Positions 1 to 32,000 of a DNA stretch of 32,000 bases are shown here, in pieces. Location: NCBI RefSeq assembly GCF_000189295.2, contig NC_016803.1:1260001-1292000 (forward strand), in the 5' to 3' direction. The translations under genes and the position numbers were made by a program. The DNA comes from Pseudodesulfovibrio mercurii (lineage in GTDB: Bacteria; Desulfobacterota; Desulfovibrionia; Desulfovibrionales; Desulfovibrionaceae). The notes under the pieces are model-generated. The model was not told where the DNA came from and did no database searches. It saw only the letters and a list, made by a program, of their open reading frames with translations. Every line of letters starts with the position of its first letter. Positions within the stretch are counted from its first letter, which is position 1.

Positions 1-51
1 CGATGATGCCCTAGCAGGCTGTTGAAAAACGCACGATTGCTGCGTTGCTTT

Positions 52-105
52 AAAAACGGCAAACCCTCGCGTACAAAAGAGTACGCTTCGGTCTTGCCGT
101 TTTTT
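52..105. repeat. Long imperfect hairpin element, copy 1. Outer stem AAAAACGGCAA/TTGCCGTTTTT, inner stem GCGTAC/GTACGC, followed by a T6 run.
   Basis: I paired the inverted repeat by eye. The cores CCTCGCGTA (65-73) and TACGCTTCGGT (82-92) recur at 955-963 and 970-980. The T-run after the stem also makes it terminator-like for an upstream + strand transcript. Confidence 0.5.
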
Positions 106-182
106 CGCGCCTTGCACTCGCACGCTATTGCACAGCCTGCGGGAGGAGACAAAAGTAAATGGCAACAGCACCGTCGGAAATC

Positions 183-215
183 AAAGGCCGTCGTTCAGAC
201 GGCCTTTTCTTTTTT
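183..215 (+). terminator. Rho-independent terminator. Stem AAAGGCCGTC/GACGGCCTTT, loop GTTCA, then TCTTTTTT.
   Basis: Perfect 10-bp GC-rich stem followed by a T-tract, read directly. It lies upstream of the nitroreductase start at 279. Confidence 0.6.
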
Positions 216-278
216 CCGGCAGTGGTTATATTGGTGGGAGATATTTTCACCCCGACCGACAATCCGGAGGATATACAT

Positions 279-890
279 ATGGATTTCAACGACATCCTTG
301 AACGGCGCAGAGCCATCAACTTCTTCGATCCCTCCCAGGACGTGCCCGACGACCTGCTGCGCACCGTGCTGGCCGAGGCGGGCAAGGCCCCGTCGAGCTT
401 CAATCTCCAGCCGTGGAAGGTCAAGGTCGTCCGCGACCCGGAACGCAAGGCCGCCCTGCGCGCCCTGGCATTCGACCAGGCCAAGGTGACCGAGGCCCCG
501 GTGGTGCTCATCGTCCTGGCCGATCAAGACGGCTGGAAGGAAGGCAACCCCACCTTCGAAGGCCACTTCAAGCACAACATGAAGCCGGAGCAGCGCGATT
601 ACCTGGTCAACTCCGCCAAGGCCCTGTACGGAGGCTCCCCGGACGCCTCCCTGGCCTTCGCCACCAAGAACGCCGGGCTGTTCGCCATGTCCTTCATGTA
701 CGCGGCCTGCGCCCATGGCCTGGACACCCACCCCATGGACGGCTTCGACCGCGATGCGGTGCGCAAGGAGTTCAATATCCCGGACAACTACTGGCTGGCC
801 ATGCTCATCGCCGTGGGCCACCGCACCCCTGATTTAGTCGTCCACCCCAAGGCCTGGCGCCAATCCGTGGATGAGATGATTTTGAAGTAG
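279..890 (+). CDS. Nitroreductase-family (NAD(P)H-flavin oxidoreductase) protein, 203 aa
   Basis: The N-terminus MDFNDILERRRAINFFDP...APSSFNLQPWKVKVV is typical of the nitroreductase family. A GGAGG Shine-Dalgarno at 266-270 lies 8 nt before the ATG at 279. The in-frame ATG at 159 would read through the terminator hairpin at 183-215, so I rejected it. Confidence 0.85.
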   Translation: MDFNDILERRRAINFFDPSQDVPDDLLRTVLAEAGKAPSSFNLQPWKVKVVRDPERKAALRALAFDQAKVTEAPVVLIVLADQDGWKEGNPTFEGHFKHNMKPEQRDYLVNSAKALYGGSPDASLAFATKNAGLFAMSFMYAACAHGLDTHPMDGFDRDAVRKEFNIPDNYWLAMLIAVGHRTPDLVVHPKAWRQSVDEMILK

Positions 891-928
891 GCGTTTGGAC
901 GGGGAGCGGCTTCCGATAGCGGGCCATC

Positions 929-1003
929 TGCACATTTTTTCCGGCCGCGCCAATCCTCACGTAGACGGCTACGCTGCGGTTGTCGCGGCCGGAAGAAAAT
1001 GCA
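929..1003. repeat. Long imperfect hairpin element, copy 2. Outer stem CCGGCCGCG/CGCGGCCGG extended by T-run/A-run pairing, inner stem CGTAG/CTACG.
   Basis: It has the same architecture and the same conserved internal cores as copy 1: CCTCACGTA at 955-963 and TACGCTGCGGT at 970-980. The outer stem sequence differs but still pairs. Confidence 0.5.
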
Positions 1004-1094
1004 CAGCTGACCCACTCTCGAAAGCCTTGTGCCAGCGCGGAGAGCCGCTGTCGGGTGCTGCGCACCCGAATCGCTCCAGAAAAATTGAAGAAGG

Positions 1095-1134
1095 AAAGGC
1101 CTTCGACTCAACACCGAGTCGAAGGCCTTTTTTA
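1095..1134. terminator. Bidirectional intrinsic terminator. Stem AAAGGCCTTCGACTC/GAGTCGAAGGCCTTT, loop AACACC.
   Basis: A 15-bp perfect stem is followed by TTTTTTAT on the + strand. On the - strand it is followed by a T-rich run (complement of AAAAATTGAAGAAGG). It sits between the convergent nitroreductase (+) and csaA-like (-) genes. Confidence 0.7.
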
Positions 1135-1195
1135 TGTGCTTGCGCCCCGCGAAGCGGATAGGAAAAGTTTAGGAAGGGAGAGGGGATGGGGGTCC

Positions 1196-1251
1196 GGGGG
1201 AAGGGGAGAGGGAAAGCCCTTTTCCAAAGGGTTTCCCTCTCCCCTTCCCCC
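1196..1251. repeat. Near-perfect 26-bp hairpin with a homopurine left arm and a homopyrimidine right arm, embedded in a G-tract-rich stretch
   Basis: GGGGGAAGGGGAGAGGGAAAGCCCTTT / AAAGGGTTTCCCTCTCCCCTTCCCCC, with one bulged G at 1216 and a 3-nt loop. A similar purine motif, GGAAGGGAGAGGGGA, precedes it at 1171-1185. Confidence 0.6.
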
Positions 1252-1268
1252 GGCCGCCGGAGGCATTC

Positions 1269-1604
1269 CTATCCCAACTTGAGGCCGTTGGGGCAGGGTT
1301 TGTCGGGGACGGCGAGGACGACGCCGTCAGGGCGGTAGAAACCGGTGACGAGGCATTCGGAGCGCATGGGGCCGATCTGTTTGGGCGGGAAGTTGACCAC
1401 GCCGACGACCTGTTTGCCCAGAAGTTCTTCGGGGTTGTAGAGGGCGGTGATCTGGGCGCTGGACTTGCGGGTGCCGATGTCCTCGCCGAAATCGACCAGG
1501 AGTTTGTAGGCCGGGACGCGGGCCTCGGGAAAGGGCTCGACCTTGACGATGGTGCCCACGCGCAGTTCCACTTTTTCGAAATCGTTCCAGGATATGGTTT
1601 CCAT
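1269..1604 (-). CDS. csaA: CsaA-type tRNA-binding-domain (EMAP/OB-fold) chaperone-like protein, 111 aa
   Basis: [40 protein letters not shown]...SSAQIT...[15 protein letters not shown]...PNGLKLG aligns along its whole length with my memory of Bacillus subtilis CsaA. A GGAGGA Shine-Dalgarno lies 6 nt upstream of the ATG at 1604. The longer ORF to 1661 adds a non-homologous leader. Confidence 0.85.
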
Positions 1605-1661
1605 CGGGGGTCCTCCGGTTGCGGTGTGTTCGGGTGGGGGTACCATGTTTGCACGGCACAA

Positions 1662-1687
1662 GAAAGGGGGCCCGAAGGCCCCCTTTC
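1662..1687 (-). terminator. Intrinsic terminator after the FeS/membrane operon. Stem GGGGGCC/GGCCCCC with a UUCG loop on the - strand RNA, then UUUCUUGUG.
   Basis: I read the hairpin GAAAGGGGGCC-CGAA-GGCCCCCTTTC directly. It lies 28 nt downstream of the stop at 1715 on the - strand. Confidence 0.6.
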
Positions 1688-1714
1688 CGGCTATGGGAAT
1701 GGAGTGTGTGGGAA

Positions 1715-2176
1715 CTATTTACGGACCGCGTAGGCCGAAGCCCGGCGGATCAGAGCGACCAGGGCGAGCACGCCCAGGACCATTACCAGGGTGAGATGGG
1801 TCCACTCGATGGTCAAGATGGCGGCCGGGTCCAGGGTCACGCCGGGCAGGTTGCGGTAGACGCGCAGCAGGCCGGAGACGAGCAGGCCGCCCACGACCAC
1901 GGCGCGGGCCAGCCCCAGGCCGGTCAGGGCCAAATGGTGCTTCCAGGACTTGAGCCAGTTGACCAGGACCAGGGCCGCCAGGAACAGGAGCGCGGCCCCG
2001 AGCACGTAGTGAATCTTGTGCACCAGGTAGAAATCGCCGGTCCAGGCCATGCCCGGAATGGTGGTCAGGGCGTAGCGCTTGGCCAGGGGCATCTGGAGGA
2101 GCCCGGTGAAGGCCAGGGCGGCCACCAGGAGGATAAACAGCCGGGATATCCAGGCCGGATAGGGTCTAGCCTTCAT
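1715..2176 (-). CDS. Small integral membrane protein (about 4 TM helices, conserved His residues). Putative cytochrome-b-like/DUF4405-like anchor for the adjacent FeS protein.
   Basis: There are four hydrophobic segments and the His motif HKIHY. The start overlaps the upstream FeS gene stop by 11 nt, which suggests translational coupling. The family assignment is tentative. Confidence 0.65.
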
Positions 2177-3263
2177 GGTCGTCCTCCCCGTTGTTCAGCA
2201 GCCTGGAGCCCAGGCCGAGCACACCCGCGGCGATGCCCGCCACCGGCGCGATGAACGCGGCCGTGGCCAGGTTGGTCTCGTCGGCCATGACGTCCTTGAC
2301 CGGGCCCATGTGCGGCTTGCCGGGGCCCAGCGGGCTGCGCTTGCCGGCCTGCTTGCCCTTGCCGGCGTTCTTGCCCCCGTTCTTGCCGGAGTTCTGGCCC
2401 GCGCCGGGGCCGGAGTCCTTGTCGATGACCTGGTTGATGAGCTCGAAGGGCACCGGGGAGACATACAGGGTGTTGGTCCCGCCGTTCTCCTCCAGACCGT
2501 AGATGAAGCCGCTCATTTCCTTGGCCAGGGCCTTGGCCCGGGCCACGATCTCGGCGCGCGGGCCGATGGTCTGGACGTTCTCCGGGCAGACCGCGATGCA
2601 GGCGGGCATCTCGCCCTTGTCCAGGAGCTGGTAACAGCGGTCGCACTTGTACATGACGCCGTTGCCCGCCAGGCGCGGCATGAGGTGGCGATAGAGACCC
2701 ACGCCGGACTGGCGCTGGGGGATGTGCCACGGGCAGACGGTCCGGCACTTGGCCCCGCCCATGCACAGGTCCGGGCTGATGCGGGTCAGGCCGTTGACCT
2801 GCTTGTTGGCCGCGCCGAAAGGACACATGTTGGCGCAGGGCGGGTTCTGACAGTGCATGCACCGCCGGGGTATGTTGATGTCGTAGGACCGTCCCTCGTA
2901 CTCCACCTGGGCGTTCTGCAGGAACAGCCAGTTGTAGGGGGTCAGCCGGTCGTCCACGTCGCGCAGGTCGGACCAGTCCTCGGGCTTGGCCCGGCGGGAC
3001 GGGAGCATGGCCGGAAACGGCTTGACCGGCTCCGGGAACTTGTCGGCGTTGGACTCGCGGCAGGCCTCGACGCAGGCGCCGCAGCCGATACACTTGGACA
3101 GGTCGAGCAAGGTGGCCAGCTCCCCGTCCGAGGGGGCGGGCACGCGCTCCTGCGCGGCCAGGACGGGCGCGGCCGGAACCAGCGCCCCGGCGGGACCGAC
3201 GCCCAAGGCCTTGAGGAACCCGCGTCGGCTGACGGTCCCCGTCCGATGTTTCTTCTCTGCCAT
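2166..3263 (-). CDS. Tat-exported four-cluster [4Fe-4S] ferredoxin-like subunit (DmsB/HybA/HmcB type) with a C-terminal TM anchor, 365 aa
   Basis: Twin-arginine signal: SRRGFLKALGVGPAGALVPAAPVLAA. Cys clusters: CIGCGACVEAC, CMHCQNPPCANMCP, CMGGAKCRTVCP and CDRCYQLLDKGEMPACIAVCP. C-terminal helix: AAFIAPVAGIAAGVLGLG. I chose the start at M55 of the track ORF (ATG at 3263) because it places the RR motif about 14 aa from the N-terminus. Confidence 0.85.
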   Translation of the reverse strand: MAEKKHRTGTVSRRGFLKALGVGPAGALVPAAPVLAAQERVPAPSDGELATLLDLSKCIGCGACVEACRESNADKFPEPVKPFPAMLPSRRAKPEDWSDLRDVDDRLTPYNWLFLQNAQVEYEGRSYDINIPRRCMHCQNPPCANMCPFGAANKQVNGLTRISPDLCMGGAKCRTVCPWHIPQRQSGVGLYRHLMPRLAGNGVMYKCDRCYQLLDKGEMPACIAVCPENVQTIGPRAEIVARAKALAKEMSGFIYGLEENGGTNTLYVSPVPFELINQVIDKDSGPGAGQNSGKNGGKNAGKGKQAGKRSPLGPGKPHMGPVKDVMADETNLATAAFIAPVAGIAAGVLGLGSRLLNNGEDDHEG

Positions 3264-3651
3264 GTCGCTTTGCAACCTCTTGTTGATGCTGTTTGCGGAC
3301 CGGACATCCTTCCGGCCTTCGTGCAAATACCCTATAGGGGTATAATCCGGAAAGTCAACCCCGAGGGACCGGTTTGGCGGAAATCCCGTGAAAACGATCC
3401 GTTGCGGACGCCGCAAACCAGTCAATTTTTCAATTCAACACGCAGTAATTATTGCACTTGTCTCCATACTCCCCAACAGAGCGTTTGACACCGCAATCCT
3501 TTTTATTATAGGTATTCCATTCGGATTGTAAGTCCATTCTTGATCGGAAGCTTCCATCGCATGGTACGGCCTGACCTCCGAGGGCCGACCGGAACCAGGC
3601 CAGACGACCGAATTTCCTTCGAAACCCGACAACGGCCGGGAGGCTTGACGT

Positions 3652-4980
<1,329 letters not shown>

Positions 4981-4991
4981 CGAAACCGACC

Positions 4992-5014
4992 GGAGGCCCC
5001 GGCAAGGGGCCTCC
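4992..5014 (+). terminator. GC-rich stem-loop (GGAGGCCCC-GGCAA-GGGGCCTCC) between gltA and nadK. Weak or partial terminator, or an mRNA stabiliser.
   Basis: The stem is a perfect 9 bp, but no T-tract follows. nadK starts 31 nt later, so read-through is likely. Confidence 0.3.
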
Positions 5015-5044
5015 GTCCATTCCCCACCGGGAACCGCCCTGCCC

Positions 5045-5824
5045 ATGCACACCCTAGGACCCATAGAAAAAATCGCCTGCGTGGCCTCGGACACGCCCAA
5101 GGCCCAGGCCGGTCTCGAACAGCTGGCCGGGCTGTACGACCTGGTCCCGGCGGACGAGGCCGACGCCCTGGTGGCGCTCGGCGGCGACGGGTTCATGCTC
5201 CAGACCGTGCACGACCACATGGACTCGGGCATCCCCATCTACGGGATGAACCGGGGGACCATCGGCTTCCTGCTCAACCGTTTCCGGCCCGACGGGCTCC
5301 TGGAGCGGCTCAACCGGGCCCACCGCCTGGTCCTCAACCCCCTGGTCATGACCGCCGAGACCGTCTCGGGGCAGGTCTGCTCGGCCCTGGCCTTCAACGA
5401 GGTGGCCCTGCACCGCTACTCCCAGCAGTCGGCCAACATCCGGCTGTGCATCAACGGCCGCGAGCGGCTCGACCGGCTGGTCTGCGACGGCATCATGGTC
5501 GCCACCCCGGCGGGCAGCACGGCCTACAATTTGTCGGCCCACGGCCCGATCATCCCGCTGGGGTCCAACGTCCTGGCCCTGACCCCGGTCAGCCCGTTCC
5601 GGCCCCGGCGCTGGAACGGCGCGCTCCTGCCCCACTCCGCCGTGGTGGAGTTCACCATCCTCGACCCGGATCACCGGCCCGTGGGCGCGGCCGCCGACTC
5701 CTTCGAGGTCCGCGACGTGGCCAAAGTGCGCGTGGTCGAGGACCATTCCCGGCCCGCCCTGGTCCTGTTCGACCCGGACCACTCCCTGGAGGAGCGTATC
5801 TTCAACGAGCAGTTCGTCCACTGA
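5045..5824 (+). CDS. nadK: NAD(+) kinase, 259 aa
   Basis: Motifs seen: GGDGFML, AFNEVAL and DGIMVATPAGSTAYNLSAHGPI, all characteristic of NAD kinase. Confidence 0.9.
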   Translation: MHTLGPIEKIACVASDTPKAQAGLEQLAGLYDLVPADEADALVALGGDGFMLQTVHDHMDSGIPIYGMNRGTIGFLLNRFRPDGLLERLNRAHRLVLNPLVMTAETVSGQVCSALAFNEVALHRYSQQSANIRLCINGRERLDRLVCDGIMVATPAGSTAYNLSAHGPIIPLGSNVLALTPVSPFRPRRWNGALLPHSAVVEFTILDPDHRPVGAAADSFEVRDVAKVRVVEDHSRPALVLFDPDHSLEERIFNEQFVH

Positions 5825-5847
5825 CCGGGGCACCCCCCACGGGCGTA

Positions 5848-5875
5848 TTGTACAACCGGGCAAATACGGTATAGT
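5848..5875 (+). promoter_or_regulatory. Candidate sigma-70 promoter for the helicase gene: TTGTAC-N16-TATAGT
   Basis: I read the hexamers and spacing directly. It would give a 5' UTR of about 80 nt that contains a 9-bp inverted repeat, ATTCCGGCC (5899-5907) / GGCCGGAAT (5930-5938). Confidence 0.35.
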
Positions 5876-5960
5876 GTTCCCCGCAACGAACGAATTTCCC
5901 ATTCCGGCCCCTGCAACAACGTCATCAATGGCCGGAATCCACATCACACAGTAGGTACCA

Positions 5961-7898
5961 ATGGAAAACGACACCCTGCATCCCGAAAACGGGACCAACA
6001 CACCGGAAAACGGCCCCGCGCCGATCACCTTCGACAACCTGCCCGAAAAACTGCGGCAGGCCTGCGACCGCGCAGGATGGGACAGGCTCATGCCCGTCCA
6101 GGAACGCGCCATCCCCTTCCTCCTCGACAACCAGGACGTCATGGTCCAGGCCCGCACCGGGTCCGGCAAGACCGGCGCCTTCGTCCTGCCGCTCATGGAA
6201 AAACTCGACCCGTCCCGGCACACCTGCCAGGCCCTGGTCATGGTCCCCACCCGCGAGCTGGCCAAGCAGGTCGCCCAGGAGGCGCGCACCCTGGCCGGCG
6301 ACAACCTCCGGGTCGTGGCCGTGTACGGCGGCGTGGGCTACAAGGAACAGCTCGACGCCTTCCGCGAGGGCGCGAACCTGGTGGTCGGCACCCCCGGCCG
6401 CATCCTGGACCATCTCATGCGCCGCAACCTGACGCTGGACGACCTGCGCGTGGTCATCTTCGACGAGGCGGACCGCATGCTCTCCGTGGGCTTCTATCCG
6501 GACATGGTCGAGGTCAAGCGCTACCTGCCGCGCAACATCGACGGCGCGTACATGTTCTCGGCCACCTTCCCGCCCAGCGTGCTGCGCCTGGCCGAGGAGT
6601 TCATGGTCAAGCCGGAATTTTTGAGCCTCTCCTCGGACGAGGAAAACGTCTCGGCCATCGCCCACCAGTTCGTGGAGGTTCCGGCCATGGGCAAGGAGCG
6701 CAAGCTCATCAAGCTCATCGAGCTGGAGAACCCCACCTCGGCCCTGATCTTCTGCAACACCAAGCGCAACGTGGAATTCACCGCCGCCCTGCTCTCCCAG
6801 TTCGGGTTCGACGCCGAGGGGCTGACCTCGGACCTGACCCAGAACAAGCGCGAGGCGCTCATGGCCCGCATCAAGGAGGGCAAGCTGCGCTTCCTGGTGG
6901 CCACGGACGTGGCCGCGCGCGGCATCGACATCCCGGAGCTGTCCCACGTGTTCATGATGGAGCCGCCCGAGGACCCGGAGTCCTACGTGCACCGCGCCGG
7001 CCGCACCGGCCGGGCCGGAGCCACGGGCACGGCCATCACCCTGGTGGACGTCATCCAGCGCATCGAGCTGGAGCGCATCGCGGCCCGGTTCAAGATCCAA
7101 TTCGAGGAGATCAAGGACCCGACCGACGAGGACGTCACGGCCATCATCGGCGAACGGCTGACCGCCATGCTCGAAAAGAAGTTCCGCAAGCTGACCAATC
7201 TCCAGAAGGAACGGGTCTCCCGCTTCCTGCCCGTGGCCAAGACCTACGCCGAGCACGAGGACTCCCTGGCCCTGCTGGCCATGCTCCTGGACGAGCTGTA
7301 CCAGCCCACCCTGCACGGCAAGCCCGCCGCGCCCGACACCGCCTCCGAAGCGCAACGCGAACCGCAGCGCGAACGGCCCGCACGCAAGCGCGGCGGCCGC
7401 AACCGAAGGTCCGACGAGCCCTCCGGGGAACGGCGCCAGGCCAGGCCCGCGCCGGCCGAGACGGCCGACGAGCCCAGCCAGGCCAAGCCCCGGCCCAGCG
7501 AGGGACGGCAACCTCGTGAAGACAGGCAGCCTCGTGAAGACAGGCAGCCTCGTGAAGACAGGCAGCCCCGCGAGGAGCGCGAACCCGAAGCCCGGCCCGG
7601 CGAGGCCGAGCAGCCGAGCCCTGCGGCCAGGGAGCAGTCACGCCCGCCCCGGTCCCGGAGCAGGCGTCCGGCCCGATCCGAAGAGGAGCGTCCCGCACGT
7701 TCCGAGGAGGAGCGTCCCGCACGTTCCGAGGAGGACCGCCCCGCACGTTTCGAGGAGGACCGCCCCGCACGCTCCGAGGAGGACCGCCCCGCACGGGCCG
7801 CGCGCGCGACCGCGCCGTCCGACGACGAGGGCGACGAAGGCAAGGCCAAGATCAAGCGGCGCAGGCGCAGGCGTCGGCGCAAGCCCTCGGGCAGCTAG
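5961..7898 (+). CDS. DEAD-box ATP-dependent RNA helicase with a long low-complexity Arg/Glu/Pro C-terminal extension, 645 aa
   Basis: Helicase motifs present: ARTGSGKT (I), PTRELA (Ia), TPGR (Ib), DEAD (II), SAT (III) and HRAGRTGRAG (VI). Residues from about 450 to 645 are disordered-looking repeats that end in KIKRRRRRRRRKPSGS. Confidence 0.95.
   Translation: MENDTLHPENGTNTPENGPAPITFDNLPEKLRQACDRAGWDRLMPVQERAIPFLLDNQDVMVQARTGSGKTGAFVLPLMEKLDPSRHTCQALVMVPTRELAKQVAQEARTLAGDNLRVVAVYGGVGYKEQLDAFREGANLVVGTPGRILDHLMRRNLTLDDLRVVIFDEADRMLSVGFYPDMVEVKRYLPRNIDGAYMFSATFPPSVLRLAEEFMVKPEFLSLSSDEENVSAIAHQFVEVPAMGKERKLIKLIELENPTSALIFCNTKRNVEFTAALLSQFGFDAEGLTSDLTQNKREALMARIKEGKLRFLVATDVAARGIDIPELSHVFMMEPPEDPESYVHRAGRTGRAGATGTAITLVDVIQRIELERIAARFKIQFEEIKDPTDEDVTAIIGERLTAMLEKKFRKLTNLQKERVSRFLPVAKTYAEHEDSLALLAMLLDELYQPTLHGKPAAPDTASEAQREPQRERPARKRGGRNRRSDEPSGERRQARPAPAETADEPSQAKPRPSEGRQPREDRQPREDRQPREDRQPREEREPEARPGEAEQPSPAAREQSRPPRSRSRRPARSEEERPARSEEERPARSEEDRPARFEEDRPARSEEDRPARAARATAPSDDEGDEGKAKIKRRRRRRRRKPSGS
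7512..7565 (+). repeat. Perfect 18-bp tandem repeat x3 (CCTCGTGAAGACAGGCAG), encoding PREDRQ units
   Basis: Three exact copies at 7512-7529, 7530-7547 and 7548-7565, with degenerate flanking copies on both sides. The repeat is in frame with the helicase CDS. Confidence 0.9.
7674..7793 (+). repeat. 24-bp tandem repeat x5 (consensus CGTTCCGAGGAGGAGCGTCCCGCA), encoding RSEE(E/D)RPA units
   Basis: Five consecutive units start at 7674, 7698, 7722, 7746 and 7770, with a few substitutions each. The repeat is in frame with the helicase CDS. Confidence 0.9.
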
Positions 7899-7902
7899 GC
7901 CG

Positions 7903-8688
7903 GTGGGCCGAACCCTGGTCCTCGGCCTGGCCGCGGGCTACCACTACGGCGACGTTCGCCCGTTTCTCGCCTCCCTGGACAGGGCGGCGTATGCGGGCGA
8001 TCTCGTTTTATTCGTCTCGGAAACCACCCGCGACCTCGAGCGGTTGCGCGCCCACGGGGCGGAGCTCCTGCCCATGGTCCGGCGGCCGGGCCTTGAGGAC
8101 GTGCCGTGCAACGCCCTGCGCTACTTCCTGTACCTGGATTTCCTGAAGGGGGCCGACGTCCGCTGGGAGCGCATCCTGATCAGCGACGTGCGCGATGTGG
8201 TCTTCCAGCGCGATCCCTTCACCTTCGCCTGGCCGGACGGCCTGTGCTGCACCCTGGAGGACCCCTCGGCCACCGTGGGGTCCTGCCCGTTCAACGGCCG
8301 CTGGGTGCGTGAACACCTGGGCGCGGAGGCCCTGAACCGCATCGCGGACCGGCCCGTGTCCTGCTCCGGGACCACCGTGGCCGACCACGCCGCCATGGTC
8401 GCCTACCTGGAGCGGATGACCGGACGGCTCCTGCCCCCGTCCACGGGCGAGTGCATGGCCGGGTACGACCAGGGCGTGCACAACTACCTGATCCACACCG
8501 GGGCGTTGGGCGACCCGACCCTGTTCGACAACACGGGCCCGATCCTGACCCTGGCCCAGACCCGCGGCGAACCCGAGGTCAACGGGCGCGGCGAAGTCCT
8601 GAACCGGGCCGGACGCGTGGCCCACCTGATCCACCAATACGACCGCAAGCCGTCGCTCTTCAGGATGATCCGGGAACGGTTCGCCTGA
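7903..8688 (+). CDS. Conserved-looking hypothetical protein, 261 aa. Possibly a GT-A-like nucleotide-sugar transferase fold (speculative).
   Basis: The ORF is open in this frame. The only plausible start after the helicase stop is the GTG at 7903. The protein begins with a beta-strand-like LVLGLAAGYHYGD and contains an acidic motif, ISDVRDVVFQRDPF. I recognise no named family with confidence. Confidence 0.55.
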   Translation: MGRTLVLGLAAGYHYGDVRPFLASLDRAAYAGDLVLFVSETTRDLERLRAHGAELLPMVRRPGLEDVPCNALRYFLYLDFLKGADVRWERILISDVRDVVFQRDPFTFAWPDGLCCTLEDPSATVGSCPFNGRWVREHLGAEALNRIADRPVSCSGTTVADHAAMVAYLERMTGRLLPPSTGECMAGYDQGVHNYLIHTGALGDPTLFDNTGPILTLAQTRGEPEVNGRGEVLNRAGRVAHLIHQYDRKPSLFRMIRERFA

Positions 8689-8700
8689 TCCGGCGGCCGT

Positions 8701-9741
8701 CTACTCGTCGAAGACGTCCTCGCCCGCGTTGGCCCTGATCTCGCGCATGGTCTCGAGGTTGTCGAGGAAGAGATCCGCAAGGTGGGCGTCGAAGTGGCGC
8801 CCCCGCTCCTCGCGGATATAGTCGCACGCCCTGTCGTCGGGCCAGGCCTCCTTGTAGGGCCGCCTGGAGGTCAGGGCGTCGAACACGTCGGCCAGGGCCA
8901 CGATGCGCCCCTCAAGCGGGATGGCCTCCCCGGCCAACCCCAGGGGATAGCCCGAGCCGTCCCACCGCTCGTGGTGGGTCAGGGCGATGCGCCGGGCCAT
9001 GACCATGAGCCGGTTGTCGTGCTCGCCGATGATCTTGGCCCCGATGGTGGTGTGGGTCTTCATGATCTCCCACTCGTCCGGGTCGAGCCTGGCGGGCTTG
9101 GTCAGGATATGGTCCGGAATGCCGATCTTGCCCACGTCGTGCATGGGGGCCGCGCTGTGGATGAGGTCGGCGGCGCCCTCGTCCAGCCCGGCGGCCAGGG
9201 CCAGGGCCCGGCAGCAGCCGCTCATGCGCACGATGTGCAGGCCGGTCTCGTTGTCCTTGTACTCGGCGGCCACGCTGAGCCTGCGGATGATCTGCATGCG
9301 GGTGCGGTAGAGGTCGCGCGAGCGCTCGGTGACCTGACGCTCCAGGGCCAGGTTCTGGTTGTGCAGGGCCAGGTGGGTGCGCACGCGGGCCAGAACCACG
9401 GCCGGGCTGATGGGCTTGGCGATGTAGTCCACGCCGCCCGCCTCGAACCCCCTGGTCTGGTCCTCCTCCTGGTCGCGGGCCGTGACGAAGATCACCGGAA
9501 TGTTCCGGGAACGCAGGTCCGCCTTGATCTCCCGGCAGACCGTGTAACCGTCCATGTGGGGCAGCATCACGTCCAGGAGCACGATATCCGGCGGGGTCGC
9601 CGAATGCACTATTTCCAGGGCCTCCCGGCCGTTGAGCGCGGCCAGGACGCGATATTCGTCCTTCAAGGTCTCCACGAGCAGATCGAGGTTGGTCGGGATA
9701 TCGTCCACGACCAGTACGGTCTGCTTTTCCCTGTCTCCCAT
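8701..9741 (-). CDS. Response regulator with an HD-GYP domain (RpfG-type c-di-GMP phosphodiesterase), 346 aa
   Basis: The REC domain shows VLVVDDIPTN...LLDVMLPHMDG...KP. The HD-GYP motifs HDVGKIGIPD and HHERWDGSGYP are present. I chose the start at MGDREKQ (ATG at 9741); the 80 codons upstream lie in AT-rich promoter DNA. Confidence 0.9.
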   Translation of the reverse strand: MGDREKQTVLVVDDIPTNLDLLVETLKDEYRVLAALNGREALEIVHSATPPDIVLLDVMLPHMDGYTVCREIKADLRSRNIPVIFVTARDQEEDQTRGFEAGGVDYIAKPISPAVVLARVRTHLALHNQNLALERQVTERSRDLYRTRMQIIRRLSVAAEYKDNETGLHIVRMSGCCRALALAAGLDEGAADLIHSAAPMHDVGKIGIPDHILTKPARLDPDEWEIMKTHTTIGAKIIGEHDNRLMVMARRIALTHHERWDGSGYPLGLAGEAIPLEGRIVALADVFDALTSRRPYKEAWPDDRACDYIREERGRHFDAHLADLFLDNLETMREIRANAGEDVFDE

Positions 9742-9808
9742 GCGGGCTCCCTGTCTCTTCTCCGACTCTGTCTGTCTGAAATCTTCCTCACCGGAGGAAC
9801 CGCAGGCA

Positions 9809-9818
9809 ATTATAATCG
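9809..9818 (-). promoter_or_regulatory. Candidate -10 region (TATAAT on the - strand) for the HD-GYP regulator gene. Left arm of a 10-bp inverted repeat.
   Basis: ATTATAATCG at 9809-9818 is the exact reverse complement of CGATTATAAT at 9909-9918. It lies about 68 nt upstream of the - strand start codon. Confidence 0.35.
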
Positions 9819-9908
9819 TTTTATTGTTCCCGGACCGTTTCCCGGCCCCTGCGTGGCGGACAAGTCCCGGGGGAATCAACGGGATGTGCGAATGAACCGA
9901 AAAAAAAT

Positions 9909-9918
9909 CGATTATAAT
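9909..9918 (+). promoter_or_regulatory. Candidate -10 region (TATAAT at 9913-9918) for the hybrid kinase gene. Right arm of the inverted repeat.
   Basis: A perfect TATAAT lies 75 nt upstream of the ATG at 9993. I did not see a convincing -35 hexamer. Confidence 0.35.
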
Positions 9919-9992
9919 ACAACGCGCACACTCTTTATGGATATATATACTCAAACCGATGAACCGGGACGAAAGCGCCACTTGAGAAGTCC

Positions 9993-12900
9993 ATGAAGCA
10001 TTACTCCGACATTTCTCTGGCTGTCCGCAGCTTTCTGGGGACCGTCCTGTTCCTGACCGGGCTCGCCGCCCTGGGCCTCTACTTTCTCTACGACCGGGAG
10101 GCCACGTCCATCACGGATTCCCTCAAGCTGAACGAATCCCTGCACAACCGGATGATCGCCCAAAGCGTCAACCTGGATCTCAAGACCCTGTTCATCGACC
10201 TCTACCTGGTGGCCAACTACGTGGAGACCAGGCACTTCCTGCAATACCGCACCGACCGGACGCGCCGCGACCTCGAGGCCGAACTCCTGTCCCTGTGCGC
10301 CATCACCGGGGCCTACGACCAGTTGCGCATCCTGGACAACGACGGCATGGAACTGGTCCGGGTCAACTACAACGGCGGCCATCCCGAGGCGGTCGCGCCC
10401 GACAGGCTCCAGAACAAGGCGGCCCGCTACTATTTCCAGGAATCGCTGCCCTTGGAGAACGGCGAGATCTACGTCTCCCCCTTTGACCTGAACATCGAGA
10501 ACAAGAAGATCGAGGTACCCCTGAAGCCGATGATCCGGGTCTCCACCCCCATATACGACGACACCGGGCGCCGCATCGGCATCGCCATCCTCAACTACCT
10601 CGGCCAGAGGATCATCGACCGCCTGAACGACGACAAGACGACCCAGGACAGCGTGACCATGCTCCTCAACGAGGACGGCTACTGGCTCGCCTCGCCCTAC
10701 CCTGAGCGCAACTGGGCCTTCATGTTCAAGGGCCGCGAGGACCTGCGCTTCAGTCTGGAGCACCCCAGGGCCTGGGCCAGGATCCAGGCCATGGACCAGG
10801 GCCAGTTCACCACCCCGACGGGCATCTACACGACCAGCACCATCAGCGTCGCTCCCACGGCGGGCGCCACGGTCAAGGTGGCCAACGCCCAGAGCTGGAA
10901 GGTGGTCTGCATGACCTCCACGGCCGTGATCCGGGCCCACGTGGACCCCGTGCGCGGCCATTACCTGGCCATCTTAGGAGGCATCTTCCTGATGTCGGCC
11001 CTGATCGGGCTGACCCGGGCCCGGTTCATCGCCGCCAGGGAGCGCAACGGCCGTGAACTCGAAACCGCCCGGCGGGCGGCCGAAGAGGCCAACCGGGCCA
11101 AGAGCGATTTCCTGGCGCGCATGAGCCACGAGATCCGTACACCGATGAACGCCATCATCGGCCTGACCCACCTGGCGCTCAAGACCCAACTGACCGCCAA
11201 GCAGGCGGACTACCTGGCCAAAGTATCCCTGTCGGCCAATTCCCTGCTCGGAATCATCAACGACATACTGGACTTCTCCAAGATCGAGGCGGGCAGGCTG
11301 ACCGTGGACGAGGCGGACTTCCTCCTGGACGACGTGCTCAACAACATCATCAACATGCTCGGGTTGTCCGCGGAACAGAAGGGCATCGAATTTCTGCTCC
11401 TGGTCCGCAGCACGGTGCCCAACCGGGTCCGGGGCGACGCCCTCAGGCTGGGCCAGGTCCTGCTCAACCTGACCAACAACGCCATCAAGTTCACCGAAAA
11501 GGGCGAGGTCATCCTGCAGGCCGACCTCCTGGAGCAGGACGGGACCACGGCGGTCATCCGCTTCAGCGTCCGGGACACGGGCATCGGCATCGGTCCGGAG
11601 CACCTGGACCAGCTGTTCCAGCCCTTCAGCCAGGCCGACGGCTCCATCACCCGCCAGTTCGGCGGGACCGGCCTCGGCCTGTCCATCTCCAAGAGGCTGG
11701 TGAAGATGATGGGCGGCGACATGGCCGTGGTCAGCGAGCCGGGCAAGGGCAGCGAGTTCTCCTTCACCCTCCCCCTGAAGCTCCAGCCCGACCACGCCAA
11801 CGACACCTTCGAATATCCGACCGAAATCCGAGGGCTGCCCGTGCTGGTGGTCGACGACAGCAGGATGTCCCGCATGGTGCTGTGCAAGATGCTCGAATCC
11901 TTCACTTTCAAGGTGACCGAGGCGAGCTGCGCAACCGACGCCCTGAAGCTGCTCGAAGCGCGGGACGCGGACGATCCCTTCAAGCTGGTCATCACGGACT
12001 GGAACATGCCGGACATCGACGGCATCCAGCTGGCCCTGCGCATCCGCACGGCCGCGAACATCCGGCGCAAGCCCAGGATCATCATGCTCACGGCCTACGG
12101 CCAGGAGTCCATCCGACGCCGGGCCGAGGAGATCGGCCTGGACGGGTACATGCTCAAGCCCTTCAACCGCTCCATCCTGTTCGACACGGTCATGGACGCC
12201 CTGAGCGGCGGCATTGAGAGCCGGGCCAGGCTGACCCCGCGCGCGGACCCGTCCGGGGTGCCGCAAAACCTGCGCGGGGCGCACGTCCTCCTGGCCGAGG
12301 ACAACGAGATCAACCAGCAGGTGGCCCGCGAGATTCTGGAGGGCGCGGACATCCGCGTATCCATCGCGGACAACGGACGGAAGGCCATGGAGATGGCCCT
12401 GGCCGGGGACTTCGACGCCGTGCTCATGGACATCCAGATGCCGGTCATGGACGGATTCAAGGCGGTCAGGGGTATCCGCGCGGGGGGCAAGACCGCCCTG
12501 CCGATCATCGCCATGACCGCCCACGCCCTGGTGGGCGACCGGGAAAAGAGCCTCGAGGCGGGCATGAACGACCACGTGACCAAGCCCATCGACCCCGACG
12601 AGTTGATGAGGACCCTGTCCCACTGGCTGCCGGACGGCGACGGCAAGGCGGCGTCTCGGCCCAAGGCCGCGCCCCGGCCCGCCCTCCATCCCGCCGAGGA
12701 CGAGGCCATGCCTCGCCTGCCCGGCGTGGACACGGACCAGGCCCTGGCCCGGCTGCGCGGCAACGACAGGCTCTACCGCAAGCTGCTCAGGGACTTCGCC
12801 CAGGACGGCGACCTGCTCCTCCGAAAGCTCTCGGCCGACGCCGACGACGAACGGTTCGAGGCCTGCCGGGCCGTGGCCCACAACCTCAAGGGCGTGGCGG

Positions 12901-13349
12901 CCAACATCGGAGCCGAGCGCATGCGCGAAGCCCTGGCCCGGCTCGAACAGGCCCTGCTCGGTGGCCAGGGGGACCTGCACACCCGCCTGAACGAGGCCGT
13001 GGGCGAGTCCCGCCGGGTCATCGCCGGCATCAACGAGGCGTTCCCGTCCGAAAAGGAAGCCGAGACCGGGGACAACGACCGGGAGCTGGTGCGGGAGGAG
13101 GAGATTCGGGATATGCTCCCCGAACTGGACGCCCTGCTCGAACTGCTCCAGCGCCACGATATCGACGCCCGGAAGCAGTTCCGCGCCCTGCGCGGGCGGC
13201 TGTGGGAAAACGCTCCGGCCTACGCCGGGGAACTGGCCCGGCTCATCGAGCAGTTCGACTTCACCACCGCGGCCGGAACCCTTCGCGAGCTGGAGGATCA
13301 GTGCCGGAGCGGCGGGGGCACGGCCCCGGATTCCGACCCCGACGCCTGA
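9993..13349 (+). CDS. Hybrid sensor histidine kinase: TM, periplasmic Cache-like sensor, TM, HisKA, HATPase, REC, REC, HPt; 1118 aa
   Basis: H-box: SHEIRTPMNAIIG. N/G boxes: LTNNAIKFT, DTGIGI and GGTGLGLSI. Two receiver domains: VLVVDDSRM...TDWNMPDIDG...KP and VLLAEDNEINQ...DIQMPVMDG...KP. HPt motif: AHNLKGVAANIG. Confidence 0.95.
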   Translation: MKHYSDISLAVRSFLGTVLFLTGLAALGLYFLYDREATSITDSLKLNESLHNRMIAQSVNLDLKTLFIDLYLVANYVETRHFLQYRTDRTRRDLEAELLSLCAITGAYDQLRILDNDGMELVRVNYNGGHPEAVAPDRLQNKAARYYFQESLPLENGEIYVSPFDLNIENKKIEVPLKPMIRVSTPIYDDTGRRIGIAILNYLGQRIIDRLNDDKTTQDSVTMLLNEDGYWLASPYPERNWAFMFKGREDLRFSLEHPRAWARIQAMDQGQFTTPTGIYTTSTISVAPTAGATVKVANAQSWKVVCMTSTAVIRAHVDPVRGHYLAILGGIFLMSALIGLTRARFIAARERNGRELETARRAAEEANRAKSDFLARMSHEIRTPMNAIIGLTHLALKTQLTAKQADYLAKVSLSANSLLGIINDILDFSKIEAGRLTVDEADFLLDDVLNNIINMLGLSAEQKGIEFLLLVRSTVPNRVRGDALRLGQVLLNLTNNAIKFTEKGEVILQADLLEQDGTTAVIRFSVRDTGIGIGPEHLDQLFQPFSQADGSITRQFGGTGLGLSISKRLVKMMGGDMAVVSEPGKGSEFSFTLPLKLQPDHANDTFEYPTEIRGLPVLVVDDSRMSRMVLCKMLESFTFKVTEASCATDALKLLEARDADDPFKLVITDWNMPDIDGIQLALRIRTAANIRRKPRIIMLTAYGQESIRRRAEEIGLDGYMLKPFNRSILFDTVMDALSGGIESRARLTPRADPSGVPQNLRGAHVLLAEDNEINQQVAREILEGADIRVSIADNGRKAMEMALAGDFDAVLMDIQMPVMDGFKAVRGIRAGGKTALPIIAMTAHALVGDREKSLEAGMNDHVTKPIDPDELMRTLSHWLPDGDGKAASRPKAAPRPALHPAEDEAMPRLPGVDTDQALARLRGNDRLYRKLLRDFAQDGDLLLRKLSADADDERFEACRAVAHNLKGVAANIGAERMREALARLEQALLGGQGDLHTRLNEAVGESRRVIAGINEAFPSEKEAETGDNDRELVREEEIRDMLPELDALLELLQRHDIDARKQFRALRGRLWENAPAYAGELARLIEQFDFTTAAGTLRELEDQCRSGGGTAPDSDPDA

Positions 13350-13356
13350 TTCCGGC

Positions 13357-14256
13357 TCAGGCCGAACGCACGGCCCAGACGTGAAACTCGGCCTTCTCCT
13401 TGAAACCCACGCCCACCGCGCCCTTGTGCAGGTAGCAGCAGAACGACCAGGTCGGGTCGTAGCCGCTGTCCGTGGCCGACCAGTAGGCCTCGCGCACGGC
13501 CTCGAAGGGATGGCCCTGGGGCAGGGCCGGGTCGGCCCGAGAACAGTCGGTCAGGGATTCCAGCTCCATGATGGCGGGCAGCCGCCAGGCCAGGCCCGTC
13601 TCCCCGGCCAGCGCAGCCACCGCATGCCGGGCCGCGTCGAAATCGACCATACCCCCGGCCAGATCCGTGTTCCGCCGCCAGATCAGCCCGGTCATGCGGT
13701 CCAGGACCTGGCCGCCGCGCGGCTCGAACCTCGGCTCGGGCCAGGCGCGGCCCAGGCGCAACGCCCCGTCCTGGCCGGTCCCGGCGCAGTCCACGGGACG
13801 GCCGTTCACGTCGAAGCAGCCGGTCTGGCCAGTGGCCCACAGGGTCCCGGAAATACCGCGCACGGGCCAGACCACGGCGTCGTCCGCCTTCCGGCCGAAG
13901 AACATGCGCCCGCCGCTGAACTGGACCCACCAGGCATAGGCGTGGTCGCGGGCCGAGGTGGTGGCGGTCCAGCACTTGCCCGCCCAGACGTGCTCGAAGG
14001 GGTGGCCAGACGGCAGGGCGGGTTCGCGCTCGGCGTGATCCACCAGGGAATACAGCTCCCGGCGGTTGGGCAGCCGCCAGTCGAAAAACCCGAAGCGCTT
14101 GTCGCGGTTCATGGCCGCCACGAAGTCGAAGGCCTCGGGCCAGGACAGCCCGGTCTCGGCGGGCTGGGCCAACCGGGGCCAGACCAGGCCGGTGGCGCGG
14201 TCCTCGACGACCTCGTCCCGGACCGCGAACCGGGGCGGATCGACGGGGCCGGTCAT
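13357..14256 (-). CDS. Tandem DUF1566 (Lcl C-terminal / lectin-like) domain protein without a signal peptide, 299 aa
   Basis: There are two repeats with the DUF1566 hallmarks: GLVW/GLIW, then WRLPNRRELYSL or WRLPAIMELESL, then ...PALP..HPF...YW. The linker is TGQTGCFDVNGRPVDCAGTGQDG. The ATG at 14256 overlaps the upstream gene's TGA (an ATGA overlap). Confidence 0.8.
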   Translation of the reverse strand: MTGPVDPPRFAVRDEVVEDRATGLVWPRLAQPAETGLSWPEAFDFVAAMNRDKRFGFFDWRLPNRRELYSLVDHAEREPALPSGHPFEHVWAGKCWTATTSARDHAYAWWVQFSGGRMFFGRKADDAVVWPVRGISGTLWATGQTGCFDVNGRPVDCAGTGQDGALRLGRAWPEPRFEPRGGQVLDRMTGLIWRRNTDLAGGMVDFDAARHAVAALAGETGLAWRLPAIMELESLTDCSRADPALPQGHPFEAVREAYWSATDSGYDPTWSFCCYLHKGAVGVGFKEKAEFHVWAVRSA

Positions 14257-15611
14257 CCCAGCATGTACCGCACGGCGTAGCCGAAGGACGGATAGGCCCA
14301 CGGCTGGGCCAGGAGGTCCTCGCGGGTCAGGTTGTAGCGGATGGCCAGGCCGAAGATGTTGGCCACCTCCTCGGCGTGGGCGCCCAGGTAGTGCGCCCCG
14401 AGGATGCGCCCGGTGGACCGCTCCACCAGTATCCGGTAGCCCGCGTGGGTCATGCCCAGCCGGGCATGTTCGGCCCACTTGGCCGCGTCGCCCTCGTAGA
14501 CCTTGAAGTCGTACCCCTGCTCACGGGCCTGCTCCTCCAGGAGCCCGGCGCAGGCCAGGACCGGATGGGTGAAGACCGCGCCCGCCGTGCCCCTGAGGTC
14601 GGACCGGGCCGAGCCCTCCTCCAGGATGTTGCGGACCACGGTGTCGGCCTGCAGGGCGGCCACCGGAGTCAGGGAGTGGCCCGGCTCCGCGCAATCCCCG
14701 GCGGCGTAGACCACGGGGTTGGTCGGGCTGCGCATGTACTCGTCCACCCGGATGCCGTGCGGGCCGCTGTCCACGCCCGCCTTGTCCAGGCCGAGGCCGT
14801 CCAGGTCGGGCACCCGGCCCGCCCCGGTCACGGCGGCCGCGGCCACGAACTCCATCTCCACGTCGTCCGGACCGTTGACGACGACGCGCACGCCGTCGTC
14901 AAAGGGCATCACCGCCTTGACCGGGTGATCGACGTGCACGGCAATGCCCTGGTCCTGCATGGCCCGGATCAGCTTGTGGCCCAGGTGCTCGTCGAATCCC
15001 CTGAGCACGCGCCCGCTGCGGTGCAGGATGGTCGCCCTGGCCCCGGCCGCGGCCGCGATGCAGGCGAATTCGAAGGAGATGAACCCGCCGCCGATGAAGA
15101 GCATGGATTCGGGCAGGGTCTCGAGGTCGAGGAACTGGTCGCTGGTCAGAAGCAGTTCCTCGCCGGGGATGCCCAGCGGGCGCGTCACGGCCCCGGCGGC
15201 CACGACGATGTGCCGGGCCGTGAGCGGGCCGAGGTCGTCCACCTCCACCGTGTCCGGGCCGGTGAACCGTGCCCGGCCGTGAAAGGTGGTGATGCCCCGG
15301 CCGTGGAAGGAGTCGAAGACCCTGCCGGCGATGGGATCGATGACCGAGTGCTTGTAGCGCATGAGCGCGGACCAGTCCACGCGCACGGTCCCGGCCACGC
15401 CGTGGGCGGCCATGTCGCGCACCCGGACGACCTCGTGGGCCATGTCGGCCAGGGTCTTCTTGGGCTCGCAGCCCCGCAGGGGGCAGACCCCGCCCCAGCC
15501 GTCCTTCTCCACCACGGCCACGTCCAGCCCGGCGTCGCCGAGCCTGCGGGCGACGATGCCGCCCGCCGGGCCGGAACCGATCACGATCACGTCGAATGTC
15601 TGTCGAGTCAC
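14253..15611 (-). CDS. Class-I pyridine-nucleotide-disulfide oxidoreductase (dihydrolipoamide dehydrogenase / glutathione reductase / MerA superfamily), about 452 aa
   Basis: FAD-binding motif: DVIVIGSGPAGG. Redox-active disulfide: GGVCPLRGCEPKK. NAD(P) fold: FIGGGFISFEFA. A dimerisation-domain-like C-terminus is present. I prefer the GTG at 15611, which has a GGAG 7 nt upstream, over the ATG at 15722 because the latter adds 37 non-homologous residues. Confidence 0.85.
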   Translation of the reverse strand: MTRQTFDVIVIGSGPAGGIVARRLGDAGLDVAVVEKDGWGGVCPLRGCEPKKTLADMAHEVVRVRDMAAHGVAGTVRVDWSALMRYKHSVIDPIAGRVFDSFHGRGITTFHGRARFTGPDTVEVDDLGPLTARHIVVAAGAVTRPLGIPGEELLLTSDQFLDLETLPESMLFIGGGFISFEFACIAAAAGARATILHRSGRVLRGFDEHLGHKLIRAMQDQGIAVHVDHPVKAVMPFDDGVRVVVNGPDDVEMEFVAAAAVTGAGRVPDLDGLGLDKAGVDSGPHGIRVDEYMRSPTNPVVYAAGDCAEPGHSLTPVAALQADTVVRNILEEGSARSDLRGTAGAVFTHPVLACAGLLEEQAREQGYDFKVYEGDAAKWAEHARLGMTHAGYRILVERSTGRILGAHYLGAHAEEVANIFGLAIRYNLTREDLLAQPWAYPSFGYAVRYMLG

Positions 15612-15710
15612 TATTCCGCTCCGGATTCCGTTCCAAATTGCGATTCGGGGAGACGACCGCCCGAGGCGGGCATCTTTCGTCCATCCTCGCACATTCGCCC
15701 GGAATGTAAA

Positions 15711-15744
15711 GGGCGGGACCACCCCGTGCGGAGCGGTCCCGCCC
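15711..15744 (-). terminator. Probable terminator after the SET gene. Stem GGGCGGGACC/GGTCCCGCCC, 14-nt loop, then UUUACAUU on the - strand RNA.
   Basis: A perfect 10-bp GC stem lies 30 nt downstream of the SET stop at 15774. The T-tract is only moderate. Confidence 0.5.
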
Positions 15745-15773
15745 CATGGCGAAAAGATCGAGCGGCGGCGGGA

Positions 15774-16385
15774 CTATGCGTCCGGGCCGCAGACCGGCTC
15801 GGCCAGCCACTTGAGGTTGCGTACCGACGAATAAGGGGCCTTCCCCGTCAGGAAGGCGTCCAGGCGGGCGCGCGGCGCGCCGGTCATCAGGGGCAGCAGG
15901 GGCTGCTCCACCAGGGGGATGCATGCCAGGCTCTCACGGATGCGCACGTCCCACTCGTCGCCGTACACGTCGATGTCGTCCAGGCGCAGGTGCTCGCGGC
16001 AATGCTCGCAGCCGCAGCAGATGGCATAGGGCTCCTGGATGTTGAGCAGCCCGTACTCGGTGGTCAGCTCCTCCCCGGCCGCGATGTCGCGGACCGCGAT
16101 CTCCAGGTCGTAGTCGGTCATCATGGTGCTCGGCAGGCAGTTGTGGTTCATGTACCGGGCGTGGTCCCAGCTGAGGACCAGGTTGCCGCACTTGTCGTGG
16201 TACATGTAGGTCTCCATGGCCGCGCGCTGGGGCTCGGGCAGGGCAAGAAAGGCCTCCGGGCTCATGGTCATGTCGAAGCGGTCGCGCACGACCACGATGG
16301 TCCCCCGGGGGATGGGCCGGGTGGCATACACGCCCACGCCGATGGCCGGGTCCCCGGACAGGACCCTGGTATGGGGATGGATCAC
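15774..16385 (-). CDS. SET-domain protein (putative lysine/peptide methyltransferase), 203 aa
   Basis: All SET signatures are present: N-SET-like GVGVYATRPIPRGTIV, RYMNHNCLPS (NHxC), GEELTTEYG (ELxxxY), and a post-SET-like Cys cluster, CCGCEHC. The GTG start at 16385 has a GAGGA 6 nt upstream and lies 11 nt after the upstream gene's stop. Confidence 0.8.
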   Translation of the reverse strand: MIHPHTRVLSGDPAIGVGVYATRPIPRGTIVVVRDRFDMTMSPEAFLALPEPQRAAMETYMYHDKCGNLVLSWDHARYMNHNCLPSTMMTDYDLEIAVRDIAAGEELTTEYGLLNIQEPYAICCGCEHCREHLRLDDIDVYGDEWDVRIRESLACIPLVEQPLLPLMTGAPRARLDAFLTGKAPYSSVRNLKWLAEPVCGPDA

Positions 16386-16396
16386 TTGCGTCCTCG

Positions 16397-18400
16397 CTAG
16401 TAGATGTAGCGCACCTGGTGCCGTTCGGCCTCGATGCGGTTGTAGATGGAGCGCATGATGCGTTCGTAAAGCTCGTCGCCCAGGACCAGATCCTCGATGC
16501 CCGCGTCCACGTTGGGGTTGTCGTTGACCTCAATGACGTAGGCCTTGCCGCCCATGTCCTTGAGGTCCACCCCGTAGAAGCCGTTGCCGATGAGGGACGA
16601 GGCCTGGACCGCGGCCTTGAGGATGTGGGCCGGGGCCTCTTCCACGGGCAGCGTCTCGGACCGGCCGCTGAAATCCTCGCGGTCCTGGTCGTCGCTCTCC
16701 TGCCAGTTGTAGATTTGCCAGTGGTTCTTGGCCATGTAGTACCGGCAGGCGAAGAGCGGCTTGTTGTCGAGCAGCCCCACGCGCCAGTCGAAGGCCGAGA
16801 CCAGGAACTCCTGGGCGATGACCAGGTCCGTGTGCTTGAACATATCGACCAGCTTGTCGCCCAGTTCCTCCACCGAGGACACCCGGAACACGCCCAGGGA
16901 GAAGGAGCTCTCGGGCAGCTTCAGGACCAGGGGCAGGGGCAGGGTCCGCAGGAAGGCGGGCGTGCACTCCTTGCGCGTCAGGTGCCAGCCGCGCGGCTGG
17001 TTCACCCCGGCGTGGGCCAGCCGCTCCTGGAGGTAAACCTTGTTGGAGCAGAGCATGATGGACCAGGGGTCGTCCACGACCACCAGCCCTTCGGTGTAGG
17101 CGTGGCGGGACATGGCGTAGGTGTGGTTGTCCATGGCCGTGGTCTCGCGGATGAACAGGGCGTCGAACTCGCAGATGCGCCGGTGGTCCGCCTTGGTGAT
17201 GAACTCCACGAAGAAGCCCACCTTTTCCGCGGCCTTGCGAAACTTCTCCAGGGCCATGGGGCTGGACGGCGGCGTGGGTTCGGCCGCGTCGGCCAGGATG
17301 GCCAGATCGTACTGGTAGCTCTTGAGCCGGGGCCGGTTGTAGCGCTTGCGCAGGCAGAAGGCCTCCAGGGCCGTTCGCAGCAGGTCCGGATGGAGCCGGG
17401 CCACCTGTTTGAGGTGCAGGAGCTTGACCCTGCGGAACTTCCAGCCGTCCTCCTGGCGCTCCATGGTGATGGTGAAAAACGGGACCGCGAACAGGGAAAA
17501 AAGTTTGCGGGCCAGCTCCGCCCGGCACGGGTCCGGGGTGCGGCCGAGGATGATGGTCAGCTCCAGGACGGCCCCCTTGTCCGGCAGGGGCCGGGGATGG
17601 AGGGACTCCTTGATCTCGTCGAGCAGGCTCTGGGCCACCAGGGGCGTGGTCACGTCCTTGACGGTCATGACCGAGGGGGTCACGCGGTGGTTGCGGGCCG
17701 TGGCCAGCAGGGACACGTAGTAACCCATGGAGTGGGTCTTGTACGAGGTGCACAGGTTGAGGACGTGGAACCGGTTGGACCCGGCGTAGTTGGTGTCCGC
17801 CAGGTAGTCCGTGGCCGAAACGAACTGGACGCCGGGGCAGCAGTCCCGGACCCGGCCCGGCTCGTCCACCACGATGACCACGCTCTCGGGCGAGCCGTCG
17901 CGGTTCGCCGGAGACAGGACCATGCGCACGGCGGGCTCGTTCGGCCCATAGTAGTCCGGCAGGGTGCGCACCGGCTCGAAGCCGAACTTGCGGTACCAGT
18001 TGACCAGCTTGGGGTTGTTCATGTCCGCTTCCAGGGTGACGCGCTCGTACCCGTGGCTGGCGGCGAACTCGACGATGTGCCGGACCAGGGCCTCGCCCAG
18101 GCCGAGCATGCGGTGCTCCCTGAGCACGGCCAGGGAGTAGACGCGCAGGGAGCGCTTGTACTGGAAGACCACGGCGCACCCGGCCGGGACCGGCTTCTTG
18201 CGCCGGACCTTGCCCTCGATGACCAAGGCGGTCTGGGTGGGACTCAGTATGCTGTGCCGCAGGCTGGCCCTTGAACTGCGCCGGTTCTCGCTGAATCCGG
18301 TCTGTTCGCAGGCCTCGAATAAAGGCAGGTCGTCCAGGGTCGCCGGACGGACGGACGAGGACGTAAAGGAGACGGAGGACGTCTCGCACGCAAGGCTCAT
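16397..18400 (-). CDS. Fusion protein: N-terminal GNAT acetyltransferase, RLAN-like middle domain, and RimK-type ATP-grasp ligase (Ngg-like architecture), 667 aa
   Basis: GNAT motif A: HRMLGLGEALVRHIV, plus NWYRKFGF. RLAN-like segment: LNLCTSYKTHSMGYYVSLLATARNHRVTPSVMTVKD. The ATP-grasp C-terminus contains VLKLPESSFSLGV and YVIEVNDNPNVD. I chose the start at MSLACE (ATG at 18400) because a GGGAGG lies 5 nt upstream. The track ORF's extra 133 N-terminal residues are Arg/Pro-rich junk. Confidence 0.85.
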   Translation of the reverse strand: MSLACETSSVSFTSSSVRPATLDDLPLFEACEQTGFSENRRSSRASLRHSILSPTQTALVIEGKVRRKKPVPAGCAVVFQYKRSLRVYSLAVLREHRMLGLGEALVRHIVEFAASHGYERVTLEADMNNPKLVNWYRKFGFEPVRTLPDYYGPNEPAVRMVLSPANRDGSPESVVIVVDEPGRVRDCCPGVQFVSATDYLADTNYAGSNRFHVLNLCTSYKTHSMGYYVSLLATARNHRVTPSVMTVKDVTTPLVAQSLLDEIKESLHPRPLPDKGAVLELTIILGRTPDPCRAELARKLFSLFAVPFFTITMERQEDGWKFRRVKLLHLKQVARLHPDLLRTALEAFCLRKRYNRPRLKSYQYDLAILADAAEPTPPSSPMALEKFRKAAEKVGFFVEFITKADHRRICEFDALFIRETTAMDNHTYAMSRHAYTEGLVVVDDPWSIMLCSNKVYLQERLAHAGVNQPRGWHLTRKECTPAFLRTLPLPLVLKLPESSFSLGVFRVSSVEELGDKLVDMFKHTDLVIAQEFLVSAFDWRVGLLDNKPLFACRYYMAKNHWQIYNWQESDDQDREDFSGRSETLPVEEAPAHILKAAVQASSLIGNGFYGVDLKDMGGKAYVIEVNDNPNVDAGIEDLVLGDELYERIMRSIYNRIEAERHQVRYIY

Positions 18401-18609
18401 GAAGCCTCCCGAAGTTGCAGGACACCCGGGCCGCATGACGCGCCCGAGAATGGACATCCCATATACCGGGTCCTGCGGCAGGTAAACACAAATCGCGGGG
18501 GTGCGCCGGACCTTTTTTGCGGCACGGATCAGGCCCCGCCGAAGCCCCCTCCCCGGCCTCCGAGGGCAGCCAGGAATGCGTCGGGCGCACAGCGCTCCGG
18601 GCGGACCGC

Positions 18610-18792
18610 GAAGCGGTCGCGGAGCCGGGCCACCCGGCACGGCAGAAGGCCGCAGGAACGCAGCAGTTTCGCGCGGGTGAACAGCTCGGCCACCGGGCCG
18701 TCGAAGCGCAGCCGCAAGGCCTCCAGGCAGACGCCGCGCTCGCAGTTTTCGGCCACGAAGTCCATGTCGTGGCCGATGAGCACCACGGCCCA
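18610..18792 (-). pseudogene. C-terminal remnant of an ABC-transporter ATPase (H-loop to C-terminus). The Walker A, signature and Walker B regions are missing.
   Basis: The translation VVLIGHDMDFVAENCERGVCLEALRLRFDGPVAELFTRAKLLRSCGLLPCRVARL matches the generic end of ABC/ECF ATPases (..tHDmd.v.e.cdr..vl..G.i.fdGp..elf....ll...gl.pp.v.rl). Upstream of it the sequence switches abruptly to AT-rich non-coding DNA. Confidence 0.45.
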
Positions 18793-19243
18793 GCGGCATC
18801 GGGACGGCCAGACAGGAGCCGGAAATCCGAACAACGGAAAACGGCGCTTTACGCAGCCCGGCCAGGGGACAATTCCCTCCGCCATCGGCAGAGAAATTTC
18901 CCGTTATATTTTGATCCGGGTAAAATACTCCATAAAATCAAACTGATAATCATTCTCAATCATTTGTTTGAACGGTGAAAAACCCATTTTCGTCAAAATA
19001 GTTTTCCACATGCTCATGTGTAAACAATTGCTTGATGCGGCTGGGGAATGACGAAATCAGCACTTTCAACAGTGGTCTCCACCCGGGCCGAAGCGGGGTT
19101 TTATCTCATGTTTTACACAATTTAACCATCAAGTATTACAGCCTTTATTTTGGTACCATTCCCCACACGCAGTTCGTATATTTTAATAGACACCGATACA
19201 ACACAACGACTCGATATATTTCATACCCTGATGGGAGGACATC

Positions 19244-22200
19244 ATGACCGACACCAGCACCACCCAACGCCCGGAAATCCAGGTTTCGCTGCCTGGTGCG
19301 GGCCGGTCCGCGTCGTATCGACTGACGGCGGACGCAACGGTACGGTTCGCCTTTGACCTCGCGGAAGCGGAATTCATCGGCAATGGCAACAACCTTGAAA
19401 TCATTGTGGAAGGCGGCGGCCGGATCATCCTCCAGGACTATCTGGTCCTGGCCGAGGCCGACACCCTTCCCGTGTTTGAGATGCTCGACGGCCAGCAGGT
19501 GCCGGGCGGGGTGTATCTTTTCGCTTTTGAAAGCGACCAGCCCGTGACCCAGCAGGACATCGAAACCGCGGCGGGCGGGGCCACCTCCGGCTCCGGCGCG
19601 GGTGAATACAACGATGACCCCGGCGCGCTGTTCGACGGCCTGAACGCCCTGGGCCCGCAGGGCGACGCTTACGGCACCCACCTCTTCCCCACCCTGGAAC
19701 CCATCACCGTCGGCCTGCCCGAGACGGAACCAGTTCCCCCGGTGGCCGTGGACGACGTGAACCAGATCATCGAGAGCGGCTGGAACCGCGAGGGCGAGAA
19801 CGGCCACTACGAGGGCCAGGAATACTACGGCTCGGCCACCGGCAACCTGCTGCTCAACGACTATGACGGCGACAACATCGACTACCCCGAGACGGGCGGC
19901 GTCCAGACCGAGCTGGTCGTCAGTTCCATCGACTTCCCCGGCCCGGACTTCAACGGCGACAATCCCGGCCCGGAACCCGTCACCGACACCGGCACCCAGG
20001 TCAACGGCCAATACGGCACCCTGACCGTGTTCGCCGACGGTTCCTATGAATATTTATTGGACGAGACCCTGGCCGATCCCCTGCGCCAGGGGCAGGAAGT
20101 GCTTGAGCAGTTCCGGTACACGGCCATGGACCCGGACGGCAACGAGAGCAACACCGCCACCCTGACCATCACCGTGGTCGGGACCAACGACGCGCCCGAC
20201 GCCCTGGACGACGTTTCCCCCGACGTCGTCGAGCAGGGCACCGAGGTGGCCGGCGTCGCGGTCGTGACCGGCAACGTGCTGCACAACGACTCCGACGTGG
20301 ACAACGTGGGGTACGAGGATCTGGACCCGACCTACAGGGATCAGTTGCCCACCGACCCCGACAACCTTGTCGAGCTGGGCGTGACCAGCATCTACAGCTA
20401 TGGCACCGGCCAATTCGACAGCACCCCGGACGGGGACGGCAACCTCACGGTTGACGGCGAATACGGCACCCTGGTCATCAACGCCGACGGCTCCTATCAG
20501 TACACCCTGGACCAGGCCGAGGCCGACCCGCTGAACATCGGCGACGCCCCGGACGAACACTTCGGCTACGCCATGTGGGACGGCGAGAAGTACGATTACG
20601 CCTACCTGCGCATCCCGGTGATCGGCTCCAACGACGCGCCCGTGGCCGAGGTCGACGTGAACGCCTTCACCGAGGCCGTGGACGACGCCACCGCCCACGC
20701 CGTGTCCGGCAACGTGCTCGAAAACGATGCGGACGTAGACAACGTGGACTTCGGCGATCCCGGCACCCCCGAACTGACCGTGGAGGCCATCGCCTACTCC
20801 GGCGAGGGCACCCCGCCCGTGCGGGTCAGCGACCTGTACGAGGCCGACCACATCGTGGAAGGCCAGTACGGCACCCTGTACCTGAACGACGACGGTTCCT
20901 ACGTCTACGTCGAAGACAAGAACGCCACCGATCCGCTGAACACCGACGACGCGGCCGTGACCGACGTCTTCACCTACGAGGTCAGCGACAACCAGGCGGG
21001 CGGCGCGCTGAGCGACACCGCCACCCTGACCATCACCATCACGGGCGCGAACGATTCGCCCGTGGCCACGGTTGACGTGAACTCGTTCACCGAGGCCGTG
21101 GACGACGCGCTGCCCGGCGACGTGTCCGGCAACATCCTGTCCAACGACACGGACATCGACAACACCGGGTTGGAACTGTCCGTGGCCGACATCGCCTACT
21201 CCGGCGCGGGCTCCCCGCCCGTGCGCGTCAGCGACGCCTACACGGCGGACCACGTCATCGAGGGCGAGTACGGCACCCTGTACCTGAACAACGACGGCAG
21301 CTACCACTACGTCGAGGACAAGACCGCCACCGATCCGCTGAACACGGACGATGCGGCCGTGACCGACGTCTTCACCTACGAGGTCAGCGACAACCAGGCG
21401 GGCGGCGCGCTGAGCGATACCGCCACCCTGACCATCACCATCGGCGGGGCCAACGATTCGCCCGTGGCCACGGTTGACGTGAACTCGTTCACCGAGGCCG
21501 TGGACGACGCGCTGCCCGGCGACGTGTCCGGCAACATCCTGTCCAACGACACGGACATCGACAACACCGGGTTGGAGCTGTCCGTGGCCGACATCGCCTA
21601 CTCCGGCGCGGGCTCCCCGCCCGTGCGCGTCAGCGACGCCTACACGGCGGACCACGTCATCGAGGGCGAGTACGGAACCCTGTACCTGAACGACGACGGC
21701 AGCTACCACTACGTCGAGGACAAGACGGCCACCGATCCGCTGAACAGCGATGACGCGGCCGTGACCGATGTCTTCACCTACGAGGTCAGCGACAACCAGG
21801 CGGGCGGCGCGCTGAGCGACACCGCCACCCTGACCATCACCATCGGCGGGGCCAACGATTCGCCCGTGGCCACGGTTGACGTGAACTCGTTCACCGAGGC
21901 CGTGGACGACGCGGCCCCCGGCGACGTGTCCGGCAAGATCCTGGCCAATGACACCGACATCGACAACACCGGGCTCGAACTGTCCGTGACCGACATCGCC
22001 TACTCCGGCGCGGGCACCCCGCCCGTGCGGGTCAGCGACGCCTACACGGCGGACCACATCGTGGAAGGCCAGTACGGCACCCTGTACCTGAACAACGACG
22101 GCAGCTACCACTACGTCGAGGACAAGGATGTGACCGACCCGCTGAACGTGGGCGACGATCCGGTGAGCGACGTGTTCACCTACGTGGTCAGCGACAACCA

Positions 22201-23548
22201 GGCGGGCGGCGCATTGACCGACACCGCGACTCTGACCATCACCATCGACCCGGCCAACGACTCGCCCGTGGCGGTGCATGACGGCTCGCACGAGATCTTC
22301 ATCACCAACACCGTGGAAACGGTCATCGACGACTGGAGCGGCGTGTCCGGCTCGGTCATCTACGGTCCGGGCTACACCGTGACCGCCGAGGCTTTCGACG
22401 CCGAGAACAACCCGATCAGCGACGTCCAGTTCACCACCTGGGGCAACGACCAGCACCTGGGCATCTACACCAACGGCACCGGCGACGACCAGAAGGTCGA
22501 TGACCTGGACGGCAAGGAGCAGATCACCTTCGAGTTCGACGATCCGCAGAGCTCCTTCAGCATCGAGTTCATCGCCCAGGGCAACAACCACGTCAACGCC
22601 TGGGTCTATCCCATCGGCGGCGGCGTTCCGGTCATGTACGAAAACGTGGGCAACGCGGTATTCATCACCCCCGGCTTCGACTTCGACACCATCGTCTTCA
22701 TCCCGGACGGCTCCTTCGGCATGGAGAGCCTGACCACGGTCACCGGCGGCGAAAACCTGCTCATGGGCACGGCCGAAGGCAATGTCCTGGCCAACGACTA
22801 CGACGTGGACAACGTGACCTTCGACGACGCGGCGGCCGGCGGCGACCCGAGCCTCATGGAGCTGTCCGTGTCCGACATCGACTCCACCAACGTGCCCGGC
22901 AACGCCCCCAGCGCGGGCAGCGACCTGGACGGCAACTACTGGATCGTGGACGGCGAGTTCGGTTCGCTGAAGATCTACGAGACCGGCGAATGGTCGTACA
23001 CCCCGACCGAACAGACGGACGGCGAGGGCGGCTGGCAGAACCTGGACCACAGCGCGACCGACGTCTTCGAGTACACCGTGTCCGACGGCTCGGGCGGGAC
23101 CGACACCGCCTCCATCGAGGTCTCCCTGAACGTGAACACCACGGGCGTGACCGGCGGCTCCGGCACCCTGTCGGGCACCGACGGCAACGACGTCCTCTTC
23201 GCTGCGGACGGCGACACCGTGTCCTCCGGGTCCGGCCACGACGCCATCGTCATCGACCCGGTCTACCTGGGCAGCGACGCGGGCACGGTCAACGTCACGG
23301 ACTTCAGCGACGGCGACCGGCTGGTGCTCGGCAACATGGAGGGGGCGAACGTGACCATCACCTCGGACAGCAACGACGTCAATCTGGTGTTCTCCGACAT
23401 TGACGGCAGCGACGACATCACGGTCAACCTGCTGGGGGTTGCCCCGGTGCACGACGCTGTGGATCAGACGGTGGAAATCACCACCAGCGACGATCTGAAC
23501 CAGCTCATCCAGACGATCATCGACTCCGGCAACGACAGCATCCTCTAG
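19244..23548 (+). CDS. Large secreted repeat adhesin (LapA-like): N-terminal retention-module-like domain, 7 VCBS/cadherin-like modules, one inserted unique domain, RTX motif and a type-I-secretion C-terminal target domain; 1434 aa
   Basis: VCBS-type motifs occur once per module: (V/I)xG(Q/E)YGTL(T/Y)(V/L)xxDGSYxY. Ca-binding-like N(D/N)xDxDN and TLTITIxGxNDxP junctions are present. There is one RTX nonapeptide, GTDGNDVLF. A T1SS-type tail follows (VTDFSDGDRLVL...NLLGV...). A GGGAGGA Shine-Dalgarno precedes the ATG. Confidence 0.9.
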   Translation: MTDTSTTQRPEIQVSLPGAGRSASYRLTADATVRFAFDLAEAEFIGNGNNLEIIVEGGGRIILQDYLVLAEADTLPVFEMLDGQQVPGGVYLFAFESDQPVTQQDIETAAGGATSGSGAGEYNDDPGALFDGLNALGPQGDAYGTHLFPTLEPITVGLPETEPVPPVAVDDVNQIIESGWNREGENGHYEGQEYYGSATGNLLLNDYDGDNIDYPETGGVQTELVVSSIDFPGPDFNGDNPGPEPVTDTGTQVNGQYGTLTVFADGSYEYLLDETLADPLRQGQEVLEQFRYTAMDPDGNESNTATLTITVVGTNDAPDALDDVSPDVVEQGTEVAGVAVVTGNVLHNDSDVDNVGYEDLDPTYRDQLPTDPDNLVELGVTSIYSYGTGQFDSTPDGDGNLTVDGEYGTLVINADGSYQYTLDQAEADPLNIGDAPDEHFGYAMWDGEKYDYAYLRIPVIGSNDAPVAEVDVNAFTEAVDDATAHAVSGNVLENDADVDNVDFGDPGTPELTVEAIAYSGEGTPPVRVSDLYEADHIVEGQYGTLYLNDDGSYVYVEDKNATDPLNTDDAAVTDVFTYEVSDNQAGGALSDTATLTITITGANDSPVATVDVNSFTEAVDDALPGDVSGNILSNDTDIDNTGLELSVADIAYSGAGSPPVRVSDAYTADHVIEGEYGTLYLNNDGSYHYVEDKTATDPLNTDDAAVTDVFTYEVSDNQAGGALSDTATLTITIGGANDSPVATVDVNSFTEAVDDALPGDVSGNILSNDTDIDNTGLELSVADIAYSGAGSPPVRVSDAYTADHVIEGEYGTLYLNDDGSYHYVEDKTATDPLNSDDAAVTDVFTYEVSDNQAGGALSDTATLTITIGGANDSPVATVDVNSFTEAVDDAAPGDVSGKILANDTDIDNTGLELSVTDIAYSGAGTPPVRVSDAYTADHIVEGQYGTLYLNNDGSYHYVEDKDVTDPLNVGDDPVSDVFTYVVSDNQAGGALTDTATLTITIDPANDSPVAVHDGSHEIFITNTVETVIDDWSGVSGSVIYGPGYTVTAEAFDAENNPISDVQFTTWGNDQHLGIYTNGTGDDQKVDDLDGKEQITFEFDDPQSSFSIEFIAQGNNHVNAWVYPIGGGVPVMYENVGNAVFITPGFDFDTIVFIPDGSFGMESLTTVTGGENLLMGTAEGNVLANDYDVDNVTFDDAAAGGDPSLMELSVSDIDSTNVPGNAPSAGSDLDGNYWIVDGEFGSLKIYETGEWSYTPTEQTDGEGGWQNLDHSATDVFEYTVSDGSGGTDTASIEVSLNVNTTGVTGGSGTLSGTDGNDVLFAADGDTVSSGSGHDAIVIDPVYLGSDAGTVNVTDFSDGDRLVLGNMEGANVTITSDSNDVNLVFSDIDGSDDITVNLLGVAPVHDAVDQTVEITTSDDLNQLIQTIIDSGNDSIL
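19565..19576 (+). other. TAAG di-alanine motif at adhesin residues 108-111. Candidate LapG-type periplasmic protease cleavage site.
   Basis: The sequence reads DIE-TAAG-GATSGSG, immediately after an N-terminal globular region of about 100 aa. P. fluorescens LapA is cleaved at a TAAG motif at about the same residue number. The similarity rests on motif and position only. Confidence 0.4.
20630..22255 (+). repeat. Intragenic tandem array. One 420-bp diverged unit (20630-21049) plus three 402-bp units (21050-21451, 21452-21853, 21854-22255).
   Basis: The landmark AACGATTCGCCCGTGGCC recurs at 21050, 21452 and 21854, an exact 402-bp period. Units 2 and 3 differ at about 10 of 402 positions by my eye alignment. 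Shadow ORFs on the - strand (20974, 21376, 21778) repeat with the same period. Confidence 0.9.
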
Positions 23549-23629
23549 GGGATCGGGGCCGGAAAGGTCCTCCCAGTCGATGACGCGGGCAAAACGGACG
23601 AGCGCGGATGAACGGAGAACCCGTAAACC

Positions 23630-23663
23630 GAGAGGCCTGGAAGACCCCCCTTCCGGGCCTCTC
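23630..23663. terminator. Stem-loop between the convergent adhesin and ybaK genes (GAGAGGCCTGGAAG / CTTCCGGGCCTCTC, C-rich loop)
   Basis: The stem is 14 bp with one G-U position. T-tracts are weak on both sides, so I treat it as a probable but unproven terminator. Confidence 0.45.
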
Positions 23664-23713
23664 CCGCGTGGTGCGGGGCGACCTGCGGGAAAAAGTGCGG
23701 GGAGCGGCCGGGG

Positions 23714-24178
23714 CTAGCGAGCCACGGGCGCGAAGGACGCCCTGGTCAGCCCGGCCAGGTCATTGGGAGCGAGCTCGATGTCGAGCCCCCTCCTGCCGCC
23801 GCTGACGAACATGGTCCCGCACGCCAGGGCGGACTCGTCGATGACCGTGGGCAGCCGCTTCTTCTGGCCCAGGGGAGAGACCCCGCCGACCACGTAGCCC
23901 GTGGTCCGCTCGACCACCTTGACCTCGGCCATGGCCGCCTTCTTGGCGTCGAGCGCCTTGGCCACGGCCTTCAGGTCGAGCTTGAGCAGGACCGGGACCA
24001 CGGCCACGGCCAGGGTGCCGCCTGCGTCCACCACCAGGGTCTTGAAGACCCGCTCGGGCGATACGCCGAGTTTTTCGGCCGCCTCCACCCCGAAGGAAGG
24101 GGCGGCGGGGTCGTGTTCGTATTCGTGGACCGTGTACGGAATCTTGGCCTTCTTGGCCGCGTTGATGGCTGGCGTCAT
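23714..24178 (-). CDS. ybaK: Cys-tRNA(Pro)/Cys-tRNA(Cys) deacylase YbaK, 154 aa
   Basis: The full-length pattern is typical of YbaK: MTPAINAAKKAKIPYTVHEYEHDP...FGVEAAEKLGV.PERVFKTLVV...GGVSPLGQKKRLPTVIDES. Confidence 0.9.
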   Translation of the reverse strand: MTPAINAAKKAKIPYTVHEYEHDPAAPSFGVEAAEKLGVSPERVFKTLVVDAGGTLAVAVVPVLLKLDLKAVAKALDAKKAAMAEVKVVERTTGYVVGGVSPLGQKKRLPTVIDESALACGTMFVSGGRRGLDIELAPNDLAGLTRASFAPVAR

Positions 24179-24237
24179 GGACGGTTACCTATCGAATGGA
24201 GCCCGTTCGCGCAAGGGACGCGCGGCGGGTTTCGGGA

Positions 24238-25812
24238 TCATTTTCCCCGCCTGCCGGTCAGGGTCCGGATGGTCGCCCGGCCGGGCATGAGGAAGACCAT
24301 GGGCACGAGCACGAAGAACAGGCAGCCGAAGGCGAAGGAGATGTCGTTGTAGGCCAGCATGGTGGCCTGGCGCATGACCTTCTTCTCGAGCAGGCCGAGG
24401 GCCAGGGGCAGGGCCTGGGCCGCGCCCACGCCCTTGGCCAGCAGGGTCTGGACCGCCTGGGTCAGATAGTCGCGGGTGGCCTGGTTCAGGTCGCTGATGT
24501 GATCGGTCAGGTAGACGCGGTGGATGGCCACGCCCCGGTCCAGGAGCACGGCGGCCAGGCTGTAGCCGATGTTGCCGCCCACCCGACGGGTCAGGGTATA
24601 GATGGAGGACGCGTCGGTGATCAGGCTCTTGTCCACCGAGATCAGGGAGACCGTGGACAGGGGCACGAACATGAACGGCATGCCGATCCCCATGATGATC
24701 AGGGGCGGAATGAGGTCCAGGTAGCCCGCCGTGGTGGAGAGCCGCATAAGCTCGTAGTAGGCCAGGACGATGACCCCGATGCCCGCGAAGAGCAGCGGCT
24801 TGGCCCCCACCCGCTGGAAGGCCCAGCCCGCCAGCGGCATGAACGCGAGCAGGACCAGGGCGCGCGGGGCCAGGACCAGGCCGGACTCGAAGGCCGGATA
24901 GCCGAGAATCTTCTGGGTGAACTGGGGCAGGACGAAGGTGGTCCCGAACAGGGAGACGCCGAAGACCAACCCCATGACCGAGCCGAGCACCAGGTTGCGG
25001 TCCTTGAGCACCCGGAAGTTGACCACGGGCTCGTCGCTCCTTAGTTCCCAGAAGACCAGGACGACGAGGGAGACCACCGTGGCCGCGGTCCACCAGACGA
25101 TCATGGGGGACTCGAACCACTGCTCGTCGTTGCCCCGCTCAAGGACCACCTGCATACCGGTCAGGCAGACGGTCAACAGGCCGATGCCCAGCCAGTCCAC
25201 GGAGCGGATGCCGCGCCGCAGGAACGGCGGGTCGTGCACGAAACGCATGGTCAGGAGCATGCCCAGGGCGCAGACGGGCACGTTGATGTAGAAGATCCAA
25301 GGCCAGCCCCAGGCGTCGGTCAGCCAGCCGCCGCAGATGGGCCCCAGCGCCGGGGCCAGGACCACGCCCATGCCGTACAGGGCCATGGCCATGCCCTGCT
25401 GGGCCGGGGGAAAGGTCTCGCGCAGGATGGCCTGGGACACGGGGATGAGCGCCCCGCCGCCGATGCCCTGGATGACCCGGTAGACGATCATCTGGGGGAA
25501 AGTGACGGCCGTGCCGCAGAGGATGGAGCCGATGGTGAACAGGGCGAACGAGAGCAGGTAGAAGTTCTTGCGCCCGATGAGCGCGCTCCACCAGCCGGAC
25601 ATGGTGACCATGATGATCTCGGCGATAGAATAGCTGGTGGCCACCCAGGTGATGGCCGAAAGGTCCGTGCCGAAGCCGCCCATCATGTGGGGCATGGACA
25701 CGTTGACCACGCTGGTGTCCATGACCGACATGAAGGCCCCGAAGACCACGGTAAGGGCGATGACCCACCGCTCGGCCGGAGCCATGTGCTCCGGGTCCCT
25801 GTACGCGCTCAC
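24238..25812 (-). CDS. emrB: MFS transporter, DHA2 (EmrB/QacA) family, 14-TM drug:H+ antiporter
   Basis: It is closely collinear with my memory of E. coli EmrB, for example FMSVMDTSVVNV, YRVIQGIGGGALIPVSQA and GPICGGWLTDAWGWPWIFYINVP. The GTG at 25812 lies 2 nt after the emrA stop. The ATG at 25785 is an alternative start. Confidence 0.9.
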   Translation of the reverse strand: MSAYRDPEHMAPAERWVIALTVVFGAFMSVMDTSVVNVSMPHMMGGFGTDLSAITWVATSYSIAEIIMVTMSGWWSALIGRKNFYLLSFALFTIGSILCGTAVTFPQMIVYRVIQGIGGGALIPVSQAILRETFPPAQQGMAMALYGMGVVLAPALGPICGGWLTDAWGWPWIFYINVPVCALGMLLTMRFVHDPPFLRRGIRSVDWLGIGLLTVCLTGMQVVLERGNDEQWFESPMIVWWTAATVVSLVVLVFWELRSDEPVVNFRVLKDRNLVLGSVMGLVFGVSLFGTTFVLPQFTQKILGYPAFESGLVLAPRALVLLAFMPLAGWAFQRVGAKPLLFAGIGVIVLAYYELMRLSTTAGYLDLIPPLIIMGIGMPFMFVPLSTVSLISVDKSLITDASSIYTLTRRVGGNIGYSLAAVLLDRGVAIHRVYLTDHISDLNQATRDYLTQAVQTLLAKGVGAAQALPLALGLLEKKVMRQATMLAYNDISFAFGCLFFVLVPMVFLMPGRATIRTLTGRRGK

Positions 25813-25814
25813 GG

Positions 25815-27050
25815 CTATTGCACGGCGGTCGCGGGGACCGCATCGGCGCAGGCGGATTCGGCGTGGCGGGCGTCGGCCCGCGCGGCCACGTCAACGCTGG
25901 GGATCACGGACATGCCGGGCGCGAGCAGGCAGCCGCCCTCGCCGTTTGGATGGTCGAGGACGATCTTGACCGGCACGCGCTGGACCACCTTGATGAAGTT
26001 GCCGGTGGCGTTCTCGGGCGGCAGCAGGGTGAAGCGGGAGCCGGTGCCCCGCTGAATGGAGTCCACGTGGCCCTCGAAGGTCCTGCCGGGATAGGCGTCC
26101 ACCTCGATGTCCACGGGCTGGCCGGGGCGCATGCCTGCAATCTGGGTCTCCTTGAAGTTGGCCACCACCCAGACGTCGCGGCCGACCACGGACAGGAGCT
26201 TCTGGCCCACCTGGACGTAGGCCCCCGGCTCCACGGACTTCTTGGTCACGAAGCCCGCGCACGGGGCGGTGATCCGGGTGTAGGACAGGTCCAGCTCGGC
26301 CTGGCGGACCTCGGCCTCGGCCTCGCGGGCCTCGGCCTGGCGCTTGACCACGGCGGCCTGGGCCTGGCGCAACCCGTCGCCGGCGGCCTGGGCCGAGGCC
26401 ACGGCCTGGCGGATCTGGGCCGACTGGGTGTCGATCCTCTTCCGGGCGGACAGGAGCTTGGCCCTGGACACGGCGGCCTGGGCGCGGGCGTGGTCGTATT
26501 CCTGGCGGGACACGGCCCCGGCCTCGACCATCTCGTCCATGCGCTTGAAGTCGTTCTGGTCGCGGTCGTGCCCGGCGGCGTACTCCTCCACCCCGGCCCT
26601 GGCCTGAGCCAGTTCGGAACGGTTGGAGGACAGGGCCGCGTTGCGTTGGTCCACCAGGGAGCGGGCGGCGGCCACCTCGGCCTCGGCCTCCTCCCTGGCC
26701 GCATTGGCGGACTGCAACCGGGCGCGGGCGATGTCCAAGGCCACCTCGAAGGTGCGCGGGTCCACCCGGACGAGCAGGTCGCCCTTCTCCACCCACTGGT
26801 TGTCGTGCACCGGCACCTCGGCCACGTGGCCGTCCACGCGGGGGCTCATGGAGATCACGTGGGCCTCCACAAAGGCGTCGTCCGTGGTTGCGTGGGACAT
26901 GATCCGCAGATACAGGGGGTAGCCCAGGACCGTGGTCAGGACAATGACCGCCGCGCCCAGGGCGAACAGGGTCTTCCGGGACTTCAGGCGGCTGCGCGCG
27001 GAGGCGGGCCCGCCGGAAGCGGCGTTGTCGTGCGTCTTCTCGCTAGTCAT
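25815..27050 (-). CDS. emrA: HlyD-family membrane fusion protein (EmrA-like), 411 aa
   Basis: It has an N-terminal TM, then TDDAFVEAHVISMSPRVDGHV (biotinyl-lipoyl-like), a long Ala/Gln/Arg coiled coil, YTRITAPCAGFVT, and a C-terminal beta-barrel region ending RVPVKI. Confidence 0.9.
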   Translation of the reverse strand: MTSEKTHDNAASGGPASARSRLKSRKTLFALGAAVIVLTTVLGYPLYLRIMSHATTDDAFVEAHVISMSPRVDGHVAEVPVHDNQWVEKGDLLVRVDPRTFEVALDIARARLQSANAAREEAEAEVAAARSLVDQRNAALSSNRSELAQARAGVEEYAAGHDRDQNDFKRMDEMVEAGAVSRQEYDHARAQAAVSRAKLLSARKRIDTQSAQIRQAVASAQAAGDGLRQAQAAVVKRQAEAREAEAEVRQAELDLSYTRITAPCAGFVTKKSVEPGAYVQVGQKLLSVVGRDVWVVANFKETQIAGMRPGQPVDIEVDAYPGRTFEGHVDSIQRGTGSRFTLLPPENATGNFIKVVQRVPVKIVLDHPNGEGGCLLAPGMSVIPSVDVAARADARHAESACADAVPATAVQ

Positions 27051-27110
27051 CTATCTCTCTCAAATGAAATTGCTTATGCGCTCGGGAACCGGCCGGGACA
27101 TGCGCTCCGG

Positions 27111-27680
27111 TCAGCGTTGCACGCCGAGCCCGCGCAGGACGAAGGTGGCCGCGTGGCGGCACAGCTCGTCCAGGTCGGCCCCGGCGGGCGTGAACAGGCA
27201 GACAGCCCGGACCAGGCCGGAGATGTACCGGGCCGTCAGGGCGGGACTCTCATCGCGGAACAGCCCCTGGTCGATGCCGCGTTGGATGATGCCCTCGAAC
27301 AGGTCCCACAGGCTGGCGCGCAGCCGCTGCCATTCCTCGGTCACCGGGCAGGTGACCACGTAGCCGATGAGCTCGATGTTGAAGGACCGGGCGTAGACGT
27401 GCCTGGCCAGGATGCCGACCACGCCCGCCAGTTCCTCGTCCGGCGTCAGGTCGTTCTCGTCCAGGAACCGCTGCATGGACGCGACCAGGGAGGAAAACTC
27501 CCGCAACAGGACCGCGAAGTAGAGGTCGTCCTTGCTCTTGAAATAGAGGTACAGGGTCCCCTTGCCCACGGCGGCCACCCGGGCCACGTCGCTCAGGAGA
27601 ACCTTGTGAAAGGGCTGCCGGGAAAACAGCTCCGCCGCCGTGTCCAGAATGCGCTGTTCCTTTTCCTTGTCTTCCTTCAT
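27111..27680 (-). CDS. TetR/AcrR-family transcriptional repressor, 189 aa
   Basis: The N-terminal HTH is ILDTAAELFSRQPFHKVLLSDVARVAAVGKGTLYLYFKSKDDLY. It is the first gene of the tetR-emrA-emrB string. Confidence 0.9.
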   Translation of the reverse strand: MKEDKEKEQRILDTAAELFSRQPFHKVLLSDVARVAAVGKGTLYLYFKSKDDLYFAVLLREFSSLVASMQRFLDENDLTPDEELAGVVGILARHVYARSFNIELIGYVVTCPVTEEWQRLRASLWDLFEGIIQRGIDQGLFRDESPALTARYISGLVRAVCLFTPAGADLDELCRHAATFVLRGLGVQR

Positions 27681-27744
27681 GAGCCCTCTCCGCGACGTCG
27701 GCGGCCGGGACCGCCCGGCTTGGGGCGGCCGTTTCGATCCCGGT

Positions 27745-27758
27745 ACTGACCGGTCAGT
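27745..27758. promoter_or_regulatory. Perfect 14-bp palindrome ACTGACCGGTCAGT. Candidate TetR operator.
   Basis: It lies 65 nt upstream of the tetR start, in the divergent intergenic region. The half-site TACTGAC recurs at 27803-27809. Confidence 0.45.
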
Positions 27759-27960
27759 TTTCGAGAGGCATGGACTACGCCCGAATTAGTTGCATTGTCA
27801 ACTACTGACCCCGGGTACTGGGATTTTTTCGCATTTCTTCACCAAGGGGCCGGTTCCGGACCGACCGGCAGGCCCTGGCGGGCCGCCCCCCTTGCCTTTT
27901 CGACCGCTGCGGCATAGTGTGAAAAACACATGCAAATCATACGGATGAAGGGATACGGCA

Positions 27961-29369
27961 GTGGTTAGACCCAATTTGCGACAGACCATCATATTCGGGA
28001 TAGCGATCTTCACCCTGGCCTTCGGCTCCATCGCCCTGCTCTCCCTGTCGAACCTGAACCGGTTGCAGGAGGCGGTGCTCCTGGTGGAGCGGGCCGACGA
28101 CCTGCGCAACCTGATCCTGGAAATCCGCCGCGAGGAAAAGAACTTCTTCCTGTACCAGGACGCGGCCCTGTTCTCCGTGGGCCGGGACAACCTGGACCGG
28201 GCCGGAACCATCCTCGACGAGCTGTCCGGCGAGATCGCCGCGCTCCACGGCCAGGCCCACGGCACGGAACTGGCGCGGGGCATGAAGCAGTACGGCGAGT
28301 GGCTCGCCCGGTTCGGCGCGGGCTCGGTGGACGTGGGCGAGGACTCCCCGGCCGCCCACGCCCTGCGCGAAACCGGCCAGAGCCTGGTGGAACACTCAAG
28401 GGCCATCGCCGAGCTGGAACGCGACAACATCCTGAACATCAACCAGCGGCTGCGCATGACCCTGTTCATCTCCATGGGCGTGGTGGCCCTGGTGGTCCTG
28501 GCCCTGGTCTTCTTCGTGTCCAAGGCCATCCTCGGGCCGCTGACCCAGGTCCAGGCGGCCACGCGGCGCATCGCCCAGGGGACCTTCGTGCCCCTGGCCG
28601 TGCGCGAGGACGGCGACGAGATCCAGCAGGTCTTCGTGGCCCTGAACTCCATGGTCGAGGAGCTGAAGAAGCGCCAGACCCAGCTGGTCCAGGCCCAGAA
28701 GCTCTCGTCCATCGGCACGCTCGCCTCGGGCATCGCCCACCAGCTGAACAACCCCCTGAACAACATCTCCACCTCGGCCCAGATCCTGGAGGAGGAGACC
28801 AGGGGACAGGACGAGTTCGCGGACAAGATGATGCACAACATCATCCAGGAGACCCTGCGCGCCCGGGACATCGTCAAGGGGCTGCTCGAATTTTCCCGGC
28901 ACAAGGACTTCTCGCCCGCGCCGTGCAATCTGAAGGAAGTCCTGGAAAGCGCGGTGCGCCTGGTCTCGGGCCAGCTCGGGCCGCGCATCAACGTGGACAT
29001 CCGCGTGCCGGACGACGTGACCCTGTACCTGGACCGGCAGCGCTTCCAGGAGGCCCTGCTCAACCTGATCATCAACTCCATCCAGGCCATCGGCGACGCC
29101 GAGGGAACCATCTCCATCACCACCTCGCGGGAGACGGACCACAAGGTCCTGACCATCGCCGACAACGGGCCAGGCATGTCCCCGGATACCCTGCAACGCA
29201 TCTTCGACCCGTTCTTCTCCACCAAGGAGGTGGGCCAGGGCACGGGGCTCGGCCTGTACATCGTCTACGGCATCATCGAGGAGCACCGGGGGACCATCCG
29301 GGTGGACTCCACACCCGGCGAGGGGACGTCCTTCACCATCAAACTGCCCCTTGAACCCGAGGAGAACGC

Positions 29370-29373
<4 letters not shown>
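27961..29373 (+). CDS. Membrane sensor histidine kinase (TM, periplasmic helical domain, TM, HAMP, HisKA, HATPase), 470 aa
   Basis: H-box: GIAHQLNNPLNNI. N-box: LLNLIINSIQA. G-boxes: DNGPGM and GTGLGLYIV. It starts with GTG. Its stop overlaps the next gene's ATG (ATGA at 29370-29373). Confidence 0.9.
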
Positions 29374-30701
<1,328 letters not shown>

Positions 30702-30705
30702 CGCC

Positions 30706-32000
30706 CTACTGCGCGGCGTTCTCCGCCGCGCCGTCCGCAAGGTCCGCATTGTCCGCATCACACAGGGCGATGGCGGCGGCCTCCTCCATGGTCGTGACGT
30801 AGCGGATGTCCAGCCCCTCGACCACCTCGTCCTCGATGGACCTGACCCCGGCCTCGCAGCCGCGCGGCAGGATGACCACGGGGATGCCCGCGCTCCGGGC
30901 GGCCATGAGCTTTTCGCGCACCCCGCCCACGGGCAGGACCTCGCCCAGGAGCGACAGCTCGCCGGTGGAGGCCACGTCCTGGCGCACCGGCCGTCCGGTG
31001 AGCAGGGAGAGGAGCGCGATGGTGATGGCCACGCCTGCGGAGGGCCCCTCCTTGGAGACCGCGCCCGCCGGGATGTGCACGTGGATGTCCGAGGTGGCGT
31101 AGAACTCCGGGTCGATGCCGAAGGCGGCCGCGTGGCTGCGACAAAAGCTCAGGGCGGTCTGGGCCGACTCGCGCAGGACCTCGCCCAGGGAGCCGGTCAG
31201 GATGAGCTGCTTGGAGCCGCGCATGCGGGCCGCCTCCACGAAAATGATCTCGCCGCCGATCTCGGTCCAGACCAGGCTGGTGGCCAGCCCGACCTTGGGC
31301 CGCTTCTGGGCCGCGGTGGAGGTGAACGGCGGCGCGCCGAGCAGTTCCTGGAGCATGGCCCGGTCCACGGTGACCGCGCCCGCGCCCTCGGTCAGGACCC
31401 GCTTGGCCAGCTTGCGGCAGAGCGAGGCGATCTGCTGCCTGAGCCTGCGCAACCCCGACTCGCGGGCATAGCCCCGGATGAGCAGGTCCACGGTCTCGTC
31501 CGGGACGGTCACCAGCTTCTCGTCCAGGCCGTGCTGGGCCAGGACCTCGGGAATGAGGTAGCGGGTTGCAATCTGCAACTTCTCCCCCGGCGTGTAGCTG
31601 GGGAACTCGATGACCTCCAACCGGTCGCGCAACGGCGCGGGCAAACGCTCCACCCCGTTGGCCGTGCAGATGAACAGGGCTCCGGACAGGTCGAAGGGCA
31701 GCCCCAGGTAGTGGTCCACGAAGGCGGTGTTCTGCTCGGCGTCGAGCATCTCGAGCAGAACCGACGTGGCGTCGCCCTGGAAGTCCTGGACCGCCTTGTC
31801 CACCTCGTCGAGCATGATCACCGGGTTGCGGGTGCCGACCTTGCGCAGCCCCTGGATGATCCGGCCGGGCATGGCCCCGACGTAGGTCCGCCGGTGGCCG
31901 CGCAGCTCGGCCTCGTCGCGCAGTCCGGCCAGGGACAGGCGCATGAACTTGCGCCCCAACGCCTCGGCGATGGCCTTGCCGATGGAGGTCTTGCCCATGC
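30706..32000 (-). CDS. lon: Lon protease (endopeptidase La), C-terminal about 430 aa. The 5' end lies beyond the window.
   Basis: Motifs seen: the Walker A end GKTSIGKAIAEALGRKF, the Walker B LDEVDK, RDRLEVIEFPSYT and the catalytic Ser motif SKEGPSAGVAI. The reading frame is still open at position 32000. Confidence 0.95.
   Translation of the reverse strand, partial: MGKTSIGKAIAEALGRKFMRLSLAGLRDEAELRGHRRTYVGAMPGRIIQGLRKVGTRNPVIMLDEVDKAVQDFQGDATSVLLEMLDAEQNTAFVDHYLGLPFDLSGALFICTANGVERLPAPLRDRLEVIEFPSYTPGEKLQIATRYLIPEVLAQHGLDEKLVTVPDETVDLLIRGYARESGLRRLRQQIASLCRKLAKRVLTEGAGAVTVDRAMLQELLGAPPFTSTAAQKRPKVGLATSLVWTEIGGEIIFVEAARMRGSKQLILTGSLGEVLRESAQTALSFCRSHAAAFGIDPEFYATSDIHVHIPAGAVSKEGPSAGVAITIALLSLLTGRPVRQDVASTGELSLLGEVLPVGGVREKLMAARSAGIPVVILPRGCEAGVRSIEDEVVEGLDIRYVTTMEEAAAIALCDADNADLADGAAENAAQ

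Follow-up and report, generated by a model that had tools for sequence, protein, structure and literature searches.

A tightly spaced GNAT-RLAN-ATP-grasp and SET-domain gene pair in Pseudodesulfovibrio mercurii recurs facultatively across bacterial phyla

In a 32 000-nucleotide stretch of the P. mercurii genome (the window; contig NC_016803.1, positions 1,260,001 to 1,292,000), the gene for a 667-aa protein that unites an acetyltransferase, an RLAN domain and an ATP-grasp ligase (the fusion protein) is followed on the reverse strand by the gene for a 203-aa SET-domain methyltransferase. The linkage of the two genes is genuine across at least three phyla but facultative in both directions, and within the window they are tightly coupled in an operon-like manner. 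By analogy with known systems, the pair may constitute a self-contained cassette for an Ngg- or NAAG-like N-acetyl-peptide metabolite that is methylated by the SET protein, a reading which we favour tentatively and place a little short of an even chance. SET-domain enzymes are central to the methylation of eukaryotic histones, and what they do in bacteria is mostly obscure. A SET gene tied to an acetyltransferase-ligase offers a concrete way into one such bacterial function. The strain P. mercurii ND132 is the model for mercury methylation and is amenable to genetics.

The fusion gene (16397..18400, minus strand, stop codon included; defined by its open reading frame together with Pfam and NCBIfam matches) starts with an ATG at 18400 and ends with a TAG at 16399-16397. 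Its open frame reaches 18799, past this ATG, and the fusion homologues, which comprise 650-667 aa, start at the same place as the product of ATG-18400. The SET gene (15774..16385, minus strand, stop codon included; defined by its open reading frame and PF00856) begins with a GTG at 16385, which was fixed as the start codon because all homologues begin with MIHP at residue 1. An earlier note on this DNA, made from the sequence alone, had placed the SET gene 11 nt after the fusion stop codon with a GAGGA Shine-Dalgarno of its own, and direct reading bore this out: the intergenic spacer CGAGGACGCAA (16386..16396, minus strand) carries the Shine-Dalgarno at 16391-16395 on the same strand, 5 nt ahead of the SET GTG. 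The GC hairpin described there as closing the pair was likewise located, as a GC-rich structure with a 16-bp stem at 15710..15745 (minus strand), 28 nt past the SET stop codon, and the 86-nt segment that includes it (15690-15775) folds at -44.8 kcal/mol (z = -3.16 relative to shuffled sequences). The hairpin has no U-tract, with only UUU after the stem, and was not called by a consensus terminator scan; it is probably the end of the transcript. The gene lying beyond it is a different one in every other genome compared. Upstream of the fusion gene, 843 nt contain no called gene, and the sole promoter match ahead of the pair is a sigma-70-like TTTACA-18-TATTTT of low confidence (18995..19024, minus strand), about 600 nt from the start codon, obtained in a consensus scan that found 2 matches with 0.5 expected. 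None of the Rfam families matched within 15000-19500.

The proposed composition of the 667-aa protein, a GNAT domain followed by RLAN and a RimK-type ATP-grasp, was supported by Pfam (PF00583, PF14401 and PF07478). The GNAT acetyltransferase domain (aa ~14-163; 17912..18361, minus strand) matched PF00583 with 50 bits over aa 54-141 (cutoff 20.7) and carries the acetyl-CoA motif R97-x-x-G100-x-G102, in which G100 and G102 are nearly invariant among 39 homologues. The closest solved sequences to this domain are the N-alpha-acetyltransferases Naa50, ARD1 and RimI, and the rimI model TIGR01575 was matched at 36.9 bits with a cutoff of 86.4. The RLAN domain (aa 197-342; 17375..17812, minus strand; PF14401, 135.2 bits, cutoff 25) lies directly N-terminal to the RimK-like ATP-grasp and contains the most conserved non-catalytic stretch of the protein (N215, G226-Y-Y-x-S230, A235-R236, P242 and D249). 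The ATP-grasp carboxylate-amine ligase (aa ~364-660; 16421..17311, minus strand) is complete, with three subdomains, as indicated by PF07478, PF02655, PF08443 and Foldseek. PF07478 reached 37 bits over aa 470-629 (cutoff 24), PF08443 (RimK) 20.2 bits, slightly below its cutoff of 21, and TIGR00768 (rimK_fam) 53.9 bits with E = 1.7e-14, under its cutoff of 143.4. Target-normalised Foldseek TM-scores of the ligase were 0.79-0.81 with LysX/ArgX, 0.72-0.77 with RimK and 0.66-0.76 with Ddl. In the same 39 homologues the ATP/Mg residues K494, Q530, D612, E624 and N626 show no variation and E531 hardly any. The AF2 model of the whole fusion protein has a mean pLDDT of 81.

The SET protein is 100% identical to the P. 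mercurii 'nuclear protein SET'. It matched PF00856 above cutoff (42.9 bits over aa 16-112, cutoff 22.4), and the hallmarks that had been listed for it were located at residues 77-83 (RYMNHNC), 104-112 (GEELTTEYG) and 123-129 (CCGCEHC). The SET core (aa 16-112; 16050..16340, minus strand) includes G16-x-G18, N80-H81 and Y111, corresponding to the SAM/active-site motifs GxG, NH and ELxxxY, and these five residues are invariant in 48 homologues. Judged by their motifs, then, all three catalytic sites of the pair (acetyl-CoA, ATP/Mg and SAM) are conserved. The AF2 model of the SET protein (mean pLDDT 92.9) adopts a SET fold and matched ASH1L, NSD, MLL, SETD2 and BurB in Foldseek, with a probability of 1.00 for ASH1L, NSD and MLL. 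Downstream of the core lies a post-SET-like cysteine cluster, C123-C124-G-C126-E-H-C129 (15999..16019, minus strand), identified from the sequence and an alignment of a 48-sequence clade in which C83 and C129 never vary and conservation of C124 and C126 is at least 90%. Because eukaryotic post-SET domains suggest Zn binding, the cluster together with C83 of the NHxC motif is probably a Zn site; it is absent from the Verrucomicrobial linked SET proteins. A family-specific helical extension follows at the C-terminus (aa 137-191; 15813..15977, minus strand; AF2 helices 137-153, 169-179 and 188-191 at high pLDDT), which falls outside the ~145-residue part aligned by Foldseek to solved SET structures and in which W145-D146 and Q161-x-L163 are conserved.

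Conservation of the SET/ATP-grasp linkage had been set beforehand as a refutation test, and the linkage was found to be kept across genera and phyla. Adjacent fusion and SET genes recur in Desulfovibrionaceae, Desulfuromonadaceae, Desulfobacteraceae, Planctomycetota and Verrucomicrobiota with unrelated flanks, and in nine other loci gene order and strand are kept at a spacing of 10-36 nt while all flanking genes differ. The GNAT and ligase parts are fused in the window and in most taxa, and split but adjacent in four loci (L014, L019, L023 and L063), including those of Verrucomicrobiota, where GNAT is a separate gene (L014 and L019); the linkage to SET is seen with both arrangements. Among SET matches on contigs of at least 5 kb, at least 32 of 62, the window included, share their contig with a fusion gene. 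Hosts, those of the fusion without SET included, are Pseudodesulfovibrio, among others, Maridesulfovibrio, Limihaloglobus, Kiritimatiellia, Coraliomargarita, Rubritalea, Balneolaceae and Prolixibacteraceae, which we take to be mostly marine, saline or sediment dwellers. In one locus (L171) ablA/ablB adjoin the pair, and in two others (L170 and L172) MscS-type channels lie within 6 kb.

Each gene also occurs without the other. Many orthologues of the fusion gene have no SET neighbour, as in Bacteroidota, Balneolaceae and M. salexigens. The SET family comprises 226 clusters at 50% identity (E <= 1e-30), nearly all of ~200 aa, and the expectation that SET genes are usually orphans holds for it: none of 27 metagenome loci (27/27) has a fusion neighbour, and the three outgroups looked up (P0214, P0227 and P0237) are all orphan. 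SET genes without the fusion were found in unrelated soil and other bacteria as well, including on Priestia plasmids. In a neighbour-joining tree the linked SET proteins fall into two separate SET lineages, and two unlinked ones (P0214 and L086) are nested within the linked clade.

According to the reading that we tentatively favour, the GNAT domain would N-acetylate an amino acid from acetyl-CoA, and the ATP-grasp domain would activate a carboxylate as an acyl-phosphate and couple it to another amino acid through the amine of the latter. L-glutamate is the most likely partner, as with other RimK-family enzymes; an N-acetyl-(oligo)peptide would result, with the RLAN domain aiding in holding the substrate. 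The co-translated SET protein would then transfer SAM methyl groups to a nucleophilic side chain, such as the epsilon-amine of a lysine, in the product or in a precursor amino acid, and the product would probably be a metabolite resembling compatible solutes, formed by anaerobes of marine or saline habitats. As the fusion works alone in many lineages, we propose that methylation is an optional tailoring step. That the substrate is a small molecule, which amino acids take part, in which order the steps run and what the physiological role is are inferred from several lines of evidence. Fusion or adjacency of a GNAT and a ligase typically marks enzymes that act one after the other on a common substrate, and both Ngg and the NAT8L and RIMKLA/RIMKLB enzymes (described below) set a precedent for such an architecture. 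The operon of the closest paralogous system, the GNAT-less RLAN-RimK proteins (also described below), points, by analogy, to the same ligase being embedded in the chemistry of N-acyl-glutamate or small peptides. The conservation of all three catalytic sites counts in the same direction, as does the mostly marine, saline or sediment origin that we presume for the hosts; the occasional osmo-related neighbours (ablA/ablB and MscS) count as well, as single cases that are not conserved. No gene for a substrate protein or precursor peptide travels with the pair, the flanks being different in every genome compared. Moreover, SET enzymes need not be restricted to proteins, as BurB acts on free methionine (PMC12542666). 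Against the metabolite reading stands the fact that the nearest relatives of GNAT, ATP-grasp and SET act on proteins. Furthermore, since the SET family mostly occurs without the fusion, its usual substrate cannot be the fusion's product. The narrower proposal, namely a solute of marine and saline anaerobes that has not been described before and is a methylated N-acetyl-peptide (or amino-acid conjugate) made by the pair, is, in our estimate, unlikely.

The main alternative, somewhat doubtful, places both gene products on a protein tail: the fusion protein would N-alpha-acetylate a cellular protein and add glutamate or other amino acids to one of its carboxylates, and the SET protein would methylate a lysine there. 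A pair of ribosomal proteins, for instance bS18/bS6 as the RimI/RimK substrates, is a conceivable target, and RLAN would serve target recognition. The relatives just mentioned argue for it, as GNAT resembles Naa50, ARD1 and RimI and the rimI model was matched, ATP-grasp resembles LysX/ArgX/RimK at target-normalised TM-scores of 0.72-0.81, and the SET protein resembles lysine methyltransferases, with an invariant channel Tyr111 and the post-SET Cys cluster. However, the RimK and RimI models were matched far under their cutoffs (53.9 vs 143.4 and 36.9 vs 86.4 bits, respectively), and GNAT sequence similarity predicts the acceptor poorly. A housekeeping target would need no linkage (rimK is not known to be linked to rpsF), which would also explain why SET and fusion genes each occur alone, and by the neighbour-joining tree the linkage came about, or was retained, in two distinct lineages of SET; yet no candidate substrate was found, no kinetic advantage is obvious in fusing an enzyme that acts on N-termini with one that acts on C-termini, and the sister RLAN-RimK operon looks metabolic.

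Quite unlikely, in our view, is a co-transcription of adjacent genes whose products share no substrate, the SET protein having its own family-wide target, be it protein or metabolite, and hitch-hiking or being co-regulated in some lineages. The overwhelmingly stand-alone occurrence of SET genes with no conserved neighbour (the 27 metagenome loci and three outgroups), the frequent occurrence of the fusion gene alone and the nesting of P0214 and L086 inside the linked clade are all in keeping with such an arrangement, but order, strand and the 10-36-nt spacing persist across at least three phyla while all flanks change, the linkage exists with fused and with split GNAT/ligase genes and with SET proteins from two parts of the tree, and at least 32 of the 62 SET matches on contigs of at least 5 kb share a contig with the fusion gene. 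A graspetide- or microviridin-like RiPP cluster, in which the ATP-grasp would cross-link or extend a precursor peptide that is then N-acetylated and methylated, is highly improbable: microviridin clusters do combine RimK-related ATP-grasp ligases with GNAT, and the window has the 843 nt free of called genes upstream of the fusion gene, but a limited look at the flanks revealed no conserved small ORF beside the pair, the short ORFs between 18401 and 19243 are frames rich in Arg and Pro within GC-rich DNA, the upstream gaps are only ~236-250 nt in L082 and L084, the flanks differ everywhere, and both a transporter and a leader peptidase are absent.

Should the pair yield a metabolite, as we tentatively prefer, small peptides or osmolytes would gain a new route that bypasses the ribosome, and small-molecule SET chemistry would reach beyond BurB. 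Were this metabolite specifically a methylated solute, the SET protein would join BurB/MSMT as another kind of small-molecule SET methyltransferase, and no earlier one would have modified what a GNAT/ATP-grasp peptide synthase makes. With a protein as target, the pair would instead amount to a compact equivalent, in bacteria, of the acetyl, glutamyl and methyl marks on the tails of eukaryotic proteins. Either way, a testable role is provided for the uncharacterised RLAN-RimK family, of which at least 587 matches were confirmed when one genome per species was scanned.

No characterised system with a GNAT-ATP-grasp/SET pairing was found in the searchable literature, in agreement with the earlier note. 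The ligase shares the ATP-grasp subfamily fold and the ATP/Mg residues conserved in it (K, D and E-x-N) with RimK, the poly-glutamyl ligase of ribosomal protein bS6, and with LysX/ArgX, the LysW-carrier ligases. It differs from RimK by its score below the family cutoff (53.9 vs 143.4 bits) and by the additional N-terminal 360 aa of GNAT and RLAN; the host rpsF is absent from the window. When animals synthesise N-acetylaspartate and N-acetylaspartylglutamate, the RimK-family enzymes RIMKLA/RIMKLB ligate N-acetyl-Asp, the product of the GNAT NAT8L, to Glu, so that a GNAT step is likewise followed by RimK-family ligation of an N-acetyl amino acid to glutamate, although by separate, eukaryotic enzymes, with no known RLAN domain and with no methylation step. 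The closest sequence relatives are the GNAT-less RLAN-RimK proteins ('RimK family protein'), with the same RLAN-ligase core and 40-44% identity over RLAN plus ATP-grasp (aa ~175-660). Their operon comprises a C39-like peptidase, RLAN-RimK, a GCS2 carboxylate-amine ligase and an enzyme of the N-formylglutamate-amidohydrolase family (FGase), with conserved partners in 51, 41 and 35 of 80 GNAT-less loci. In contrast to the pair studied here they have neither GNAT nor SET, and a domain scan of the ORFs showed their partner genes to be absent from the window.

For the SET protein, the lysine methyltransferases ASH1L, NSD and MLL (rmsd ~3 A) are closer than BurB. BurB, a SET-domain enzyme that methylates free methionine, and MSMT are the methionine S-methyltransferases of the DMSP methylation pathway; like the SET protein they are small stand-alone bacterial SETs. 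They sit in a metabolic cluster and act on a free amino acid (PMC12542666). BurB was recovered both by sequence profile (E = 5e-5) and by Foldseek (E = 6e-7). Membership of the SET protein in the BurB/MSMT group was rejected, as the profile match covers aa 80-133 only and BurB, with 172 aa, shares only 16% identity at an rmsd of 8 A; the C-terminal helical extension also sets the SET protein's family apart.

Ngg, the synthetase of the asnO-ngg NAGGN osmolyte operon, forms N-acetylglutaminylglutamine by acetylating a glutamine at its amine and linking it to another glutamine; this N-acetyl dipeptide is made without ribosome or NRPS by a GNAT and a peptide-bond-forming ligase in one polypeptide (PMC8070244). 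The description of the fusion protein as Ngg/RimK-like stood as regards this architecture and logic and failed as regards Ngg descent: identity with Ngg was rejected at 29.7 bits for TIGR03103 (cutoff 569), with homology confined to GNAT residues 87-147 and no part of RLAN matched by the Ngg model. The partner differs as well, being the amidotransferase AsnO for Ngg and a SET protein here. The reported absence of asnO from the window was confirmed by a domain scan of ORFs across it, none of those scanned containing an Asn_synthase or amidotransferase (GATase) domain, and no asnO-type gene lies beside the pair in the nine other loci. For the way in which the fusion protein may work, Ngg is the best analogy.

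Both genes of the cassette lie on the minus strand of the window. The fusion gene (16397–18400) encodes a protein of 667 aa (92% identity to the homologue of P. hydrargyri) between an ATG at position 18400 and a TAG stop. Its open frame continues upstream to position 18799; the ATG at 18400 was taken as the start because the homologues are all 650–667 aa long with a matching start and because the extension is Arg/Pro-rich. The TAG stop is followed after 11 nt (CGAGGACGCAA, with a GAGGA 5 nt before the GTG) by the SET gene (15774–16385, 203 aa), whose GTG start was chosen because all homologues carry MIHP from residue 1, and whose product is annotated in P. mercurii (100% identity) as ‘nuclear protein SET’. 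A GC stem of 16 bp (15710–15745, minus strand) starts 28 nt past the SET stop. The 86 nt stretch containing it folds with −44.8 kcal/mol (z = −3.2), and a consensus terminator scan missed it because only UUU comes after the stem. The statements of the earlier note on the sequence, i.e. the open reading frames, the 11 nt junction, the GAGGA, the SET motifs and the GC hairpin, were all borne out.

The approximately 500 nt directly upstream of the fusion start (18401–18900) are GC-rich like coding DNA and gave no Pfam or Rfam match, nor was any riboswitch or other RNA detected there by Rfam. An ORF at 18529–18885 on the minus strand contains the string VVLIGHDMDFV, which resembles the C-terminus of an ABC-transporter ATPase, and the region is perhaps what is left of a gene, or else a long 5′ leader. 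Further upstream and divergent from the pair, a 1434 aa protein (19244–23548, plus strand) carries at least five bacterial cadherin-like repeats as well as Big_9 domains, and has long, nearly identical internal repeats. Downstream (13357–15722, minus strand), two genes code for a protein with an Lcl_C domain and for a pyridine-nucleotide-disulfide oxidoreductase, the latter being lipoamide-dehydrogenase/glutathione-reductase-like and under all equivalog cutoffs. The longest ORFs of these two share 226 nt, and their upstream starts are therefore over-extended. PADLOC gave no meaningful match that would link the pair to anti-phage defence.

Profile HMM searches upheld the three domains assigned to the fusion protein: GNAT at aa 54–141 (PF00583, 50 bits, cutoff 20.7), RLAN at aa 197–342 (PF14401, 135 bits, cutoff 25) and ATP-grasp at aa 470–629 (PF07478, 37 bits, cutoff 24), while matches to PF02655 and PF08443 fell slightly below their cutoffs. 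In the AF2 model (pLDDT 81) a full three-subdomain ATP-grasp fold spans about aa 364–660, with target-normalised Foldseek TM-scores of 0.79–0.81 to LysX/ArgX, 0.72–0.77 to RimK and 0.66–0.76 to D-Ala-D-Ala ligases. Among 39 fusion homologues, the glycines of the acetyl-CoA motif R97-x-x-G100-x-G102 are near-invariant, the ATP/Mg residues K494, Q530, D612, E624 and N626 are invariant and E531 almost so; the RLAN segment has an invariant block comprising N215, GYYxS (226–230), AR (235–236), P242 and D249. The protein belongs to the RLAN-containing RimK-like group; canonical RimK membership was ruled out by a score of 53.9 bits with the RimK subfamily model against a cutoff of 143.4.

The SET assignment held equally, both by PF00856 (42.9 bits, cutoff 22.4) and by fold, as Foldseek matched the AF2 model (pLDDT 92.9) with probability 1.00 to the SET domains of ASH1L, NSD, MLL and SETD2 (TM about 0.5, rmsd about 3 Å), and also to BurB. 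All of 48 homologues keep residues G16, G18, N80, H81 and Y111, and a post-SET-like Cys4 set (C83, C124, C126 and C129) is kept in the core clade and absent from the Verrucomicrobial members. Residues 137–191 form, in the model, a helical extension peculiar to this family. Judged by their conserved residues, all three enzymes (GNAT, ATP-grasp and SET) look catalytically competent.

A fusion gene followed on the same strand, 10–36 nt later, by a SET gene recurs in loci of several phyla. Such linked pairs were found in Limihaloglobus sulfuriphilus (Planctomycetota, L081), in a Desulfuromonadaceae MAG (L082, L083), in a Desulfobacteraceae MAG (L084), in an ENA contig where a frameshift splits the fusion (L167), in P. 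piezophilus (L170), in two Maridesulfovibrio genomes (L171, L173), and in Verrucomicrobiales and Akkermansiaceae MAGs (L014, L023) in which the GNAT has a gene of its own, upstream. The Desulfovibrionaceae loci were reached by exact-protein look-ups, this family being absent from the listed matches of the fusion-seeded genome scan. When contigs were equated by identical size, at least 29 of the 62 SET matches on contigs no shorter than 5 kb shared their contig with a fusion match, and three further linked SETs are those of the window, P0208 and P0222. The genes flanking the pair differ in each locus compared, even within one genus, and clustering of the neighbours revealed no third gene conserved with it. 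No pair was found on plasmids, PLSDB holding only GNAT-less relatives and orphan SETs.

The earlier note had asked whether this linkage is conserved across genera; it recurs over phyla, but many fusion orthologues lack the SET gene. These comprise 13 of 13 loci from Bacteroidota, Balneolaceae, Acholeplasmataceae and Izemoplasmataceae (L001–L013), the Kiritimatiellales and Verrucomicrobia MAGs L019 and L020, where lysA, dapA and a CBS-domain gene take the place of SET, and the type strain Maridesulfovibrio salexigens DSM 2638 (L172:7001–8992). In the last, the next gene is TraT-like and on the opposite strand, so that within this genus SET must be either dispensable or encoded at another site. 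The linkage is real, cross-phylum and more than chance, but facultative.

The wider SET family is mostly orphan, as the earlier note had presumed for SET genes. A metagenome scan started from the SET alignment, which was a sample and not a census, yielded at least 80 loci, and among those listed none had a fusion gene; all 27 full-length homologues (35–54% identity) lacked a fusion gene or conserved neighbour, and the looked-up outgroups P0214, P0227 and P0237 were likewise unlinked (3/3). A full-library profile search (E ≤ 1e-30) gave 226 clusters at 50% identity, nearly all of about 200 aa, of which the linked clade makes up about two. In a neighbour-joining tree without support values, the linked SETs fell into a single core clade, which also enclosed two unlinked members, and the linked Verrucomicrobial SETs were placed outside it, a pattern suggestive of an ancient association followed by losses, or else of independent recruitment. 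Three family members, P0271 (395 aa), P0283 (374 aa) and P0383 (566 aa), are double-length or longer, and two matched stretches in two of them suggest tandem duplication or fusion. Orphan members of about 36% identity occur on several Priestia megaterium plasmids (L174:5001–5606), where they neighbour hypothetical genes and an IS3 transposase.

As to function, we tentatively favour a small-molecule route in which the GNAT domain would cap an amino acid, the ATP-grasp would link the capped residue to another amino acid (probably Glu), and SET would optionally methylate a side chain. This reading draws on the GNAT and ligase being fused or adjacently encoded. The animal NAT8L and RIMKLA/B pathway offers a precedent. 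Ngg provides another for a GNAT plus ligase route (PMC8070244), and BurB, itself a SET enzyme, methylates methionine in its free form (PMC12542666). Also in its favour, the operon of the GNAT-less relatives looks metabolic and no substrate gene is linked to the pair. The hosts of fusion homologues, which we take to be mostly marine or saline, were counted on the same side, together with the anecdotal presence nearby of ablA/ablB (L171) or MscS channels (L170, L172), both osmoregulatory.

The main rival, that fusion and SET modify proteins, is somewhat less probable. It is favoured by the fact that each of the three domains has its closest characterised relatives among protein-acting enzymes (Naa50/RimI, LysX/ArgX/RimK and the ASH1L/NSD/MLL methyltransferases), and by the resemblance of SET to lysine methyltransferases, which far exceeds that to BurB. 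A housekeeping target encoded elsewhere would moreover account for fusion and SET each occurring alone. That the two are independent neighbours is unlikely. A RiPP cluster is highly improbable, no precursor gene having been seen beside the pair in a limited comparison of flanks.

In the Maridesulfovibrio locus L171 (6653–8795), ablB (TIGR03827, 301.7 bits) and ablA (TIGR03820, 778 bits; lysine 2,3-aminomutase), the N-epsilon-acetyl-beta-lysine osmolyte genes, lie convergently right after the pair, with arginine decarboxylase and carboxynorspermidine synthase genes upstream, a setting seen in no other genome compared. In L019 (5986–11114) and L020, separate GNAT and RLAN-RimK genes precede lysA, dapA and the CBS-domain gene, a context that may be ordinary synteny or a lysine hint. 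Lysine-related neighbours were rejected as a conserved context; being confined to these three loci, they are anecdotal. MscS-type channel genes and corA occur no more than about 6 kb from the fusion in P. piezophilus and M. salexigens, the former locus being also preceded by an additional small GNAT and followed by a GNAT-nitrilase-fold fusion.

Among known systems, the likeness to Ngg seen in the earlier note stands for architecture only, GNAT and ligase being in one protein. Membership was ruled out by the Ngg equivalog model TIGR03103 (29.7 bits over the GNAT only, cutoff 569) and by the lack of asnO, as none of the ORFs scanned across the 32 kb window contained an asparagine-synthase/amidotransferase domain, in line with the earlier reading. 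That reading had also known of no characterised system with this pairing, and our full-text literature search, the key amidoligase survey lying outside its coverage, likewise yielded no publication describing SET paired with ATP-grasp or with RimK; the components belong to known families, and their combination is an uncharacterised variant. Relatives of the fusion numbered at least 587 loci in a one-genome-per-species scan. Most of the best 80 of these lack the GNAT, and the GNAT-less relatives lie in a different, strongly conserved operon with genes for a C39-like cysteine peptidase (41/80), a GCS2 carboxylate-amine ligase (51/80) and an N-formylglutamate-amidohydrolase-family enzyme (35/80). 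The four genes, in the order peptidase, RLAN-RimK, GCS2 and amidohydrolase (L018–L080, e.g. L018:5216–9369), occur in Bacteroidota, Gammaproteobacteria, Nitrosomonas/Thiobacillus, Planctomycetota, Legionella and others, and we found no characterisation of this operon. A GNAT-less homologue on the P. aeruginosa plasmid pZYPA1927 (L175:4860–6449), annotated ‘RimK family alpha-L-glutamate ligase’, lacks the GCS2 and amidohydrolase partners and neighbours a Glu/Asp ABC transporter, pagP, an SDR and a large PLP aminotransferase. The four-gene system has an N-acyl-Glu amidohydrolase-type enzyme where the window pair has its GNAT, an indication that the chemistry around an RLAN-ligase core concerns N-acyl amino acids or small peptides.
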